Positions 1-64,000 of a stretch of 64,000 nucleotides of DNA are shown in pieces. Below the pieces are notes generated by a model. It was not told the DNA's origin and did no database searches. It worked only from the letters and a program-made list of their open reading frames with translations. The position numbers were made by a program, and so were the translations under genes. The stretch is from the IMG/VR virus record IMGVR_UViG_3300040801_002079, positions 62,001 through 126,000 of that record; one strand, written 5' to 3'. Positions within the stretch are counted from its first letter, which is position 1. Every line of letters begins with the position of its first letter.

Positions 1-396
1 GCTAGCGAACAGGTGCTCGACATCATCTTCCATTCCAAACAACTTGAGTGATTTGAGAATTCGTGTTATTCTGAGAAAGTTATGATTCTCGGGAGTCACC
101 CACCATTTGTCCATTATATCATAATTCCCTAATTGATAGAAGTTGAACATTCGGGCATACATGTTGGTTATGTTCAAAATGCACGTTGTCGATTCTCGAA
201 CAGCTTCAATGGTCTCTTTGTCCAGTGTTGGAGCATTGACATTGAACGCACTCGGTGTTGTTAATGGAAACACCCACTGGATGTAATCATGAACATACTC
301 TAGTTGGGCATCTTCCCATTCGATGATATCATTAAACCATCTTCCGTGAGTATCGAAAACATTACCTTTCAGGAATAAATGGAGGCGTTCGTTCAT
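1..396 (-). CDS. Opioid growth factor receptor (OGFr) conserved-domain protein, runs off the window start
   Basis: Not in the ORF track; hand translation from ATG 396 gives MNERLHLFLKG...HDYIQWVFPL..PSAFN..AP.L...NHNFLRITRILKSL, the OGFr_N signature motifs. Confidence 0.85.
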   Translation of the reverse strand, partial: MNERLHLFLKGNVFDTHGRWFNDIIEWEDAQLEYVHDYIQWVFPLTTPSAFNVNAPTLDKETIEAVRESTTCILNITNMYARMFNFYQLGNYDIMDKWWVTPENHNFLRITRILKSLKLFGMEDDVEHLFAS

Positions 397-575
397 GCTA
401 CTTTCTTCTCCACGTAGCGATCATTCCATGCTCGTAAGGCATCAAGTTCATTCGGACGCTTTGGTCCTTTGGTTTCACATGATACACAGTATACCTGCTT
501 GTTGAAGCTATTACCATATATCAGCATGTGGTTACATCCACAAAAGGGGCATGGTTTGATGTTCGGGTGTGGCAT
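393..575 (-). CDS. Lar-family restriction-alleviation-like zinc ribbon protein
   Basis: IKPCPFCG...VYCVSCETKGP...A..AWN.R pattern; ATGA overlap with the downstream gene. Confidence 0.75.
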   Translation of the reverse strand: MPHPNIKPCPFCGCNHMLIYGNSFNKQVYCVSCETKGPKRPNELDALRAWNDRYVEKKVA

Positions 576-585
576 GACTTTCTCC

Positions 586-1125
586 TTAACTTCCAAAGTA
601 GGCTTCGATGACCACACCGTCAGGCGTTTTAATAGGATCACTCAGTCCTTCAAAGAATGGACGCGGATCACACCGATCAATCAGTTTCAGCATTTCAGCA
701 AATGTCGTGTCTTTTGACATCTGGCTCTTCACACCATGAATGTCCATAACCCAACTGCTTTCAGGATGAACCTTCTTCAGGGGGCGAACCTCGTAATCAA
801 CACTGATTGCAAAGTTCTTCAGTTCCAACTCTCTGGTAAGTTCGTAGTTGGCATCTCGAACCTTCTCTTCAATCTGATTCTTTCTGATGCGCTTAACGGC
901 ACCAACAATCAGTTTCTTGAAGGTAAGGCGGGCATCATACCAGTAGTTATGTTCGATGTCGGGATGACTTCCCGGAGTGCGGCTGATCAGTTCCATGACT
1001 TGATCAGTATCTTCGTACAGGGGACCAACCACTTGACGAACTTCGTCCTCTGTCACAACCATCATGGCAAAGGAATCATTCTTGTGATACTGGCTCAGGT
1101 ACTCAACTGCTGCTTCGTAGTTCAT
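586..1125 (-). CDS. Hypothetical early protein
   Basis: 179 aa ORF preceded by a TATAAT + CCACGGAG module at 1133-1165. Confidence 0.7.
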   Translation of the reverse strand: MNYEAAVEYLSQYHKNDSFAMMVVTEDEVRQVVGPLYEDTDQVMELISRTPGSHPDIEHNYWYDARLTFKKLIVGAVKRIRKNQIEEKVRDANYELTRELELKNFAISVDYEVRPLKKVHPESSWVMDIHGVKSQMSKDTTFAEMLKLIDRCDPRPFFEGLSDPIKTPDGVVIEAYFGS

Positions 1126-2183
1126 TACAAATCTCCGTGGTTTGTACTATGAGTACATTATACATTACTCAGCGGATTTTTGCAACTCCCTTACCATGCG
1201 AAAGTTCTTATCTTCCATTTTGAGCAGGGCTTCACGATGATAAGAGGAACCGTCAATAGCACGTTGATGAACAAATGCTGCTGCTTCCAAATCTGTGTTG
1301 AATTCGGTATCCTCATCCCACCGCTGCAAGTCATACCATCCGTTAGGAATGTAGTGACTTCCCTCACAGCATGAAATGCACCATCCTTCTTTCCGTGCTT
1401 GGGTATCGTCAAAACCTTTCATTTTGTCTTTCCTGTGATAAAATAGGCAAGGGGTCCTTCAGCATGTAGATGCTTCAGGTCATCCTCATCAAGAGGAGTA
1501 AGAGGATTATAGCACAAATGGTGGTATTTTGCAACACACCACCGTGTGAAACGATAGCGTGATCCCACCCAGAATAGAACCCCACTAGTAATATAGTGGA
1601 TTTTTTGCAAGAATGTTATCATCTTCTTTGAACTCCTGTGCCCAGTCTTGTTCATCGGCTTCGATAACGTCATCCCACCCATGGAGGTGTGCATGAAGTT
1701 CTGCTTGTTTACGGATAGAATCCATGTCGAGATTGTCATCATCAATGTCAACAGTTTTCTTCTTGATGGTGGTTTCCATCTTGTAGTAAGTCATTTTCAT
1801 TTTTCTTTGTAGTCCCCTACAGAAATGTTTGCTCGTGGCGTGTGGTCCATGTCAACAATGTAATCAGCTAACCGTTTTGACATGTCTTTCAACTCAAACC
1901 GTGCAACGCGAAAATCACTTCGAAGATTTTCCAACACAACTTCAATGTCAGCAATCAGTGCGGCAGCATCCGGATTATTAGATGCGTAGGCTTGTACTTG
2001 ACATTCACCGACTCGGTGCCATATGGTAGATAACTCGTTGGTATAAACAAACTCAGGACCTGTTAAGTCCAAGTAGAGTTCAATCTCCAGAAGGAGGTAG
2101 CGCAGATTGACGGGCAACAGTGCTGCTGCTTTATCAATGGTTTCTTGTGGATAATCAATCATGTGATGACTATAGCACAGGTT

Positions 2184-2453
2184 TTATTTTTTATCAAGGT
2201 TTCCTAGACCGGAACCAGCAATTTTACCACCAATGCGTCTTACGACACGATCCACAACAGTTCCTTTGTTAAGGGCATTGACATCACCCAACACTTTATT
2301 GGCACCAAGAAGGAGTTCACGTAATGAATTGATACCAGATTTGGCATTTTTACGTTTACCCTTATGGGTCTTGGATTGATAAGGTGTTCTCATGGGTTTT
2401 GCCTTGTAAGGCTTTCTACCCGTTTTTGCTCTGTATGGAGTTCTCATGCTCAT
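2184..2453 (-). CDS. Small very basic late protein with repeated (M)RTPY motifs
   Basis: TATAAATA at 2459-2466, 5 nt before ATG 2453; Lys/Arg-rich; MRTPY occurs twice. Confidence 0.65.
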   Translation of the reverse strand: MSMRTPYRAKTGRKPYKAKPMRTPYQSKTHKGKRKNAKSGINSLRELLLGANKVLGDVNALNKGTVVDRVVRRIGGKIAGSGLGNLDKK

Positions 2454-3428
2454 GATACTATTTATACGCTGCAAGCAGTTCCTCTAAATTATCGACATCT
2501 ACTGTAGTGTCAAGTGGCTCATAATCCAGAACAAGTTCGTCAATGTACTCCTCATTCACATCTGGAATCTCTTTATACCATGAATCTCCGTGTCTGTGTT
2601 CCATGTCCAGAACGTTAACAACACGTTCCATGAACTGAAAGGCTTCTTCTTCAGTGGATGCACACCACTTGAAGATGGGATAAGGATCAGCGAAAATACC
2701 GCTGCTTTTGTAAAGTGTGAGAGTGACTAGGAACATTGCTCTTCCTTTAATTCGATGATACCCTTATTATACCATTCCAGAAGGAAAGTGTAAAGTTCGG
2801 GGGATGCGGGCACTGATTCCCATCCGGGTTCAAGGTTCATGAACCCCTTATAGTATGACTCTTTATCCTGTGTTACTTCATTGGTCTCACGGTTAATGTA
2901 AATTGGAATAATTGTACCATACCGACGATTTTCAATGATGGGATTGTTGAGCAGAATACAAAGCACTTCAGCTTCAAATCCTGCATAACGTCCCAGTGTT
3001 ACATCCCCACCTTTCTTCCATACACGAAGATTAAGATCGGGGCGACACCACTGCATATAGTTTGCAGCATATAGTTTCTGAAACTTAAACCCCTGCTTCT
3101 TCAGCTTGGAGTAATCACCATTAAAGCGAATGTATCGTTTCTTCATCATGGTAGCATCTATCGTGCTAACATGTGTGCATGGAGTGCACTGCACACGGGA
3201 TAAAAATAGGAGTTTTCCAAAACCGTGATGTAATCAGGTCCATCATCACCGTAACGAACGAGGTAATCATAACGTGAACCTTCACAAGTACGATACGCAT
3301 CCATGATGCAATTTTCACGCGGGTCCAAGAATGAACCAATGTACTTGCACTTGTTGCAATCATGGATGTAATGTGACATGTTCTTTCTCCGTGGATGATG
3401 GAGACATTATAACATAGTTAAAGGGTTA

Positions 3429-3542
3429 GAGCAAGATGGGTGTCGCACCCACATTTTCACTAACTATACTGGGAAACCTCATTATAAGGGTTGCAACCAT
3501 TCCCAGACGCTTCGTTGACTAGTATTGAAGCTTACATTGCTC
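3429..3542 (-). ncRNA. Candidate tRNA-like RNA (cloverleaf with enlarged loops)
   Basis: GAGCAA/UUGCUC closing stem, GCUUC/GAAGC arm, CUGGGAA/UUCCCAG arm, T-arm-like GUGGG-UGCGACA-CCCAU; no standard anticodon loop. Confidence 0.5.
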
Positions 3543-3545
3543 ATT

Positions 3546-3740
3546 GTGAGAGTAACACAGACCTCTCTATGCATTTTAGAATCAGGTAAACGACTGATCC
3601 ACTCTCAGGTGAATAAAAAGGGAAGTGAGGGAAGGGTAGATACCAACCTACCTTAGTTTTCTGATTCGGGTTCCCTGTATGCCTGTGTTCCTCATATGGA
3701 CCATCAAAGCAAGCAGTACAGTGGCATCCCCCACTTCCAA
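3546..3740 (-). ncRNA. Candidate structured RNA downstream of a sigma70 promoter
   Basis: ORF-free; GGAAGUGGGGGA/UUCCCUCACUUCC and UGAGAGU/ACUCUCA stems; promoter TTGACA-17-TATAAT at 3776-3748. Confidence 0.45.
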
Positions 3741-3747
3741 TAAATTC

Positions 3748-3776
3748 ATTATACTAAAATGATAATGGGTTGTCAA
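3748..3776 (-). promoter_or_regulatory. Consensus sigma70 promoter
   Basis: TTGACA (3776-3771), 17 nt spacer, TATAAT (3753-3748). Confidence 0.8.
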
Positions 3777-3924
3777 GTCCTTAGCGGGAAGCAGGCAGTC
3801 AATCTGCGTTCCCTGTAGCCGTTACATTGAGTTAGTCAATGATCTGACCCCTGAGTCACGGGGTAGGCTAACAGACAGTAGGTTAGCTGGTGACTAAATC
3901 CAGCCCTGCTCCCTGCTAAGGACT
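3776..3924 (-). ncRNA. Candidate multi-hairpin RNA directly 3' of tRNA-Leu
   Basis: About 20 bp closing stem AGUCCUUAGCAGGGAGCAGG/CCUGCUUCCCGCUAAGGACU enclosing several short hairpins. Confidence 0.55.
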
Positions 3925-3931
3925 CTTTATT

Positions 3932-4018
3932 TGGTGCCGAGGGCGGGACTCGAACCCGCATGGGATTTCTCCCGGCAGATTTTAAGTCTGCTGTGTATAC
4001 CAGTTCCACCACCCCGGC
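3932..4018 (-). tRNA. tRNA-Leu(TAA)
   Basis: GCCGGGG acceptor, GCAGA-CTTAAAA-TCTGC anticodon arm, long variable arm, GGTTCGAGTCC, encoded CCA. Confidence 0.97.
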
Positions 4019-4240
4019 AAAAACTTATTATATCACTCCCATTCAGTTCCTTCAAGTAGATATTACCAGAGTCTCCCATTGTGTACAATCAGTCTAGCGT
4101 ACATGATTGCTGCTAACGGCATAAGAATCAGGTTGACAACTTCCAGAGTAGTGGGGTAACCTCGTGCTTGAACACTCATTACCATACTACCAGCAATCAG
4201 ACCCGTTAAAAAGATAACGCAGGAACGAAAATAATTCATT

Positions 4241-4912
4241 TTATTCTCCAATCACTTCACAGTGTGCAATTTCAAGGTTAGTATGCGTAGCAAAGATTCT
4301 TCCGGCTTTCCATAGTCCACCATCAGTTTTACCCCACATACCATCGTAAACAAAGTTATGTCCTTTATCCCGACCATCACCGTAACCAAACATGAACTCG
4401 TTGGCATACACATCCTGAAGCGCAGGTTTCTCAATATCTCTGTGGTCATTGAACTGGGGAGGATCATACCGCACCTCACGTTCACACTCTTCATAGACAT
4501 TGTAACACAGGAACTTGTGGTAAGGCTTAAGTCCCAATTTCTTCATGTCGGGAGTCAGAGCTTCATCTTCACGACCATAGAACGGATCGTCATAGACGAG
4601 CACCATGATGTTGTCATCACGGCACGTTACATGATCCTGAATGATGATTACATGACGGTAATTTTCATGATTCTCCACCCAAATGGTTGCGTCCATATCA
4701 CCATATTCAAAACCATTCTCTTTACCCACATACCCTTTTTCGGTACAATAGTCATAGAGTTCTTTGAACAGGGTAAGGTGGTTATCAGCAATAAACTTAC
4801 CGAGAACACTGTCCATCATCCACTCAAGAGCGAGTTTAGGACACCCAGTTTCTTCCATTGCTTTGTTAATAATAGTGGCGAGTTTATTCGCTACTTTTGA
4901 TGTACCAGTCAT
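4241..4912 (-). CDS. Hypothetical protein
   Basis: 223 aa ORF, ATGA-coupled to 4909..5373. Confidence 0.7.
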   Translation of the reverse strand: MTGTSKVANKLATIINKAMEETGCPKLALEWMMDSVLGKFIADNHLTLFKELYDYCTEKGYVGKENGFEYGDMDATIWVENHENYRHVIIIQDHVTCRDDNIMVLVYDDPFYGREDEALTPDMKKLGLKPYHKFLCYNVYEECEREVRYDPPQFNDHRDIEKPALQDVYANEFMFGYGDGRDKGHNFVYDGMWGKTDGGLWKAGRIFATHTNLEIAHCEVIGE

Positions 4913-5373
4913 GCTGCTTCCTTCAATTCAAAGGTTTGAAAGTAGAAGTCACCTTCAACCGTCAGGACACCACGGTCCTGAAGGATTTGGGTAAGTGCGT
5001 CAAAATGCTCGTTACCACCCTTCCAGCAGTACCGCAGATAACCGAAGTCATCACGGGGATCGGCATTACGCAGATATTCCTCTACGTCACGCAGAGCAGA
5101 TTCACTAACTTCAAGGAGTTCATAACCCTGATAAACGTGCTCATAGTATTCATTGTAGTCACCCAGACCATACTTGCTGTTATCACGAACCAGCAGTTCA
5201 TAGTCCTTGGGGGACATGTCGGTAACTTCCGACAGAGAAAGTTCTGCGACCACAACTTCATCACCACCCTTGTTCTTCCAATACTGGGGGCATTCACCTT
5301 CACCGTCCCAATCGTGGGCACCGTAGTTCTCGCGCACTTGATAGAAAGCTACTACGATGAAAGATGCGTTCAT
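4909..5373 (-). CDS. Conserved hypothetical phage protein (ENYGAHDWDG.GECPQYWK.KGG motif)
   Basis: 154 aa ORF behind a CCACGGAG module; motif recalled from T4-like phage hypotheticals. Confidence 0.7.
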   Translation of the reverse strand: MNASFIVVAFYQVRENYGAHDWDGEGECPQYWKNKGGDEVVVAELSLSEVTDMSPKDYELLVRDNSKYGLGDYNEYYEHVYQGYELLEVSESALRDVEEYLRNADPRDDFGYLRYCWKGGNEHFDALTQILQDRGVLTVEGDFYFQTFELKEAA

Positions 5374-6226
5374 GTTGTTCTCCGTGGGTTCGTTCAGTTG
5401 ATAAGTACATTATACCAACTTACGGGGAAAAGTCAAGTCATTGCGGTATTATAAATCAGAATTGATCCAATCACTGTCATGGGAACAAACAATAATGCTC
5501 TCACCAATTTAACCCCAATTGATGCACGATCATCGTTTAGAATAAGGTCCACCACTGATATGAAAAACAGAATGGTGCTGGCGATAAGGTAGAATTTCAA
5601 CATTATTCACTATCCTCCAGATAACCGTCACAGTAGTTATAACCAATCACATCCTCAACCAGTCCTGCTCTAAACAACTTGAACTGGTAGTCCATGTAGT
5701 GGTAGTCTTTCCATCCCATGTAAATAACTGCAAGCAGCACTAAGATGATAAATTCAAGGATGCCTCTTTTCCAAACTTCTTTCGTGTGTAGTCCAAAACC
5801 CATTTTAACCCCATGCGGTAGATACTAAACTGGTAGAATGATACCATACCACAACTGTAACCAAATGTCAAGCACTAAAGAGTTCTGCTACCTTCTCCCG
5901 GCACTTGATGCGTTTCAACACTTCCTTTTTGGGAAGAAATTCAACATTAGGTTCATGGTATCCATCCCCATACGGAAGATGCAACAGGAATGAACGCACA
6001 CCTGAACCAACAGGACCTTCAACCATCATGTACTGTGCGTATCCGTCAGCAACGGGTTCCTGAAAGATTTTACCACTGTTCTTACCAGTGTACCCCTGTT
6101 CCTGTAACCATTCACGAATGGATTCACGGTGAAGTTCCTCGTCTTTCCCCCATTCCTCAAAAGTCTGATTAATGTAATCAGGCTCGGGAATGGTGGCTTC
6201 AAGTTCTTCGGGTAAGGAATAGATTT

Positions 6227-6742
6227 TCATGCTACACTCTCCATCATGTAATCCGCAGACACATGTGCTTGTGCGCGGCAGAAACCAAGATCATCATAAC
6301 CCCAACAGGAGTCGATGGGTTCTCCGTGCTCGTCAGTAATGATATAACCGTAAGCTTCACCACGAAGGTACTTGTCATAGGTATCCACTTCGACGGACAG
6401 ATGGGCTTTCACCTTCTCAATAAGTTCATCGGTAACCGTGGTCACACCATACTCTTTGCGAATGTCATCAAGGGACACGTAGATGTAACCCACCATTCCA
6501 GAATCCCATGGGCAACTGAACGGTTCCGTGCTCATGGTGATACCACTATGGTCGTACAAGTACAGGGGAAGATAGATGTAATCTTCTTCCGGTGGGGGCG
6601 CATCCTTGTCTCCAAGATCATAACGATTGTGGAGACAGAACATGGTCCCCAAGTTATCATCTTCGCGGGGGTTCATGGGTTCATCGTCGTAATACAGACT
6701 GATAACCATGTCGTGATATTCGTGGGTTTCAAAAGGTTCCAT
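6227..6742 (-). CDS. Conserved hypothetical protein (LPLYLYDHSG...WDSGxVGYIY family)
   Basis: Motif recalled from phage/ICE hypotheticals; early module upstream. Confidence 0.7.
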   Translation of the reverse strand: MEPFETHEYHDMVISLYYDDEPMNPREDDNLGTMFCLHNRYDLGDKDAPPPEEDYIYLPLYLYDHSGITMSTEPFSCPWDSGMVGYIYVSLDDIRKEYGVTTVTDELIEKVKAHLSVEVDTYDKYLRGEAYGYIITDEHGEPIDSCWGYDDLGFCRAQAHVSADYMMESVA

Positions 6743-6842
6743 CAAACTGTTCCGTGGTTTCAATGTAGGGATATTATAACAGATTGTAAGGAAGAAGTAA
6801 AGTGGTGGGCCGTGTAGGGATCGAACCTACAACCTACCGATT

Positions 6843-7612
6843 CACGTTTGTGTGCATTTCTACACTCCGTGGACTATATCACCACCCTCGTCATTAACGT
6901 TAGGGTGCGGGTCGCTCTAGCTGGTCATTAAGGGGACTTTACCCCTCCAGTAGTCTCTGCACCTTCCTAGAGTGTACTCTAGGCTTGGCTCAAGGTTTTC
7001 ATAGTAACCCATACTTTCTTGCCCATTTTCGTGCTCCATTGTCGCTGACATTATATTTCCTTCCTATGGCTAACCATGAAAGGTGATTCATGTCTTGCTT
7101 CAATTCGCCCTTAGTGGGCTTTGTTTTCCCTCTTTGCTGCTGGTATTTTAACTCTTTATACTTACCAGCACATTCTTTCGAACAGGTGTGCTTCTGCTTT
7201 GCCTGTAGAGTTTGAAAACAAATCTCACAGTATGTCGGTTCGGTTACCTTAGAGTTCCCTGAATTCAACCCGTTCCTTTCATAACTTTCGTGTATGAAGG
7301 CACCAGTATCAATCCAGTTATGTATTTTAACATGGTCTCCCCGACTAAGAACAATGAGATTCTCACTCCTGTTATTAGATCGGTTACAATCAAGATGATG
7401 AACAACTTCATTACTTTCTAGCTGTCTACCTAGATTGGATTCCACGACAAGAATGTGTTCGTAAACCCATCCCTTCCAGTTATCACAATCCATACTTGAT
7501 TGATAATCAGGTCTATACAACAACCTGTAACCATTTAAATACCGAACTGTCTTTTTACTTGTATCCATATGACTATTTATATCATATTCGAACCAAAGAT
7601 ACAAGTTTTTTG
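6843..7612 (-). mobile_element. Group I intron (IC3-like) in the tRNA anticodon loop, carrying an HNH gene
   Basis: Inserted after exon U, ends in G; P (GGGTTGAATTCAGGGAACTC), Q (AACCTTGAGCCAAG), R (GTGCAGAGACTA) and S (GATATAGTCC) elements present. Confidence 0.92.
6999..7568 (-). CDS. Intron-encoded HNH homing endonuclease with C-terminal Zn-finger and HTH
   Basis: YEHILV...EVVHHLDCNRSNN..ENL...H...H; CEIC..CSKEC; WLAIGRKYNVSDNGARKW; TATAAATA at 7574-7581. Confidence 0.9.
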   Translation of the reverse strand: MDTSKKTVRYLNGYRLLYRPDYQSSMDCDNWKGWVYEHILVVESNLGRQLESNEVVHHLDCNRSNNRSENLIVLSRGDHVKIHNWIDTGAFIHESYERNGLNSGNSKVTEPTYCEICFQTLQAKQKHTCSKECAGKYKELKYQQQRGKTKPTKGELKQDMNHLSWLAIGRKYNVSDNGARKWARKYGLL

Positions 7613-7902
7613 ATGAGTCGGTTGCTCTAACCAATTGAGCTAACGGCCCTTTACTTCAAAAGTAATTCTACCACAATGATGTTACTATTTCAACTTGGTA
7701 TTTGGTTTGACTCCACCACCCGTTCCGGTGCCACCACCAGTTCCATCGGCTTTATCATTCTTGGCTTTAACAACTCTCCAAGCAACAAATCCAACAAATA
7801 AAACAACAATTCCTGCTACTAGATATGTTTCCATGATTATATCCTCCTTTGAGGGTATTTATCCCCCGAATGATCGGGGGATTATCATGGTCCAGTGTTT
7901 GA

Positions 7903-8256
7903 TTAGGAAGTGGAGAAGGAGAGACCCATCTTGCGAACCTGTGCGTCGATGGCGGGTTCACTGCGCTTCATCTTCTTTGCAACTTCCGCACGGCTAAGAC
8001 CACCAAGAACAAGAGAAGCAATCTGCTTGTTCATTGCACCCGTATAGCGAACATACGAATTCTCAGCAGTGGAGGGGGAGCGAGTGGCTTTCTTGCGATC
8101 CCACTTGCGGCGAACCAACTCTTCCTTCAACTGGTAGACCAGTGCACGATCCGCATCAGATGCGAAACGCTCTACGTAGCGCTCTACCTGCTTCTCGGAG
8201 TTGACCAGTGCGGGGGCACGACCATCGGGAAAGATAATCATAAAACGTTTTTTCAT
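7903..8256 (-). CDS. Putative DNA-binding protein with C-terminal HTH
   Basis: GLSRAEVAKKMKRSEPAIDAQVRKMGL. Confidence 0.55.
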   Translation of the reverse strand: MKKRFMIIFPDGRAPALVNSEKQVERYVERFASDADRALVYQLKEELVRRKWDRKKATRSPSTAENSYVRYTGAMNKQIASLVLGGLSRAEVAKKMKRSEPAIDAQVRKMGLSFSTS

Positions 8257-8607
8257 GCTATTTACTCCGTGTAGTAAATGATTTGTGGTGTGCTGATTTC
8301 GGCCTGTGTTCCTAATCTCAGCGTGGGTATATACTAACAAAAGTTAGATGTTTTGTCAAGCTATGAAATGTAATTATCGGGGTCTAAACCCATCATTCCT
8401 CTGAGTTCACGAATGTGATATGCACCAACTGCAAGTTCAAACACATAAACAAGTTCTTCTTGAGTGAATTTACCCAAGTCAAGTTCAAACAATGTCCCAG
8501 CGTTACCAGAAACTTCCTGTATCCAGCGCTTCTGTTTCAATAAATCATCGTCTTTAAGAGCAGGAAGATACTTCTCTTCTAACCGTTTCTGCATTAATGA
8601 ACATGCG

Positions 8608-9513
8608 TCATTCATTGATAATTTCCTTGATTTTCCGCAGTTTATCGGCAGCAACCTGTTCGCTACCTTCCAAGTTGAAGTAGGCTGAGAGTGACCCATA
8701 GCGGGCTTCCAAGCAACTCATCAACAGAGGTTTTAGTTTATCATACTGTGGCAGCAGGGGCAAGGTGCTGTTAATATAAAGCGTATCCAGATCGGCTTGA
8801 CGCTTCTCAAACCATGATTCCAACTGCTCCAGAGTCCACTCACCGTTACGAACATCCTTCAGGAGTTCACGATTGGCTTCCAGATCAAGATCACCCGTTG
8901 AGAGCACCATTTCACACTGTTGAACCAGTCTTACGACATGATAGGCAAATTTGACATCATATCCAAACTTTGCAATAGTGTCTTTACGTTTACCAACAGG
9001 GTCTTTAGTGCGAAGCTTACGCAACTGGCTGTATGCATACCCTGACAGTTTCTTCTGGATACCACGATGAAGGAACAATCTACGGTTCTCACGCATAATG
9101 TCCCCAACCTCGTCAGAATGGACTACACACCGTTCAGGGACGAACAGGGAGTCGATCATGTTAGGATTGTTATCCGCACACAGCTTGAAGTAGTTGACGA
9201 TATTGTAAAGGGCAATGTCATATTCCTTACCCGTGTCCTCGTCAATGATGTGATGCTTTTGAACAACATCAATCACTTGGGGCTGAGGACCGAAACCGGG
9301 AATGTGACCAGCAGCATGAGGGAACACCATGTCAATGGGTGGAACAAATGCACCGTAGACATCGACATCAGAACCCATGTTAGAGACACCATAGGCAAAT
9401 GATCCCATGATGACCTCGTAACACGTTTCTTTAACAAACGGCTTCCACGGGGGCAGGAGTTCTTTCTTCTCCAGCTTCCGTACAATGCTTCCTCTGTCTT
9501 TTCCTGATGACAT
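8608..9513 (-). CDS. Pol-beta superfamily nucleotidyltransferase (RlaP/Nuc-transf type)
   Basis: GSFAYG....SDVDVYG, NPN, GYDVKFAYHVVRL and L.DVRNG motifs. Confidence 0.88.
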   Translation of the reverse strand: MSSGKDRGSIVRKLEKKELLPPWKPFVKETCYEVIMGSFAYGVSNMGSDVDVYGAFVPPIDMVFPHAAGHIPGFGPQPQVIDVVQKHHIIDEDTGKEYDIALYNIVNYFKLCADNNPNMIDSLFVPERCVVHSDEVGDIMRENRRLFLHRGIQKKLSGYAYSQLRKLRTKDPVGKRKDTIAKFGYDVKFAYHVVRLVQQCEMVLSTGDLDLEANRELLKDVRNGEWTLEQLESWFEKRQADLDTLYINSTLPLLPQYDKLKPLLMSCLEARYGSLSAYFNLEGSEQVAADKLRKIKEIINE

Positions 9514-12500
9514 GGTTATCTCCGTGGTTGATGGAGATATTATAACACAACACTAAGTGTTATGCAACGGAACAATCTGCTTCTATTCTATCATCCATTG
9601 ATCGAATTTCAATGTCCCACACTGAGCAATCATGTGCTTCTGCATATTCTTCAGGGGAACCAAAGCGACATTGATCTTCTCTACAATCTCCGTTAAAATT
9701 CCACGGATGATAGTGATCGCAGATTCCACATTCGAAAATGATATGCATGTTTTACTCCTGATCGTCACCATCAGTGCGTTTCATCTTCGGCTTACTAACT
9801 GATGCTTTGGCGGCACCACGAGCAAGACTGCGTGGAATACCACGTTCAATCAGTTGCTTCAGTTTCTTGCGAAAGATCGGCTGGCGCTGATCCCATTCGT
9901 ATTCCGCAGATGCGCGGGGCTGTGCTGTATCTTTCATTTTATTTCCTCAATCGAATTCCAATGTTTTCAAGCGTTTTCTTTTTCCATGCACGAACCGCAT
10001 CTTCGTTCATTCTGCGAGTCGTAACCTGAAAAGGAAAGTTAAGTACACCTTCTTCCTCTGCATTGGACAGGGCTTCCAGAATATCCTCGGCTTCCTGTTC
10101 GTGGCAAACGGTGATGGTCATTTCAATCATGTTCTTTCTCCGTGGTTGATGGAGATATTATAGCACAGTGGATTTAGTTATTCAAGCTTGTCTGGGATTT
10201 CATCCGGGATTTGTTCTAACAGCACTTTCCATCTTCTGAGAAGTCTTCTAAACTTCTGAACGTCAAACTGTCCTTGTGTTATTTCAAATACGATGGGATC
10301 ATTGGTGGGATTCTTTCTTGATTTCATCATACCTTCAACTTGATAAAGTAGTTGGTCTAATTTCTCTATGAGGTAAAATGCCTGTTGCTGTTCTTCTGTG
10401 TACGCCATAGATGTATTTATCGCGCACCTTTACATTTATTCATTATTCATGTCAATTGCTTCATCAATGTCATCAGCATCACCTCTCCAGATGTGACGCA
10501 TGTATCCCACTTCGCTATAATCATTAGCTGGGTGCTCATAATGTCCGTTATCCGTCCAATAAGCAATGCCCAGAATGTCCCACTCTTTTGGAAAGGGGAT
10601 GTGATTACTGTTGCAAAACTTTTCCAAACGGTTCAAATCGAACTTGGTAATGTTACTATATTCTTCTGGAAGGGTATCGGGGTAAGGAATACCATCACCT
10701 CGAACAAGGATTTCACCGAATGTTGAGTGAATGCGGATCATGCATGACCCTCTGCAAACCACGGGCTGGTCATTTCATCAAAACGACCATGACGGGCATG
10801 ATTCTCATACTCGGCTTCAATACCCAGACGGGATTCAAGAGAGTGAGAGAAGAAGTCATGGAAGTACCAGTGATCTTCGTTGATGGAACCAACTTCCTCA
10901 ACCCGCTGGGCAAGACGCTTTGCGGCTTCCAGACCGTCCTTCGACCAACGCATCGCAGAACCGGAGTCCCTGAAGGAAACATTGTGAACCAGAGTGCGAC
11001 CATCTTCCAGATCGGCGCAGACAAACAGGATGGTGTCGAAGTACTGGGTATCTTCGATGAACTCACCCTCTACGACCCAATCGCTGATGTAAACATTGAT
11101 GACCTTGATCCGTGACATTTGTTTGCTCCGTGGGTGTTTCCGATTTATGAGTCTATTATAACACAACCACCGGTAGTGTCAAGGGAGTTTCCCAAGATTT
11201 TCTGTGATATAATCCCACTTCATCTTCTCTGCAATTTCCCTCAACCAGAAGTGGGGGGCTTTACCATCAAGAGCATTGTTCATGTGATCAATCATCTCAG
11301 CGGCAATCCATCCAATATGCTCTTCGGGGGGATACTCACCTTTTTCACCCTCTTCCCGTGCTAACTCACGAAGTGAATCCATTACAAATTCCGGAGTCAG
11401 AAATTCATCGTTTCCTGTGAAGATTTTCATCAGATCAGTACTCCAGTTCAGGAATGTAACCAACGTGGGCTTCCAACTCAGCATAGACCTTCATGTAGTA
11501 GCTGTACTTACGCTGGGCTTCAGCATTGCTGATTTCACCGTCACAGTGCAGGTTCTCGGGGCTGAGGTCACCCTCAAGGTTGTACACGATCTTTTCCGCG
11601 TCATCACGGGAAAGGGGGAACGTCATCAGGGGACGCTTCGACAGTTCATTCCAGAAGTTCAGGCGTTCAACGTAGTTCTTCAGGTTCTGCATTGACTTTC
11701 TCCGTGGTTGATGGAATCATTATACCACAGTCATTCGTCAAAGTAAAACAATGCTCCTGCATAACCATCATCTTCTTCATTTGTGAATGGGCCTGCGCCC
11801 AGCACATGAGTGTGTGGCTTTTGTTTGGAACTGTGCTCGGTATACACAACAAGTTCCCCATCAGCATTGACACCCATTTCAATATCCCACTCACCCAGCG
11901 TCATTTTGATAACTTCCGGCATCAGTCTACTCCGTATGCTTCCTTACATGGCAATACATCAGAAGTGGTTTCTCGTTGACCGTTAAAGGGATTATAAAAG
12001 TGGTCAATTGAATCAAGAAATGAAGAATCTACCCCCATTATACCACCAGATTCATTATCTTTCCATAATTCCAGTTCAACCAGACCCCCGCTTGTGGGGT
12101 CTATGACTTCAACCGTTGTTATAAATGTATAAGGTTTCATCCTGTTCCATGTCCTTCAATCATGCTGTTGCACCCTTTACTTCGGGGGTGAACAATGCGT
12201 CACGATCCCACATCAGTTTGAGTTCTTCAACTTCACTCAGAAACTGATCCCACATCCATCCATCAATCTCAATGATTTCAGGGTTATACAGATTGTCAAT
12301 GTTAACAAACTGGGCATCACCCAAATCACTATCCTCACTACGGAGATACGTCTTACCGTTCTTCGCTTCAAGGATCATGTTCCAGTATCCATTTTCATAC
12401 ACCCCTATGGATACCACACCAAGACACCCGATATTCAGGGTCTTTTCCCTATGGTCAATCATTAAATTTCCCCTTTAAACACTCAATTCCTCTGCGGCTT

Positions 12501-13851
12501 TCAGTTCTTCGACAACACACCGTGCATCTTCAAACGAGATGTACCTGTCGTTCTTGTCATCGTAAATGAATTCCTCGTCATCTGCATCAAGGAGTTCACT
12601 CTTGATAGATTCCAAGCAATTCAGCACCGTTTCCAGCACATCAGCTTCCGATGAATATTGTGACATTCTTTTCATTTGCTTTCTCCGTGGTCAATGCGTA
12701 TATTATATCACAAATGCATACCCAGTACAACAGCAGAACTTACTGCAAGCACACTGGACATGGTGCGAAAGAGTTTCGGTGAACCCTCAATAGAGGGCAC
12801 AAAGATGGAAAAGAACATTCCAAACAACATTGAACCCAACAGCATCCATTCAAGAGTATTCATAGCATTGTTGTCCTTCTGTTTGATTTCGGAAAGAATA
12901 CCAGTTCTGTGACAGGAAAGCAAATTTCATCTTTCCAATCGGGCTTTACACCGTTAATAATGACAGAACGGTTCTGCAACCAGCGGCGTTTTTCACTGTT
13001 GGAAGCTACAACTGCTTGGTTCCCATTGAATTGCATGGGAACATGGGGCAGGGAACATAAGAACTTCCAAGCTTGCATGACTATCTCCGTGGTTTTGTTT
13101 ATTATACCACGAAGATTAATTCATATCAACTCGTTCAACACTCAGAGTGTCTTGTTCAAAATCTTCAGGCATACCGTCATTGAGAACACTGAAAATCTGA
13201 TGTGCTTCTTCAACAGCTTCATCTTCCGTTTGAGCATTCACTTCGTATGTCTTGGTTACTATTGCTTGGATTGTTACCCTGTAGACATTTTCCATGCTGA
13301 AGTTCAATCCACGGTTCACCCAGAGCACGGGGAAATCGGGATCAGCGTTAACAGACTGTTCTTCTGCATGTTCAGCATCTTCTGCTTCACAGATGAAATA
13401 ATCCCACTCACCTTCGTCCTCACGAATGACTACAAAGGTTTTGAGTCCCTGATCCAAATGTTGATCGGCAATATAATTAATCATTATCATCCTCCAGTGC
13501 TGCGAGTAGATTGTTCAGAACAGGTTTCGGAACGGCATATCCGTGTGTGTCGCAAATGCTCTGCAATCCACCCTGCAATGTAGCCAGCTTCGCTTCCAGT
13601 TCGTCATTCTTCTTCGCTAACTGGTCGCATTCACCTTGATAAAACTCTTGCCAGTAGACTTCTGCTTTTTCTAGTTCAGCGATGCGGTCTGCATCCTCTT
13701 TACGAATCCCGCAAAGCCGACACCGTGGAGCACTCCATGCTCCTCGTACCCAATCGTGATTGCATTCACTCATTCCTGCTTCTCCTTTATGCACCGCTTT
13801 CTCCATTCGTATGAATCCAGTTCGTACTGCGTGTACTTCTGGTTGTATCGG

Positions 13852-14952
13852 TTACACATCGTCATTATCCTCCACAAACTGCTTGAAGTTCTTTACGAGC
13901 ATTTCCTCGTAATCGACAGTACCACCGGTAAACAAACGCATGGCACAATTGAATTCCATTCGGTTCAAGTCATTCTGTCCCTTGATTGCATAGGACTTGC
14001 GATCTAAATGCTTGTTTTCCTTATGGAAGCTTTCAACAGAGTGTACCATAGAATTCAATGCATGTCCAGCAATTCGCTCCATTTCCTCAATTCGATTCAG
14101 AGTGTATGCATCATCATGGAACAATGAACGCAGATCATCGGTAGCACCACGAACAGCAACCTCAAACAATCGACGGTTCGACTGGATTGAATCCTTTGCA
14201 CGATGTAGACTAAAGTATTCCTCGGTCTTGATCTTGATACGTTGACCACTTCCCAGACCCATAATGAACCCTTCAATACCCTTCATGGTGGGAATTTCGG
14301 CAGCAAATGACACAGAATCATCTACCATATGGGTATGATCCTCCACCATGTACTCATGTCCGAAGATTTCATAGAGAAGATCATAGTCCCAATAACTCAA
14401 GTCGGAGTTATTACGGACAGCAAGCACACGCAGTTCACACTCCTGATAAGGGAGCACGATACGATTCTTTGGAGAAGTATACTCCATGATGACAGTAGAA
14501 TCTTCAGATGCAACACGCTGCACCATGTCACGGAAGTATTCATCCTTGTTAAGAAGGTTGGTTGCTTCCAATGCTTGATCGGATGCGATAGCAGTCTTGG
14601 ACTTCAGGCACAGCATGTCCTCATGAAAGAAGGTGCTGATTAAAGAACCATCACGCTTTTCATGAACAAACCGGACATCGGATAAGTCCAAGTTCATGGT
14701 CATTGGATTCTCGTTCAAGTTAAAGAACTTCTCTAACGGTGCTGAAACAAGTTCAACGTCGGCACCGTCAACACGAAACATGTGACCACGACACTCAAGG
14801 GCATCTGGCTCAAGGAAATCAGTGTAAGATGCTAACCGGTAAGTGAACACACGATAAAGCACTCCGTTGATGTTGTGGTCAACGAAATAGAATGCTTCAT
14901 TGACATCAACCAATCGCATTAGGTTGTTATAAAGTTCTTGTACTCGGTTCAT
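13852..14952 (-). CDS. rnlA: RNA ligase 1 (T4 RnlA family)
   Basis: LECRG, PLEKFFNLNEN, motif I KRDGSL, EYTSP.NRIV, EGF, KIK...Y..LH. Confidence 0.92.
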   Translation of the reverse strand: MNRVQELYNNLMRLVDVNEAFYFVDHNINGVLYRVFTYRLASYTDFLEPDALECRGHMFRVDGADVELVSAPLEKFFNLNENPMTMNLDLSDVRFVHEKRDGSLISTFFHEDMLCLKSKTAIASDQALEATNLLNKDEYFRDMVQRVASEDSTVIMEYTSPKNRIVLPYQECELRVLAVRNNSDLSYWDYDLLYEIFGHEYMVEDHTHMVDDSVSFAAEIPTMKGIEGFIMGLGSGQRIKIKTEEYFSLHRAKDSIQSNRRLFEVAVRGATDDLRSLFHDDAYTLNRIEEMERIAGHALNSMVHSVESFHKENKHLDRKSYAIKGQNDLNRMEFNCAMRLFTGGTVDYEEMLVKNFKQFVEDNDDV

Positions 14953-14954
14953 TG

Positions 14955-15131
14955 TTATACGTCTTTTATCTGATGCTTCCCACAACGTTCACACGTTCTC
15001 TCATGTGCTAGCACTTTATCAATCACCACTTTCTCCGGTTCACCACACCATGCATAATGTATGGTCTTTTTGAACAACTGGGGGGCAGAAAACTTTCCCC
15101 ACTTGTGGATTCCAAATGTACAAAGGTTCAT
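14955..15131 (-). CDS. Small Cys/His protein (C..GIHKW...C.RCG)
   Basis: 58 aa, hand-translated, below the ORF track cutoff; early-type promoter upstream. Confidence 0.55.
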   Translation of the reverse strand: MNLCTFGIHKWGKFSAPQLFKKTIHYAWCGEPEKVVIDKVLAHERTCERCGKHQIKDV

Positions 15132-15179
15132 GATAGTATCCGTGTCCGTGTTAAGTAAGGCTATTATAACACAATAGAA

Positions 15180-15495
15180 AAGAAAAGTCCACCCTAGCTA
15201 CCTTCAGGTGGACAATCATTTTTACGGTAGCAAACCGGTTCCCGCCGGATGCGATGGGAATTTCAAGTAGGTAGTCCCACCGTTCACCTTTCTCTTTCGG
15301 CCTTGAGGGTTCACGTTCATCCGTCGATTACTGGTACTTCCCCTCAGACCTTACTCTTCACATTTACAAGTCGGGAAACCATGCTAGCAAGGGTGATGTA
15401 GCGTCCTACATCCTTTTTTCCGATCCTCTGAGTCTAGCTGACCGTTACGTACACATCGTTTCGTTTGTCTATTAGTTCCTTTGGTTCTCTTGAGT
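15180..15495 (-). ncRNA. Candidate ~310 nt ncRNA with its own promoter and terminator
   Basis: TTGCAA-17-TATACT at about 15528-15500; terminator GTCCACC...GGTGGAC-TTTTCTTTT at about 15213-15178; no credible ORF between. Confidence 0.5.
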
Positions 15496-16161
15496 ATTTA
15501 GTATATCATCCCGCTTTAAACTTTGCAAGTTCTTCTCGCAGTTCTCCGAGCACTTCGTGGACATATTCCTGATCTTCCTTGGATTCACACCGGTACTCGA
15601 AGTAATCATCAATCTTGTTCATCGCGGCGATGTACAGATTCAGGTAGATTGCAGTCAGGTCATCACTCATGATTCACTCTCCCTCAATCCCCACTCATCG
15701 GCAACATCAAGCAGTTCTTTACTTTCTTTGGTCTTATGTTCGCACTTGCGATATCCACATGCAATCCAATATTTTTCATTCTTTTCGTTTTGGAAAATCA
15801 TACCATTGTAATGACCGCAATCAGGGCAAGCGTCCAGATCAGAAATCGTGATACCCAGTTCACCCATTTGACTTCTCCGTGGTTGGTACAACCATTATAC
15901 CCTAAAGAGTTTAGAATGTCAATATCCAAGACCAGCACAACAGTGCAACAATGAATGGTTTTAACATGGGAAATACTGTGCGCACACCGCGTAAAGTATC
16001 CATGTCCCTTTCAAATTGGGTATAGGTTACTGCACCATAAAGTCGCAAGGAAAGTAATGCGGTTGAACCCAAACCCAAAACCCATGCAATAATTGTAATG
16101 AATGTGATAAGTTTTTCCATTTAACTTCTCCGTGGGTAATAGATGCATTATAACACAATGC

Positions 16162-16740
16162 TCAAACGGATGCAATTCCTTTATTCAATGATGACCAGAT
16201 TTCCAAGTCCATTTCGGCAGGAGTTTTACCCATTTTCTCACAAAATTCGAGGAATTTCTTCTCTAATTCCCGGTATTTCCCACCATTTGGGGTAACTTTG
16301 GGGACATTTTCATCCAAATTGACACTCAACCACTTCAGAATGTGGGTATCAAGCACTGCAAACTGTTGATTTGGTCGTGAATGAGTCAGAAAAAAACGTG
16401 CAGTCTTCGGACCAACACCAAAAACGGATTCCAAATCCTCAACCGTGCAATTACGCAGATCAAGTTTCAGGCTTTCAACGAAGCAACGGTGTACACGTTT
16501 GTACTGACCCAGCTTTTCTGCTTTGATGTCTTCGTCCAGATACTTGTGTTGACGCAAATCTATGTAACGAAAAGGTGAAATTCCCACCGAAGCGGCAGGT
16601 TTCAGGAAATTTGCAAGCTTTTTGGCTTGAACTTGTGAGTTTTTACCCGCAACCAGTACACAAAACAACCAAAATGCTTCAAGGTCTTCGTCTGAGCGGT
16701 TAAAATCAGTGATGTTATGTGGATCAATGAGATAACGCAT
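16162..16740 (-). CDS. HhH-family DNA glycosylase/AP lyase (Ogg-like)
   Basis: HhH motif L..VFGVGPKTARFFL, AVLDTHIL, Y..LE and C-terminal DLEIW. Confidence 0.8.
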   Translation of the reverse strand: MRYLIDPHNITDFNRSDEDLEAFWLFCVLVAGKNSQVQAKKLANFLKPAASVGISPFRYIDLRQHKYLDEDIKAEKLGQYKRVHRCFVESLKLDLRNCTVEDLESVFGVGPKTARFFLTHSRPNQQFAVLDTHILKWLSVNLDENVPKVTPNGGKYRELEKKFLEFCEKMGKTPAEMDLEIWSSLNKGIASV

Positions 16741-17654
16741 AACTTACTCCGTGGTTTTGTTTATTATACCACAGACTGTTTAGCAAATCCAGCATCAATC
16801 CGCATTTGAATTAGGTCTTTTCCTTCATCTGGATGACAGCAATAGCGAATAAGCGGAATGTTAGGCGGGACTCCCATTTCCTTTTCTGCTTCAGCAATTT
16901 CATTGTCCCATGATCCGTTATAGATCATACCGAGACGTTCCAACCGGTCACATTCAGGGCACCACCGGTAATATCCTTTACCACAATAATCATCAGATAT
17001 CACATATTTCCATGGATGATCATGGAAACGTTTTAACAATTTACCCTTTCGTTTTATATGGGGTTTCATACACGAAGTTCCTTCTTTGCGGCACGACGAG
17101 CAGCACGGTTAGCAACTGCATGACGTTCCTTTCCGGGGCGACCCCAAGAACCGGCAACGCGGCGACCATAGTGCTTTACGCAACGGGAATTGGTAACAGG
17201 TGCTTTCATTTTTCCTTCTTCATCTTGTTATGAAACAAAGCTTCGGCTTTACTGAGTTTTTCCAGAACATCAGTTAAACTATTTAAAACTTGGTGCGCTT
17301 CATCTAGTTCATTAACCGACCATAGTTTAGATGTCCTAAGGACATCCTTTATATCCAACACTGTAAGTTTAGCAGTGTACGACATATCCCGAAGGTGGGT
17401 CAGGAGTTCTTTATCAGTTGCTGTTCCCATGATGATCCGATCCGTGTTGACTTTTACTTCAATTGTGATAATTATATATGTAAGGGGAAGAAAAGTCAAG
17501 TCAAAGGAGACATTATGACAAAAAAAGAAAAGGTGTTAACTAAACCCGTAAAGATTGGACACGGTATTCACCGTGCTAAGAAGACCAACCATAAAGATCA
17601 CACTCGTGATTTGAAGCATGAACAGAAATGGATTGAAAGAAAGCTAGACAACAA

Positions 17655-17850
17655 GTAGAAAAGGGGATACCGGCGTAATCCGATATCCCCTCTCCCTTTT
17701 ACGTGTCGGCCCGGAGGTTTGATGGGAAGGATTTCCCCCTCCGTGACCGACCACCACGGATTTGCGTGGTTGCTTCAGTTTTAGTGCGAAGCAACCGAAG
17801 TCACTGATTCCAACAATCACAAAGGAGGTCTATCACCTCGAAACCTATTA
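17655..17850. ncRNA. Candidate structured intergenic RNA ending in a terminator-like hairpin
   Basis: Stacked stems GGGGATA/TATCCCC, GTCGG/CCGAC, CGGAGG/CCTCCG, GGTTGCTTC/GAAGCAACC, GAGGT/ACCTC. Confidence 0.4.
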
Positions 17851-18774
17851 TACTAAACGTACTCGTCGTTGTCAAGTGCTTCGTTAATTTCATCGTCAGT
17901 AATGAAGTCACCAGCCTCAATCTCAACAACTTCAGTTGATCCATCTTCCTTCACAACCACAACACTCTTGGGAATGAAATCCTCAGGAACATAGAAGTCA
18001 TCCATCGGCAAATCAACATCGTCTATAATGCGACCAGCCTCTTCGTTCTCGCGTTTACACTCTTCGCATGTGGTTACGATCACATAAGTGCCAGTAACAG
18101 TGTCTAGGACGTTGTACGTGCTCTCATCACTGTTATACCATTCAGCCGGAATATCGTGTGGGCAACTTCCCACATAATGTGTCTGTTCCATGTAAGTCTC
18201 CTATAAATATACTCAAGTAGTATAACACACAAGGGAAACTTACACAATGGGTGAACACCAATTTCTAAAATTGCTTGCCAGAGTTATAAAACTGCACAAA
18301 GATGTCAGAATTTACAACACCGGTTATACCAGATTTGAATATGAACTTACCGAAGCAAATGGGACATTATTTCTAACGGTCCAGTTTCCAAGTCATAACA
18401 ATAAAGTTACCGTATCGTATGAAACCAAACAATACGATAACTTTCTTGAAAAACTGAATGAAGCAGAAGAATACCTTTACGACAAACAGCATTTAACCCG
18501 AAGATATTTTTAAATCTTCTTCGGGAACCCACTCTCTGTCCACTCATCTGAAAACGTAACGTTTGCGTTATCGTCCCAGAGGGAAGTGTACATGTCTCGC
18601 AGGGTTTCCCTCACGCTTTCACGTTCCTCGTCATCAAGGAAGTCTTCAACACCGAGAGGAACCTCAATGTTATAACCGTAGATACCGACACCGGGATCAC
18701 CGTGGCTAATAACGGATGCAGTGAGTTCAGTCATGTTTGTGTCTCCGTGGTTGATGTGTGTATTATATCACACT

Positions 18775-19059
18775 TCAATCATCGGAGTCAAGTTGAATAA
18801 GGTTATTGTCTACCCAATGCATTGCTTCTTTCATTGTCATTCGGGATTCATTGCGAACATACTTGATAATGTCAACACGATCAAGACCATTATCACGCAT
18901 ATTCTGTGCTTCAGACTTCCATTCAGACTCTAAACCACTTAGAATCTCAACGAAAAGATCAGGGCGACGAGTTGCAACCTCAACCCCGAACTGCTCCCAG
19001 TCAACCCCGGAAGCAGTTGCTTTGATGATTTGGGCAAAGGTGTCTTTACTGAGTTCCAT
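18775..19059 (-). CDS. Protein with a ribosomal L7/L12 C-terminal-like motif
   Basis: IIKYVRNESRMTMKEAMHWVD resembles IK.VR..TG.GLKEAK..V. Confidence 0.5.
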   Translation of the reverse strand: MELSKDTFAQIIKATASGVDWEQFGVEVATRRPDLFVEILSGLESEWKSEAQNMRDNGLDRVDIIKYVRNESRMTMKEAMHWVDNNLIQLDSDD

Positions 19060-19301
19060 TATTCCTCAAATTCCTCCCCAAAGAATCCCGGTTCTCCACC
19101 CATGTTGTAAGATTCTTCGATAAGTTCTTCTTTTGTAAGGGATTTGGTTGAATCAACTTTCCATCTTCCCATGAAATCCCCAAAGGTCATCTGATAGTTC
19201 AAATCCTCCAGTGAGGCATGATCCAGACTTTCAGTGTCGGCAAGCACTTCAATGGTGATGGTGTGCTTGTAGATTCCCGTGTTTTCAGACATGATTATTC
19301 C

Positions 19302-19778
19302 TTAGTTGCTCTGTGACTGGCTAAACCCAATGTTCCCCTGCACCTGTCCATTGTAGTAACCAATGTTACCATGGCGGTGCGTTGAGTTCAAGTTTCCATT
19401 ACATCCACTCGTAGATGATCCACTACTGAACCCAAAGTTACCATAGATTTGTCCATTGTAGTAACCAATGTTACCATGACGGCTTGCATGATTACCGTTA
19501 CAGGGATAACCACCATAACCATAACCGGGGTGAGGGTAATGTCCAATCGGAGGATACGGACGATAACCGGGGCGATAACCGTAATAGTTCGTGCTTCCAC
19601 CAGCACCCGTGCATCCGTAAACAGAATACATGCAGTGAGCACCACCAACACCAACCGGGGGATTGTGACCACCGTAGGGCATACCGTTCTGATCGACATA
19701 GCGACCTCGTGACTGTGCTTCGGCTGAAACCGAGAACAGGATCATAAGCGTGGCAAGTAGCGTGGCAAGAAATTTCAT
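19302..19778 (-). CDS. Signal-peptide Gly/Tyr/Asn-rich protein with an internal repeat
   Basis: MKFLATLLATLMILFSVSAEA signal peptide; RHGNIGYYNGQ..GN.GFS twice. Confidence 0.7.
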   Translation of the reverse strand: MKFLATLLATLMILFSVSAEAQSRGRYVDQNGMPYGGHNPPVGVGGAHCMYSVYGCTGAGGSTNYYGYRPGYRPYPPIGHYPHPGYGYGGYPCNGNHASRHGNIGYYNGQIYGNFGFSSGSSTSGCNGNLNSTHRHGNIGYYNGQVQGNIGFSQSQSN

Positions 19779-19835
19779 GACTTTCTCCTTAAGTATGGCG
19801 ATAGTATAACACAAAACTACCGTCGATACAAGTAT

Positions 19836-20498
19836 TTAGAGATAGGTAAGACTTTTGATCCCATTGGAAACAGGGGCATGACGTAAATCCTGATAGAAGG
19901 AAAGCTGTTCAACCGTCTTGCGTCCATTCATGAAAGCAACCCACTCATCCCTCTTGATGAGGAACAACTTACCAAGGGTGTTCTTGCGTCCACGCATGTA
20001 GCGGGAAGAAAGGCGTTTCGGAAAACGATGGTAACCCGTTTCCAAATCCTCAACCTGACCATTGTTGACCAGCACCAGTCTCCACGGCTGGATTTCAACC
20101 TTACGGGCATTACCAGCAGAAGAGGCAGAGGGGGCTTTAACACCCACCTTACGGGCAACACGCTTCCATTCTGCACCATGCGGGGCAACCTTGCGAACCC
20201 ACTTGCGACCCGTCCAACGACGAGCAAAGAAATCTTCACGCTTACCGGCATCCACATATTCTTCGTAATGCAGGGCATGGGCAATCTCGTGGCGAATGGT
20301 GTTGACCACATCTTCCTTCGAATCGTGATCCACACGCTGACGGGAAATGGACAGTCTTTTTGCATTGTAGTTGCACAGACCATGACGGGACTTGGCATTG
20401 TCAACCTTGAACGTCCATCCCTTTTGCACCAAACCCCATGCATTCATTTCAGCAATGGCAAGGGCAACGACATCTGAGTAAGTGGAAAACTGGGACAT
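19836..20498 (-). CDS. SprT-like zinc metalloprotease
   Basis: R.GLC.Y, TIRHEIAHAL, HGAEWKRVA. Confidence 0.85.
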   Translation of the reverse strand: MSQFSTYSDVVALAIAEMNAWGLVQKGWTFKVDNAKSRHGLCNYNAKRLSISRQRVDHDSKEDVVNTIRHEIAHALHYEEYVDAGKREDFFARRWTGRKWVRKVAPHGAEWKRVARKVGVKAPSASSAGNARKVEIQPWRLVLVNNGQVEDLETGYHRFPKRLSSRYMRGRKNTLGKLFLIKRDEWVAFMNGRKTVEQLSFYQDLRHAPVSNGIKSLTYL

Positions 20499-20562
20499 TG
20501 ATTCGCTCCGTGGTTAGCTATTCAATGTAGAACATTGTATCAAAAATCTTTGAGCATTGCAA

Positions 20563-21177
20563 CTACTTGGAGTAAATTTTATATCCCTCTGTGCTCTTGT
20601 CGATGTTATATCCCTTGTTCTCAAGCTTGGGAATGCGTTGAAATCCACGGGATGTCTTGGAACCGTGCATGGCAAAGTCCATAATGTTATCATCACTCAG
20701 GTCACCACCACCGAATTCCTTTTCAAAGAACTCAGTGACAGTAGGGTCTTTGCGTTCCAATGCCTTCTTGAATGATGTGAAGATGTCTTTGTTGCGAGTG
20801 ACATGTATATTACGTTTTGCTAATCCATGCATGTTCTTAAGGATTTCATCTTCAACATTGTCCGGGACAACATTCAAAACAAAGCAGGAGAGTCCCACAT
20901 CAAACGTGTCATCAGGGAGTTTATTGGATACGCCTTCCCATCCATCGCAGTCAGTTCCATGGTAGGGATCATAGGTGTATACCTTAACCCCTCTATCACG
21001 CAACCATTTAGCGTTACGCCCCGTTTTACCAGCACCATAGTCCAACACCTTCATTCCATCCGTTATGTCGTTCTGGAGGAACAGGTGGCGTACAGCAGGG
21101 GCTACACCGGCTGAGATGGATGTACCACCCTCTTCAAGTGGTTCACCTTGGTATACTTTTAGGTCTTTGAGTTTCAT
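20563..21177 (-). CDS. Class I SAM-dependent methyltransferase (late, N-terminally tagged)
   Basis: VLDYGAGKTGRNA, YDPY, FD.....FVLNVV; TATAAATA-N5-ATG. Confidence 0.82.
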   Translation of the reverse strand: MKLKDLKVYQGEPLEEGGTSISAGVAPAVRHLFLQNDITDGMKVLDYGAGKTGRNAKWLRDRGVKVYTYDPYHGTDCDGWEGVSNKLPDDTFDVGLSCFVLNVVPDNVEDEILKNMHGLAKRNIHVTRNKDIFTSFKKALERKDPTVTEFFEKEFGGGDLSDDNIMDFAMHGSKTSRGFQRIPKLENKGYNIDKSTEGYKIYSK

Positions 21178-21384
21178 GCATGTATTTATAAATCCGTGAT
21201 CGACACAGTATAGCACAAATTAACTTTGTGTCAAGCTTGATAAATAAAATTACATGTGATAGGATATCAGAATGCGAAATCATAATTTATTACGAAAGGC
21301 TATAACATTGAGAAGTACAGAAACGATTATAAACAAAGAAGGCTTCATTGAGTATGAAGATTGATCCCATCAATCCTTAGTTAC

Positions 21385-21476
21385 GTTGCAGTGGCAGAGT
21401 CTGGTTATGCGCTGGATTGCAAATCCAGTTAGTGCTCGAAAGGGCCACGCGGGTTCAAATCCCGCCTGCAACTCCA
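21385..21476 (+). tRNA. tRNA-Cys(GCA) with an atypical long variable arm
   Basis: GTTGCAG/CTGCAAC acceptor, U73, CCA; CTGGA-TTGCAAA-TCCAG anticodon arm; about 20 nt variable region. Confidence 0.88.
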
Positions 21477-21520
21477 ACCTTCCAAACATACATTATGTTT
21501 CAATTACTATAAATAGTAAT

Positions 21521-21937
21521 ATGAAATATTGTCCAGTTTGTGAAACAACCAAAGAATTATCTGAATTTAATAGAAATAAAGCAAAGAAGAACGGGGTTGC
21601 TTCTACGTGTCGTGAGTGTATGAAAATTTATAGGTCACGATATTACAAGAAAAACAAAGAACTTGTAATGGAGAAGGCATCTAAGCGTCGAATTGAACTT
21701 AAAGAATGGCTTGAAGATTATAAATCTGATAAAAAATGCATTAAATGTGGAATGGATCATCCAGCAACACTAGACTTCCATCATCGTGATGAATCAGAAA
21801 AAGAATTTAGTATTGCTACTGGCATTGGTCAATTGGGTAAAGGAAAACAATCGTTATTGGATGAAATAAATAAGTGTGATATACTATGTTCAAATTGCCA
21901 TAGAATATTACATTACGAAGAACGTAAGCGGGAGTAG
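21521..21937 (+). CDS. Free-standing HNH homing endonuclease
   Basis: CPVC..CREC N-terminal Zn motif; CIKCG....LDFHH...K...EINKCDILCSNCHR.LH; late promoter 21508-21515. Confidence 0.88.
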   Translation: MKYCPVCETTKELSEFNRNKAKKNGVASTCRECMKIYRSRYYKKNKELVMEKASKRRIELKEWLEDYKSDKKCIKCGMDHPATLDFHHRDESEKEFSIATGIGQLGKGKQSLLDEINKCDILCSNCHRILHYEERKRE

Positions 21938-22003
21938 CTCAGTTGGTAGAGCATCGGCCTTCCAAGCCGATTGTCGCGGGTTCGATCCCCGTCTCCCGCT
22001 CCA
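21928..22003 (+). tRNA. tRNA-Gly(TCC)
   Basis: GCGGGAG/CTCCCGC acceptor, TCGGC-CTTCCAA-GCCGA, GGTTCGATCCC, TCCA; 76 nt. Confidence 0.97.
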
Positions 22004-22006
22004 AAC

Positions 22007-22038
22007 AAAAAGGGAACCATCAGGTTCCCTTTCTTTTT
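22007..22038. terminator. Bidirectional intrinsic terminator
   Basis: AAAAAGGGAACC-ATCA-GGTTCCCTTTCTTTT between convergent units. Confidence 0.8.
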
Positions 22039-25000
22039 ACTTAATCGTTCTTGACAGCAGTTCCGAACAAAAGCTGGGTAAGGATCATCAGACCCCACAT
22101 ATCAACCCAACCAATGCTATTAATCATGGGAAACACATCAATCAAGACATTATTCCACAACCACATAGCGGGCCATGCTAGAAGGAATGACACCACGACT
22201 GCAAAGGCAATCATTCCTAAAAACGCTACAGCAATTTTCATAGACCTCTCCTTACTTGTTTTATTACCCCAATTATAGCAACAACTGCAACGAAAATGCA
22301 AATACCCTGTAAAATTTCCATCTCAACCTCTGGTAGTAGGTTAAAAAGATGCCCACCTCCGTCTCTGGTCCCTGCATACTGGGTTATGGCGTAAACATCA
22401 GGTCAGGACTTTTAGTTTCGATGCAATACCAATTCGATTCTAACGAGGTATGTATGCTTCCCGTTACGTGAAACCAATTTCTTTTCGCTTAAAACCTCCG
22501 TGGCTGATATAGGTGAAGAAAGGGGGTGCGGTTCGCTCCCAGAGGTGCAGTGCGCTCCTCTTCAATTCTCCGCCTAATCTTTAATGTGGTTGAGGTTGTT
22601 TCTTCAGTGTGTATATAGTACTACAAGTCGGATTCCATGTCAACCCTTCGAAGGGCGATTTCCATATCAATTTCCATTCCCTGAACCCACCATTCATCAC
22701 CGTAAGTGCTGTTACCGTCAATGTCCCAGTGTGTCTTTTCATTATTAGGGACAATGGCAGAGCACCCAGAAAGGAATAGGATTGATATAATGATTAGTTT
22801 CTTCATGACAATATTTATTCCACTACCGCAATGTCACCAATGTCATCATCATAGACATTGGAGATACCAGTAAGGGTATATTCATCAACCCATGAGAGTC
22901 CACACTCGTTACACATAATGGACTGCCATGCAATGTTGTTATCAACTTGAATGGAATCACCTTCAAAGTCACATCCCCCACAACGGGGACAGACACTTGA
23001 ATGTTCAAGGTACTTGGAATTTGAGATTGTTTGCACTGATAAAGACCTCTAGCGTATCAATTGCTTTTTGAGCAGAAGTACGATATTTTGAGTGATGGTA
23101 AAATGCACTACCACCTGACAATACATACCTCTCTCGGGTCAAAACATCCTTTGCATCAGAGAGCATAGCAAATATCTCTCGCTCAGTCAAAGACCATGTA
23201 ACATAGTTGCGGGTTTCATCTTCAATAAACCCCAACTCTGGAACACCATCATGAATCAGCAGACTGCTGAACAATGCTGGCAACTGTACTTCATAATATC
23301 TGTTCATACCACTCCCCTTGTGAAAGGATCAGGGGGAGTTTCCTCCCCCGTACCTTACAGGTGGCGACTAATTCTCAATTCTATCGTGTACTGGAACTGC
23401 ACCGTAGAAACGATGACCCAGCATCTTCTCAATTGCGTTACTGAAACGCGAGTCGGAAGTTGCGGCATAGTTTCCACCGAACATCGTCCACTGTCCCTCC
23501 CCCTCAAGAGGAACTAAACGTACACTGTTCAACGGACCCTTTTCCAGTTTGACCGCAGGACAATCATCCTTCGGCTCAAAGGGACCATCGACGTTCACAA
23601 CACAAAGTTCATTGTAGCGATTGGTGACACCGTTGCGGGTGCAATCGTAGGAATCTCGGGTGGTGTAAACGCTAACGATCATTCCCATGTCTCTTCTCCG
23701 TGGTGTGTTTCAGTAGGTATATAGTACCAAAACACACCCTCGAAGTCAAGTCATTGGAGTGAGTTTATAAAACTCCAGTATGGTATCATTGATAATGAAC
23801 CCAGACCCGAACGGTTTGGCTTTTTCAAAATCGTCACGGTCAAAGTAATATTCGTAATACTGTCCATCAAGATCATTACCGTAGATGGAGCAACACCACT
23901 CATCATCAGGATCATCGGGGTTCCATCCATAGTTCTGAGTAGCACATCCGTTTACGTACAGGATATGAGACTGTTCAAGCTGTTCAAAGATATCCATTAC
24001 TGTAATCCCCGTGAACCCATAGGAGCAATCTCCATGACTTCAACATAGTCCTCATTCGGATCATACTGTGACGTACCAGTTTGATCCCCGATTGTGTCCA
24101 GTGCAATACGATCTGCTTCTTCTTCATTAGCAGCATCAATCTCGTATTCACCAGAGACGTAGTAGGTCTTTGACCAATGTACAAGGTAACGTGGCATCAG
24201 TAAAATTTCCTCATGTTACGATGTGATGGGTCCACCGGATTCTTTGGTGGAGGATCAATCCCCAAATCGCAAATTTCACTGCAACCGGGATTACTGAAAT
24301 TGGCATGAATAAAGGGATCAATCTGTGATTCCCTTTCAAACGGACCATACATGGTACAGTCATTTTCTGAGTAAGCGTGTTCGAAGTTACCCAACTGAAG
24401 ATACCATTTACCGTCAGTGGCTTTGAACTTGATACAGGCACGAAGCTGAGACATCACTCTTCCTTCTGAATCTCGTCACAAGCGATTTCAAAATCTTCCA
24501 GTACACTCATACGGGAACGGTTGTACTCTTCCCCGATTCGTCCACAGGCACTTTCAACATCGTTGTAGGTGAAACTGCTGTTCATATAGGCATCCGCAAC
24601 TTCGAATACCTTTTCCATGTAAGTGTGATACGGTGTTCTCATTGTTGCTCCATTATAACATCACGAAACTTGGATTTCCACTCTGTAGAACCAAGGCAGG
24701 CGTGTTGTGCCCACGCATAGACCGGAACTTCTTCTGTATCCAGAGTTCGTCTCCAGATAACTTTCCCGAAGAGCAGGGTTTCTTCAACAAGGTACTGCAT
24801 CTTGTACGGTTCCTCATTAAAAGAACGGGCTAGCACTCGTTTACGAGTCGTGAACATTATTCGTTCTCCCACTTCTCGTAAAGGCGATCACTCATTTCCT
24901 GTACGTCACGATGGTTCACATTCATAATGGCGGCAATGTCACCAGTGGCGTGTGTCAGTGTAACGTAAGAGATGAGTCCATCGAAGTACAGAGAAGTGAC

Positions 25001-25084
25001 TTTCTCAATTGCTTCTTCAAGAACGTGATCCATGATGTTCTCCGTGATTTGATGGACACATAATACCAAAAGAGGGAATGCTTG

Positions 25085-25417
25085 TCAAGCGACAAGCATC
25101 CCGGTCATCGGATTGAAGGTGTAGCGAACACCCTTCAGGGAGCAGGACTTGACCTGTTCCAGATTGATCCGGCGAAATGCACCCTTGGTATCACCCGTGC
25201 GCTCCACCACGTTCATGTCGTACACGGTGAGGACGTTATTGCGCTTGTCCTCTGCTTCCCGGTGACCCTTGGGCAGAACACCCTTGACACCCTTCTTAAC
25301 GTGCATCCGGGCATTCATGGTGCGCAGGGAACCGTCAGTCTTCTTGACGAAGGTGACACCAAAGACCTGATCGGAGTTCCGAACCCGCTCGACAAATTCC
25401 TGAATCGTCATTTCCAT
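25085..25417 (-). CDS. SH3/WYL-like beta-barrel protein
   Basis: FGVTFVKKTDGSLRTM.A...VYDM.....FRRINL pattern. Confidence 0.6.
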   Translation of the reverse strand: MEMTIQEFVERVRNSDQVFGVTFVKKTDGSLRTMNARMHVKKGVKGVLPKGHREAEDKRNNVLTVYDMNVVERTGDTKGAFRRINLEQVKSCSLKGVRYTFNPMTGMLVA

Positions 25418-25495
25418 TGTAGTGCTCCCGTGGTTGATTTCCTTAATGTCTGGTAGACATTGTACACGAATATGGGATAGGTGTCAACCCCTTTG

Positions 25496-25530
25496 AAAAA
25501 GAAAAAGCCCCCGAGTTACTGGGGGCTTCT
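25496..25530 (-). terminator. Intrinsic terminator
   Basis: AAGCCCCC-N8-GGGGGCTT with a T-run on the minus strand. Confidence 0.75.
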
Positions 25531-25532
25531 CT

Positions 25533-25792
25533 TGGTGCATTGGACATGTACACCACATATATAAGTTTCATCCCACATGCCTGAGACTACATCCATTATT
25601 CGCATGGATTACGCCCACTCCGTGACAATAATAGGAGCAACATCCGGGTATATTACGTCAGGAGAGTTATGGATGCCTATAACTTCCTCAGATTCCTGAA
25701 AGATTGTCATGTCCCCATCATATATGGGGTATAGGGCTTTCAGTCGCATTCTCGCTGACCCTACTCAGCAAAGTGGGTGATCAGTCCACGAT
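25533..25792 (-). ncRNA. Candidate ~260 nt highly paired RNA
   Basis: Nested pairings CCCACU/AGUGGG, UGACAAU/AUUGUCA, UCAGGA/UCCUGA, CCCCAU/AUGGGG, AUCCAU/AUGGAU; followed by a terminator. Confidence 0.5.
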
Positions 25793-26067
25793 TCATATAG
25801 TATCAAATCCCTGTGTCCGTGTCAACCCATGGGGAATCAGAAAAGTGAATTGCGAAATCTTCAGACAGTATATGGTTACCGTCTCTGTCCCAATACACAC
25901 GGTATATAACATGGAAGAGACCGCAACGGCGCAACTCACGTACTCGGAATATATGATAGTGCTCACCCTCTTCAGGAACGTAGGAAGCGGCATATTCCTC
26001 AACGGTTTGATTTCCCAGATCAATAAACATGATGACATTATATCATGAAAAAAGTACTACCGAAAGC

Positions 26068-26253
26068 TTGACAGGCACCCTTGTTTTTAGTATAATGTAC
26101 CTACAGTCAAAGGAGAACTAACCCACTCCCAACAGCAAACAATAGGGTTAGGAAGTACCGGAGAGAGGGCCATGAGCAGGGGGAAATCTGTCTTTTTTAT
26201 TTTTTGCGCGAACCTGCTACTACCAGTATAACATATTTTCCAAGAGAATACAA
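26068..26253. ncRNA. Convergent-promoter small RNA module, copy 1
   Basis: TTGACA-17-TATAAT (+) faces TTGTAT-17-TATACT (-); CTAACCC/GGGTTAG stem with a CCCAACAGCAAACA loop. Confidence 0.55.
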
Positions 26254-26308
26254 GCTTGTTTCGAAGTTATTTTTGTGTTAAGCTCTTGGGGCTATGAGAA
26301 AATTGTAC

Positions 26309-26480
26309 TGTTGCATTTTTGCAACACAGTCGCCTATGTGTGGTAAAAAAACAACGGAAGTAAAATTCCGGAATCCCACTGTGCTTGGGTGTTATACCTC
26401 GGTACAACACCACCGTACCACATCACCCCACCAGACCAGAGACTGAATCTCCAATGGGTAAACCCCAATGGGGTTTTATC
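26309..26480. repeat. Origin-like module, copy 1 (TGTTG-N8-CAACA boxes and CACCCCACCAGACC / CCCAATGGGGTTTTA blocks)
   Basis: Direct sequence similarity to 35778-35970. Confidence 0.7.
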
Positions 26481-28399
26481 TATGGGGGTTACATTACGCA
26501 GAGCAGAAAGATAAAGTAACACCAATGTTATAACCTGTTGTACTTCAGGAAATGTCTTTATATTAGATAATGCTAATAAGGTACCATTTCACACTGTACC
26601 ACATTGCATTACATTGTATTACACATGCTTTTAGTAAAACAGGAACACGGTGTGCCTACAATGAGGGCAGTGTTTCTTTACCATGCCCTGATCAACGATG
26701 CCATCCTTTGAATAGGGTAGCAGCACACTGGTAACATTGTATCGATGCACTCTGAGCTTGCAGAGAAGGCTTCTAAGCCGGTTGTTTATAGTATTCAAGA
26801 ACTTCATCATATGATGCTGGGCGACAGCCCTCCTTAGGTACAACGAAGGGTGGAAGACCTTTGCAGCTTCCGTCCAGTAGTATTCCGTTAGGTCTATGCT
26901 CAATGTATGGGAAATAACAATTGCATGATGCTACGTAATACCACTCCCTCTCCATTAGTTTGTGTATATGCTTCATAGCTAAAAACAATTAGGGTTTTCG
27001 ATTTGAAAACCGAAATATCGTTTATGTATTTAGACCGGTAAATCGTTTTTAGGAATCATTCCTACTAACTTGGACACAACTTCTCCTTTGAGAGTTTCAT
27101 CCTCATAGTCAAAAGCGGAGTCATCGAACTCTGACTTTAACAGTAGACCATACCACTCGTCTATGTCACTATCGTATGACACGCAGTAGAGATGACGAGG
27201 ATTCTCATCACAGAACTCATAGTCTGTATATCCCTCATGACGTTGTACTATACCGCAATATTTAAACATGTTACCAGCCTCGTGTTAGGGCATCAAACCC
27301 CTCCGAATGATGCGTTAATGTGACAGGGCCAAATCATCATCATTCCAACTGAGTTTGCCACGTTCCCGGAGACCCGTGTGTTGTTATAGTCTCCTCAAAT
27401 TATTTTATAGTTGGAATGATGCCTGTATTATAGCACTTTCTTCGGCTCCTCTCCAGTGAACAACCGGTGAAAGAAACCGAATAACTTCCATGCAATCCAC
27501 CCCAAGCAAACCAGTGCAAGGGCAAACCAATGGAACCCGAGCATGAATGCATACACAATCAAACCGATTGTGAAGTACACGGCTGCGAAGGTTATGGCAA
27601 ACCCGATAAGGGCGAATATGAAATTGAAAAAGAGTTGAAGTAAGAACATGTCTACACCATGAAGAAAGGCTTTCTTTCTGTCTTCAGATAATGATAAGTC
27701 AGGGGATCATCCTTGGGGTGATCTGCTGGGTACACTTTCCGGAACCAGACTTCGTACTCACTCCAGAACTTCCACCATGGTGAGGTGAAGACGTACTCTA
27801 TGAACACGTAGTGATATTCTTTACCGGTAACCGGCTCGAAGAAGTATTGGGTCTTCCGGGGCTTGTCACTGAAGAGTTTCATCGTTCTGATATCACCTCA
27901 GAGACCCAGAAATCGATAACGTCCCAGTTGATACCAATCTCAGCGTCGAAGCGTCTCCTCAGGTTGTAGAGAACCGTCTTAAGCTCCACCTCAGACAGGG
28001 TGGTGTCATAGTTCTCCTCAGCAATGCTCATTACGTCCTCAGCGCTCCAGAGAATGGCAATGGCAAGACCGTCTTCAATCTTGTCAAGGTTACGCTCCAG
28101 TTGCTGGGCATGATCATATGCTGCATTAGTAAGGAATTGAATCATGATTATACCTCGAAGTCTCCGCTAAGCTCACAGTAGTCTGCAACCCACTCCACCT
28201 CAATACCATCGTGATTGAAACCACGAACGAGGAAGGAATGGTCATTAAGCTTCTTGATAAGTGAGACAGTACTACCTGCGCAGTCCTGTCGGGTGGAATC
28301 CTTGCGGGGCTGGTACGTAACGAACATGTTGTTAACTCCAGTTGGTTTTTGATGATGTAAACATTATAACCGATCATGCCCGAGATGTCAATCCCTCAT

Positions 28400-28430
28400 A
28401 AAAAAAGAGGGTGGATTTCTCCACCCTCTT
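28400..28430 (-). terminator. rII operon terminator
   Basis: AAGAGGGTGGA-GAAA-TCCACCCTCTTTTTTT on the minus strand. Confidence 0.85.
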
Positions 28431-28432
28431 CC

Positions 28433-28537
28433 CAACCTGCTGTTGGGTCTGGTACTCAACACAGGCACTTAGAAAGGAAACCAGACCGTTACCCCTTAGT
28501 ACGTTACACGGATCGCTTCTTAAGGGGACAGCAGTTG
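28433..28537 (-). ncRNA. Three-way-junction structure in the rIIB 3' region
   Basis: CUGCUGU/ACAGCAG closing stem, CCCCUUA/UAAGGGG and GGUCUGGU/ACCAGACC arms. Confidence 0.5.
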
Positions 28538-28544
28538 TCTCCCT

Positions 28545-29759
28545 CTAGGGCAATACGTGAGTCCAGCTTTCCCAATCACGAATCCTGCGAATGGTACGGT
28601 CACTGACACCGAACATCTTGGCAAGTGACGTAAGACTGTCGTAAGCACCCTGTTTCAGAATCTGTCGAATCTGCTTCACGGTCTTATCGTTCAGCTTGGC
28701 ACTTGCAGACGCTACAGGCGCATCATCCTCATCGTCCGTTGCTTCTGTATCATCCCAATCAAAGACTTCATCATCGGAATAGTCATCTGCTTCTACTTCG
28801 AACGCTCCCTCGTTGACACGGGCACCCGCAACAACTTCTTCGTTTAGAGCATCCCAAATGTACTGATCAGGATCACCAGCGCGGAAGTCTCGCGCACCCT
28901 GTCGAGTAACAAACGCATCGACAAGGACATCAGTGTCAGTGTCACGAACTTCCCAACGGAAACCGGACGTATCGAAATCAATTTCATCCTTGACTTCCGG
29001 TGACGGTTCCGAGTACTCGTTGGTGAACCACGGCTTGATGATATCATCCCAAGAGATTGCATCAACAATTTCGTACTTGCAAGCACGACCTTTGGCATTG
29101 TTGTAATCAGTAGGAATGGAAGTCACATCACGGGGATTGACTTTGACCACGACCACCTGATCATGGTTCTCCGTACCATACTGACCGAGATACCCTTCCG
29201 AGCAGAAGTGCAGACCCGTAGAGCAGGTACGTCCACGATTGAAATCACAGTCTGCACGGTTCATTTCCAGAACCTGTCCAACGCTGTTGTCCATCGTGCG
29301 AGTGTAGATATCCTTGAAGTCAGGAGTGACCATCTTGTATGCAAGGAAGTGACCATCAGCAGTGATGGGAAGATTGCAGGCTTCGATGAAACCGTAAATC
29401 TCTTCCACGATGGTTCCGCTCTCATTCGGATTGCTCATCACATTGTCGAGGAACAGAGTCAACGGAGTGATATCAAATCCTTCCTTGAACATTTCCACGA
29501 TACGGGTAGCAAGCAGAGCAGGAATCTTCTCGTACTTCTCTGAGCGGAGGATACCGTTCAGCAGGTACAGACCACCGTTACTTTCGGAAATCAGGCGACC
29601 CTTGATATCCAGAATCGTCGGGACCAGATCAAAGTTCTTGTCACGAATCGCGGCACGAACTTCATTGTATCGGTCATCACCTTTGTTGACTGTCATCGGC
29701 TTACCATCAATCACAAAGACGATGGAAGTCGGAGTCACGGTGTAAGCTAAATTACTCAT
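28545..29759 (-). CDS. rIIB: rIIB lysis-inhibition protein with acidic linker and C-terminal HTH
   Basis: LPITADGHFLAYK, MDNSVG...M.R..CD.....CSTGLH, KVNPRDVTSIPTDYNNAKGRACKY. Confidence 0.95.
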   Translation of the reverse strand: MSNLAYTVTPTSIVFVIDGKPMTVNKGDDRYNEVRAAIRDKNFDLVPTILDIKGRLISESNGGLYLLNGILRSEKYEKIPALLATRIVEMFKEGFDITPLTLFLDNVMSNPNESGTIVEEIYGFIEACNLPITADGHFLAYKMVTPDFKDIYTRTMDNSVGQVLEMNRADCDFNRGRTCSTGLHFCSEGYLGQYGTENHDQVVVVKVNPRDVTSIPTDYNNAKGRACKYEIVDAISWDDIIKPWFTNEYSEPSPEVKDEIDFDTSGFRWEVRDTDTDVLVDAFVTRQGARDFRAGDPDQYIWDALNEEVVAGARVNEGAFEVEADDYSDDEVFDWDDTEATDDEDDAPVASASAKLNDKTVKQIRQILKQGAYDSLTSLAKMFGVSDRTIRRIRDWESWTHVLP

Positions 29760-32158
29760 TTGTTTTCTCCTGTGTTGATACTAACGTTAGCGTAGTCAAT
29801 CACCGCTTTCTGGAACTCTTCTTTCTCACCTGAATACCACGGGGAGGAAACGTGATCCAGAAGTTTTAATTGACTGTTTACATTATCCACCATTTCGGTG
29901 TATTTGTCAACCGTTTCGGCAACAAAATCCGAGGGTTCTGGCAGATCAGAGTCACCCATGAAGCGCACCAATGCTTGAATTGCTTCGAACTTGGCTGACG
30001 GGTAACGCTTGTTAAAAAGTTTCTTAAAGCGAATCAGGGTGCGAACAGGATGGTTCTCATCCAAACGATCAAACTCTTCTTCGCTTACGGATTCGATTCG
30101 GGAAACAACTTTGGATTCACGAATCTTTTCACGAACCGCAATCAGGTTATTACGATTAACCAAATCAACCGGAACTTCCACATTCTCTCGCAGTTCCTTG
30201 ATCAAGTCCTGAATAGGCTTGAAACCGTATGTCAGGGCTTTATCGTACCGTGCGCGAGACAGGGCAAGGATAACCGTATTATCGTGGTCAAAATCCATCT
30301 CACTGTTCAGGTAGTGCTGGATGAATTGCAGATCGTCATATTCCAGACCTTCGATTTCGCACCTGTGCGTTTGGATAATGTACGCATCAGTATCAATCTT
30401 GGTCAGCGGAGTGTAGACATCCGTCCAGTACTTAGTAGAACCAAAACTGTGCTTCTCATGCTTGAACATCCGAGCAACAGGCGTGGTATTCGAACCGTAT
30501 GCAACCGTGCTGATGTTCTTGGGCAGTTCGATACTGGACAGGTAAACCAGTGTCAGATTATCATCGACAACCTCTTCCAGCATTTCCAGTGCATCATCAT
30601 CGTAGGTATCCAGAGTCAGCACTTCGCTACCTTGCAGACCATTTTCTTCTAAGTAGAACTTGATCTTTTTCAGGAACGAGTAACTATTGTCCCTGATGAA
30701 AACAATCCTGCTCTCAGTAGGGTTAATGAAAACATCACTGTTCAGGCGCGAGGTTTTACCATTGTGCTCATTGTACTCTGACCAGCGCAGTTTGTACTGG
30801 CGGTAGTGACCGTGGTTGGCAAGCTTCGTTTCCACGTTACCCTGATCATCTTCAATGTCAATCCATTTCAGGGAAGTGTAGTCACCCCAACCCGTGAGAG
30901 GCAGAGAGATAGCATTCTTGCTGTAACGGAAATTCGGATTTCCGACCATCTTGCGAACACGCTTCGATGACAGGTCAACAATGCTGAAATTGCGATTCAG
31001 GAAAACGGCTTTCTCATAGTCCGTCATAGAATCATCGTCAATGGAATCCAGCACGTAACCCGTGTACTCATCCATCGCTTCACGTTCACGTTCCTGAATC
31101 TTGGCAATCGTATCATCGTCGTACTGCAAATCCTCACGGGAGGCAGTAACCATGACTTCACCAATGTCAAACCGTGCAACCAGATTCTGCTGGAACAGGT
31201 TATTGCTCAGGTAACGAATGTTGTACGCATTATTACCAACGCAAGCGAATCCCTTGTTCCACGAATCACTGTCCAAATCCTCTTCGAACAGGATGAAGTG
31301 TTCACCCTTGTAAGCAACCTTCGGGAACTCCACTTCATCGTTCAACACGACAGGCAGGGGATCAAAGTACTTCAACTGATCCACAATCGCTTTCTTGAAC
31401 GTATGGTAGTCATCGGGAGCAACGGCAATCTTCACTTCCAGACCATTGTCCTCATCAGTATCAACCGTCATCATCAGATTGATTTGCGGCATACCGTGTT
31501 CGTTGGTCAGAATGTTGTAGACCCGCTTGATTCCATTGTACCGATTAGTAACAATGAAGTTATCGGTGTAGGCAAGCGGAGTCTTTGAACCGAGTCCAAA
31601 GGCACCCGTGAAGTCATTCGACTGTTCCTTCGTAGAACGAAAGTAGGTGCTGTAGAGAACCAACGTATCGTCAAACTCGACTGCAACGTCCTTACCGGAG
31701 AAGTCACCGGGAACACGCAGAACCGTTTGCTTGTTGGTATTGTCATACAGGATGGCACCAATGTTAACCGTCTCAGTTTCACCGAGAACGACCATGTTGA
31801 TACCTTCGATTTCCTTGCGGATATCACCGTCAATGAAGATGGTGGATTCACCTTCGTGCTCATTGACAATGTTAGCATTGTGCTTGAAGTAGCGCAGACC
31901 CGTACCGAAATCCTTCACTTCAAAATGAGGATCAAAGGCAGACGGGCAGGATACTTCGAACGGTACTTCCGGCTTACCAGCGGCGATATGTGCATCGTAA
32001 GCATTGGAGCACAGTTCACGAACAATCGTGGATTCGATTTCGGAGTACATTCCACTGGACAGAACGTTAAAGGCTTTACCGTTCATATCAATGCTGAAAT
32101 CGACATTGATGCTCATTCCAGCAGACTGTACAGACTTGGCTTGTGTATTGAGTTTCAT
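29756..32158 (-). CDS. rIIA: rIIA protein (GHKL ATPase N-domain)
   Basis: KAFNVLSSGMY...VRELCSNAYDAH, DFGTGL, STK..SN.FTGAFGLGSKTP.AYTD; ATGA-coupled to rIIB. Confidence 0.95.
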   Translation of the reverse strand: MKLNTQAKSVQSAGMSINVDFSIDMNGKAFNVLSSGMYSEIESTIVRELCSNAYDAHIAAGKPEVPFEVSCPSAFDPHFEVKDFGTGLRYFKHNANIVNEHEGESTIFIDGDIRKEIEGINMVVLGETETVNIGAILYDNTNKQTVLRVPGDFSGKDVAVEFDDTLVLYSTYFRSTKEQSNDFTGAFGLGSKTPLAYTDNFIVTNRYNGIKRVYNILTNEHGMPQINLMMTVDTDEDNGLEVKIAVAPDDYHTFKKAIVDQLKYFDPLPVVLNDEVEFPKVAYKGEHFILFEEDLDSDSWNKGFACVGNNAYNIRYLSNNLFQQNLVARFDIGEVMVTASREDLQYDDDTIAKIQEREREAMDEYTGYVLDSIDDDSMTDYEKAVFLNRNFSIVDLSSKRVRKMVGNPNFRYSKNAISLPLTGWGDYTSLKWIDIEDDQGNVETKLANHGHYRQYKLRWSEYNEHNGKTSRLNSDVFINPTESRIVFIRDNSYSFLKKIKFYLEENGLQGSEVLTLDTYDDDALEMLEEVVDDNLTLVYLSSIELPKNISTVAYGSNTTPVARMFKHEKHSFGSTKYWTDVYTPLTKIDTDAYIIQTHRCEIEGLEYDDLQFIQHYLNSEMDFDHDNTVILALSRARYDKALTYGFKPIQDLIKELRENVEVPVDLVNRNNLIAVREKIRESKVVSRIESVSEEEFDRLDENHPVRTLIRFKKLFNKRYPSAKFEAIQALVRFMGDSDLPEPSDFVAETVDKYTEMVDNVNSQLKLLDHVSSPWYSGEKEEFQKAVIDYANVSINTGENK

Positions 32159-33291
32159 ATGACCTTCCGTGTAAAGGTTAATCTCTAAATGTGGATACAT
32201 TATAGGTGATATCGTATCCAATGTCAAGTGCTTAGTGAAACTTTTTTTAAACTAGATTTCGGGCTTCCATTTCATCGATGATGTTCTGGTACAACTGGAA
32301 CACCTCTGGGGGCGGAGTACATTCTTCACACATAGAGTTTAGGGTGCCTTCCACACTCTTGTGCATCATTTGTAAATCTTCATCCGCAAGTTCTGATAGT
32401 ATTATAGGACTACCTTTCTGCATTGTCAAGGTACTCGTTTCCAGAGTCAACCAATAAGTTTACCACATTTTTACTGATCATGTCAAATATCGTACTGAAC
32501 TCATCTTCCTTGGTTTGCTCTGGTACAGCCGCAAGAGATGGATTACATAGGGCAAACTCCAGAAGCATACGAGATTGAACAGCAGCAGCATCCTCAGCGT
32601 GTTTTCGCATGTTGGCTCGTATGGCATCAACATCCGCTTTATGTTCGCTTAGACGTTGCTCCAGAAATAATTCGAATTGTTGTACTTTCTTATCCCAAGG
32701 GTTCATAATGTTATAGTTATCCTTTCAGTACTCTTATTTATAGAAATCAGGACAACAAGTTAACTTTGGGAACAAACTCAATCATATCCATGACAGTGTA
32801 TGCTGTATCCCATTCTTCTGGCATTGGGAGAGTCGGGATCACTTCATCGATGTACAGACCGACATCTGGACGATAGGGTTCAAAGTTAACATGATCCTGA
32901 ATGTCAGAAACAATATCATCAGCGTGATCCTCAGAGGTTGCTTCCACAATAAAGAAGGCAGGGACAATGTAACGTTTCGTAGACATCATAGTTTCCTCTA
33001 GATGACTTCACCGTCAAACACTTCCAGATCACGAATGAGCATGTTATCCATGGTCCAGTTGGTCATCAGGGAATTAACGTATTCAATGACTTTGGCATTG
33101 ACTGAGTTTAGATCAACAGTGCTATAGATGCAGCGGCTTGATCCCGAATCGGGGCGGCACATTACAAGGTAATCCAGATCACTAATGCGATAGCTTGCAA
33201 TGAGAGGTCCTTCATGCTGGTACTTCTCAAAGTGAAGCTTGGCTAGCATTTCATTCGTGCTGGGCATAATGTTCTCCGTGTAAAGAAAAAG

Positions 33292-33453
33292 TGGTGGTCA
33301 GGTAGGCTTCGAACCCTACATAGGACAATGTTGTCAAACGGTCTTGTGTTTCTGTTTCGGACGCATCCTACTACAGAAAGCTTTTCCTGTTTTCCTGTGA
33401 ATGTACCGGGGCATATCTTTGGGCAAATGATACATTCATTAAACTACTGACCA
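33292..33453 (-). ncRNA. tRNA-mimic RNA (acceptor and T arm with about 115 nt of unrelated internal structure)
   Basis: UGGUCAG-UAG start, GUAGG-GUUCGAAG-CCUAC-CUGACCA-CCA end; internal GAAUGUAUC/GGUACAUUC and UUUCUGU/ACAGAAA stems. Confidence 0.65.
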
Positions 33454-35121
33454 CTCCGATTCATGTACTATGTGGAAATCAATTGGCAAAATGCCTAGCA
33501 CATGAACCCAACGTTCTGGTGATGCTCCCCCGCCCTGTGCATGGGGTTAAAAAGGGAGCACCACACTCCATTCAATCAACTCGGGTGACAAACACCTCAC
33601 CGTCCTTGATAAAGGACATTATAGCATACTGGTACATATATGCAACCTCTCCATCACGTTCCCACTTCACAAGCGGAAACAGATCGGGGTCTTCAGGGTA
33701 ACGGTAGACACCATTGGCATCAACTTCACCACCCTTCATTTCAAACAAACCGAATCCATAGTTGTCATCAACCTGCTTCTGAAATGAATCTTCAGTCGTG
33801 ACATCAATCCAGTACGGAATCAATCCACATGCGTCCACCAGATACTCAGGTTCAACGTCACTGAAATGATCAGTCGGGTCAACCTCAAACCGATGCTGGG
33901 GATGAATAGACATAGTTGACATACTGTGTACTCCGTGTTTGTTTAACGATGAAACAATGTTACCACAGTGAAATCAGGATTGCAACCCTGCGGCACGTTT
34001 ATACAGATTGTACCCTGCTTTGTGATCGTTTGCATCACCATCACTTGACCATGTAAAATCATCATTAACCGCTTCCAATGCAAACAGGGTAGCGACCACG
34101 ATTTCATCATAGGGTCTACGGGCAGTCTTACAGAATTCTCCTCTGGCACCATCCCGGTAAACCACGAAGGTTTCATAACCATCGTCATCGACACCGTTGA
34201 AGCGAATCCTGTCTCCATCAATCATCGGAGGTTTGGGAACATCATATTCAAACTGTACCGGGACGCTTGAAGCATTGATGATCTTACCAGCAAGCTCAGT
34301 AGCTTTCTTCCACTGCTCGGGGGTAAACCCACGGTGACTCCAATAATGCGTGTAACCCATGTTAGTGCTCCTGTGTGTAATGAGAGAGGTCAGTATACTC
34401 CACTTCACGGGAAAATACAACCGCAATCAGTTCATCCAGATAACGAATATGCTTAATGAACCATGCAACATCCGATTCATTACCGGCTTGCTTATGTTCA
34501 ATAAGTCGTTCGACACAATGCATTTGATCCCTTCGTAAAACTCTCCAGAGATTCTCGGTATCAGTAGCATCCAGTTCGAATTCAAATTTCATCCAAACTA
34601 TCCGTATATGAATTAACGATAATAGCGATAATTTCTAAATGCATGTCAACCATCCATGGCTCAGGGGCATCTTTTATTTCTTCACCTACCGGCTCAACGA
34701 AGATATTACATCCATCAGTGAATTCAATAAAGAGATTAAGGTCTGATTCCATTTCAACTGTCTTAATCGTTTTACCTATCAAGTGCTGAAGGTCTGATTC
34801 GTGTGTTACTATTTTATGCATGGTTATATACCCATTTAGTTACAAGTTACTATCGAACCGTCCGTATTATACTTCACAGACGCACCAGAGGTGAACTGGA
34901 GGTACTGAACACCGTCTACACAGATTTCACTGTACCCTGTAAACTTGGCACCAACCCGTTCCATCTGACCACAACCGGACATTGCTACAGCAACAATGAT
35001 AATAGACGGTAGGAACATGAGCACCGGGAGGATACGACTAATGTATTTGTTTTCTTCTTGCATGACATTCTCCATTCAAATGTTGCGACATTATAACATG
35101 GAAAAAAGTTAGGGTAAAGGC

Positions 35122-35308
35122 TTGACAATGCTGGCAGCATTTGGTATTATACTAACCATCAAAGGAAGTTGAAGCAGACGCACCCAACAACCAACATATA
35201 TGTCTGCGAAGTAACCTACGAAGCACTGCGGTTGTCGAAGTCTATCTTTTTTATATAAAAGGAAACATCCGCTACTATAAGTATATCATAATAGCGGATG
35301 CATTGCAA
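35122..35308. ncRNA. Convergent-promoter small RNA module, copy 2
   Basis: TTGACA-17-TATTAT (+) faces TTGCAA-17-TATACT (-); GCAGAC/GTCTGC stem with a CCCAACAACCAACA loop. Confidence 0.55.
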
Positions 35309-35317
35309 GTGATGTGT

Positions 35318-35527
35318 TTAACTGCCCCGATTGACAGTATGTGAAATATCCAATAGCTGATCAATGAAGTTCTTTACGACATCTTTATCCAATCCGGATT
35401 TTTTAATGTCCATCGCAAGCTGTTTGCATTTCCCAGCAACAACTGATCCCAAATCCTCACCTTCGGTTATAACCTCATCATTAGATTCAACCAACAGATC
35501 ATTCCATTTGTCTTCCCAGTTTTTCAT
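35318..35527 (-). CDS. Small late protein with LVES/ITEG putative protease-cleavage motifs
   Basis: GATAAATA at about 35550 and a GGAG RBS upstream. Confidence 0.6.
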   Translation of the reverse strand: MKNWEDKWNDLLVESNDEVITEGEDLGSVVAGKCKQLAMDIKKSGLDKDVVKNFIDQLLDISHTVNRGS

Positions 35528-35559
35528 AACATTCTCCAGTGTTTACATTATTTATCAAA

Positions 35560-37400
35560 TTGCTTGACTTGATAACATCGTTTTGGTATAATGTACTTAA
35601 TGGAGATACATGAGAGACGGTAGGGGGGAGGGTGGACGATTATATTATAAATTCCTAATTTAGTACTAATTGATATTCCTCAAGGGGGTTGACACTTGAT
35701 CCCCAATTTGATACAGTATACCCATCATCATCATTCTAGCTGACGCTGGAAGGGTGGTGTTCGCCCTCATGAAAGTTTGTTGTATAAATACAACAGACTA
35801 CAGGAGAGTGTTGCTTATGTACAACATTGTGGTAAAAAAACAACAGAACCAAACTTCTGTTGTATCCCCGCAACATAGGTGTACTACTACACTACAACAC
35901 CACCGGGGTACGACACCCCACCAGACCCCGAAACGGAAAAGCCAATGGCAATTCCCAATGGGGTTTTAAAATCCCAATGACAATTTCCAATAGACATTCA
36001 CAATAGAAAAAATAGACATTTTTGCATATAGTCAAAACGGTCAAATTTGATATATACTTATAACATGCGCGGTTTTTGAAAACGGAATTAAAAGTGGGAC
36101 TTCCCTGTCCCTTTGGGCCTCGAACTTCCCTTTCAAGAATTACTCAACTGAACTTGGGTCGGAGGAATATAAAAGGTAACATTCCTCACGAATTAACCTT
36201 TCTCCTCCGGTAGCATAAAGAACCATTCCATCTGGTCCCATATTAACACCCGATATAACATGAAAACGAACCTGACCATTTTCTCCAATGGTTGCAACTG
36301 TATCATTCATCTGAGGAGTCAGTTCACTCTCTTCAGTGCACGGTCCATATAATTCTATTTCTAGTCTTCTGTTCATAAACGTATTTAGCTCCCTTTTCAA
36401 AAGTTGTATTTTTACCTGTTAACGGTTTTTTACAATGCTCATACTGTTTTAATTATACTATTATTTAGAATGCCAAAAACAATTAGGGTTTTCAAAACCA
36501 AAACCGAAATATCGTTTAGGGGTTTTGAAATGAAAACCGAAATATCGTTTGGAATATTGTCTAATATTCTGCTTCAGTATACTTGCAACAGTTTGAGCAT
36601 TGTGTTATAATACACTCTGTTAAACAACATAGGAAAGTACAATGCCACAAGACTTAATGACATGGGTTGCTGGATTCTCTGTTGCAGGGTTCATCTACCT
36701 TCTCTACCGTAACTGGATAATGTCCCACGCTATTCAAACCTTGTGGGAAACGTTCAAATCGGAAACTGAACGCATGGAGTCTGATCATCATCTTGAAAAA
36801 GCACTTAACGATACTCTGATTGGTAGTTTTATTGAAACGATTGAGAGGTTCGATGAGCGTTTGAACATTATTGAAAAGGGTATGGACATTGTAGAAGAAC
36901 AATCAGGAGAAACTAATGAATGACCTTAAGGCATTAGGGACTATTATATCTTTGGGTGGAGCTTTCTTACTCCATGATATGCCATGGAATCATTTTGTAG
37001 GTATAATACTAATGGTTATAGGATTCTTTTTCTGGATGAGGGAATTAGATTAGATTAGAAAAAACTAATATATTAATCCCGTAGGGGTAAAGTAAACTAA
37101 GTCTTTGATTTAGTTGAAGATTAAGTTTTTGCCTATTTGTAGGAAAAACAATTTGGGCATTGATCGCGCCCTATGGTAAAACCGATTTATATGCATTCTC
37201 CCCACAAAAATACCACAATGTCCCAACTTTCCCCACAAATTGCCCCGTTATTGACCTTTTCTATTCTGTTGAAAGCCTTGATCTATAGCCATTTTCTTCT
37301 ATTTATATCAGAATGATATCACAATGATATCACAATGCCATCAAAGTGGGTTTTTCGGGGTAATTTTCTGTTCACATAATTGATCTATCCCCCTTCCTGT
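35560..37400. other. Putative replication origin / strand-divergence region
   Basis: Gene orientation switches divergently here; four TGTTG-N8-CAACA boxes, CCAAT repeats, tandem AAAACCGAAATATCGTTT repeats, a G-run after the promoter at 35564, AT-rich stretches. Confidence 0.5.
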
Positions 37401-38059
37401 GTTATAATGTTACCACTTTAACACTTAGAGTACTAAAAATGTATAGCGACGAAGAACTGATTGAGCGAATACTAAACCATGAGTTTCCACCGTATCCATT
37501 TGATGACAAGTACGTTAACGTATCTGAAAAGAAATTAAAAGAGTTCATTGAACCCTATCTACTGCTGAGGATATATTACGATAACTTACTTGATGAATTG
37601 AAGCAACTGGAAAGTGAAAATTCTATTCCCGTATCAACCATTAAGAGGCTTATAAATTGCTATGAATACTAGAAAGCGTGAACGTGAACCGTTTAGAAAT
37701 CTGGACCCCCAAGCATTCTTTGAGGACTGTGGAAGGCCATTGGATCGTCAACGAGAACTTAAAGTAATAAACAAAAGAGTGCGGTGGTTACAGAATGAAA
37801 TGGAAAACCATGGCTATGAACCTACAAAGCGAGATATTGAATGCATGGCTGAGAACTTTGTAGAGGTTCTTGATATGATTGCCCACATGGAGATGGGCCT
37901 GATTGATATCTACAGACTTACCTTCCCTGCTTATAGTCCACACCATTATGGATGTGAAGTTGGTCCTAATGGAAGATACCGTGACAATGAAATAATTGAT
38001 GCCATGGTGGGTATTGGTAGAATTCTGGAATTGATTGCACCCTACGAACGGAGAAACTT

Positions 38060-39097
38060 ATGGTAGAAGAAGCCTACGTCTATCTGTGGAGAGATTCTGT
38101 AAACAAGAAATTCTATCTTGGGTATCATAAAGGATCACCTGATGATAACTATGCCCATTCATCATCGGTTATGGAATCCTTTAAAATGAATTCTGTCCCT
38201 AATGGGTATAAACGTAGAATACTTGCGTTTGGATCAAGGGAAGAGATGTTAGCACTTGAGGAAACTCTGCTTAAGAATAGAAAGGAACGAGGTCGGTGGC
38301 ATAAGTATCATAATATGAAGACATGCTCATTTCCTTATCTCTGGGATGATCCTGAGTATCGTGAGAAGATGAAAGCGTTATGGGATGATCCTGAGTTTTA
38401 TAAGATGAGGTCTGAAGAAACATCCGCTAGACTTAAAGAAATGTGGAAGGACCCTGAGTATCAGAAAATGCAGTCGGAACTGATGTCAGCTAGAAATAAA
38501 GAGTGGTGGGATGACCCTGAGTATCGTGAGAAGATGGCAAAAATGATGTCGATTCGAAGCAAGGAGTGGTGGAATGACCCTGAGTATCGTGAGAAGATAT
38601 GTGCCGCATTGAAAGCGGCATGGGATGATCCTGAGTATCGTGAGAAAATGGCTGAGATTATGTCAGTTCGTGTTAAAGAACTATGGAAAGACCCTGAATA
38701 TCGTGAGAAGATGGCTGAGATTATGTCAGTTCGAAGCAAGGAGTGGTGGAATGACCCTGAGTACAGACAGATGAAATCTGAAAGTATGTCGATCCTACAC
38801 AAAGAACTATGGAAAGACCCTGAATATCAGAAGAAAATGTCTAAGAAGCGAAAGGCTATGTGGAAAAACCCCGAGTATCTAAAAAAACAAGCTGAAAATA
38901 TGGCAGTTCGAAGTAAAGAACTATGGAAAGACCCTGAATATCGTGAGAATATTTCTAAAAAAATGAAAAAAAAATGGGAAGACCCTGAGTATCGTAAAAA
39001 GATGCGGGCTATTTGTACGGTGTGCGGGCACGAATCTCAAAAATCAGTAATAACACGATACCATAACGATAACTGTAAGTTTAAGAACAAACAATAA
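38060..39097 (+). CDS. GIY-YIG (Seg-like) endonuclease with 12 tandem W.DPEY repeats
   Basis: YVYLW......KFYLGYH.G...D.Y..SS N-terminal domain; repeat array; C-terminal CTVCG...RYHNDNCK. Confidence 0.85.
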   Translation: MVEEAYVYLWRDSVNKKFYLGYHKGSPDDNYAHSSSVMESFKMNSVPNGYKRRILAFGSREEMLALEETLLKNRKERGRWHKYHNMKTCSFPYLWDDPEYREKMKALWDDPEFYKMRSEETSARLKEMWKDPEYQKMQSELMSARNKEWWDDPEYREKMAKMMSIRSKEWWNDPEYREKICAALKAAWDDPEYREKMAEIMSVRVKELWKDPEYREKMAEIMSVRSKEWWNDPEYRQMKSESMSILHKELWKDPEYQKKMSKKRKAMWKNPEYLKKQAENMAVRSKELWKDPEYRENISKKMKKKWEDPEYRKKMRAICTVCGHESQKSVITRYHNDNCKFKNKQ

Positions 39098-39298
39098 ATA
39101 CATGTATGAACGATTGTGTAACATATGATGATTTGTTTCGAATATTGCAGTGGGTTGTGGTAATTATCACAATCATGTTTATAGCATATACCGGTCAATT
39201 AAAAAAACTTACTTCCAACTCATGGGTAAAACCCATTATCATTGGTGTCATCATCATTGTTCTTTCCGAGGTCATCATACGAGCAGTGGGGGCATGAT

Positions 39299-39727
39299 AT
39301 GAAACTCAAACATCTTTTTGAATCACACGAAGCTCTTGAATTTGTCACACCCCATGAAGAACGGGATGACATGTATGAGTTAATGGATCAGGCCGAGAAG
39401 CTTGTGCATGAGCGGGGGCTTCGTATGCTTCGTAACGATGAAATCAGTGAGGTAGTGGTTCACGGTGATAAAGTAGTGGGGGTTCTGTACAATGGACACT
39501 ATGACAATGAATTAACTTCTTCTATAGCTGTTGATCCATCTTATGAAGGCCGAGGGCTGGCTAAAGAATTATTTTCCCGTATTCCTTTTGATCAATATGA
39601 GCCACTTGTGAATACTCATGTCTGTGAAGTTCTTCCACCTTATACCATGGAAAAATTTCTGGTCCGTAATGGATATGAACACACTGAAACGGATCGGGAT
39701 ATCAAAATCTATAAAAAGGAAATTTAA
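39299..39727 (+). CDS. GNAT acetyltransferase with N-terminal MKLKHLFE tag
   Basis: IAVDPSYEGRGLAKEL acetyl-CoA motif; FL..NGY. Confidence 0.82.
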   Translation: MKLKHLFESHEALEFVTPHEERDDMYELMDQAEKLVHERGLRMLRNDEISEVVVHGDKVVGVLYNGHYDNELTSSIAVDPSYEGRGLAKELFSRIPFDQYEPLVNTHVCEVLPPYTMEKFLVRNGYEHTETDRDIKIYKKEI

Positions 39728-39729
39728 AC

Positions 39730-40095
39730 TTGAAACTCAAAGAACTGATAACCGAAGGATTCAAACAAAAAAACGGAATGTTTCTTGGCTACCGTGTGGT
39801 CAATCTTACGGATGATGGACGCATACAATCCCAAGCGGATAAAAGAGTTCACCTTCCATTGAAATTAAATGCAGTGCATCATGTTCCAAACGGGGGTTAC
39901 TGGGTGACCAACGATCCTCAATATGCACTCGACTATTACAGCAACGGTAGCTGGGAAGAGGATGAACCTCGACAGGCATTACTCACTTATGGATTTACCA
40001 AGGACAATGTTCAATCCGGTGACATGGATGATATTGAACCTGAGTTGAGTATCAATGGTGCGGTTCTGTTGAATGCAAAGGAACTACCGCTGTAA
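39730..40095 (+). CDS. Hypothetical late protein with MKLKELITE tag (possible ADP-ribosyltransferase-like fold)
   Basis: TTG start; YR...G.WVT.D..YA..Y...EPE pattern is only weakly ART-like. Confidence 0.5.
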   Translation: MKLKELITEGFKQKNGMFLGYRVVNLTDDGRIQSQADKRVHLPLKLNAVHHVPNGGYWVTNDPQYALDYYSNGSWEEDEPRQALLTYGFTKDNVQSGDMDDIEPELSINGAVLLNAKELPL

Positions 40096-41710
40096 CCTGC
40101 CTTCACGCCCCTTCTCCATATCACACATAGGACATTCGGTGTTTACATCATCAGTTTGGAACACAGACTTGCCTACACCATTACCAGCAGAGAAAATGTT
40201 TAATCTTCCTGCCTTGATACCACCATCACATTTTTCATCGTCAATAATCTTTACGATAACGGGAACTCCGGGTTCTAGCATTCTTAATCTAAACATCTTC
40301 TTCCTCATTTAATTTTACCAGTACGTATCCAGTTCTTTCTCAGTGAGAGTAATCTTCTTGGCGTTATCAAAGATACACAGAAATTTATTACCATCAACCT
40401 GAGTGTCACAACAGATCATTGTATAACCATTCGCTTCATAAACGTATTTGTTAAGAAACCGTTGACGGTAAATGGAGTTGCTGTAGTATTCGCCACCTGA
40501 TGCATCACGAAGATGCTCCTCTTTTTCAGCAAATAAAACGTCATCATCCCCCTCTTGATAAACCCAATAATAATCACGGTTATCTTCTAGAGGAATAACC
40601 ACCCAATTTTCCACGTAGCCAAAGGCATCATGGATTTTCTGTTTAATGCTGAAATAGTCATCAATCAGTTGTTTCATTTTAACTCATTAGCTCCATGCAA
40701 AAGTAAGTAAAAGCCTTTTCTGCTTCCTCTTCAGTATCGAATGCAAATATTTTTTTGATATCGTCACCGAATACAGTTATCTCATTATTGATAATACTAG
40801 CACGGTTAATGGCATCCTTTTTAATCACCCAATTCTTTAATCTTACAAAATCAGTCATTGTTTATTTCCTCATCTTAAATACTTCAAATACGCCTTTCCA
40901 TGCATCAAACCGCTTAATAATGTTTCCCAGCATTTCAAGTTCATAAGATGATGCATCATCTATAAATTCTCTAATTTCCTTACGATTCCATTCATCTATT
41001 GCTGCTTGCTGTTCACGTTCTACTGCGTCATAACAATCGTCATAATGTCCCATGGTTTATTGCTCCATTTTCTCAAGGTGTTTTTCATACTCTTCTCTGT
41101 GTTCTGGATGTACTTCCAGATAACGCTCCATCAGTTCTCTTTGACGAATCCTGTCTTCCTCAACGTCCTTTCCTTTGATTCTTCCCCCACAAGAAGGACA
41201 GTACCTATAAGGGGATGATGGAAGGTTTTTCATGTAGCCACATTCTGCAAGCCAATGTTGATTGGGTATTAATTTGTATTCGCAAGTCCTATTGGCTTTG
41301 GTTTCAAGACGCTCAATTTCATTTGCGGCCCAATCGGGATCACGCTTGCATCTCATGAACAAGTAGTTAGTCATTAATGTCTCCTTGTGAAAGTATTATA
41401 ACCCAATTGCGTTCTACATGCAACCTCATTCTATTCATTACCGCTTGGTAATAAATATTATTATTCAATGGGAGAAGTATAATGAAAGAACTTATTTTTG
41501 GAACAGTAACGGTGCATACTCGTGATCCCGGCTTTCAATATGTGTTGGAAACGGAAGATGGCGAATACAAAGAACTTTTGTTTTTTGATCATGGTGGTAT
41601 GAGTGTGGTTGACATGCCATACAATAGACCCATCGGTGTCTATGTCAGAAAATATGATGAAGAAAAATATGAAGTCGCAGAAGAACTAGAACAATGGTGG
41701 GTGGAAGATC

Positions 41711-43372
41711 ATGGATAAGAAAAAATTACATATCGGTGTTTATAGAAAATTAGGTACCAGTGCGACTGATGATGAACTAGAAGATGCTGTTGGATTTATT
41801 TCAAAATACTCGCTGGAACTCCAGCGGTTTTATCGTTTCTATGCAGAAAATATCTTTGATGTAAAAACGAAGCCGTTTGCCTATAAATCTAATACGAATA
41901 CTTCCCCTACTGCTGGTTATGGTGGAAGAGATCGAAGAGAAGTTGATAAGGGAGACTTCGAAGAAACTCACGCCGCTGTTTATGGTGGAGCACCCCCAGA
42001 CGGTAGACACATTTGTGGACAAGGTGGTTTGGGTGGTACTTCTTCGGTTACTTACGAAGGCTGTTTGCCAAGAACAATGATCCATGAAGTTGGACATAAT
42101 CTGACTCTTCATCACGCAAATGATGGATTCCCCGACAAGTTGGAAAGTTACGAATACAAAGATGAAACTTCTGTCATGGGTTCAAATGGCAACAACCCCG
42201 GTTTGAATGCCCCCGATATGATCTTTTTGGGCGTAACAACAGATCGTGAAATTCGAAACGTAACCCAGACTGAGCAAGTGATTCTTCGTCCTACTGAACT
42301 TCCTGAAAGTGGATTGAAGAATGGTGAATACAAGTATGCTGTAATTGAAAAGGGTGAGAACAAATATGTTGTATCGATCCGAAAGAAGAAGGGTATTCAT
42401 TGGCACGTAGGTCGTGCGGGTGGACATGATCACATGAAAAACAATTATGTTTATGTTCATCGTATGGAGCCGATGGACCATAAACGATCCGCTTTGATCA
42501 ACCCCATGATTCAAGCGGGAGAGCAAATGGATTTGTTGGGGGATATTCGCGTTGAAGCAGTTGAGTATCAAGATGAAGCAGCAAGAGTCAATATCTATTA
42601 TAATCTTGATGACGAAACCCCCTCCGATTTAATAATTGATCAATCCCTTCCCAAAAGAGAGAATACGCTAGAACTGAATGAAGCATTCAACGGCATTTGG
42701 TATAATTCCAATATGGTCGGGCAAGGCATTGATTTACATATAAAAAATGATCGTCAAGTAATGTATTGGTATACATTTGGCATGGATAGTAATATGCCAC
42801 CCACCTTTATCTATTCAGATGAAGAAGGTAATCTGTATCGAACCGAATTTGGTTATTTTGATGATCCTACAGTAGCGCGAAATATTCATATCGGAACCTA
42901 TTCAATCGAAGCGCTTGCTCCAAATCGAATCGTCTTTGATTATGACACGACTGATTATGGGCGCGGTTCAATTATGATGAAGCCAATTCTTACGAATCAA
43001 GATGAAAGATCAGGCATTTTATACCCAGAAGGTAAAGAGAAATCAGGGTTTTCTGTTCAATTTCATAACGACACCTGTGTTATGTACTGGTATACCTATG
43101 GACAATCACGGACTAATTTTATGGGTGGGCAAATTCGCAACAATCAGCAATGGTTCTTATGTCAAGGTGAAAGAAAGGAAGATGGGACATATGATTTAAC
43201 GATTTATAATTCACCAGAAAATGTTCTGTTTTGTGAGCGTGTATATGAAAATGAATTAAGTGATCTGGAAGTTCTTGGTACAGCAAACTACAATCCAGAA
43301 ACAAATGAATTTACATATAATTTAGAAAGATACAATAAGGCTGGCTCATACAATTTAGTGCGTTTACTATAG
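41711..43372 (+). CDS. Metzincin-type metallopeptidase (M11-like) with two C-terminal beta-repeat domains
   Basis: HEVGHNLTLHHA, EY.D..SVMG Met-turn; G.WY....GQG...YWYT(F/Y) module present twice. Confidence 0.8.
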   Translation: MDKKKLHIGVYRKLGTSATDDELEDAVGFISKYSLELQRFYRFYAENIFDVKTKPFAYKSNTNTSPTAGYGGRDRREVDKGDFEETHAAVYGGAPPDGRHICGQGGLGGTSSVTYEGCLPRTMIHEVGHNLTLHHANDGFPDKLESYEYKDETSVMGSNGNNPGLNAPDMIFLGVTTDREIRNVTQTEQVILRPTELPESGLKNGEYKYAVIEKGENKYVVSIRKKKGIHWHVGRAGGHDHMKNNYVYVHRMEPMDHKRSALINPMIQAGEQMDLLGDIRVEAVEYQDEAARVNIYYNLDDETPSDLIIDQSLPKRENTLELNEAFNGIWYNSNMVGQGIDLHIKNDRQVMYWYTFGMDSNMPPTFIYSDEEGNLYRTEFGYFDDPTVARNIHIGTYSIEALAPNRIVFDYDTTDYGRGSIMMKPILTNQDERSGILYPEGKEKSGFSVQFHNDTCVMYWYTYGQSRTNFMGGQIRNNQQWFLCQGERKEDGTYDLTIYNSPENVLFCERVYENELSDLEVLGTANYNPETNEFTYNLERYNKAGSYNLVRLL

Positions 43373-44532
43373 CTATTGTTTAAAAATACAATTCATGATA
43401 TAATGTTTCCATGAAGCATGAAGATGAACGAAGCATTAATGGCTGGACTCCTACCACTCGCCCATGGATTGTGTGTGCTGCAAATCGATATGGCGATACA
43501 ATCATCACTGGTGCACGACATCATGACAACATCATGAGAGCAGCGGTGGCAGCAATTGGTGGGTCATTTGATGCACAGGATCATGATGCATGGAAACGAG
43601 GTCATAGTGTATTGATGAGTCGTGTTCCGGAAGGTGGGCGTGAGGAGCAGGGGTTCATTGATCAATTTGGTCGGTTCTATGATCGGGAAGAAGCCATGCA
43701 ACTGGCTCTTCAAAATGATCAGGTTAATAACCATAAGGGCGAACGTTTTTTATGCAGTGAACACTTGTATTGATTAACAATGATGTGGTAGACTACGACA
43801 ATGAAAAAACTTATTATATTATTGACACTTTTAGTGCTTACAGGTTGTAAAATGGATTTAGAAGTTGAAGACCCCGCCATCGTGAAGTGTACAGATTTTC
43901 GTGATAACGAGGTTTGGCATTTTGATAATCGAACAGCCCGTGATGGAGTAATGCATATGAGCGGTGAGGCGACATATATCGTTACTGATACCAATGGAAA
44001 TAAAAGAGAAATGCGTCACCCCCTTCCTGATTACCTTAAATGTGATATTCACGAGGAACTAAAGTGATTACTTTAAATTCAAAAAACATTTTTGTCGATT
44101 TTGCACTACGAAACAGCATAACAGATAATTGGAAGCAGCCCCGAGACATCTGCTCCTTATTTAATAAGTTTGTAAAATCCTTTTTTGCTTGTTGTTTTGC
44201 CTATGGATTACTGATAATGTCAGTAGTATCTGCTTTATTTGTATTATTGGTGGGCACCCATATGTATTTTACAACTGACAGTCTTAATGTTTTACAAGAT
44301 ATTCAACGTGGGGTATACAACATGTTTACCATGTTTATGCTATGGGGAATAGGGTCATTATTTTTTATCTTTGCAATTGGTTTGATGATGGCTTATTCGG
44401 CAATAGAAGACTTATATAGAGCCACTTTTCGCCCTAAAAACAAATCGAATAACATGTTTAAAGAATGGGTTAAAGCAAAGCGAGATAAATTATGCCCACT
44501 TGTAGAATACAAATAGGATATTAAAAGAGAAA

Positions 44533-44799
44533 ATGACCATCGATAAAGAAAAAGAAGACGAGATAACTGTAAAATGTAATCTCTTTGTTCCCTTAATTTT
44601 TGGCCTTATGCAAAAATGGGACGATCTATACTCAATTGATCCGAAAATAATAGCCGAGGAACTTCAATTAACGGTGACCGAAGTGCATTATCTATTATCA
44701 AATCAGATAAGTCAATTCTCTTTGCAACAGATAATCGCAATTGGAGAAATTGCTGGAATTTGGGATTCACAGGTGCCTCCCCCACTTGAAAATGATTAG
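44533..44799 (+). CDS. Putative XRE-like HTH protein
   Basis: IAEELQLT...V..LL...ISQFSLQQI. Confidence 0.5.
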   Translation: MTIDKEKEDEITVKCNLFVPLIFGLMQKWDDLYSIDPKIIAEELQLTVTEVHYLLSNQISQFSLQQIIAIGEIAGIWDSQVPPPLEND

Positions 44800-46824
44800 A
44801 TGCGTTTTAACGTAAAATTAGAGGAGTAAATTATGCACGAAGATTTGGGTTATAGTTCCACAAAATTACATTTTCCCTTTTGGGTGAAATTTATCATAGC
44901 GTTTATCGGTCTTGCCTTGTTTTACATTGCTGGAATTTATTTAATAAAGGGTTTTATATTTTTAGTAATGACCTATCCGACACCTTCACTGATTGTAATA
45001 ATGGGTTCACTTATTTCACTTCTTGCTGGTTTGATAGCATCCTTATGGCACTATAGTTAGGAGATTAAAATGGAAATTATTGGATTTGATGCCTTCGCCT
45101 TTATTTTTTTCGGCATTGTGTTGGCCTTCGGTTGGTACATGTTGTTTCATAATGCACCTTTTACCATTCAATTTATCACGGAGTGACTTATGAAAGAACT
45201 TAGTGCTTCAAACTCAATTATTGCAGATTTCTTATTGAATGGGACGTTTAGTGTTACAAGGGGACGGACAGACATTTGTGAGTTAATGGTTGATTTCATT
45301 GCCCAGTTTGTGTTTACTTCATTTATGTTTTTATCCCTCATTGTTATCACATGGACATCCCTGTTTTCTTCTGTAATGGTGCTTGATTTTTTTGTTGGGC
45401 CTCAGTATTTTACGGATTTCTATTTGTATGTGAGGGAATTTAATACGCCATCTGCACTTTTTTGGATTACATCATTGATGGGGGGTCTGATGACTACACC
45501 CATTGTAATTATTGGACTGCTTATTACATTTATCAAGAAGCACCGATCTGATAGTGAATCTTTTATCGGAAATTGGTGGAAATCAAAGCGTCAGAGGATG
45601 TGCTTCGATATTAAAGTTGTGCCATAAATATTAGAGAGACTAGAATTATGAGAGAACCAACTCATTATCTATGTGATAATCACCCCTTGCATGATTTCTA
45701 TGCCAAAGAGGATCATCCGCGTAAGGAAGTAGATGGTGAAATGGTAGTACAGTGCCCTTATTGTATGGCTGTTACCATTCGATATCTCAACGAGAAAATG
45801 GTATTGTTTAAAAAATACATTAATCATGTGGGTGAGTGTGAAGGTATAGATTTTACGGGAAATTCATTAACCTGTTCAGATAAATTTACGGATGAAGAAA
45901 AGAAAGATTTACGTATTATAGCTAAAGCCGCTTGGGAGGAAAGTCAATGAAACCTATCGTTATTATATTCTTAATTGTACTAGCAGCATTTATATTCATG
46001 GTCAAGAAGGATGTTAAAACATATCACATCACTTGTCAGATCGATGGACTTTCTTTGTATGATGGAATTGGAACACAACTTGAGTACCCTGACAGTGGGG
46101 AAAATCAGCTAATCTTTGTTGATGAAAATGGAGATGAGGTTGCCATTTCAAACAAGGCAACCTGTCAAATTAAATAGTTATTTTTCTATTCACCTAATGC
46201 GTCAATGGCGTTTTTGCAGTCAATGCTCAAACGCCCCTTTTCCCAGCATTCTTCGAACTCTGCTTGCGCATAACGAATCTTTTCTTTCAGTTCTCTTAAT
46301 TCCTTGCGCTCTACCTGCAAACGGTTAGCTGCCCATTCGGGGGATTTCTTGCACAACTTCAGTAGAGTCATAAATTCTTCGTGTCGTGGATCAAAACCAC
46401 CTTCTATAATTACCATGTTTAATTTCCTTTATTTAAAAAGATTTCATGATCAGTATCATACCACATCATTTGCTTCATATCAACCATTGTGTTATAATTC
46501 ACCCCGTTAATTTTAGCAGGAGAAGAAAATGTTTAAGGCCAGAAAATGTGTCGTAAAAAATGTTAACGCAATTTGCAAACCTAATAATAGCCGCAGGATG
46601 GATTGGCGTAAATATGCCTTTTTGTATATTGTAAGTAAGGCTGAATTGGAAAACTGTGATTATAGCAATGCGTGTGGTATGCATGATAATGATGGTATCC
46701 ATCTATGGTGGGACAATCGTGATGCACTTGTCAGGTTTGCATGGAAGTATAAAGATGAGCCTGACCTCAAGTGGAAAATTTATAAAGAGTTTGTTACAGA
46801 ATAAATATAAAAAAGGAGTTTAAA

Positions 46825-47247
46825 ATGAAACTTGATCAAATTTTAAATGAAAGATGGTATGAAGATGAATGGGAAGATGAAGATGGTGATTATGGATGGT
46901 TGCCCATTTCATCTAGAGAAAATGGATTCTGGTTCGAAAATTTTGACAGTGTTGATAAACATAATAGTTGGTTTGATGGCATCGGAAAAGATTTATATGA
47001 ACTAGGCAGTGAAAAGTTCAATAAGAAATTTGACGATCTTCGTTGGGAAGAATACTACTTCCCCCCAGATTGGCAAGAGGTTGTTTCTAGAATGCCCGAT
47101 CCGAGGAAATTCGGAATTGATCCCACACGACCCGATAATACAGATATTAATGCTGGTAAACAATTTTTGGATGCATTTACTGACTGGTTTGAATCGGAAG
47201 AGTTAAACGATAACATTAAGCTTGAGGGCGATTTAAGGAGTTTATAA
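46825..47247 (+). CDS. Acidic late protein with MKLDQILNE tag
   Basis: AATAAATA at about 46800 and AGGAG RBS. Confidence 0.7.
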   Translation: MKLDQILNERWYEDEWEDEDGDYGWLPISSRENGFWFENFDSVDKHNSWFDGIGKDLYELGSEKFNKKFDDLRWEEYYFPPDWQEVVSRMPDPRKFGIDPTRPDNTDINAGKQFLDAFTDWFESEELNDNIKLEGDLRSL

Positions 47248-47582
47248 TGAAACTTGATCAAGTATTAAATGAATGGAATGACTGGGATGACTTGAGTGGT
47301 CATCATCGTGCGGGAGCGTCAGAAGCAGATCGTGAAGAAATAATTAATGACATTTATCAGTATCTCAATCAGCCCCATATGAAACGTCACATGGAAAAAC
47401 ATTGTCCCCGACTATTAGCATCCAATAGTTTAGATGCAATTGCGGATCAAGTCGCATTTACTCCCATTGATGGAAAGAATGTGATTGATTGGATTGATGG
47501 AGATGAATATTACACAGATGATGACTTTGAAGATCAAGTAGAAGATGCACTTCAAAAACTAGAAGAACCCCTCTGGCACTAA
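47247..47582 (+). CDS. Acidic late protein with MKLDQVLNE tag
   Basis: RBS and first 9 codons nearly identical to 46825; remainder unrelated. Confidence 0.7.
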   Translation: MKLDQVLNEWNDWDDLSGHHRAGASEADREEIINDIYQYLNQPHMKRHMEKHCPRLLASNSLDAIADQVAFTPIDGKNVIDWIDGDEYYTDDDFEDQVEDALQKLEEPLWH

Positions 47583-48984
47583 CACTCTTCCATTACTGGT
47601 AATTAATATAAAAATCAATAACTTGTATATTCCTCAATTACTCCGTTCAGGTCATCAGCCCAGACATGCTTTACTCCGGGAGGTGCCATTGGTGTTTGTT
47701 GTGCATTTTCCAAAAGTGCTCCCAGATCATTAAGTAGGTTGTTTGTAAAAGCGAACTCTGTTGAGTATCCCTCCATAAACTCTATAATCATGGGACGAAG
47801 ATTATCACTCATGTCCTCATTGATTATCGCTTCAACCAAATCATTATATCTTTCACCCGTCATTCTTTTCATATTAATATCTCCTATTTCCTTCAGTGTA
47901 ATATTGTATTTGCTTACTGTCAACAGGTGTGATATGATTTAATCTCGTGGAGGATTAAAATTATGCAAGAATCTGTAGAGCAGTTTATGAATCAGTTTCC
48001 AACACTGAATGATTGGGTGGATTGGGTAATAGCCCTTTTATTCTTTTCAGTTGTTTGGCTATCGGGATCGGTAGACTCTATTCGAAAAGTTGTAGAACAT
48101 AAAATAATGTGGCTTGCTAATCCGTTGGGAATTATTCTTATAGTTGGAGGACATGCGTTTGTCACATATGTTTTGTTTAAGTTAATTCTAACAAATGAGG
48201 TTTTATTCCAATGAATAGAATTGAAGAACTTCTTGATCGCCTAGAAAACATGGCAGAGAATTGGCGACTCGCTGAAAAGTATGATCCAGTGTGGTTTCCG
48301 GGAATTCGAGAACCTCGTCTGGATGGCAATGATTGTTCAAAAGAACTTCGTGAATTAATTGAGGAGTATAGAAATGGCTGATTGTGTTATGTGTGGAAGT
48401 TGGGTTCCAGATGGTCAACGCACATGTTCAATGTGCTATGGCGATCCAGAATATGGAAGTGATGGATATTACAAAGATTTTTTACGACAACAGGAAGAGC
48501 AAGAGCAGAGAATTCGAGAGTATGAGAGACAATATGAAGAAGAAGGTCCCCCACCCTAAACCGGGAGTCATGAGCAAGGAAGAGTTTTTTGGAAGATTCA
48601 TTGTTCCAGCCAGTAAAAAATATTTTAACCCTAAGCCCAATGGAAAGGCTAAATGAAGATATACGATGAAGAATATGAACATCCACCCGAGTGGATTGAG
48701 GACAACATCAATGACATGCTTTCTGGATATGATGATATCCGAGAACTGTTTAAATTAGAAAAAAGCTTTGAGTTTGTCATTCATGATCTACGTTCATTTT
48801 ACTGGAGTGAGGCGGAAAATAATCAATTGGCTTGCATTCTAAATGGCAGACAATCTTTCTGGCCTATTGCACAGTCAGTCAAATTAGGTTATACTACTTT
48901 AGTGTTATTCAAGGGATTACCCCCAAGTCGGGTATTCGTATTGAGTAACAATTGTAAAATTCCAATGGAACGATTCAGGACAAT

Positions 48985-49200
48985 ATGATGAGCACAAAAC
49001 GAGAGGTTGTACTTTGCTGGGACTGTAATGGCACTGGGGAACGTGAAATACCCGGAGAGCTTTATGACTATCATAAAGGTCTCTATCACGACTCAGCTAC
49101 GGAAACATGTTCAACATGCGATGGCTTGGGGCGATTGGTTGTTACTACTACGGTTACAGTTTCAACCCTGAGTCAAGCGTCAGGGCCTCCACATAATTAA
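48985..49200 (+). CDS. DnaJ-type CxxCxGxG zinc-finger protein
   Basis: CWDCNGTG and CSTCDGLG. Confidence 0.7.
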   Translation: MMSTKREVVLCWDCNGTGEREIPGELYDYHKGLYHDSATETCSTCDGLGRLVVTTTVTVSTLSQASGPPHN

Positions 49201-49212
49201 TAGGAGATTGAA

Positions 49213-49602
49213 ATGACACAAATGATTTATAGTGCAATGCGAACCCCCGATGGGACTATTATTGAAAGTACCCATCGACATGATTATGTGACTCATACTG
49301 ATGCCAATGGTCGTGAGTACATGCTAGATGGGGGGCATGATTATGTTCGATCTTCTGCATGGGGTGATGAGGAATATATCATTCATACAATGGATGAGGA
49401 TCATGAAATTCGCCGTGAATTTTTCAGGTGGGGATCATGGGGTAAGGATGGAAAAGGTCCGTTTAAGCGAATCCCATTGAAAGACTTAACTGATGAGCAT
49501 ATTGCTGCTATTTTGGAAACCCAAGAGCAGATTAGAGGAACATATGTTGAAGAACTAATGATCGCTGAACAGAACTATCGCAAGGAGAACCCTGATGTAT
49601 AA
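49213..49602 (+). CDS. Conserved hypothetical phage protein (ES.HRHDY...DGG.DY.R)
   Basis: 129 aa ORF with AGGAG RBS and a recognisable phage motif. Confidence 0.7.
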   Translation: MTQMIYSAMRTPDGTIIESTHRHDYVTHTDANGREYMLDGGHDYVRSSAWGDEEYIIHTMDEDHEIRREFFRWGSWGKDGKGPFKRIPLKDLTDEHIAAILETQEQIRGTYVEELMIAEQNYRKENPDV

Positions 49603-51892
49603 AGATGGTTACATTGTTTTTAGCACAAACGGTGAGTTCTTTGACACCGAATTTGATTGTGTATGTGATGAAGTTGAAGACCTTCGTGAAGATGGTGAGA
49701 TTGTAAGTATATGGGTTGGTGAACTTGATGAAGTTAATCACCGGGATTACATTAATGCTCACTATATTGTCGAACAAATGGCTGATGCGGCATATGATGA
49801 TTTAGATGACTTTACAGAAGGTTATCTGGATGATGTAACCATGAAGCAACTTGACGAATTGGAAGAAGTTATCTCCAATTGGTTCGATGAGAATGTTTCA
49901 AAACCATCGTTTTTCAGGGTTCGAAACATGAGAGAGGTTAGTTTTAAAGTGGGTCAACGGGATAAGGCATGGAAGGCAATACATGACGGATAAAATAAGA
50001 CCACTATCTGAATATCTTGATGAAAGTTGGGAAGACCCGCATAAGCGTAAGTATTTGAAAGAGGCGGTGTTTGACTATAATCGCAGACTTCGTGAAGAAA
50101 ATGAGGCTCTTATTGCTTTTATAGATGAATATATGGGAGTTCCCGATGGGACCAGACTGTGGCCCATGTTTGAACATGCTAATAGAGTCGTTAAGCGATT
50201 TGAAAAAATGGACCAAAGAATATCCCAACTGGAAGAGGTTATAGAAATTCTACGCAACTGTGACCCCGTTACTATACAAATGCCCGTTGGTGGTAACGTT
50301 CCATTTGTACCATATAGTAAAATTAGAAGATTACTGGAGAAAGTTTAATGACTAAAGAAAAGGGCAATAACAACCCCTTCAAGTCTGCAATAGAAAAAGC
50401 TAAAAAGGATTTAGAAGGATTCGATGAAGCCATGGAGATTGTTAAAGAGTTGAGAAACCCAACAAAGAATAGGCCGTTTATTCACAAAGAGCGGGTACAG
50501 AAAGGACCCTATGAGGTTGTGGAAGAAGAAACCACGTATGATGAAATTGATGAAATTTTTGGTACGGATGGTAACAATCTTGTAAGTTCAATGATGCAAA
50601 GAATTCGTGATTACGAAGATGTAATTAAAACTTTAACCGATGAAAATAAAAGATTAAAGAATTCTAATAAAATTTCGGTCATTTCTGAGGACATTTCCAG
50701 TCTAAGAGATTGGATTTTAGGGGAATCCAAAAGGCTAAATGATGAAATTAGGAATATATCTAAAGTTGTCAAGGATGTTAAAAAGTGCAAGGTTTATGTA
50801 CTAGATTCAAGAGGTAATATGATTGAAGAGAGTGATGATACACCGTTATCTGCAATTAGATATATACAAAGAGATGATGTATTAAGAGTTTTTAAAAACA
50901 GGAGGCTGGTTGATAAAAATGGCTAATAAAACTTTAGAAGTTTGGTACAGATATGATGATGACTATGATGGAAATGTGCTCTGCACAAAGTATGAAGTAT
51001 TAAAGCATACCCCGAAAGGTGTTTGGTTAAAGTTTGGAAACAATGATAAATTTGTACTAAAAGGTGCTAGGAAGCGTTTTGCATGTCCAGATAAGGATTC
51101 AGCATTAGAGTCTTTTATAGCTAGGAAATATTCACAGCGCAAAATTGTTAGAAGACAGGTTGATAGGGTGGAAAAGGCAATACTTTCTGCACAAACAATT
51201 CAGGCTGGATTAAAACCACATAGATTTACACAAGTATATACCATAGGGAGCTTTACGCATGACTATCCATAACAATAATGAATTAGACTGGGCTAGATTA
51301 TTAAAAGAACAAGAAGAAGAAACCAAACGATATAAAGCTTTATATGAAACACGAGAAAAGCAATTGGAATGTGCTCATAAGCGAATTCGTGACATAAAGC
51401 GATGTCAGAGATATAGTATTGATAAAAACGGCAATCCAGTTGAATGGAGATTCGGAAAGTGGATCATTCATGAAGAAATGGTAAAAGCTGCGGCCCTTCC
51501 CCATGAAGATGACGAGAGGTAAAAACAATGTTTCCTGATACATATTGTGCATTCTGTCATAATAGAACAGCAACCGGATGTGAACATTGCAACCCCTCTG
51601 TTCATGGACGCATTGACTTTTTTCCCGATCCCCCCGATTTGGAAAGAGAAATTGAAGAGATTAAAAAGCGGTTAGATAAGCTGGAGAATAAAGATGTTTA
51701 GTTGGGTGTTATTACTGGCAAGTCTTATATTATTAGCTGGTGTAATGTTAATGGCTGGGTATGACTTTAAAAAGCAAACCGTGCCCGTACTTATAGGGGC
51801 GACACTTCTTTGGGTATTGATTACATTGGCAAATTTTATATCTCCAACCACATAGCTTTCTATAAATACGGATAATAATCCGAGGATTTGCT

Positions 51893-53212
51893 ATGAAAAT
51901 TAATGAAGTCATGGGCGGTGAAAAACGAGCCGCGATAAAAAAGGGTACGAAAAGACCCATGGGACTTTCCCATAAAATCAATAAACAGTCTAAGAAACTC
52001 CAAAATAAAGCTGCTAGACGCAAAAGCAAGCGTGAATTGGAATTGTCTGAGTCTATAAATGTAATTCTATTTGAAAAACTAAAATTACTCCATGATAAGA
52101 AAAATGGAGTTCTCGCTGTGGCTTCCGACGAAACTGACCCCAAAAAGGCAAGCCGAGAAACGTATCGCAATAAAGATGCTCTTAAGTCTGCTGGTTTTAA
52201 ATGGTCTGGTGGCAACTGGACTATTAGTGATTCTGAGTTTGAAAAAGCCAAGTCTACATTAACCACAATTAACAAAACAGAATACCTGATTAATAAACTG
52301 GAAGATGTTCAGGAATTTATCGGTGATGCTACCAGTGACCCTAAGAAGGGGAGATTAACCGATATGATTCAGGGTTATATTGATGACTTGGCAAGTGCTA
52401 CAGATGAAGCCGCTGCTGCCGAAGAAATACGTAAGTATTTGGATTTCTTCTCTAATTTTTATCAGTACAGTTTCTTCAATAAGATTTTAATCTATATTCA
52501 GAACCCGGATGCAACTCAGGTTGCTAGCTATAAAAACTGGAGGAAAAAGCATCGTCAGGTTAAGAAGGGCGCTAAAGGTATGCAGATTCTCGTACCTATA
52601 TTCCCAAAGGGACGCAATCCAAAATATGATGATGTGGATGAGGATGATAAAGCTCAGCCAGTAAGATTCATTGTTGGCAGCGTGTTTGATATTAAGGACA
52701 CGGAAGCTATAGATGAAAGAGGTGAGGCTCCTGAAGAACCAGAGTGGTGGGGTGACAATACTCCAAGTGAAACGGCTAAAGACCTATTCAATTTGGTTGT
52801 CAAGGCAGCAGAAGCTGAAGGCATTGATATAACCTCTGATGATGCGAAAGGGGGAGAGAAGGGCTACAGTTCTGGTGGACATATTAACATCACATCGAAT
52901 GTAGAAGGTGTGGGTGAAGTTTCCACGATGGTTCATGAGTTTGCACACGAATTAATGCACTGGAAGGATCGCTCCAAGTTTTATGTTGGTGATGAGGCCG
53001 CTGGAAACAGGAAACTTAAAGAACTACAAGCCGAGAGTGTGTCATATGTTGTCCTGAAGCATTATAAGCTTCCAGTTGAGCATCACACTAAATATCTTGC
53101 TTTGTGGAGAGCAACCGGTGAAAAAATCAAGAACAACATTGAAACAATTTCAAAAGTTGCTCATTACATTATTAAAAAGATTGACGCTCAAGCAGAAAAG
53201 AAATCTAAATAA
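51893..53212 (+). CDS. ArdC-like ssDNA-binding domain plus zincin metallopeptidase (anti-restriction/polyvalent type)
   Basis: YSFFNKILIYIQNPDATQVASY..W....RQVKKGAKG..IL.P, VFDI..TE, HEFAHELMH, ELQAESVSY; TATAAATA at 51861. Confidence 0.88.
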   Translation: MKINEVMGGEKRAAIKKGTKRPMGLSHKINKQSKKLQNKAARRKSKRELELSESINVILFEKLKLLHDKKNGVLAVASDETDPKKASRETYRNKDALKSAGFKWSGGNWTISDSEFEKAKSTLTTINKTEYLINKLEDVQEFIGDATSDPKKGRLTDMIQGYIDDLASATDEAAAAEEIRKYLDFFSNFYQYSFFNKILIYIQNPDATQVASYKNWRKKHRQVKKGAKGMQILVPIFPKGRNPKYDDVDEDDKAQPVRFIVGSVFDIKDTEAIDERGEAPEEPEWWGDNTPSETAKDLFNLVVKAAEAEGIDITSDDAKGGEKGYSSGGHINITSNVEGVGEVSTMVHEFAHELMHWKDRSKFYVGDEAAGNRKLKELQAESVSYVVLKHYKLPVEHHTKYLALWRATGEKIKNNIETISKVAHYIIKKIDAQAEKKSK

Positions 53213-53248
53213 GTTGACACCTGATACGTCATACCGTATAATGGCGGT

Positions 53249-54055
53249 ATGACTACACATAGAGAACAATTTTTAAATCAATGCGCCTGTATTGATTTTG
53301 AAACAACGAGCTTAGAACCCGAAGAAGCTGAAATCATTGAGCAAGGCATAAGTGTATACGAAGATGGGAACTGGACTGTGGCAACTTCTATGTTGCACGA
53401 CTGTAAAGCTCCAGATGTTCCAGCCGAAGCATCCGCTGTAAACAACATTACGAAGCCAATGCTAAAAGGTTACGGCCCATTCAGTCTTGATAATTTCGGA
53501 TTATTATCTATAAAGCCTCATAGGAATATATTAATTTCACATAATGTCAAATATGACAGCATGGTATTAAAGAACTATGTTGATCCCGAGACATTTGAAG
53601 CACTTTCTTCTAATTGGCTATGCAGCTATCGTATGGCTAAAAAGTTATATGTTAATCGTCCCGAGTATAAATCATTAAGCCTTGCCTATCTACGGTACAG
53701 GCGCAAGCTATGTGAATTTGTTAAAATTCCAACCGAGCCTCACAGAGCGGGATATGATTCGTACATCAATGGCCTTCTTTTGGAGGACATTATCGACATA
53801 TTAGAAGAGGCTAATATATTGGATAAGGATAAACCATACTTTGGACAACTAAAAGATTGGCTGAAGCCACCTATAATGTTGGAATACATGCCCGGATTTG
53901 GTAAACATGCTGGGGAACGGTTGGACGAACTTGATTTCGGCTATTTGAAATGGGTGTTCGAAAATACCGACAGATGTGATGAGGATAGTCCCGAGTATGA
54001 TATTGATCTGGCAACTACATTAGCTGGATATATGGCAAAAGCTTATAAGGGTTGA
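53249..54055 (+). CDS. DnaQ-like DEDDh 3'-5' exonuclease (ExoX-like)
   Basis: IDFETT, SHNVKYD, HRAGYD; C-terminal FGKHAG......GYLKW. Confidence 0.88.
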   Translation: MTTHREQFLNQCACIDFETTSLEPEEAEIIEQGISVYEDGNWTVATSMLHDCKAPDVPAEASAVNNITKPMLKGYGPFSLDNFGLLSIKPHRNILISHNVKYDSMVLKNYVDPETFEALSSNWLCSYRMAKKLYVNRPEYKSLSLAYLRYRRKLCEFVKIPTEPHRAGYDSYINGLLLEDIIDILEEANILDKDKPYFGQLKDWLKPPIMLEYMPGFGKHAGERLDELDFGYLKWVFENTDRCDEDSPEYDIDLATTLAGYMAKAYKG

Positions 54056-54352
54056 TATAAATGGATGATTTTTATAAAGAAATTATAGATTATATTCGCA
54101 AATCTGATGAAAAGAAGGTTCACTTAGCAGAGTTATGGGATGTTTTCTTTGAAGGAAAAGATATTCCTGCCGGGGCTATCATGATGGGGCTATCTCATGA
54201 TAGCATTAAACGGGTCATAGGCTTGTTTTCTCCGTATACTGGAAACCTATTAGAAACATATGATTCTCTTGGGGATATTCCGTATACATGGGATGAAGAT
54301 GGGGCATCATTTGAAATTAATGATACACATATCAGCGTGTGGTATGAATTAA

Positions 54353-54391
54353 ATGAGTAAGGTTGGCTTCACATGCTCAACGTTTGATTTA
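54353..54391 (+). pseudogene. Stranded original 5' end of the cytidylyltransferase gene (MSKVGFTCSTFDL)
   Basis: Peptide matches MKIGFTCSTWDL at 55100 and is separated from it by the endonuclease gene. Confidence 0.8.
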
Positions 54392-54437
54392 ACATATTGG
54401 ACTTCTGATAAATATAATCAGAAAGAGGAGTCTTTAT

Positions 54438-55103
54438 ATGTTTGGGTATATCTATATAACAACAAACCTGATTAATGATAAGAAATATATTGGAAAAAGA
54501 TATGGTGCGTTTGATTCAACATATTATGGATCAGGCACTATATTAAAAAAGGCTATAGAGAAGTACGGACTTAAAAACTTTAACACTGTACTCTTGAAAG
54601 AATGTTGCAATGAAGAAGATATTAATAAATCAGAAAAAATATTAATACGTGTATTGAATCCGGAATATAACATAGCTGAAGGTGGAGCAGGAGGGAACAC
54701 TCTACTACATGCGTCAGATGATCATAAATTAGAGGTGATTAAAAAAAGGTCTATATCCTTAAAGAAAGCATGGGATCGTAAAGATAGGAAAAAGTGGGGC
54801 AAAGCTATAAGTGAGGCAAAAAAAGGTAAAAGGTGTGGCGGGGTTAAAGCACATACTGATGAAACTAAATTGAAAATATCAAAAAGTAATAAAATTGCGG
54901 CTAAAAATAGACCGGAATCATGGAAAGTTAATCACCAAATTGCGTCAGAAAAGAGGAAGGGTATTCCAAATAAAAAATGCATGAAACCCCTAATCCTAGA
55001 TGGTAAAAAGTATAATAGTAGAAAAGAGGCAGCGAAGAAACTTGGTGTAACGGGATCAATGATAACTTACTATATTAAAAAGGGTAGAGGTAGATATTTA
55101 TGA
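54438..55103 (+). CDS. GIY-YIG homing endonuclease (Seg-like, NUMOD/HTH C-terminus)
   Basis: GYIYITTNLIN.KKYIG, YYGSG..L..AI.KYG..NF, YNIAEGGAGG, HTDETKLKIS, YNS.KEAAK.LG. Confidence 0.9.
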   Translation: MFGYIYITTNLINDKKYIGKRYGAFDSTYYGSGTILKKAIEKYGLKNFNTVLLKECCNEEDINKSEKILIRVLNPEYNIAEGGAGGNTLLHASDDHKLEVIKKRSISLKKAWDRKDRKKWGKAISEAKKGKRCGGVKAHTDETKLKISKSNKIAAKNRPESWKVNHQIASEKRKGIPNKKCMKPLILDGKKYNSRKEAAKKLGVTGSMITYYIKKGRGRYL

Positions 55104-55516
55104 AAATAGGGTTTACGTGCAGTACATGGGATTTATTACATTCCGGGCATATTATCATGTTACGACAAGCTAAAGCACAGTGTGACTACCTGATTTGTGG
55201 ACTCCAAGTTGATCCATCTGTTGACCGCTCTGAAAAAAATTCTCCCGTGCAAACATTGGTTGAGCGATATATTCAATTATCTGCTGTCAAATATGTTGAT
55301 GAAATTATAACCTATCAAACTGAAAAGGATTTAGAAGATATATTGCAAATGATTGATATTGATGTCAGAATACTAGGCGAGGAATACCGAGAAAAAGATT
55401 TTACCGGTAAAGCAATTTGCAGAAAAAGAGGTATTGACTTATTCTTCAACAAGAGGGATCATAGATTTTCTACTTCCGATTTAAGGAAGCGAGTTATGGA
55501 GGCAAACAATGTCTGA
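55100..55516 (+). CDS. tagD: Glycerol-3-phosphate cytidylyltransferase-like (TagD family)
   Basis: DLLHSGH (HxGH), DYLICGL, ER...L...KYVDEI, R....STS. Confidence 0.85.
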   Translation: MKIGFTCSTWDLLHSGHIIMLRQAKAQCDYLICGLQVDPSVDRSEKNSPVQTLVERYIQLSAVKYVDEIITYQTEKDLEDILQMIDIDVRILGEEYREKDFTGKAICRKRGIDLFFNKRDHRFSTSDLRKRVMEANNV

Positions 55517-55715
55517 TTGGATTAATATTGACGAAGAACGTCCCGTTAAAATAAAGAAATACAAAGTTTTATTGAATGAAGAGCATGAATACGAAGCAAC
55601 GTGGCATCCGGGTAAAGGAGAAAATGGAATGTTCGTTGATATTAACCTCATGATGGAGCTTCCTGATGTAACACATTGGAAGGATAATACTAAATATCTA
55701 AGAGGTACCGAATAA
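55509..55715 (+). CDS. DUF551-like small protein
   Basis: MSDWINIDEERP...VTHW. Confidence 0.65.
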   Translation: MSDWINIDEERPVKIKKYKVLLNEEHEYEATWHPGKGENGMFVDINLMMELPDVTHWKDNTKYLRGTE

Positions 55716-57443
55716 TGGAAATTAGTAAAGATATTTTAAATAGTGTGCTTGAAAATGGTGAATATGAAGCAATAATAGAAAAAAATCTTCATAGTGGACC
55801 CCATTATAGTATGGTATTCGAAATGGATGATAAACTGTATAAGGCTTATTATATAGAGGGGTCACATGGACCCCGTTGGTTATCACCCAAACCTTCAAGC
55901 GAAACGGCTGAATGCACTGAGGTTGTACGAAAGGAAGAAACTCGTATCGTAATTGGATACGTTGATGTACACGAGGAACCCTCTACTACACCCATGTCAT
56001 TGGATTATTATCTATAGGTATTAGCCGTTAGTTCTCTAGCTACCGATTGGTGGCATGGATAAGTATGAAAAGAAATGGAGGATAGTCATGAGCGAAAACT
56101 ATCAGAAAACGATACGTGAGCTTAATGCAACCATCGAAGAATTACAGTACAGATTGTCCCATTGTGTTGAGTTATTAAAGACTGCCAAGTGTCCATCAGG
56201 GTGTAATGGTAAATGCACATGGTGTTATGAGAGAGAAATAGAGGTCAGAGCACATTAATGAAAAGTGATTGCAAATTAAGCACAGATTTTTATCTGGGAC
56301 TTGTCAGTTTAGAAAAATATAAAGATGCTAAATCCACGGCAATGGCTAGATTTGGTATAAAAAAGAGTAAACGAGTTCATTATAATGATGTTATGGACGA
56401 AGTAATCAAGATATTAATAGAATATAATGCTGTAACATTCGAAGATGAATTCACCCTTGAATAAAAATAATGAGATAAATATGACCGTGTACTCACAAAT
56501 GATTAAAGAATTGGATACGATTATCAATTCAAGTGAGCGTACAGAACTGGAAAAGGACTTGGCTGAGACCTTGAAGCTGAGTATTAATTATATTAAGGAT
56601 ATGAAAAATGATTATAAAGTGTGACCTTTGTGGTAAAAAGACAACCCAGATAAATTCCCCCGCCAGTATGTTGAAAGATGTTGAAAACCTTGATGGCATG
56701 TGTAACGATTGCATGGAGCGAATGAATGTCGCTTTAAAGGAAGCCAGAGTTGTGGCCCATAAAGTCATCAGTGATGCGATGGTCGCAGAAGCTGAAAAAA
56801 TAAGGAATGAGCAGTGAAAACCAGCATTCTTTATCTACTGTTAAGTGTTTTCTTCATTTTAACATGGTTGGGATTTTATAATTCCTACGCTATGAAAGAA
56901 GAAATTAACGGCCTGAATGCCTCACTTGGAAACCTGTTTGCAGATTATTGTAAAGACCATGGCGGTGTTACTATTGTAAAAGATGTGCAGATTTACTTAC
57001 CTGATATTAAAAATAAGGAAGACCTTACGATGGCCTCATGCCGAGATGGAGACTATTACGGGATTCTTCTCATTAATAAGCACACACAAAAAGTTATCTA
57101 TTACATAACCGAGGATTAATATGCAAGGATTTATAACAGGAACCATACTTGGCGTAGCCGGGGGCATCATAGGATCATATCTATTTTTTAAATTCGTAAT
57201 TGCTCCCAAACTTCTCAACATTCAAATAGCTTATAATAATTTAAGAGTAGCTTCTACCGCACTTTTTAAAGACAGTTCAGTTTTACTGGCGTTTCAAAAT
57301 GTATTTGCACAGAGATTAATTGACGTTGAGGAAAAGCTGGACATAGAAAGCTTAACACCCGAAGATTACAAAGCCATTCAATATGATGTTATCGCATCTA
57401 TTGAATCTTATGCAAAAGAACCGGACTTTTAATAAATAATATT

Positions 57444-57674
57444 ATGAAACTACACGAAGTATGCAAAGATGCATTGGATAAACCAACACCGACTCTTGAT
57501 GATTTGGTAAAAAAGTATGACCTTTCAAAAGAGGAACTTCAATCTCAGCTTGACATGGGCATTGAAGTAGAATTTGAGCACACATCGGATAAAAAGGTAG
57601 CTAAGGAGATTGCATTAGATCATCTAGCCGAAGACCCAAAATATTACGATAAACTCAAAAAAGTTGAAGAATAG
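57444..57674 (+). CDS. DUF5661-like late protein
   Basis: QL.MGIEVE.EHT.D...A.EIALDHL.EDP.YY.KL; AATAAATA-N5-ATG. Confidence 0.75.
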   Translation: MKLHEVCKDALDKPTPTLDDLVKKYDLSKEELQSQLDMGIEVEFEHTSDKKVAKEIALDHLAEDPKYYDKLKKVEE

Positions 57675-59004
57675 TTTGCATCTCACCTCCTAATATTGTA
57701 TAATTAGTCCAAATAATGTTGATACTGTCTATAGTTCTAGCATTACTAAGCTGTTCAGTAACAACGTATGTACTTTTTAAAGATCGCTCATCCTTTGTGA
57801 GCAGAGAATCAAGTACAACCAATAAAGTCCTTATAATTTTAAGTGTAACGCTCATAATTATAACATTATTGGTCTACCTTTTGGAGAAATTTGGATGATG
57901 TTTTTACAAATCGGAATTTATGTATTGATTGCCATAGTAACCTCCCTTCTGATTGCCGCATATGATGGTGGACAGCGATGGGGAGCCGGAACGTGTTTAT
58001 TTTTGGGAGCAACATGGCCCATATCCCTTTCCATTATGCTGTGGATTGTAATTCGTAGAAAAATAGGGGGAAGATAATGATTTATAATGTTCCAAAAAAT
58101 ATGAAAGTAGAGGAAACACACAAGGTTTGTGAACACCACAAGAAGCATCCCGATGATGTATCTTATCCCGGATGCACATGCTACCACTCTTGGACGGCAA
58201 AGTTTGACATTCCACTTCCAACATATTATGGTGTATCATTATGCATGTAAAAGAATTTAACATTATAACCGACTACACCAAAACTGGCACCATAGAGTGT
58301 GAGGACGGCACAATTGCCGTGGCTAATAATCTTTCATGCGGAGTATGTGGTGACGATACCGAATTTGAGCCTCTCATATCGGATGGAAACAACTGGCACT
58401 GTGTTAAATGTTGGACTGATGCTGGTCACGAGCCTCCAACTGAAGGCACCAAGATGCGATTGAATGAAGCTAAAATGACCACACGAATGAATTGCCTTAT
58501 CAGGAATATGTGATGAGATACGCAGTTATAGCAACCATCATAACCATAGCATTAACTGTTATGCTTGCCGTAACGTTTTTAAGCTTTATGACCAGCTATA
58601 ACAATGATAGTGCTTCAATACGCGATATCATAGGGAATGGTATGCTATTCCTTTCCTTTTTGATATCATCTTGCATCATTGTTCAAATATTCTTTGTGTG
58701 GGTTTTCTCCAATCAAGTTGAGAAACTGAAGAGTATTTTGGATACCAAAAATAAAGAAATTAGTGCCTTGCGCGGTGAAGTAAAGCGAGTGAAGGAAGAC
58801 GTAGACTTGCTGCTATGAAAAATCTAATGAATTTCATCGATGATTATATTCTAACATCGTGGCATTTCTTTGTAGCAGTCTCGCTGGGTACAATTTTCGG
58901 CTTAGAAAACGTAATACCCATATATTCTCTTATCTGGCTTATGTTATTCGGGGCAGCATCTTTTCTATTTTTATTCAAGTATCGTAAAATGTATAAATAC
59001 TCAC

Positions 59005-59469
59005 ATGAAACTCAAAGACATCAAAAAGCCAGAAAAGCGTAACCCCGTAGCTAAAAATATGGGCATTAATAAAGCTTCTACTCATAAAGATAAGAAGAAA
59101 GCCCAAAGAACTCCTCGTAAGAACCAAAAGCATAAAGGTAAAATGTTTGAATCCTTTATAGTTCTTTGTGAGGAAGCTAAGGTTTGGACAAAAGATGAAA
59201 TCAAAGAAAAGCTTAAAACAGATGACCGATGGCTTATTCGTGCACTATTAGCAATCTACAACAAGCAAACAGAGGATGAGCAGGCAAATGACATGACTGC
59301 ACATTATAATAATGTTGGATTTAACGGTCTAGATGCTGAATGGCTTTCAAAGATGGCTAGGTTTTACAAAGATCGTGGGTTCCTATCGCCTAAGCAATTA
59401 ATGCACGTTCGTAAAAAAATGCTAAAATATTCAGGCCAACTGGCTAAGATCGCAAATAAAAAGATTTGA
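59005..59469 (+). CDS. Late protein with a basic N-terminal peptide fused to a conserved QT.DEQ...N.VGF..D...LS.KQ domain
   Basis: TATAAATA-N5-ATG; NPVAKN...HKDKKK; MFESF linker. Confidence 0.7.
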   Translation: MKLKDIKKPEKRNPVAKNMGINKASTHKDKKKAQRTPRKNQKHKGKMFESFIVLCEEAKVWTKDEIKEKLKTDDRWLIRALLAIYNKQTEDEQANDMTAHYNNVGFNGLDAEWLSKMARFYKDRGFLSPKQLMHVRKKMLKYSGQLAKIANKKI

Positions 59470-61108
59470 TTTCCTAAGATTATCGTAGTATAATTGTGCC
59501 ATGAATAAATGGCATGATGACATAACCCCCTCCGACCTAACATTCACAGGTATGAATACGACTGAATTTGCTCGTAGCTCCCTGCTTACCCGACTGTTAA
59601 GCGATCTATCAAATCGTAAAATATCACTTGGTGTATCGCATGGGACAGTGGTTGATACCTTTTCTGTATTGACTCAAAATGAAGATGTGCCAAACATTAT
59701 AGAACATTTAATGGTTGATATGCTTGCCACTTTAATTTGTGAAAATCCCAAATTTATAGAGGATTATATTGAAGCAAATATCGGCAGAAAATTGCAGAAG
59801 GCGGCGTTAGAAGAAATTGCAGGGAAGTTTGAGATAGATGATCTGAAAAAAGAACCCCCTTTTCCCTTTAATTCACCATGGTCCAATGAGCTTAATAAAT
59901 TAAAAAATGAACAATTTAATTTTTGGTGGGATTATGAAGATGATGAGGTTGTCATATTTGCGGAATATGCGGGCATAGATGGTGAAATATGTCGAATATT
60001 TTTCGAGGATGAATATGAACAACAGGATGCTGAGAATGAAGCTGAACGCATCATACAGAAATTATATAATGATGAAGTAAACATCGGAGATTTCATTAAG
60101 TCCGATCAATCTTTAATATTAGTCGATGATTTGCCAGAATATATTAAGAGTTGGATTAATCGCTCTAGTACGATGTTTTCATCAGGATCAGATGATTATT
60201 TGGTGTGGGATTCTACTAATGCATCATCTTATTCTAAATTAACTGCCGTTACTACCTCAGCAACAGGATATACTAAATGGTGGAACCCATGATAGGCTCA
60301 GAATATATTTGTGAAATACATGGTAAGTATATACAAGAGGGTGAATCAAAGGAATGCCCTGTTTGTGAATATTACAAGTACACCAATTTCCCGGAAGAAT
60401 ATGAGTGGGATGAAGAGGAAGACTAAATGTACATGAAAGAAGTTTTTAGAGTGTTCGATATTGTCATTGAAGACTGTCCCGCCCATCTGAGCCTGACTCA
60501 AGCTGTGTGGGCTGCGCATAATCACCTTCAGACAATAGATGGTGCATCGGTTGAGTGGTCTCCTTCTACCCCATCTACAATACGTTTACGATTTGAGGAA
60601 CATGTTAGTGCCCACAATGTGATGCTTGATATTATAGATGAACTATCATCAATGGGTTATAAATAGTTGTATGATTGATTTTGATTTCAAATTCAGATGG
60701 TTCAGGCTACTATATGTTGGCGTTATTTCGGCAACCATATTTTTCTTTTATGGGTGGATTCCAGCCGCGTTATGTATGCTTACCGTTATAGATATTAATT
60801 TTGATGAAGACCTATTTAAAGTTGAATCTTCCGATGAAGATGATTTAGTCGATTTATTAAATGAAGATGATCGGGGATACGGACCCAACTCGTAATGGTT
60901 TTTACTCAACTGCTCTTACTTTCCGTTCTTATAATGTTAGTAGGAGCACTAGCCCCATTAGGACTTTTTCATTTATTACCAGCCGCTTTTAGTAATATCT
61001 TAGGTTTTGTAGGAATAATGACCATATCCATTGGACTTATAGTTTATGGTGTGTTATTATATGCTTCAACATTGCAGATTTTATTTAAGAGATTAGGTTG
61101 GATAAAAA

Positions 61109-61837
61109 ATGGATAAAACAAATTTAGGTGACCGCATGAAAGGCTATGAGGTTGTACCACGAGTGCAACTGATGCGCCGTACACCTGTTATTATGCGATT
61201 AGATGGAAAGGCGTTTCATACTTATACTCGTCATGAACTGTATAATGATGAAGGAGCGTTCAGTAATCGCTTAAAGGAAATCTTTGCTAACTCCGTGTTC
61301 AGCCTGATTCAAGAAATTCAGGGTGCCGCGTTTGCATATTTGCAATCAGATGAAGTTTCCATCTTAATTACTGATTGGAAAAAGTTAACGACCCACGCAT
61401 GGTTTAATTATAACACTCAAAAAATCACAAGTGTTGCGGCATCAATGTTCACATACTTCTTCAACGAAGAGGCTCGAATGAGAGGCATTGAGTCTCCAGC
61501 ATTTTTTGATGCAAGAGCGTTCAATCTGCCTTTTGAAGAAGTTACAAATTATTTCATCTGGCGACAACAGGATGCAACCAGAAATAGCATTCAGATGCTG
61601 GGAAGGGAATACTTTTCCCACAAGGAATTAAATGGTAAAAATGTGTCTAATATTCAGGACATGTTAATGAATGTGCATGGAGTAAACTGGAATGATATTC
61701 CGACTTGGCACAAGCGAGGGTTTGCTATTAAGTCATTTTTACATGAAGATCGTAGAACTTTTGGAATCGATCCCGAAATTCCAGTGTTTACAAAGAATAG
61801 AGGGTATATAGAAAAACATCTTGTATTTGAAGATTAG
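61109..61837 (+). CDS. Thg1-like tRNA(His) guanylyltransferase / 3'-5' polymerase
   Basis: LGDRMK.YE, RLDGKAFH, YLQSDEVS, FDAR, NYFIWRQQDATRNSI, NWND.P...KRG. Confidence 0.93.
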   Translation: MDKTNLGDRMKGYEVVPRVQLMRRTPVIMRLDGKAFHTYTRHELYNDEGAFSNRLKEIFANSVFSLIQEIQGAAFAYLQSDEVSILITDWKKLTTHAWFNYNTQKITSVAASMFTYFFNEEARMRGIESPAFFDARAFNLPFEEVTNYFIWRQQDATRNSIQMLGREYFSHKELNGKNVSNIQDMLMNVHGVNWNDIPTWHKRGFAIKSFLHEDRRTFGIDPEIPVFTKNRGYIEKHLVFED

Positions 61838-62111
61838 ATAAATACAAGTAGTAAATTTGAAAATAACGCTGGCTAGGGAATTCTCTAGCCAGTGCTATTA
61901 TGGGAGAACTGAAATGTTCAAAAAACTTAAATTAAATCATTACGTTAGCGATTATTTTTGGGAAGATGTGAAGAACCTATCCATTACTTTGCTAATTGTC
62001 ATCGTTATTGGTGGGGCTTGCACCCTAGCAATTTATCATCCGTACATTATTGATTGACACAGATCAATTTATTTGGTAAAGTATTAAAACTTTCACTCAA
62101 TAGGTAAGACT

Positions 62112-62726
62112 ATGAAAATTTTATTTTTGTCGATATGGCTATCGGCTGCGTATTTTTTATACTCAATTCCTTACGAGGATTATATCATCGAAGAGGATTT
62201 GGTTCCCGTGTCTGATGCGGAACTCAATCTTCCTGTTCGTAAAGTTCCACCCAAGGTGGGGCTAGAACCTCTTTTTTCTGAAAGCGAGGTTTTGTGTCTG
62301 CAACAAAACATATTTTTTGAAGCCCGCAATCAGGGCTACGAAGCTAAGATCGCAGTCGCATGGGTTACTTTAAACCGAGTTAACCACTCTCGCCATGCAA
62401 ATGATATATGCGGGGTAGTGAAACACGCTATCTATAAAAATGGTTTGCCGGTTAAAAATCGATGTGCATTTAGTTGGTTCTGTGATCGAAAGCCAGATCG
62501 TCCATCAAATAATAAAATAGAATTACGTGCATGGGACGAAGCCGGATATATTGCGCGAAAATTTTTAATGAATTGTTTAGATGGTAAAACGGAGTTGTGC
62601 CCGGAAGACCCCACTCACGGGGCAACATTTTATTTTAACCCAACTTTAGCTGATCCACACTGGAAAAATGTAAAGGTTAAAACTGTGGCTATCGATGATC
62701 ACGTTTTTTATCGATATAATGATTAA
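62112..62726 (+). CDS. SleB-like cell wall hydrolase (Hydrolase_2)
   Basis: CL..NIFFEARNQ.....AVAWVTLNRV, CAFSWFCD, DPT.GAT.Y, IDDHVFY; N-terminal hydrophobic segment. Confidence 0.9.
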   Translation: MKILFLSIWLSAAYFLYSIPYEDYIIEEDLVPVSDAELNLPVRKVPPKVGLEPLFSESEVLCLQQNIFFEARNQGYEAKIAVAWVTLNRVNHSRHANDICGVVKHAIYKNGLPVKNRCAFSWFCDRKPDRPSNNKIELRAWDEAGYIARKFLMNCLDGKTELCPEDPTHGATFYFNPTLADPHWKNVKVKTVAIDDHVFYRYND

Positions 62727-62969
62727 AATGCTATGAATTGAAATCTTTGACCTTATTGGCTTCAAGTATTTCAAATAACTCAAACACATTCAATGATACC
62801 AACGTGCTACCACCAACTCTTTTTACTAAAAAGAAGGGTACAGGTTTAGCGTCAAACAGCATGTATATGTTTGCAGAAGTCCCATCTAAAAGTGGGAATG
62901 ATTTGCCAACCAAATCATTTAGATTAATATACTCATCCATTATTGTATTTAGTGTTATTTTGAGGTATA

Positions 62970-63482
62970 ATGTTTCATATGAACATTTTAAGTGAAAAAT
63001 GGTGCGTTAGATTTTTACATCTGGCGAGAACTGTATCTAGATGGTCTAAGGACCCCTCAACTCAGGTTGGGGCGGTTATTACATCTATGGAAGGTGATCC
63101 TATATCTTTTGGATATAATGGATTCCCAAAGGGTGTGAGAGAATCTGATGAACGCCTAGAGCGTCCACAAAAATATGATTTCTCTGAACATGCCGAAAGG
63201 AATGCAATATACCTTTCACGGAGAGACTTACGGGATATGGTCATGTATGTGACCTGTTTGCCATGCTGCGACTGTGCCAGAGCTATTATACAATCAGGAA
63301 TAAACATTCTAGTAGTAGATGGTGAGTATCAAAAGACGATAAGGGCTGGAAGCTCTATTTTAACGCCAGATTTTAAACGTCAAAAGGAAAATTCAAGAAT
63401 CATGCTGGAAGAAGCAGGGGTTCAGATTATAGAAAAGTTTACAGCTAATGATATTACTAAATGGGAGAATATAAATGGCTAA
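62970..63482 (+). CDS. dCMP deaminase
   Basis: SKDPSTQVGAVI, GYNGFP, HAERNAI, PCCDCARAIIQSGI. Confidence 0.93.
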   Translation: MFHMNILSEKWCVRFLHLARTVSRWSKDPSTQVGAVITSMEGDPISFGYNGFPKGVRESDERLERPQKYDFSEHAERNAIYLSRRDLRDMVMYVTCLPCCDCARAIIQSGINILVVDGEYQKTIRAGSSILTPDFKRQKENSRIMLEEAGVQIIEKFTANDITKWENING

Positions 63483-64000
63483 AGGTAAGAACAGTAAGAA
63501 AAAGAAAGAAGTGATTGAAGATGTGGAAGAAGTGATCAGTGATGTGGTTGAAGAGATAACGGCTGAAACCAAATTTGTTGATAATTCATTTGCTGAATGC
63601 ATTGCGAGTATTACCAGAATTCCATCTGAACTTTTCGGTGATATTCATGCAAACATTGACCGTGTTGGAGTTGAAGAATGGCATAAGCCATACATTGAGG
63701 TTTTGAAACACCACGGCTATGATATGATATTCTTTGAGTATAATCCGGCTGAACCCATTGGTGGGGACAAGAAGCTTGAAAACATTATGTTTGAGCGTCT
63801 TCCCACCGGTAAGTGCATCATGATGGGGCGTGATTCGGTTCACAACTTTAAGAGTGTTACGGCAATTATTAATGACAAACACTTAGCTAAGGTTGTATTT
63901 GATCCAGCACCCAATGCATCGTTTGTTGAATTGTCACATGTCGGGTTCTTTATTAGAACGTTTATGGAAAGTTCTACTGAAGCCGATGGTTCTTAATCAA

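What the first reader, a model, noticed from the sequence alone, without database searches (positions are those of the whole stretch)
33292..33453. 162 nt tRNA mimic: intact acceptor/T-arm/CCA with D and anticodon arms replaced by novel domains
Seen: a 7 bp acceptor-like stem followed by UAG, a UUCGAA T-loop arm and terminal CCA. The middle has two long hairpins separated by ACAGGAAAACAGGAAAA. It is too short for tmRNA and has no group I core. Inference: the tRNA-like ends would recruit RNase P and 3' processing to release a stable RNA. It could be a decoy for anticodon nucleases or tRNA-sensing defences, and the tandem ACAGGA fits CsrA/RsmA binding motifs.
Basis: partly seen in the sequence, partly recalled or inferred. 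Interest (0 to 1): 0.78.

Follow-up and report, generated by a model that had tools for sequence, protein, structure and literature searches.

The report
Abundant tRNA-derived RNA in a jumbo phage
A giant phage from a microbial mat encodes a roughly 225-base RNA built on a tRNA skeleton; in RNA data from the same sample it is present while its neighbouring genes are not detected, and its two ends appear joined, so it is a real but so far unexplained phage RNA gene.

Summary
The tRNA-like features are real. They lie on the minus strand at 33292-33453 and occur far more often than chance allows: the combined motif hits only this site and the three true tRNAs, against 0.03 hits per random 64 kb. 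It is not a tRNA, tmRNA, YrlA or any Rfam family.

Two metatranscriptomes from the source sample each hold one contig covering only 33289/90-33514 at depth about 22. The 3.2 kb of flanking genes has zero coverage. So a discrete RNA exists, but it is 225-226 nt: a 60-nt 5' leader hairpin, the 162-nt tRNA-like domain, and CU(U) after the CCA. Both contigs close on themselves with a 30-nt overlap at k=31, meaning reads join the 3' end to the 5' end. That indicates a circle, a head-to-tail multimer or a library artefact.

The domain fits a class-II-like cloverleaf with a 41-nt hairpin inserted in the D loop and no anticodon loop. Its T stem is identical to that of an intron-split tRNA(CAU) in the same window.

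The phage encodes a T4-type RNA ligase 1, RlaP and a Thg1-like enzyme. Only partial relatives were found, in salt-marsh metatranscriptomes; related phages lack the element. The closest analogue is T4 species 1 RNA (rnaC). Function is unknown.

The parts
33289..33514 (-). Whole RNA unit as found in the metatranscriptomes (225-226 nt). The 5' end is at 33514 (ACGUUGGG...). The 3' end is at 33290 or 33289 (...CCA-CU or ...CCA-CUU).
   Evidence: one contig per RNA run (X3 33289-33514, X4 33290-33514), depth 21-23, no differing letters, zero coverage on 31800-33288 and 33515-35200; the two runs hold 0.93 and 0.87 of the element's sampled words.
33456..33511 (-). 5' leader hairpin: a 13-bp stem, an asymmetric internal loop and a GGC-loop-GCC tip. 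It directly abuts the acceptor stem.
   Evidence: Fold. In the salt-marsh relatives the GGC/GCC tip stem is kept while the loop differs (loose ends).
33447..33454 (-). Acceptor-like stem, 5' strand (G-UGGUCAG), followed by U8 A9 at 33446-33445.
   Evidence: (pair probability 0.97-1.0).
33441..33444 (-). Candidate D-stem 5' strand, GUUU.
   Evidence: The constrained fold is -41.4 against an MFE of -43.1 kcal/mol. Inferred, not shown.
33398..33438 (-). Hairpin 1: a 10-bp stem with a 21-nt loop that carries two GCCC motifs. It reads as an insert in the D loop.
   Evidence: probability 0.84-1.0. The two substitutions in the relatives, 33436 and 33430, both keep pairing (A-U to G-U, U-G to C-G).
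33381..33398 (-). ACAGGAAAACAGGAAAAG. In the cloverleaf reading, 33397-33393 is the D-loop CAGGA (G18 G19 A21), 33392-33389 is the D-stem 3' strand AAAC, and 33388 is A26.
   Evidence: The stretch is conserved in the salt-marsh relatives down to 33381.
33349..33379 (-). Hairpin 2, in the position of the anticodon arm: a 7-bp stem, an internal loop, then 3 bp capped by UGCG. There is no anticodon loop. In the relatives this part is replaced by unrelated sequence.
   Evidence: probability about 0.45; similarity to X9 and X10 ends at 33381.
33324..33335 (-). Short hairpin GACA-ACAU-UGUC, in the position of a class II variable arm.
   Evidence: probability about 0.5.
33302..33319 (-). T arm GUAGG(G)-UUCGAAG-CCUAC. 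Its stem is identical to that of the window's intron-split tRNA(CAU).
   Evidence: (probability 0.94).
33292..33301 (-). Acceptor 3' strand CUGACCA followed by CCA.
33286..33291 (-). Trailer C-UUUUU. The RNA ends after the first or second U.
33519..33564 (-). 11-bp hairpin between the stop codon of the upstream ORF and the RNA 5' end, ending 5 nt before that end. No sigma-70-like promoter is present here.
   Evidence: A role in 5' end formation is inferred.
13852..14985 (-). T4-type RNA ligase 1 (377 aa), the candidate enzyme for joining the RNA's ends.
   Evidence: Pfam PF09511 (5e-17) and PF20819 (2e-25). The link to the RNA is inference only.

Best explanation
This is a gene for a stable, non-coding, tRNA-derived RNA of a 317-kb phage, read from the minus strand. 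The RNA is 225-226 nt. It consists of a 5' leader hairpin stacked against an expanded cloverleaf. The cloverleaf has a 7-8 bp acceptor stem, U8 A9, a D stem whose loop carries a 41-nt hairpin insert but keeps the GG, a long arm without an anticodon loop, a short variable-arm hairpin, a T arm, and an acceptor 3' strand with CCA. The RNA accumulates far above the neighbouring mRNAs. Its short single-stranded 5' and 3' tails face each other where the leader helix meets the acceptor helix, and a substantial fraction of molecules is joined 3' end to 5' end. I infer that this makes a covalently closed circle, sealed by the phage's own Rnl1-type ligase after the 5' end has been processed to a monophosphate. 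I further infer that the closed RNA resists exonucleases and presents the tRNA acceptor/T-arm and elbow surface without being decodable or chargeable, so it acts as a sink or decoy for a protein that recognises the tRNA body. That protein could be a host tRNA-targeting nuclease or a tRNA-processing or repair enzyme. Shown: the anatomy, discrete abundance, defined ends, junction reads, and the presence of ligase and repair genes. Inferred: circle rather than multimer or artefact, the ligase responsible, and the function. Graded confidence: a real expressed tRNA-derived ncRNA about 0.9; ends joined in vivo about 0.6; joined by the phage Rnl1 about 0.35; decoy or sink for a tRNA-binding protein about 0.3.
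For: Anatomy beyond chance.

Expression: searches show the RNA runs hold 0.19 of the words of a 1.1-kb stretch but 0.87-0.93 of the element alone. One search shows one contig per run on 33289/90-33514 at depth 21-23, with the 3.2-kb flanks at zero, which rules out DNA carry-over.

Closed cycle: X3's contig is 256 nt (226 plus 30 nt repeating 33485-33514) and X4's is 255 nt (225 plus 30 nt repeating 33290-33319). That is exactly a k-1 overlap for k=31, seen in two libraries.

Strand: the G-U pairs (U25-G49 in the window, G19-U55 in the relative) work only on the minus strand. The 3' end falls in a U run on the minus strand. The minus strand folds better (z -2.56 against -1.72).

Structure: both internal substitutions in the relatives keep hairpin 1 paired, and the relatives' further differences beyond 33478 map to loops of the predicted leader fold.

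tRNA descent: the T stem GUAGG/CCUAC and the trailer CCA-CUUU are shared with the window's tRNA(CAU). By my manual alignment, 27 of 33 non-acceptor core positions are identical to that tRNA, against 21 of 33 for tRNA-Gly. A distant relative carries a true tRNA-Leu in the same slot.

Ligase and repair context: Rnl1, RlaP, Thg1-like and RNase T-like genes. PMC7824862 describes these as the jumbo-phage tRNA repair set. RNA ligases are known to circularise small structured RNAs in archaea (PMC9014305).
Against: Contigs give no per-base depth, read counts or strand. The junction could be supported by as few as two reads per word and could come from reverse-transcriptase template jumping on a very abundant linear RNA. 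The junction differs by one U between the two libraries, which fits heterogeneous 3' ends or non-templated addition. No full-length homologue was found, so no covariation test was possible, and hairpin 2 is poorly determined. Related phages lack the element at this position, so it is not essential to the clade. The Rnl1 gene is 19 kb away, and no polynucleotide kinase gene was found in the window. No binding partner is known. The element has no anticodon loop, so classical anticodon nucleases may not bind it.
Confidence: 0.45

Rival explanations
1. The same tRNA-derived stable RNA, but linear in vivo. Its 5' end would come from processing downstream of the 33519-33564 hairpin, and its 3' end from termination or trimming in the U run after the acceptor/T-arm helix. 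The head-to-tail junction would then be a library artefact, from end-to-end template jumping or intermolecular ligation on an abundant RNA.
For: The junction differs by one U between X3 and X4, as expected for untemplated addition or ragged 3' ends. With no competing extension at true RNA ends, even rare junction words close a de Bruijn cycle. The 3' end lies in a U tract after a stable helix.
Against: All 30 junction words had to pass the assembler's abundance filter in two separate libraries at a mean depth of only about 22. That suggests junction reads are not rare. The ends are held next to each other by the fold, and the phage has an Rnl1 ligase.
Confidence: 0.3
2. A decayed tRNA gene: a duplicated phage tRNA that picked up insertions. 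It would still be transcribed and survive only because it is highly structured, with no function of its own.
For: Its T stem is identical to the window's tRNA(CAU) and its core resembles a tRNA. It is absent from related phages, which have an 84-aa ORF or other small ORFs in this slot. It has no anticodon loop.
Against: The 5' half, including the insert hairpin and leader, is 92-95% identical in RNA from unrelated salt-marsh samples, with pair-preserving changes, and is expressed there too. The inserts are well-folded hairpins rather than random sequence. It has its own leader and defined ends, and its abundance exceeds that of all neighbouring genes.
Confidence: 0.12
3. A cis-acting leader or attenuator of the downstream 89-aa gene. 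The tRNA-like fold would close a terminator-like helix before the U run, 22 nt upstream of the start codon, and the terminated leader would accumulate.
For: The RNA ends in CUUUUUCUUU, 22-24 nt before the AUG at 33267, and the Shine-Dalgarno GGAGA follows. Terminated riboswitch leaders often accumulate (general knowledge).
Against: No read-through coverage at all was seen on the downstream gene. The closest relative expresses the same downstream gene without this element. The 5' end is also sharply defined and is joined to the 3' end.
Confidence: 0.06
4. A CsrA/RsmA-titrating sponge RNA that works through its GGA motifs.
For: Two tandem CAGGA motifs lie in a probably single-stranded linker, and a third GGA sits in AGGAUG, which resembles the CsrA SELEX consensus (consensus from general knowledge).
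Against: There are only four GGA motifs in 226 nt, and none is in a hairpin loop in the predicted fold. The tandem pair is 8 nt apart, too close for one CsrA dimer to bridge. The first GGA is explained by the tRNA D loop. There was no Rfam hit to the CsrB or Rsm families at E up to 10.
Confidence: 0.04
5. A miniature tmRNA-like or otherwise chargeable RNA that enters the ribosome.
For: It has an acceptor/T-arm minihelix with an encoded CCA. One reading frame starting at GCC runs 17 codons to UAG UAG (direct reading).
Against: ARAGORN's tmRNA search found nothing even at relaxed thresholds, and Rfam found nothing. Position 3:70 is G-C, not G-U. No pseudoknots are predicted. The CCA is followed by CU(U) and joined to the leader in the observed RNA. 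An open frame of that length has roughly a 40% chance of arising at random.
Confidence: 0.03

Closest known systems
Bacteriophage T4 species 1 RNA (rnaC, 139 nt) and species 2 RNA (rnaD)
   Same: Both are phage-encoded, small, stable RNAs of unknown function. rnaC has an imperfect terminal stem, two long hairpins where the D and anticodon arms would be, and a T arm (CCGGG-UUCGAAU-CCCGG) directly next to the 3' strand of the terminal stem. It has no Rfam family. Its function is still unknown (PMC9697503, PMC3014915).
   Different: There is no detectable sequence or covariance-model similarity. T4 rnaC sits inside the tRNA gene cluster; this element is 11 kb from the nearest tRNA gene. This element also has a 60-nt leader retained in the RNA, an encoded CCA, a recognisable D-stem and GG core, and apparent end-joining. 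None of these features is known to me for rnaC.
YrlA-type bacterial and phage Y RNAs (partners of Ro60/Rsr)
   Same: These are non-coding RNAs of 100-200 nt with a domain that mimics the tRNA acceptor, D and T arms. They are found in phages as well as bacteria, and some are RNase P and CCA-adding substrates (PMC4201824). They are linked to RNA repair operons.
   Different: In YrlA the acceptor is a closed stem-loop, the RNA termini lie in a Ro-binding stem with a GNCGAA motif, and the genes sit next to Ro60. Here the acceptor is the open end, no such motif is in place, no TROVE ORF was found among the window's large ORFs, and Rfam gives no hit.
RNA-ligase-dependent circular small RNAs of archaea (C/D box sRNAs and others)
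   Same: These are small structured non-coding RNAs whose ends lie close together and are sealed by an ATP-dependent RNA ligase, giving circular forms detected by junction reads (PMC9014305, PMC2577357).
   Different: They belong to a different domain of life, use a different ligase family (Rnl3 rather than Rnl1) and are not tRNA-like. For this element, circularity rests on assembly topology only.
Phage tRNAs used as replacements or decoys against tRNA-cleaving defences
   Same: The phage invests in tRNA genes and tRNA repair enzymes. Phage tRNAs can act as supplements or decoys against nucleases, including ones that cut outside the anticodon (PMC13096335, PMC7824862).
   Different: Those are genuine, decodable tRNAs. 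This RNA has no anticodon loop, and tRNA finders do not recognise it.

Membership tests
tRNA | A 7-bp acceptor stem contiguous with a 5-bp T stem that carries a UUCRA loop | tested here: met
   The T loop has one extra G (an 8-nt loop or a bulge).
tRNA | An anticodon arm with a 5-bp stem and a 7-nt loop | tested here: not met
   Hairpin 2 is a long imperfect stem capped by the 4-nt UGCG.
tRNA | Recognised by a tRNA covariance model or by ARAGORN | tested here: not met
   Searches found nothing. ARAGORN forces a poor 'tRNA-Arg with an 84-nt intron' only at 80% thresholds.
tRNA | A D arm with a 4-bp stem and G18 G19 in the loop | tested here: inconclusive
   GUUU/AAAC with A14 A15 ... G18 G19 A21 is available at +1.7 kcal/mol but has only 0.04 probability in the ensemble.
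tRNA | Mature ends at the acceptor stem (RNase P 5' end, 3' CCA end) | tested here: not met
   The RNA contigs run 60 nt further 5' and 2-3 nt past the CCA. A processed sub-population cannot be excluded.
tmRNA | A tRNA-Ala-like domain with a G3-U70 pair | tested here: not met
   Position 3:70 is G-C in either register (direct reading).
tmRNA | A tag reading frame with pseudoknots, detectable by ARAGORN or Rfam | tested here: not met
YrlA / Y RNA | Encoded next to a Ro60 (TROVE) gene | tested here: not met
   No TROVE hit among the 19 ORFs of 180 aa or more that were scanned, plus one 150-aa neighbour. The immediate neighbours have no family at all. The rest of the 317-kb genome was not examined.
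YrlA / Y RNA | Termini in a Ro-binding stem and a closed 'acceptor' stem-loop (PMC4201824) | tested here: not met
   The topology is the opposite here, and Rfam gives no hit.
T4 rnaC-type stable RNA | A terminal stem plus an adjacent T arm, with long hairpins replacing the D and anticodon arms | tested here: met
   Compare.
T4 rnaC-type stable RNA | Sequence or structure homology to T4 rnaC | tested here: not met
   Model R1 does not hit the T4 tRNA region at E up to 10.
CsrB/RsmZ-type CsrA sponge | Many GGA motifs, mostly in hairpin loops | tested here: not met
   There are four GGA motifs in 226 nt, none in a predicted hairpin loop. No Rfam hit.
CsrB/RsmZ-type CsrA sponge | Binds CsrA | not testable with these tools
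   This needs a gel shift or pull-down.
Viroid-like / ribozyme-bearing circular RNA | Circular assembly in RNA data | tested here: met
   A 30-nt terminal overlap in both runs.
Viroid-like / ribozyme-bearing circular RNA | A self-cleaving ribozyme and no DNA template | tested here: not met
   No ribozyme family at E up to 10. The sequence is encoded in phage DNA.

The most novel reading that the evidence does not exclude
A DNA phage encodes a covalently closed circular RNA built on a tRNA scaffold. The phage's own anticodon-loop-repair ligase (Rnl1) would seal it, using a fold that presents the two ends like a nicked loop. The circle would be an exonuclease-proof, non-decodable tRNA mimic that titrates a host tRNA-targeting immune nuclease or another tRNA-body reader. 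That would be a new class of phage counter-defence RNA and the first natural substrate of a phage RNA ligase other than broken tRNA.
Probability: 0.2. Interest if true: 0.85.

Novelty: new variant of a known kind. Interest (0 to 1): 0.64.

Why it matters
Phage-encoded tRNA-like stable RNAs have been known since T4 species 1 RNA in the 1970s, and their function is still unknown. This element gives a second, independent example in a very different phage, with direct environmental evidence of high and discrete abundance. It also shows apparent end-joining, and its genome carries a full tRNA-repair set. If the circle is real, it connects phage RNA ligases to the biogenesis of a non-coding RNA rather than only to damage repair. 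It would also add a DNA-encoded class to the circular RNAs that metatranscriptome surveys now report and usually set aside. Finally, it gives a concrete candidate for testing whether tRNA-body mimics act against the growing list of tRNA-cleaving defence systems.

Tried and rejected
- **Standard detectors.** ARAGORN gave nothing on the window. On the excised element it gave nothing in intron mode at default thresholds and only a strained call at 80% thresholds. Rfam gave nothing at gathering or at E up to 10.
- **DNA homologues by blast.** blastn against 50,697 deposited phages found no match.
- **DNA homologues by pattern.** Five exact-pattern scans of IMG/VR returned only the window's own contig (and the rIIA protein scan).
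- **Metagenome and genome scans.** One JGI metagenome scan and one GTDB genome scan with the hairpin-1 loop returned 14 sites. On inspection all were chance matches with unrelated flanks, most of them in coding-like sequence.
- **Synteny.** I fetched homologues of the upstream neighbour on seven ENA or Logan loci and 79 IMG/VR loci. None carries the element by ARAGORN, blastn or the covariance model R1. ARAGORN covered L004-L010 and L028-L087 only; L088-L106 were searched with R1 alone. DNA of the closest relative (31.7-kb ENA contig) was not retrievable.
- **L029 match.** The only model hit (E 1.1) contains an exact 18-nt match, but it lies inside a Toprim primase ORF and I judged it a coincidence.
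- **Paralogues.** None in the window.
- **Promoter.** No sigma-70-like promoter upstream of the 5' end.
- **Descent from a specific tRNA by alignment.** Nothing beyond the generic T loop was shared with the Leu, Cys and Gly tRNAs. The tRNA(CAU) resemblance came from inspection.
- **Neighbouring proteins.** No Pfam or PHROG function.
- **Literature.** I found no description of this element or of circular tRNA-like phage RNAs.
Full report
**Where and what.** The window is part of IMGVR_UViG_3300040801_002079, a 316.8-kb phage contig from a microbial mat. It carries rIIA and rIIB. Its nearest deposited relatives by rIIA are jumbo phages such as XacN1, at about 34% identity, and it has no nucleotide match among deposited phages. 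The finding lies on the minus strand, in a 304-nt gap between two small minus-strand ORFs of unknown function: 33572-33922 (116 aa) and 32998-33267 (89 aa).

**Checking the observation.**
- UGGUCAG (33453-33447) pairs with CUGACCA (33301-33295), and G33454-C33294 can add an eighth pair.
- UA-G follows the 5' strand.
- A T-arm hairpin GUAGG-GUUCGAAG-CCUAC (33319-33302) runs straight into the acceptor 3' strand, followed by CCA (33294-33292).
- In between lie a strong 10-bp hairpin (33438-33398), the stretch ACAGGAAAACAGGAAAAG (33398-33381), a longer and less certain hairpin (33379-33349) and a short one (33335-33324).

Pair probabilities are 0.94-1.0 for the acceptor and T stem, 0.84-1.0 for hairpin 1, and only about 0.45-0.5 for the other two. 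To ask whether this exceeds chance, I scanned for a UUCRA-loop hairpin followed directly by a 7-mer that pairs with an upstream 7-mer carrying UA or UG. The window has four such sites: its three true tRNAs and this element. Composition-matched random 64-kb sequences average 0.03.

There are three blemishes. The T loop has one G too many. With a 7-bp stem there is no discriminator base before the CCA. Whole-molecule stability is only moderately better than shuffles (z -2.2).

**It is not a member of a catalogued family.**
- ARAGORN finds no tRNA or tmRNA. Only at 80% thresholds does it force a poor tRNA with an 84-nt intron that uses the same acceptor strands.
- Rfam 15 gives nothing at gathering thresholds, and nothing meaningful at E up to 10 on the local 500 nt. 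That covers the tRNA, tmRNA, YrlA, CsrB/Rsm and self-cleaving ribozyme families.

**A discrete RNA is present, with different ends from those predicted.** Two metatranscriptomic runs from the same sample as the window hold 19% of the sampled words of 32900-34000, but 93% and 87% of the words of 33285-33460. I laid four RNA runs on 31800-35200. Each of the two source-sample runs gives exactly one contig, identical to the window: 33289-33514 in X3 and 33290-33514 in X4, at word depth 21-23. Coverage is zero on the 1.5 kb to the left and the 1.7 kb to the right. The silent flanks exclude DNA carry-over. So the refutation test 'no discrete RNA' fails: the RNA exists and is far more abundant than the neighbouring mRNAs.

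The RNA is 225-226 nt rather than 162 nt. It starts 60 nt upstream of the acceptor stem (5' ACGUUGGG at 33514) and ends CU or CUU after the CCA, in the first bases of a U5 run. The 60-nt leader folds into its own hairpin, which directly abuts the acceptor stem.

**Strand.** Contigs carry no direction, but three things point to the minus strand:
- The G-U pairs in hairpin 1 (U25-G49 here, G19-U55 in the relative) would be A-C mismatches on the other strand.
- The 3' end lies in a U run only on the minus strand.
- The minus strand folds better (-64.0, z -2.56, against -61.2, z -1.72).

**The ends are joined.**
- X3's contig is 256 nt. Its first 30 nt repeat 33485-33514, and it then runs 33289-33514.
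- X4's contig is 255 nt. Its first 30 nt repeat 33290-33319.

A terminal repeat of exactly k-1 = 30 is what a closed cycle gives in a k=31 assembly. So all 30 words that span a junction from 33289/90 back to 33514 were present in both libraries. This means reads join the RNA's 3' end to its 5' end. Three readings fit: a covalently closed circle, head-to-tail multimers, or reverse-transcriptase template jumping on a very abundant linear RNA.

I lean towards a real joint, at about 0.6. The junction words had to pass the abundance filter at a mean depth of only about 22, and they did so in two libraries. The fold also places the 3-nt 5' tail and the 5-6-nt 3' tail face to face at the junction of two stacked helices, which is a favourable geometry for intramolecular ligation. 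The one-U difference between the libraries is a warning that ragged ends or untemplated addition are involved. Contigs cannot settle this.

**Ligase context.** The same window encodes several RNA-repair enzymes:
- a T4-type RNA ligase 1, including the C-terminal domain typical of T4 Rnl1 (13852-14985);
- an RlaP nucleotidyltransferase (8608-9513);
- a Thg1-like 3'-5' polymerase (61109-61837);
- an RNase T-like exonuclease (53249-54055).

The Aravind group's jumbo-phage survey describes exactly this set as the phage tRNA-repair apparatus (PMC7824862). Ligase-dependent circularisation of small structured RNAs is established in archaea (PMC9014305). That the phage Rnl1 seals this RNA is inference. 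It would need a 5' monophosphate, which fits two observations: there is no promoter-like sequence upstream, and an 11-bp hairpin (33564-33519) ends 5 nt before the 5' end, suggesting processing. I saw no polynucleotide kinase gene in the window.

**A tRNA skeleton with inserts.** A cloverleaf that adds a D stem G-U-U-U/A-A-A-C around hairpin 1 costs only 1.7 kcal/mol more than the MFE. In tRNA numbering it puts U8, A9, a 4-bp D stem, A14, A15, then hairpin 1 as a 41-nt insert, then C-A-G18-G19-A21, the D-stem 3' strand and A26 in their canonical places. After these come a long arm in the anticodon position capped by UGCG, a short variable-arm hairpin as in class II tRNAs, and the T arm. On this reading the first ACAGGA is the D-loop GG that normally docks on the T loop. 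That is a simpler account than a CsrA site.

**Evidence for descent from a phage tRNA.**
- While checking a stray T-arm motif, I found that the window holds a tRNA(CAU) gene split in its anticodon loop by a roughly 780-nt group I intron that encodes an HNH endonuclease. The 5' exon starts at 7649 and the 3' exon ends near 6800, both on the minus strand.
- Its T stem GUAGG/CCUAC is identical to the element's, whereas the other three tRNAs have GCGGG/CCCG(C/U). Both are followed by CCA-CUUU.
- By my manual alignment, 27 of 33 non-acceptor core positions are identical, against 21 of 33 for tRNA-Gly.
- In a distant relative (L048), a genuine tRNA-Leu(UAA) sits directly after the homologue of the 116-aa gene, in the same slot.

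Together these point to descent from a phage tRNA gene.

**Relatives.** I found no DNA homologue in IMG/VR, JGI metagenome contigs, GTDB genomes or deposited phages. Related phages do not have the element:
- The closest relative, whose neighbour genes are 75-80% identical, has an 84-aa ORF between the same two genes.
- Others have different small ORFs, or a terminator and promoter.
- 79 more distant IMG/VR loci give no hit with a covariance model of the element.

So the element is an accessory insertion in a variable slot.

Two salt-marsh metatranscriptomes from other studies do hold a relative as RNA. Their contigs of 155 and 163 nt match 33381-33478/88 with 5-8 differences, then diverge completely at 33381, where the anticodon-position arm begins. 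The conserved part is the leader from its tip onwards, the acceptor 5' strand, the D stem and hairpin 1, and the GG linker. The two differences reported away from the ends of the aligned pieces both fall in the hairpin 1 stem and keep pairing (A-U to G-U, U-G to C-G). The further differences I could place lie beyond 33478, in the leader's internal loop and tip loop of the predicted fold, while the GGC/GCC tip stem is kept. Three more differences near the piece ends are not reported by position. This is modest support for the fold and for selection, and it shows a modular build: a constant tRNA-core half and a swappable arm. It falls well short of a covariation test.

**What it most likely does.** With good support, this is a real, highly abundant, tRNA-derived, non-coding phage RNA with defined ends. 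With moderate support, its ends are joined in vivo. The function is inferred. It keeps the parts of a tRNA that proteins read from the outside: the acceptor/T-arm minihelix, and possibly the D-loop/T-loop elbow. It has lost the part that decodes, and in the joined form its CCA is not free. That favours a sink or decoy for a tRNA-body-binding protein, or a dedicated substrate or cofactor of the phage's RNA-repair enzymes. It argues against any role in translation.

A decoy for classical anticodon nucleases is unlikely because there is no anticodon loop. However, defences that cut tRNAs elsewhere exist; Septu, for example, cuts the variable loop of tRNA-Tyr (PMC13096335). The 8-bp acceptor with G-1 opposite C73 is the tRNA-His signature that Thg1-family enzymes read, and the phage has a Thg1-like gene. 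That is a lead only.

**Comparison with known RNAs.**
- The closest analogue in build is T4 species 1 RNA (rnaC). It has a terminal stem, two long hairpins and a T arm next to the 3' strand. Its function is still unknown after fifty years (PMC9697503, PMC3014915). There is no detectable homology between the two, and rnaC lies within the tRNA cluster.
- YrlA Y RNAs also mimic tRNA and occur in phages. They have the opposite topology and sit next to Ro60 (PMC4201824), and neither holds here.

**Verdict.**
- Observation: confirmed.
It is a stable tRNA-like RNA, but the predicted ends are wrong, the CsrA and anticodon-nuclease ideas are weak, and the D arm is expanded rather than replaced.
- Novelty: a new variant of the poorly understood class of phage tRNA-like stable RNAs. 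The apparent circularisation would be new if confirmed.

**Correction.** My early notes placed the 3' end one base off. The coordinates in this report follow: 33292 is the A of the CCA.

Noticed in passing
window 6800-7649 (-): A tRNA(CAU) gene is split in its anticodon loop by a roughly 780-nt group I intron. Rfam hits the intron core at 6850-7320, and the intron carries an HNH homing-endonuclease ORF (6999-7634). The 5' exon GGGCCGUUAGCUCAAUUGGUUAGAGCAACCGACUCAU starts at 7649, and the 3' exon ends ...GUAGGUUCGAUCCCUACACGGCCCACCA near 6800. ARAGORN missed it.
   Followed up: partly
window 8608-9513 (-), 13852-14985 (-), 53249-54055 (+), 61109-61837 (+): An RNA-repair gene set: an RlaP nucleotidyltransferase, a T4-type RNA ligase 1 with the Rnl1 C-terminal domain, an RNase T-like exonuclease and a Thg1-like 3'-5' polymerase. 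No polynucleotide kinase, RtcB, Ro60 or CCA-adding enzyme turned up among the ORFs of 180 aa or more that I scanned.
   Followed up: partly
window 21385-21476 (+): ARAGORN and Rfam call a 92-nt tRNA-Cys(GCA) with a 17-19-nt extra arm. That is unusual for tRNA-Cys, which is normally a class I tRNA.
   Followed up: no
window 33519-33564 (-): An 11-bp GC-rich hairpin sits directly after the stop codon of the 116-aa ORF and ends 5 nt before the RNA's 5' end. It has no U tract. It may be a processing signal or a 3' protective structure for the upstream mRNA.
   Followed up: partly
window 33268-33571; ENA contig in ERZ23498365 (no DNA available); L004 801-1593; L005 3333-3835; L048 4399-4483: The slot between the 116-aa and 89-aa gene homologues is hypervariable among related phages. 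It holds an 84-aa ORF, two ORFs of about 72 aa plus a terminator and promoter, a 113-aa ORF, a true tRNA-Leu(UAA), or, in the window, the RNA gene.
   Followed up: partly
L029 6715-6732 (+): An exact 18-nt match (GACAACATTGTCCTATGT) to the element's variable-arm hairpin and T-arm junction lies inside a 518-aa Toprim primase-helicase ORF, where it codes DNIVLCF. The expected number of such matches is about 0.002, and it is unexplained. I treated it as a coincidence.
   Followed up: partly
window 33334-33435 (-): A 33-aa basic ORF lies inside the RNA. Its AUG is buried in the hairpin 1 stem and it has no Shine-Dalgarno sequence. The U25-to-C change in the salt-marsh relative is synonymous in this frame, and the frame stays open in the 30 nt of divergent sequence that could be seen. 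This is not enough to suggest coding.
   Followed up: no
window 51893-53212 (+), 19836-20498 (-), 20563-21216 (-): There is an ORF with an ArdC-like N-terminal anti-restriction domain. A SprT-like protease and a methyltransferase lie next to the tRNA-Cys and tRNA-Gly pair.
   Followed up: no

What the first reader, a model, noticed from the sequence alone, without database searches (positions are those of the whole stretch)
35778..35970. Array of palindromic TGTTG-N8-CAACA boxes at the strand switch, duplicated at 26.3 kb
Seen: boxes start at 35778, 35809, 35828 (TGTGG variant) and 35858, spaced 31/19/30 bp, and at 26309 and 26339, spaced 30 bp. Both arrays continue with GGTGT..TACAACACCACCG, CACCCCACCAGACC and CCCAATGGGGTTTTA. 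Inference: roughly helically phased sites for a dimeric protein, marking twin replication origins or a partition/packaging site.
Basis: partly seen in the sequence, partly recalled or inferred. Interest (0 to 1): 0.68.

Follow-up and report, generated by a model that had tools for sequence, protein, structure and literature searches.

The report
Phased dyad boxes in phage control modules
The palindromic boxes are real, conserved, helically phased DNA sites for an unidentified dimeric protein, lying in two copies of a 1-kb control module of an uncultivated jumbo phage, but whether they serve transcription control, replication or DNA-end handling is still open.

Summary
Perfect TGTTG-N8-CAACA occurs four times in the 316.8-kb phage genome, only at 26.3 kb and 35.8 kb of the window. 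The TGTGG variants beside them are true boxes: a relative has perfect boxes there.

The boxes lie in two collinear copies of a ~0.95-kb gene-poor module (A 26060-27025, B 35556-36550). A degenerate third copy lies outside the window. The modules flank rIIA/rIIB.

Five contigs from four further uncultivated phages keep the layout: four boxes at the strand switch, two downstream of rIIB, half-sites TGTKG/CMACA. Fifteen of 16 box spacings fall within 1 bp of a multiple of 10. Mismatches at box position 4, the phasing and a frame shift between blocks argue against hairpins and coding. They favour a dimeric DNA-binding protein on one helix face.

The binder and the function are not identified. My best guess is an operator-like array controlling the adjacent promoters (0.36). 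A replication origin (0.25) or a role at the inner end of a long terminal repeat (0.18) is not excluded.

One lead: a two-fold depth step at 37.19-37.25 kb, and a TGATATCA double repeat shared with Xanthomonas phage XacN1 at its repeat boundary, suggest that the window left of 37.2 kb is a long terminal repeat collapsed in assembly.

The parts
35778..35795 (.). Box B1, TGTTGTATAAATACAACA. It is the box nearest the conserved promoter block.
   Evidence: A box sits at the same position in G001, L391 and L393, with its centre 48.5-49.5 bp from the conserved GCTAGAAT block.
35809..35826 (.). Box B2, TGTTGCTTATGTACAACA.
35828..35845 (.). Box B3, TGTGGTAAAAAAACAACA. On the minus strand it reads TGTTGTTTTTTTACCACA, which is the archetypal box of this lineage.
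   Evidence: The orthologous site in G001 is a perfect TGTTGTTTTTTTGCAACA, and the same form recurs in L393.
35858..35875 (.). Box B4, TGTTGTATCCCCGCAACA. Its left arm can also pair with the right arm of B3 to form a minus-strand hairpin followed by a run of T.
26309..26326 (.). Box A1, TGTTGCATTTTTGCAACA.
   Evidence: Orthologues are TGTTGCCCTAGCGCAACA (L389), TGTTGCACGCACGCAACA (L392) and TGTTGTTTTTATACAACA (G001).
26339..26356 (.). Box A2, TGTGGTAAAAAAACAACG. This is the variant box, 30 bp from A1.
   Evidence: A perfect box stands at this position in G001.
35878..35927 (.). A further dyad, GGTGTA..TACAACACC, with a wider N10 spacing, followed by the conserved blocks TACAACACCACCG and CACCCCACCAGACC. 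The copy in module A is at 26389-26437.
   Evidence: The dyad form GGTGTGGTAC-N4-GTACAACACC is seen in L389 and L392.
35943..36010 (.). Direct repeats CCAAT(G/A), which read YCATTGG on the minus strand, at 11-19 bp spacing. They include the CCCAATGGGGTTTTA hairpin plus T run, and an AT-rich stretch follows up to about 36070. The copy in module A is at 26448-26478.
   Evidence: 2-5 copies in orthologues, spaced 10-14 bp in L391, L392 and ours; the 100-bp window at 35964 is 76% AT, top 0.75% of the genome.
35722..35757 (.). Conserved block, read on the minus strand as CCTTCCAGC-N5-GCTAGAATGATGATGATG. It is unique in the genome and is found only in B-type modules.
35689..35717 (+). Rightward sigma-70-like promoter GGGGGTTGACA-17-TACAGT, pointing into the boxes.
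   Evidence: It is conserved in L393 (TTGACA-17-TATAGT) and L391 by reading the sequences.
35564..35592 (+). Rightward promoter P(+), GCTTGACT-17-TATAATGTAC. The copy in module A, at 26068-26096, matches the consensus perfectly.
   Evidence: It is conserved in G001, L389 and L392.
26103..26212 (+). Element E2, a ~105-nt conserved non-coding element between P(+) and a run of U. It is probably a small RNA. Module B holds a shortened version at about 35600-35660.
   Evidence: The hairpin stems covary: CTAACCC/GGGTTAG, GUAGUCC/GGACUGC, GAATCC/GGATTC. Six of the 19 predicted pairs show changes on both sides.
26225..26253 (-). Leftward promoter TTGTAT-17-TATACT, which faces E2 and lies 60-75 bp downstream of the boxes.
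   Evidence: The orthologues are TTGACT-17-TATAAT in G001 and TTGTAT or TTGCAA-17-TATACT in L389 and L392.
36475..36550 (.). Element T1, AAACGATATTTCGGTTTTC-N5-GAAAACCCTAATTGTTTT read on the minus strand. It is present as a tandem pair in module B, and as single copies at 26981-27024 and in module C.
   Evidence: It is kept in every relative.
36140..36376 (-). Small gene B_R1 (78 aa) inside module B, followed by a terminator-like hairpin at 36096-36111.
   Evidence: The model is an all-beta barrel with pLDDT 87 and no significant fold match.
26773..26976 (-). Small gene A_R2 (67 aa) inside module A.
   Evidence: homologues in L389 and L392.
28545..32227 (-). rIIB (28545-29759) and rIIA (29756-32227), which lie between the two modules.
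   Evidence: The same order is found in G001, XacN1 and Xoo-sp13.
37187..37332 (.). Inferred inner end of a long terminal repeat (depth step between 37187 and 37249), next to three TGATATCA-like repeats (37303 with one mismatch; 37314 and 37325 perfect) spaced 11 bp apart.
   Evidence: and PMC5852040 for the XacN1 repeat, which ends at 65,875.

Best explanation
The boxes are DNA binding sites, about 18 bp long, with consensus TGTKG-N8-CMACA and a centre that is T-rich in the direction of leftward transcription. They would be bound by a dimeric sequence-specific protein that has not been identified and is probably phage-encoded. The sites all lie on one face of the helix, so several dimers could bind cooperatively and build a higher-order complex.

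The arrays belong to a duplicated control module that also carries strong sigma-70-type promoters facing each other, a small antisense-type RNA element (E2) and a second kind of phased repeat. My best guess at the function is an operator or roadblock array. It would set which of the facing promoters wins, and so time the expression of the leftward gene blocks that start at modules B and A, and read-through towards the rightward genes.

Shown: the sites, their conservation, their phasing, their fixed position beside a conserved promoter block, and that they are neither coding nor hairpin-driven. Inferred: that a protein binds them, which protein, and that the outcome is transcriptional.
For: - The motif is confined to the two arrays in 317 kb.
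- G001 has the same layout, four boxes at the strand switch and two downstream of rIIB, 10.8 kb apart. The Baltic and other metagenome contigs L389, L391, L392 and L393 keep it too. This holds despite about 70% DNA identity and GC contents from 0.3 to 0.47.
- Spacings are 30/19/31, 50/20/41, 19/20/31, 50/31/59, 30, 27, 30, 30. Fifteen of 16 are within 1 bp of a multiple of 10, so insertions and deletions kept the helical phase.
- Half-sites vary at position 4 (TGTTG, TGTGG, TGTAG against CAACA, CCACA). That breaks hairpin pairing but suits protein recognition.
- The conserved blocks are read in different frames in A and B, so the longest ORFs across them are not genes (reading).
- In all four B-type modules the last box is centred 48.5-49.5 bp from the conserved block GCTAGAATGA..., which overlaps the start region of the conserved rightward promoter. 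In A-type modules the boxes lie 83-118 bp upstream of the -10 hexamer of a conserved leftward promoter.
- Consensus promoters are dense here, and P(+) is conserved in every relative.
Against: - No binder was found. The flanking small proteins have no Pfam or PHROG match. B_R1 is a beta barrel with no informative fold match. The HTH tail of rIIB is missing in G001, which still has the boxes.
- More than 20 other consensus early promoters in the same region have no boxes. A regulator with only two target sites in 317 kb is unusual for a lytic T4-like phage.
- There is no transcript evidence. The one metatranscriptome run holds nothing at site B, though it is available as contigs only, so this is weak.
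- The leftward 'promoter' at B has no recognisable -35 element, and the conserved block may instead be the 5' end of the rightward transcript.
- The phased direct repeats, the AT-rich stretch and the position near a probable terminal-repeat boundary fit other functions equally well.
Confidence: 0.36

Rival explanations
1. The modules are replication origins. An initiator protein would bind the phased dyad boxes and/or the YCATTGG repeats. The neighbouring AT-rich DNA would open, helped by transcripts from the strong promoters acting as R-loop primers, as at T4 origins. Modules A and B would then be two origins, or an origin and an auxiliary site.
For: - There are arrays of 4-7 phased 18-bp repeats, plus a second set of short direct repeats with about 11-13 bp spacing.
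- An AT-rich window next to them in B is in the top 0.75% of the genome.
- Module B sits at the point of divergent transcription, with a local GC-skew minimum, in this phage. In G001 the divergent switch is there too, and GC skew turns clearly positive from about 9 kb.
- The replication genes are T4-like.
- T4 has several origins, some at transcription divergence points. oriE combines an early promoter, small genes and evenly spaced repeats (PMC3016281).
- From my own knowledge, not checked here: SPP1 (oriL and oriR) and P4 (ori and crr) have two distant sites bound by one initiator.
Against: - The skew minimum at B is only local. The global extremes at 166 and 258 kb carry no boxes, and every one of them coincides with a switch in gene orientation.
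- Module A shows no skew inflection and is only moderately AT-rich.
- No initiator-like gene lies in or beside the modules.
- T4-type origins are not known to need dyad iterons.
- No replication data could be obtained.
Confidence: 0.25
2. The arrays serve the genome end. They lie in the gene-poor region at the inner end of a long direct terminal repeat, and they would act like the repeat-rich injection-stop region of phage T5, or in forming and packaging the terminal repeat.
For: - Contig depth in the source sample is 6.7-7.8 left of 37187 and 3.5-4.4 right of 37249.
- Homology with XacN1, whose 65,875-bp terminal repeat ends 73-91 bp from the same TGATATCA double repeat at the syntenic place, predicts the boundary at about 37242 (PMC5852040).
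- XacN1 and Xoo-sp13 have phased TTAAC repeat arrays just inside that boundary.
- T5 has a 1.66-kb non-coding, repeat-rich region at the inner end of its terminal repeat, conserved in order among relatives, with a second copy of its main repeat about 3.3 kb further in (bioRxiv 10.1101/866236). That matches the arrangement of modules B and A.
Against: - The depth step rests on per-contig k-mer means from one run, a measure the tool itself warns is poor.
- The outer end of the repeat was not located.
- The boxes lie 1.3-1.4 kb from the inferred boundary, and the TGATATCA repeats lie much closer.
- XacN1 and Xoo-sp13 have no TGTKG boxes.
- Two-step DNA entry is not known for this phage group, and even in T5 the role of the repeats is unproven.
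Confidence: 0.18
3. The boxes act at the RNA level. They would be hairpins, including an intrinsic terminator for leftward transcripts at TGTTGTTTTTTTACCACA, inside a non-coding RNA or leader transcribed across the element.
For: - Both sites score as minus-strand terminators, with different hairpins (ACAACAGAAG/CTTCTGTTGT at B, CGGAA/TTCCG at A) before the same run of T.
- The plus strand of B folds better than shuffles, z = -4.25.
- A conserved promoter points into the boxes, and CCCAATGGGGTTTTA looks like a plus-strand terminator.
Against: - Many boxes carry a mismatch at position 4 that breaks the 5-bp stem.
- Spacing kept in multiples of about 10 bp has no meaning for RNA.
- L391 has four boxes but no hairpin-plus-T-run. 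In L392 the hairpin is separated from the run of seven T by CTTCCGTTG.
- A-type modules have no conserved promoter directly upstream on the plus strand.
- There is no Rfam match, even at E up to 10.
- No RNA contig covers site B.
Confidence: 0.1
4. The arrays are a partition (centromere-like) site bound by a ParB- or ParR-type protein.
For: - The boxes are arrays of phased dyad repeats.
- They begin with TGTT and end with AACA, like the common parS site. This resemblance is from my own knowledge and is a lead only.
Against: - The genome looks like a lytic T4-like jumbo phage, with rII genes, T4-type polymerase and a large terminase.
- The centre of the boxes is variable, unlike parS.
- No ParA or ParB gene was seen near the modules.
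Confidence: 0.03

Closest known systems
Phage lambda operator clusters OL and OR (from my own knowledge)
   Same: Both have two separated clusters of about 17-18-bp dyad sites for one dimeric protein. In both, the sites stand next to divergent or facing promoters and binding is cooperative.
   Different: Here there are 4-7 and 2 sites, phased on one helix face. The host is a lytic T4-like jumbo phage. No repressor gene lies beside the sites, the clusters are 9.5 kb apart, and extra repeat types and a small RNA element are present.
Phage T4 origins, especially oriE (PMC3016281)
   Same: Both are in a T4-like genome. In both, a cis element sits at a point of transcription divergence and compositional shift, combines an early promoter, small genes and evenly spaced repeats, and occurs at several sites per genome.
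   Different: The T4 oriE repeats are 12-nt direct repeats, not 18-bp dyads, and their role is itself unproven. No replication data exist here.
Injection-stop (iss) region of phage T5 (bioRxiv 10.1101/866236)
   Same: Both are long non-coding regions full of direct and inverted repeats at the inner end of a long terminal repeat. In both, the order of elements is conserved among relatives while flanking genes diverge, and a second copy of the key repeat lies a few kb further inside the repeat.
   Different: The T5 copies are inverted relative to each other, whereas these are direct. T5 has paired DnaA boxes, and these boxes are not DnaA boxes. The terminal repeat here is only inferred.
Ori-lambda iterons (from my own knowledge)
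   Same: Both consist of four 18-19-bp dyad-symmetric repeats with an internal A or T tract, closely spaced, next to AT-rich DNA.
   Different: Ori-lambda lies inside the initiator gene O, and no such gene is found here. The replication machinery of this phage is T4-like.
TTAAC repeat arrays of Xanthomonas phages XacN1 and Xoo-sp13
   Same: The arrays occupy the same syntenic place: the large intergenic region at the divergent switch upstream of rIIA. They are followed by GGGGTTGACA-type promoters and lie near the TGATATCA double repeat.
   Different: The repeat unit is different, a short TTAAC at about 10-11 bp spacing. There are no TGTKG-N8-CMACA boxes in the 22.7-kb stretches examined.

Membership tests
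Dimeric-protein operator or dyad binding-site array | Repeated sites with two inverted half-sites at a fixed distance | tested here: met
   Six sites here and 12 or more in relatives fit TGTKG-N8-CMACA.
Dimeric-protein operator or dyad binding-site array | Half-sites conserved while the centre and flanks drift | tested here: met
   Orthologous boxes differ freely in the N8 centre, for example CATTTTTG, CCCTAGCG, CACGCACG and TTTTTATA.
Dimeric-protein operator or dyad binding-site array | A cognate DNA-binding protein that binds the sites | not testable with these tools
   No candidate was found by Pfam, PHROGs or fold search. Binding needs an experiment.
Dimeric-protein operator or dyad binding-site array | Sites positioned relative to a promoter | tested here: inconclusive
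   The distance to a conserved block is fixed in B-type modules. However, promoters are predicted only, and the block could belong to either strand.
Iteron-type replication origin | Phased repeat array next to an AT-rich unwinding region | tested here: inconclusive
   This is met at B, where AT content is in the top 0.75%, and is weak at A, top 3-7%.
Iteron-type replication origin | Initiator gene in or beside the origin | tested here: not met
   No Rep-, O-, DnaA- or primase-like gene is present. The only genes there are the unannotated 67- and 78-aa ORFs.
Iteron-type replication origin | Replication starts there, shown by a marker-frequency peak or a skew inflection independent of gene strand | tested here: inconclusive
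   The local skew minimum coincides with the gene-strand switch. The global extremes lie elsewhere.
Intrinsic terminator or structured RNA | Stem kept by compensatory changes and followed directly by a U run | tested here: inconclusive
   This is true for B, G001 B' and A. It is absent in L391 and displaced in L392. The run of T is part of the box consensus.
Intrinsic terminator or structured RNA | The boxes themselves form hairpins | tested here: not met
   Position-4 mismatches (TGTGG..CAACA, TGTTG..CCACA, TGTAG..CAACA) are common.
DnaA-box cluster | 9-mers matching TTWTNCACA | tested here: not met
   The half-sites read TTTACCACA, ATACAACA or TTTGCAACA. The T at position 4 of the DnaA box is replaced. 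This comes from reading against the consensus quoted in bioRxiv 10.1101/866236.
parS centromere | Conserved 16-bp palindrome, with parAB genes in the genome | tested here: not met
   The centre is variable, and no Par genes were seen near the modules. The whole genome was not searched for ParB.
Packaging (pac) site | Lies in or next to the terminase genes, or at the physical DNA end | tested here: not met
   The large terminase is at genome 189,967-191,553, about 92 kb away. The inferred repeat boundary is 1.3 kb away and has its own conserved TGATATCA repeats.
T5-type iss region | Repeat-rich non-coding region at the inner end of a long terminal repeat, with a second copy further in | tested here: inconclusive
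   The layout fits. However, the terminal repeat is inferred from one depth step plus homology, and injection behaviour cannot be tested.

The most novel reading that the evidence does not exclude
This lineage of uncultivated rII-bearing jumbo phages has a terminal repeat of about 40 kb. The two box arrays form a protein-DNA complex at its inner end that halts or gates DNA movement, in the manner proposed for the T5 injection-stop signal. That would extend two-step genome delivery to T4-related jumbo phages.
Probability: 0.1. Interest if true: 0.8.

Novelty: new variant of a known kind. Interest (0 to 1): 0.5.

Why it matters
Almost nothing is known about the cis-acting DNA that runs jumbo phages related to XacN1 and Rak2. 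This module is a compact element, conserved across at least five uncultivated relatives, with clear sequence rules: 18-bp boxes, 10-bp phasing, and a four-plus-two layout around rIIA/rIIB. It therefore gives a concrete bait for finding the protein that organises the early region.

If the terminal-repeat lead holds, it also shows that the IMG/VR record is a collapsed assembly of a virion genome of about 357 kb. It would place the element at a position where T5 has its long-unexplained injection-stop region.

Tried and rejected
- **Known RNA families.** Rfam found nothing at either site, at gathering scores or at E up to 10.
- **Coding.** The 50- and 71-aa plus-strand ORFs across the element read the conserved block TGTGGTAAAAAAACAAC in different frames in A and B, so I rejected them.
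- **A 19-aa hydrophobic peptide in E2.** It looked conserved between this phage and G001, but its ATG is ACG in L389, L392 and the second G001 copy. Rejected.
- **A widespread TGTTG-box family in phages.** A scan for two boxes 5-35 bp apart hit at least 119 IMG/VR contigs. About 30 of these lie next to terminase genes, and the rest share no neighbouring protein family. The reversed control pattern hit 98 contigs, with the same share of multi-box arrays. The idea is not supported.
- **Single-block scans of IMG/VR** were uninformative. The T1 17-mer mostly hit an unrelated clade of jumbo phages.
- **Relatives by rIIA protein in IMG/VR.** None were found.
- **INPHARED DNA searches.** No match.
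- **B_R1 as the binder.** The model is confident, but its only fold resemblances are weak, Tudor- or SH3-like.
- **The rIIB C-terminal HTH as the binder.** It is absent from G001.
- **MotA and AsiA.** Not detected, although the control genomes gave no signal either.
- **A sigma-54 promoter with the boxes as enhancer sites.** The -24/-12 spacing does not fit, by reading the sequence.
- **A Chi-like reading of TCTGGTGG.** This is a lead from memory only and was not pursued.
- **Expression.** The metatranscriptome run X4 covers only 33290-33514 of the 5.9 kb laid.
Full report
**What the window is.** The window is bases 62,001-126,000 of a 316,801-bp IMG/VR virus record whose ends overlap by 117 bp. 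PHROG matches and tblastn place it among T4-related jumbo myoviruses. It has a family-B DNA polymerase, an SbcC-like nuclease, ribonucleotide reductase and a 976-aa head-tail adaptor. These are about 41-47% identical to those of Xanthomonas phages XacN1 and Xoo-sp13 and Stenotrophomonas phages CM1 and RAS14. The source is a microbial-mat metagenome, and a 95-99% relative occurs in a food metagenome.

**The observation.**
- The perfect motif TGTTG-N8-CAACA occurs four times in the whole genome, only at these two places. The reversed control pattern occurs once.
- The relaxed motif TGTKG-N8-CMACA gives 9 hits against 1.0 expected, five of them in the arrays.
- The four shared blocks that follow are identical and collinear.

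**The boxes are part of a larger module.** A k-mer comparison and an alignment show two collinear copies of a ~0.95-kb, gene-poor module: A at 26060-27025 and B at 35556-36550. The offset between them is nearly constant at 9489-9496 bp. From left to right on the plus strand they share:
- a near-consensus sigma-70 promoter, GCTTGAC(A/T)-17-TATAATGTAC;
- the boxes;
- a wider dyad, GGTGT..ACACC;
- CACCCCACCAGACC;
- CCAATGG-type direct repeats ending in CCCAATGGGGTTTTA;
- about 500 bp that is not conserved in sequence but is conserved in length;
- the element AAAAACAATTAGGGTTTTC-N5-AAAACCGAAATATCGTTTA (T1).

A third, degenerate copy at genome 58.7-59.65 kb keeps only the last two features. The flanking genes are not paralogous. 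The genes between A and B are rIIB and rIIA.

**Relatives.** A scan for paired boxes turned up a syntenic relative by chance: IMG/VR contig 3300037515_000188, called G001 here (109.8 kb, GC about 0.3).
- It has exactly two box clusters, four boxes and two boxes, 10.8 kb apart. The first is at the divergent strand switch and the second is downstream of rIIA-rIIB.
- A metagenome scan with a degenerate T1 pattern found L389 and L392 (A-type modules) and L390 and L391 (B-type).
- The small gene inside module B led to L393 and L394.
- These contigs share about 70-75% DNA identity with the window in coding parts.

**What the comparison shows.**
1. Box number and order are kept: four strong boxes in B-type modules and two in A-type.
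2. The half-sites are TGTTG, TGTGG or TGTAG on one side and CAACA or CCACA on the other.
3. The centre is free to vary but tends to be T-rich on the leftward strand.
4. Start-to-start spacings are 30/19/31, 50/20/41, 19/20/31, 50/31/59, 30, 27, 30 and 30. Fifteen of 16 are within 1 bp of a multiple of 10 although the values differ between lineages. If spacings were random, about 3 in 10 would qualify. The orthologues are not fully independent, but the B-type sets differ from one another and all 12 of their spacings are in phase.
5. Mismatches fall mostly at position 4 of one arm. That destroys a 5-bp stem but is ordinary for a protein site.
6. The conserved blocks are read in different frames in A and B.

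Together these points argue for double-stranded DNA sites bound by a dimer on one helix face. They argue against hairpins and against coding.

**Neighbouring features.**
- *Fixed distance in B-type modules.* In all four, the last box is centred 48.5-49.5 bp from a conserved block that is unique in the genome, CCTTCCAGC-N5-GCTAGAATGA(Y)GATGATG. Read leftward, this block holds a -10-like TAGAAT without a -35 element. Read rightward, it is the first ~20 nt after a conserved promoter, GGGGGTTGACA-17-TACAGT. I cannot tell which reading is the functional one.
- *A-type modules.* A conserved leftward promoter (TTGTAT-17-TATACT here, TTGACT-17-TATAAT in G001) has its -10 hexamer 83-118 bp downstream of the box centres. 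It faces the strong rightward promoter P(+).
- *Element E2.* Between these two promoters lies a ~105-nt conserved non-coding element. Its hairpin stem covaries between lineages, and one pair is a U-G wobble only on the plus strand. It is most simply a small RNA made from P(+) and antisense to the leftward leader.
- *Direct repeats.* To the right of the boxes lie 2-5 YCATTGG repeats spaced mostly 10-14 bp apart. In B an AT-rich stretch follows, in the top 0.75% of the genome.
- *Small genes.* Each module also holds a tiny conserved gene: A_R2 of 67 aa and B_R1 of 78 aa. B_R1 folds confidently as a small beta barrel but matches nothing informative.

**GC skew.** Cumulative skew has a local minimum at about 36-37.5 kb of the window. 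The global minimum (about 258 kb) and maximum (about 166 kb) lie elsewhere. All three coincide with switches in gene orientation. Skew therefore does not separate replication from transcription, and site A shows no inflection.

**A lead on the genome ends.**
- In XacN1 and Xoo-sp13 the same synteny holds: a large intergenic region at a divergent switch, then small genes, then rIIA and rIIB.
- Their intergenic regions contain phased TTAAC repeats and GGGGTTGACA-type promoters, and no TGTKG boxes.
- They also share with this window a double repeat, TGATATCA-N3-TGATATCA. Here it is at 37303-37332, and it is the only such tandem triple cluster in the genome.
- XacN1 has experimentally supported 65,875-bp direct terminal repeats (PMC5852040). 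The inner end of the repeat lies 73-91 bp from that motif, on the rIIA side.
- Transferred through the alignment, the boundary would fall at about window 37242.
- In the source-sample run X1, contigs left of 37187 have k-mer depths of 6.7-7.8 and those right of 37249 have 3.5-4.4.
- The tool warns that contig depth is a poor measure, and this is one run. Still, the two lines of evidence agree to within about 50 bp.
- If the lead is right, the GC-richer leftward early block is a terminal repeat of about 40 kb collapsed in the assembly. That block has GC 0.43-0.48 against 0.36-0.40 elsewhere and runs roughly from module C to 37.2 kb. The box arrays would then lie 1.3-1.4 kb (B) and about 11 kb (A) inside the inner end of the repeat.
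- Phage T5 has a comparable non-coding, repeat-rich region at the inner end of its terminal repeat, with a second copy further in. It has been proposed to be the injection-stop signal (bioRxiv 10.1101/866236).

**Controls that lowered a claim.** The paired-box scan of IMG/VR returned at least 119 contigs from many unrelated phages, which at first suggested a widespread family. The reversed pattern returned 98, with a similar proportion of 3-5-box arrays, and no protein family is a common neighbour. Paired dyad arrays with almost any arm sequence seem to be common in viral contigs, so I make no claim beyond this phage lineage.

**Verdict.** The sites are real, conserved and best read as a phased array for a dimeric DNA-binding protein. 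I rank the functions as follows:

| Function | Confidence |
|---|---|
| Control of the adjacent facing promoters | 0.36 |
| Replication origin | 0.25 |
| A role tied to the inner end of a terminal repeat | 0.18 |
| RNA-level structure | 0.1 |
| Partition | 0.03 |

None of these can be settled without reads, transcripts or binding assays.

Noticed in passing
window 37187-37332: There is a two-fold drop in contig depth between 37187 and 37249 in the source-sample run. Next to it lie three TGATATCA-like repeats, 11 bp apart. The double repeat is shared with XacN1 and Xoo-sp13 at the place where the 65.9-kb terminal repeat of XacN1 ends. The record is probably a collapsed assembly of a genome with a long terminal repeat.
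   Followed up: partly
window 26103-26212 (+); shortened copy about 35600-35660: A conserved ~105-nt non-coding element lies between a consensus promoter and a run of U. Its hairpin stem covaries in three lineages, so it is probably a small RNA. It faces a conserved leftward promoter.
   Followed up: partly
window 26981-27024, 36475-36550; genome 59590-59634: The element AAACGATATTTCGGTTTTC-N5-GAAAACCCTAATTGTTTT occurs at three places in the genome, as a tandem pair at one of them. Its non-stem parts are conserved in all relatives, so it is more than a plain terminator.
   Followed up: partly
window 33290-33514: This is the only stretch of 33000-38900 held by the metatranscriptome run (contig depth 23). 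It lies in an intergenic gap just downstream of a terminator-like hairpin at 33555-33569, and may be another small RNA or an abundant leader.
   Followed up: no
window 6850-7320 (-): A group I catalytic intron (Rfam RF00028, 62 bits).
   Followed up: no
window 3932-4018, 21385-21476, 21928-22003: Three tRNA genes (Leu-TAA, Cys-GCA, Gly-TCC) lie inside the early block, as in the tRNA-rich terminal repeat of XacN1.
   Followed up: no
window 28545-29759 (-): The rIIB homologue carries an extra C-terminal helix-turn-helix (…GVSDRTIRRIRDWESW…). L389 shares it, but G001 does not.
   Followed up: partly
window 1-35500 versus 36000-64000: GC content steps from 0.43-0.48 in the leftward early block to 0.36-0.40 to its right. 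The same step occurs near genome 59-60 kb.
   Followed up: partly
genome 58233 and 58899 (outside the window) and window 25487: There are near-identical promoter cassettes, GGGGTTGACAG(G/A)GGTTCAAAAAGGGAGTAAAATGTCTATCAGACA. The GGGGTTGACA class of promoter also occurs in XacN1 and Xoo-sp13.
   Followed up: no
window 36140-36376 (-) and 26773-26976 (-): Two tiny genes lie inside the modules, and each is conserved only in this phage lineage. The 78-aa one models as a confident all-beta barrel with no known relative.
   Followed up: partly
window 38060-39097 (+): A 345-aa protein matches the repetitive GerD and STI1/HOP DP-domain families in Pfam. It is probably a low-complexity repeat protein.
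   Followed up: no

What the first reader, a model, noticed from the sequence alone, without database searches (positions are those of the whole stretch)
54353..55140. Homing endonuclease split a cytidylyltransferase gene and repaired it with a recoded N-terminus
Seen: the upstream stub ATG AGT AAG GTT GGC TTC ACA TGC TCA ACG TTT GAT TTA (MSKVGFTCSTFDL) parallels the functional ATG AAA ATA GGG TTT ACG TGC AGT ACA TGG GAT TTA after the GIY-YIG gene. 8 of 11 aligned codons differ although the peptide is nearly the same. The insertion point is just before the HxGH motif, and the insert brings a late promoter. Inference: splicing-free invasion in which the element restores its target gene and makes it immune to cutting.
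Basis: partly seen in the sequence, partly recalled or inferred. Interest (0 to 1): 0.7.

Follow-up and report, generated by a model that had tools for sequence, protein, structure and literature searches.

The report
Homing endonuclease cassette replacing a gene start
A selfish endonuclease gene has invaded the start of a phage nucleotidyltransferase gene without any intron, leaving the old 13-codon start as a dead stub and bringing its own intact copy. Related endonucleases show the same layout in dozens of unrelated uncultured phages.

Summary
At 54353-54391 an ATG-led stub (MSKVGFTCSTFDL) copies the first 12 codons of the cytidylyltransferase-like gene at 55100-55516. A Seg-like GIY-YIG homing endonuclease gene (54438-55103) lies between them. 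The stub is the best non-self match among 633,538 six-frame positions of the 317-kb phage genome.

No endonuclease-free relative of this phage was found. However, the endonuclease belongs to a subfamily that always sits directly upstream of this transferase gene: 8 of 8 context look-ups and 29 of 29 IMG/VR loci, in different phage backbones. Every cassette whose upstream DNA could be read has a transferase-like stub followed by an ATAAATA promoter-like motif.

One sister case has an endonuclease-free relative. There the stub sequence is the start of an intact gene. In the invaded genome the whole downstream gene is foreign (74% identity against 93-99.9% in the flanks).

The window also holds a second, older, decayed stub that travels with the cassette.

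The "recoding" is ordinary divergence between alleles. Immunity to cutting is only indirectly supported: endonuclease-linked alleles almost never keep the consensus STFDLLH codons.

This is a phage, 5'-end mirror image of the mitochondrial mobile ORFs that carry a foreign gene end.

The parts
54061..54360 (+). Resident upstream ORF (99 aa, no known family). Its stop overlaps the stub's ATG (ATGAGTAA).
   Evidence: The protein is found only as an identical sequence on 7 contigs of one study.
54353..54391 (+). Native stub: the first 13 codons (MSKVGFTCSTFDL) of the resident transferase gene, cut off just before LHxGH. All residues fit the family consensus.
54353..54475 (+). A mechanical 40-aa ORF that starts with the stub and runs across the endonuclease's ribosome-binding site and start codon in another frame. 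It may interfere with endonuclease translation on read-through transcripts (inference).
54389..54409 (+). Older, decayed stub carried by the cassette (TTAACATATTGGACTTCTGAT). It is homologous to the TTTACATGTTGAACATTTGAT block (FTC*TFD) upstream of related endonucleases.
   Evidence: Alignment A1; (the L197/L201 block TTTAACATACTGAACATTCGAT is the most similar).
54407..54414 (+). GATAAATA, resembling the T4-type late promoter, 23 nt before the endonuclease ATG.
   Evidence: An (N)ATAAATA motif is conserved in all related cassettes.
54389..54418 (+). Alternative sigma-70-like promoter, TTAACA-18 nt-TATAAT (11 of 12 consensus positions). Its -35 element is formed at the junction of the two stubs.
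54425..54430 (+). GAGGAG ribosome-binding site of the endonuclease.
54438..55103 (+). Free-standing Seg-like GIY-YIG homing endonuclease (221 aa). The catalytic motif residues are conserved and the C-terminus looks like a helix-turn-helix.
55100..55516 (+). Complete HxGH nucleotidyltransferase gene (138 aa, TagD / RfaE domain II-like). Its ATG overlaps the endonuclease stop (ATGA). The public gene call starts 19 codons too late and so loses HxGH.
55124..55150 (+). Codons TWDLLHSGH: the presumed former target region, carrying the rare TGG (W) and TCC (S) variants.

Best explanation
The region is a mobile cassette made of four parts: an old transferase-like stub, an ATAAATA promoter with a ribosome-binding site, a Seg-like GIY-YIG homing endonuclease, and a copy of the transferase gene (at least its 5' end).

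Its lineage specialises on one target, the highly conserved codons ...S-T-F-D-L-L-H-x-G-H at the start of a phage HxGH nucleotidyltransferase gene.

Inferred steps:
1. During co-infection the endonuclease cuts a naive allele near these codons.
2. The break is repaired from the endonuclease-carrying genome.
3. The right end finds homology inside or beyond the transferase gene.
4. The left end joins either by homology with the cassette's old stub or by an illegitimate join.

The recipient therefore keeps its own first 8-13 codons as a dead stub. It acquires the promoter, the endonuclease and a foreign but complete gene start, or the whole gene. No splicing is needed, because the enzyme is encoded intact downstream and is probably translationally coupled to the endonuclease (ATGA overlap).

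Shown here: the anatomy, the strict endonuclease-transferase linkage across many phage backbones, the stubs, and one presence/absence pair.

Inferred: the cut site, the repair route, and the idea that the unusual residues in linked alleles (W in the window) protect against re-cutting.
For: 1. The stub is a unique, highly significant copy of the gene start. It sits at the resident start position, overlapping the upstream gene's stop.

2. The transferase family's N-terminus is nearly invariant, M[KR][VI]GFTCSTFDLLH[AS]GH, in 80 viral loci and 119 proteins. The stub is therefore exactly a family gene start truncated before LHxGH.

3. The endonuclease has a full-length subfamily at 44-59% identity. 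All 7 members looked up, plus L175, lie directly upstream of and overlap a PF01467 gene. Their upstream neighbours differ: a tRNA, PolB, dCMP deaminase, topoisomerase, GATase and others. In IMG/VR, 29 of 29 loci with a full-length match and enough downstream DNA show the same arrangement. Relatives that match only in the N-terminal domain have no transferase nearby.

4. Every one of these cassettes whose upstream DNA could be read has a transferase-like stub just before an (N)ATAAATA motif. Several stubs carry stops, frameshifts or deletions. L175, L193, L196, L216 and the window carry two stubs in tandem: a native one plus the cassette's older one.

5. L175 and L194 share a backbone (92.7% and 99.87% nt identity in the flanks). 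L194 lacks the endonuclease and has an intact gene, MTKEQKIVGFTASTFDLLHAGH. The L175 stub, MSKEQKIVGFTA, aligns to that gene's first 37-40 nt. The L175 gene body is only 74% identical along its whole length.

6. Endonuclease identity and linked-transferase identity co-vary across 25 distinct pairs (Mantel r = 0.73; 0 of 2000 permutations reached it).

7. No intron-like RNA was found. The best Rfam E-value was 2.4, and all hits were unrelated families.

8. About 1 of 20 distinct endonuclease-linked alleles keeps STFDLLH. The others have W (4 lineages), LF, LC, M or an extra codon. By contrast 75 of 80 endonuclease-free loci and 112 of 119 proteins keep it.
Against: - No endonuclease-free relative of this phage exists in the collections searched, so the empty site is shown only for a sister case.
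- Neither composition nor a 5'-versus-3' similarity comparison shows how much of the window's gene is foreign.
- The window's endonuclease is closest to L179 and L181 (58-59%), but its transferase is closest to L175 (80%). The endonuclease and the gene body have therefore not always travelled together.
- W alleles also occur without an endonuclease (L174, L177).
- Many endonuclease-linked alleles belong to other transferase sub-clades, so the residue contrast is partly confounded by phylogeny.
- Nothing here shows cleavage.
Confidence: 0.8

Rival explanations
1. The stub is not a scar but a working part of the element. It might be the left homology arm, so that both arms lie inside the target gene and the cassette can home into unrelated genomes. 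It might also be an operator that the endonuclease binds to repress its own promoter, or the -35 element of that promoter. This extends the main explanation rather than excluding it.
For: - The 20-30 nt block ...TTTACATGTTGAACATTTGATAAATAAAT... is recognisable upstream of endonucleases that are only 45-70% identical as proteins.
- Shared defects follow endonuclease lineages. L184 and L193 share TTTACAACATTTGAT. L186 and L188 share TGTAGAACATTTG. L197/L201 and the window share TTTAACATAYTG.
- Single clean chimeric stubs such as L199 (MKVGITFSAFDK*) and L191 look like homologous crossovers inside the stub.
- The stub directly abuts or overlaps the promoter motif. I-TevI's operator, which resembles its homing site, likewise overlaps its late promoter (PMC2988022).
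- In the window the stub junction forms TTAACA, 18 nt before TATAAT.
Against: - The block may be conserved only because each homing event refreshes it from conserved coding sequence.
- Double stubs (window, L175, L193, L196, L216) show that joins are often illegitimate rather than made by homology.
- There are no binding or recombination data.
Confidence: 0.3
2. The endonuclease simply lives in the intergenic space upstream of the transferase gene and is inherited vertically. The stub would then come from an unrelated local duplication of the gene start.
For: - Free-standing Seg and Mob genes of T4-like phages normally sit between genes (PMC2988022).
- Endonuclease and transferase identities co-vary.
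Against: - The flanking genes differ completely among instances.
- L175 and L194 differ by presence or absence within a 93-99.9% identical backbone, and the gene is replaced.
- Stub and gene are only 67% identical at the DNA level. A recent local duplication would give near identity.
- Stubs recur in every instance.
Confidence: 0.07
3. The endonuclease lies in a self-splicing intron, the stub is exon 1, and RNA splicing joins it to LHSGH.
For: - The endonuclease matches TIGR01453, named 'group I intron endonuclease'.
- Short first exons are easily missed in phage annotation (PMC10448857).
Against: - No group I or group II intron model matches 53900-55700, even at E up to 10.
- The downstream gene has its own ribosome-binding site, ATG and complete consensus N-terminus.
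- Stubs in sister cassettes contain stop codons, frameshifts and deletions.
- An intron would have no reason to carry a second copy of exon 1.
Confidence: 0.03

Closest known systems
Mitochondrial mobile ORF elements (mORFs) that carry a foreign gene end: Allomyces macrogynus atp6; Glomus atp6, atp9, cox2 and nad3 (PMC3630166)
   Same: - An endonuclease ORF is inserted into a protein-coding gene without an intron.
- The element brings its own divergent copy of the gene terminus, which keeps the gene whole.
- The native terminus is left as a nearby remnant.
- The native copy resembles close relatives, and the inserted copy is foreign.
   Different: - Mirror image: here the 5' end (N-terminus) is duplicated and the remnant lies upstream. 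The endonuclease is a separate cistron with its own promoter and ribosome-binding site, not fused in frame.
- The host is a phage, not a mitochondrion.
- The enzyme is a GIY-YIG Seg-like protein (the mitochondrial cases are mostly LAGLIDADG).
- Nested stubs record repeated invasions.
T4 Seg endonucleases and intronless homing (SegF, SegG, SegB; PMC2988022; PMC2330249 listed)
   Same: - A free-standing GIY-YIG endonuclease with a C-terminal DNA-binding region.
- Expected to cut the endonuclease-free allele of a neighbouring conserved gene and to spread with co-conversion of flanking markers.
- Polymorphisms in the endonuclease-linked allele would give resistance.
- Best matches to cultured phages are Seg-like genes at 29-37% identity.
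   Different: - T4 seg genes sit between intact genes and leave no duplicated gene start.
- Here the junction lies inside the coding sequence, and a stub plus a replacement start result.
- Activity has not been tested here.
Genes in pieces made by endonuclease insertion (mobE in Aeromonas phage Aeh1 nrdA; mobA in T4 gene 60/39; seg in phage 25 gene 43; PMC2988022)
   Same: A free-standing endonuclease gene is inserted in a functionally critical, conserved part of a phage gene without an intron.
   Different: In those cases both fragments are needed and reassemble as subunits. Here the downstream copy is complete and the 13-codon stub is dispensable.
I-TevI autorepression through an operator that resembles its homing site and overlaps its late promoter (PMC2988022)
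   Same: A sequence resembling the target lies directly at a late-type promoter upstream of a GIY-YIG endonuclease gene.
   Different: Here the target-like sequence is a gene-start remnant. Its binding by the endonuclease is a guess.

Membership tests
GIY-YIG homing endonucleases (Seg-like / I-TevI-like) | GIY-YIG catalytic domain with its conserved Tyr, Gly, Glu and Asn residues | tested here: met
   TIGR01453 scores 68.4 bits against a cut-off of 56, and phrog_314 gives E 2e-35. Alignment of 18 subfamily members keeps G3, Y4, I5, Y6, Y17, G19, Y29-G31-S32-G33, E66 and Y77-N78-I79 invariant. Pfam PF01541 and PF19835 hit the homologues but stay below threshold for the window protein.
GIY-YIG homing endonucleases (Seg-like / I-TevI-like) | Separate C-terminal DNA-binding module | tested here: inconclusive
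   Only weak helix-turn-helix matches at residues 196-217: MerR E 0.007, and HTH_29 and I-TevI_DNA-bd in homologues at E 3e-4 to 4e-3. The strict linkage to the transferase gene holds only for relatives that share the C-terminal half.
GIY-YIG homing endonucleases (Seg-like / I-TevI-like) | Presence/absence polymorphism between otherwise near-identical genomes, with conversion of flanking sequence | tested here: met
   Met for the sister cassette, L175 against L194. Not testable for the window's own phage, because no relative was found.
GIY-YIG homing endonucleases (Seg-like / I-TevI-like) | Site-specific cleavage of the endonuclease-free allele and resistance of the endonuclease-linked allele | not testable with these tools
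   Indirect evidence only. Native stubs end within about 11 nt of each other around the S-T-F-D-L codons, and linked alleles deviate at STFDLLH.
Intron-encoded endonuclease (group I or group II intron) | Ribozyme structure flanking the ORF, with exons joined by splicing | tested here: not met
   No intron family in Rfam 15 matches 53900-55700 at E up to 10. The downstream copy is a complete gene, and sister stubs are broken.
Mobile ORF with a carried gene terminus (mitochondrial mORF type) | An endonuclease ORF flanked by two divergent copies of one end of the target gene, one in use and one a remnant | tested here: met
   Window. A further 20 or more distinct cassettes.
Mobile ORF with a carried gene terminus (mitochondrial mORF type) | The remnant matches the close relative's gene, and the copy in use is foreign | tested here: met
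   In the L175/L194 pair the stub region is 85% identical to the start of the relative's gene and the flanks are 92.7%, while the gene in use is 74%. This could not be tested for the window itself.
Genes in pieces (split gene whose parts reassemble) | Each fragment encodes a necessary part of the protein | tested here: not met
   The gene at 55100-55516 covers the full PF01467 profile (positions 2-133 of 133) and the full family N-terminus. The stub adds nothing.
HxGH nucleotidyltransferases (TagD / RfaE domain II-like) | HxGH motif and the cytidylyltransferase-like fold signature | tested here: met
   PF01467 E 2e-12. TIGR00125 scores 48 bits against a cut-off of 27.7. The protein stays below the equivalog cut-offs of RfaE domain II and TagD, so its substrate is unknown. 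The nearest solved relatives are cytidylyltransferases.

The most novel reading that the evidence does not exclude
The stub is a built-in part of a self-sufficient homing cassette. The endonuclease would be flanked by a direct repeat of the first ~30-40 nt of its target gene, so that both homology arms lie inside the target. The element could then enter the same gene in any phage, whatever the neighbouring genes, without intron or intein. The upstream repeat might also serve as the promoter's -35 element or as an operator for the endonuclease. Tandem stubs would be a readable record of successive invasions. The DUF7487 insertion in the clamp-loader gene of L194 has the same layout, so this could be a general, unrecognised mode of endonuclease spread in aquatic phages.
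Probability: 0.3. Interest if true: 0.75.

Novelty: new variant of a known kind. Interest (0 to 1): 0.6.

Why it matters
- It shows a third way, besides introns/inteins and intergenic parking, for a homing endonuclease to occupy the most conserved part of a phage gene without harming it: the element carries a replacement gene start (or a whole allele) and discards the old one.
- It defines an endonuclease lineage tied to one auxiliary gene across many uncultured aquatic phages. That lineage drives allele replacement of the gene between unrelated genomes.
- It has a practical consequence for annotation. The public gene call for this transferase starts 19 codons too late and loses the HxGH motif. 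Short stub ORFs upstream of endonucleases are gene fossils, not genes.
- The stubs mark the likely cut site and give a ready set of natural "resistant" and "sensitive" alleles for biochemical tests.

Tried and rejected
- Megablast of the region against 50,697 phage records found nothing.
- The upstream 99-aa ORF has no relatives in IMG/VR. Among 5.8 billion proteins it matches only itself. All 7 contigs that carry it are the same population and carry the endonuclease wherever they reach that far.
- A degenerate DNA pattern for stub plus junction found nothing in IMG/VR.
- Public runs: contigs of the source microbial-mat sample show no joint that skips the endonuclease, at depth about 5. A ~96% relative in a salt-marsh run covers only scattered 151-nt pieces, none over the insertion. 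A second run search added nothing. These gaps prove nothing either way.
- GC, GC3 and codon-usage fit do not set the transferase gene apart from the genome. The endonuclease is slightly AT-richer.
- Window-by-window DNA comparison of the gene's 5' end with other linked and free alleles shows no mosaic boundary.
- W-type alleles were checked as possible markers of the endonuclease. L175 and L184 have it, but L174 and L177 do not.
- The first genome-wide stub scan timed out. The tblastn version was swamped by Thr-Pro repeats and tRNA-derived frames. The vectorised version found no other true gene-start stub.
- The other three GIY-YIG genes of this genome were listed but showed no obvious stub.
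- The intron hypothesis was rejected.
- Literature searches found no phage description of this layout or of an endonuclease-cytidylyltransferase link.
Full report
**What is in the window**

The window is bases 62001-126000 of a 316.8-kb IMG/VR phage record with terminal repeats, assembled from a microbial-mat metagenome. On the + strand the region reads as follows:
- A 99-aa ORF of no known family lies at 54061-54360.
- An ATG at 54353 overlaps that ORF's stop (ATGAGTAA) and opens MSKVGFTCSTFDL (54353-54391).
- A 46-nt leader follows.
- A 221-aa ORF lies at 54438-55103.
- Overlapping its stop by ATGA, a 138-aa ORF lies at 55100-55516 and begins MKIGFTCSTWDLLHSGH.

The 221-aa protein is a Seg-like GIY-YIG homing endonuclease. 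It matches phrog_314 at E 2e-35 and TIGR01453 above its cut-off. Its best matches among cultured phages are Seg genes at 30-34% identity.

The 138-aa protein is an HxGH nucleotidyltransferase (PF01467, E 2e-12). It resembles TagD and RfaE domain II but scores below their equivalog cut-offs, so its substrate is unknown.

**Is the observation more than chance?**

Yes. Eight of the 11 aligned codons differ (6 synonymous), exactly as reported.

Scored against every six-frame position of the genome, the stub is by far the best non-self match to the gene start: 54, against 34 for the next best of 633,538 positions.

The transferase family is very large in aquatic viral metagenomes (7,960 proteins at E < 1e-30). 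Its N-terminus is nearly invariant, M[KR][VI]GFTCSTFDLLH[AS]GH. The stub is therefore a family gene start cut off just before LHxGH.

The amount of codon difference is unremarkable. Stub and gene share 18 of 27 nt, while pairs of endonuclease-free alleles share 20.3 +/- 2.4, and 24% of those pairs share 18 or fewer. The two copies are different alleles, not a deliberately recoded one.

**No empty site for this phage**

Nothing similar to the region exists among 50,697 phage records. The upstream ORF has no relatives at all, apart from identical copies on seven contigs of the same study, and these carry the endonuclease wherever they reach that far. Laid contigs of public runs show no joint and are too thin to be informative.

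**The comparative evidence that decides the case**

The rare W (STWDL) led to protein P0029. Its contig, L175, has a 223-aa ORF directly upstream that is 48% identical to the window's endonuclease over its full length. A decayed stub lies before that ORF.

A protein search then showed a full-length endonuclease subfamily at 44-59% identity. All seven members looked up sit directly upstream of a PF01467 gene and overlap it. Their genomic contexts are unrelated, with upstream neighbours that include a tRNA, PolB, dCMP deaminase and a GATase.

A profile-based scan of IMG/VR gave the same result. All 29 loci with a full-length match and enough downstream sequence have the transferase gene right after the endonuclease. 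Relatives that share only the catalytic domain have none. The C-terminal half, presumably the DNA-binding part, therefore goes with the target.

No cultured phage carries this subfamily; the best matches are 37% or less.

**Stubs everywhere, some nested**

Every cassette whose upstream DNA could be read has a transferase-like fragment immediately upstream of the endonuclease. It runs into an (N)ATAAATA motif and a ribosome-binding site. Examples:

| Locus | Stub reading |
|---|---|
| L199 | MKVGITFSAFDK* |
| L191 | MTRKVGIVFSTFDK* |
| L179 | MYFTC*TFDK* |
| L181 | RIGFTCRTIDLYK* |
| L184 | RIVFTTFDK* |

Several loci have two stubs in tandem, a clean native one followed by a decayed one:

| Locus | Native stub | Older stub |
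|---|---|---|
| L175 | MSKEQKIVGFTA | FTC*TFDK* |
| L193 | MKVGITFS | VTFTTFDK* |
| L196 | MIVGFTCST* | VYMYNI..., the TTTACATGTACAACATTTGAT block |
| L216 | KIGITFS | a decayed block |

The decayed versions are shared along endonuclease lineages, so they travel with the cassette.

The window belongs to the two-stub class. Its leader, TTAACATATTGGACTTCTGATAAATA (from 54389), aligns with the cassette block TTTACATGTTGAACATTTGATAAATA of L179 and L175. It aligns best with TTTAACATACTGAACATTCGAT of L197/L201.

**A true presence/absence pair**

P0117 begins MTKEQKIVGFTASTFDLLHAGH, which looked like the intact form of L175's native stub. Its contig, L194, has the same backbone as L175: gyrase-B-like gene, topoisomerase, transferase, clamp loader, DUF2452 gene and deaminase. 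It has no endonuclease.

The flanks are 92.7% (upstream) and 99.87% (downstream) identical. L175's stub aligns to the first 37-40 nt of L194's gene. L175's working gene is only about 74% identical, evenly along its whole length up to the clamp-loader start.

In that case the endonuclease arrived together with an entire foreign allele, and only the first dozen codons of the resident gene survive.

Across 25 distinct cassettes, endonuclease identity and transferase identity co-vary (Mantel r = 0.73; 0 of 2000 permutations reached it). This fits joint travel.

The window is partly an exception. Its endonuclease is nearest to L179 and L181, but its transferase is nearest to L175. Conversion tracts evidently vary, and a short tract is possible here. 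Neither composition nor segment-wise DNA similarity resolves this for the window.

**Promoter**

GATAAATA lies at 54407-54414, 23 nt before the endonuclease ATG.

| Motif | Occurrences with an ORF start within 45 nt downstream |
|---|---|
| TATAAATA | 34 of 60 |
| GATAAATA | 17 of 31 |
| ATAAATA | 93 of 156 |
| Background (all positions) | 7% |

The motif therefore behaves as a real promoter-like signal of the T4 late type in this genome, and TATAAATA is over-represented in the window. It is conserved in all cassettes.

A sigma-70-like TTAACA-18 nt-TATAAT (11 of 12) overlaps the same place. Which one is used, and when, is unknown.

**Immunity**

This is inferred only. The consensus STFDLLH is kept by 75 of 80 endonuclease-free viral loci and by 112 of 119 family proteins. 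Only about 1 of 20 distinct endonuclease-linked alleles keeps it. The others have W for F (window, L175, L184, L197/L201), LF, LC, M, other residues before FD, or an added codon (FDLGPH).

Native stubs end within about 11 nt of one another around the S-T-F-D-L codons. Both facts point to a recognition or cut site there.

There are two caveats. Many linked alleles belong to other sub-clades, and W also occurs without an endonuclease.

**Rivals**

An intron is excluded as far as sequence analysis can exclude it (complete downstream gene; broken sister stubs). Vertical residence combined with a local duplication is contradicted by the different contexts and by the L175/L194 pair.

One extension remains open. 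The stub may be functional as a homology arm, an operator or a -35 element. I-TevI provides a precedent, with a homing-site-like operator over its late promoter (PMC2988022).

**Relation to what is known**

The closest described systems are the mitochondrial mobile ORFs. These carry a foreign C-terminal copy of atp6, atp9, cox2 or nad3 and leave the native C-terminus as a remnant (PMC3630166).

T4 Seg "intronless homing" and the genes-in-pieces insertions are related but differ, as set out in the membership table (PMC2988022).

In the searchable literature I found no phage example of a carried gene start with an upstream stub, and no link between endonucleases and this transferase.

I therefore rate it a new variant of a known kind: real, recurrent and mechanistically informative, but built from known principles.

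Noticed in passing
L194:3429-4190: The same layout occurs with a different inserted gene and a different target. A clamp-loader stub (ATGAAAGAACTATGGGTAGAAAAATGA = MKELWVEK*) is followed by CATAAATA, a ribosome-binding site and a 230-aa DUF7487 ORF (3488-4180). The complete clamp-loader gene then restarts at 4161 (MKKLWVEAYRP). L175 lacks the insert. DUF7487 may be an unrecognised homing endonuclease or a similar selfish gene.
   Followed up: partly
window 54817-54823 (L171:1085-1091): One sibling contig has A6 instead of A7 in the endonuclease gene, which splits it into 144 + 77 aa. This is either a sequencing or assembly error in a homopolymer, or a population variant with an inactivated endonuclease.
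   Followed up: partly
window 55100-55156: The public gene call for the transferase starts at the internal Met (MLRQAK, 119 aa) and drops the first 19 codons, including HxGH. Pfam support is then only 'weak'. The family consensus shows that 55100 is the true start.
   Followed up: yes
whole genome G000 (e.g. window 51861-51868, upstream of the ArdC-N-like gene at 51893): ATAAATA lies within 45 nt upstream of an ORF start in 93 of 156 occurrences, against a 7% background. This 317-kb phage therefore appears to use a T4-type late-promoter-like signal.
   Followed up: partly
L207-L214 (e.g. L208:3225-3644): A group of endonuclease-linked transferase alleles has one extra codon in the nucleotide-binding motif (FDLGPHAGH instead of FDLLHAGH). 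This could be a change in target-site spacing.
   Followed up: no
L186:3641-4033, L187:2553-2945 and L188:3640-4035: A second, short (130-131 aa) SegE-type GIY-YIG ORF lies about 0.5 kb downstream of the transferase gene in the dCMP-deaminase-context phages. The gene is thus bracketed by two endonuclease genes.
   Followed up: no
G000:C1:232666-233870 (outside the window): Another GIY-YIG endonuclease gene of this genome lies among tRNA-like repeats. The translated frames show the typical WVGLEPTRA / GSSP patterns. The arrangement is reminiscent of T4 segB in its tRNA cluster.
   Followed up: no
window 10133-12912 (G000 72133-74912): N-terminal peptides of neighbouring small ORFs recur 1-1.6 kb upstream (LSPWSMRILYHK / LSPWLMESLYHS; TFSVVDGIIIPQ / SFSVVDGDIIAQ). 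These are probably a small tandem gene family or a repeated leader.
   Followed up: no
L179:1816-1900: In this cassette the upstream neighbour of the stub is a tRNA-like sequence ending in CCA, so the transferase gene it invaded lay directly after a tRNA gene.
   Followed up: no
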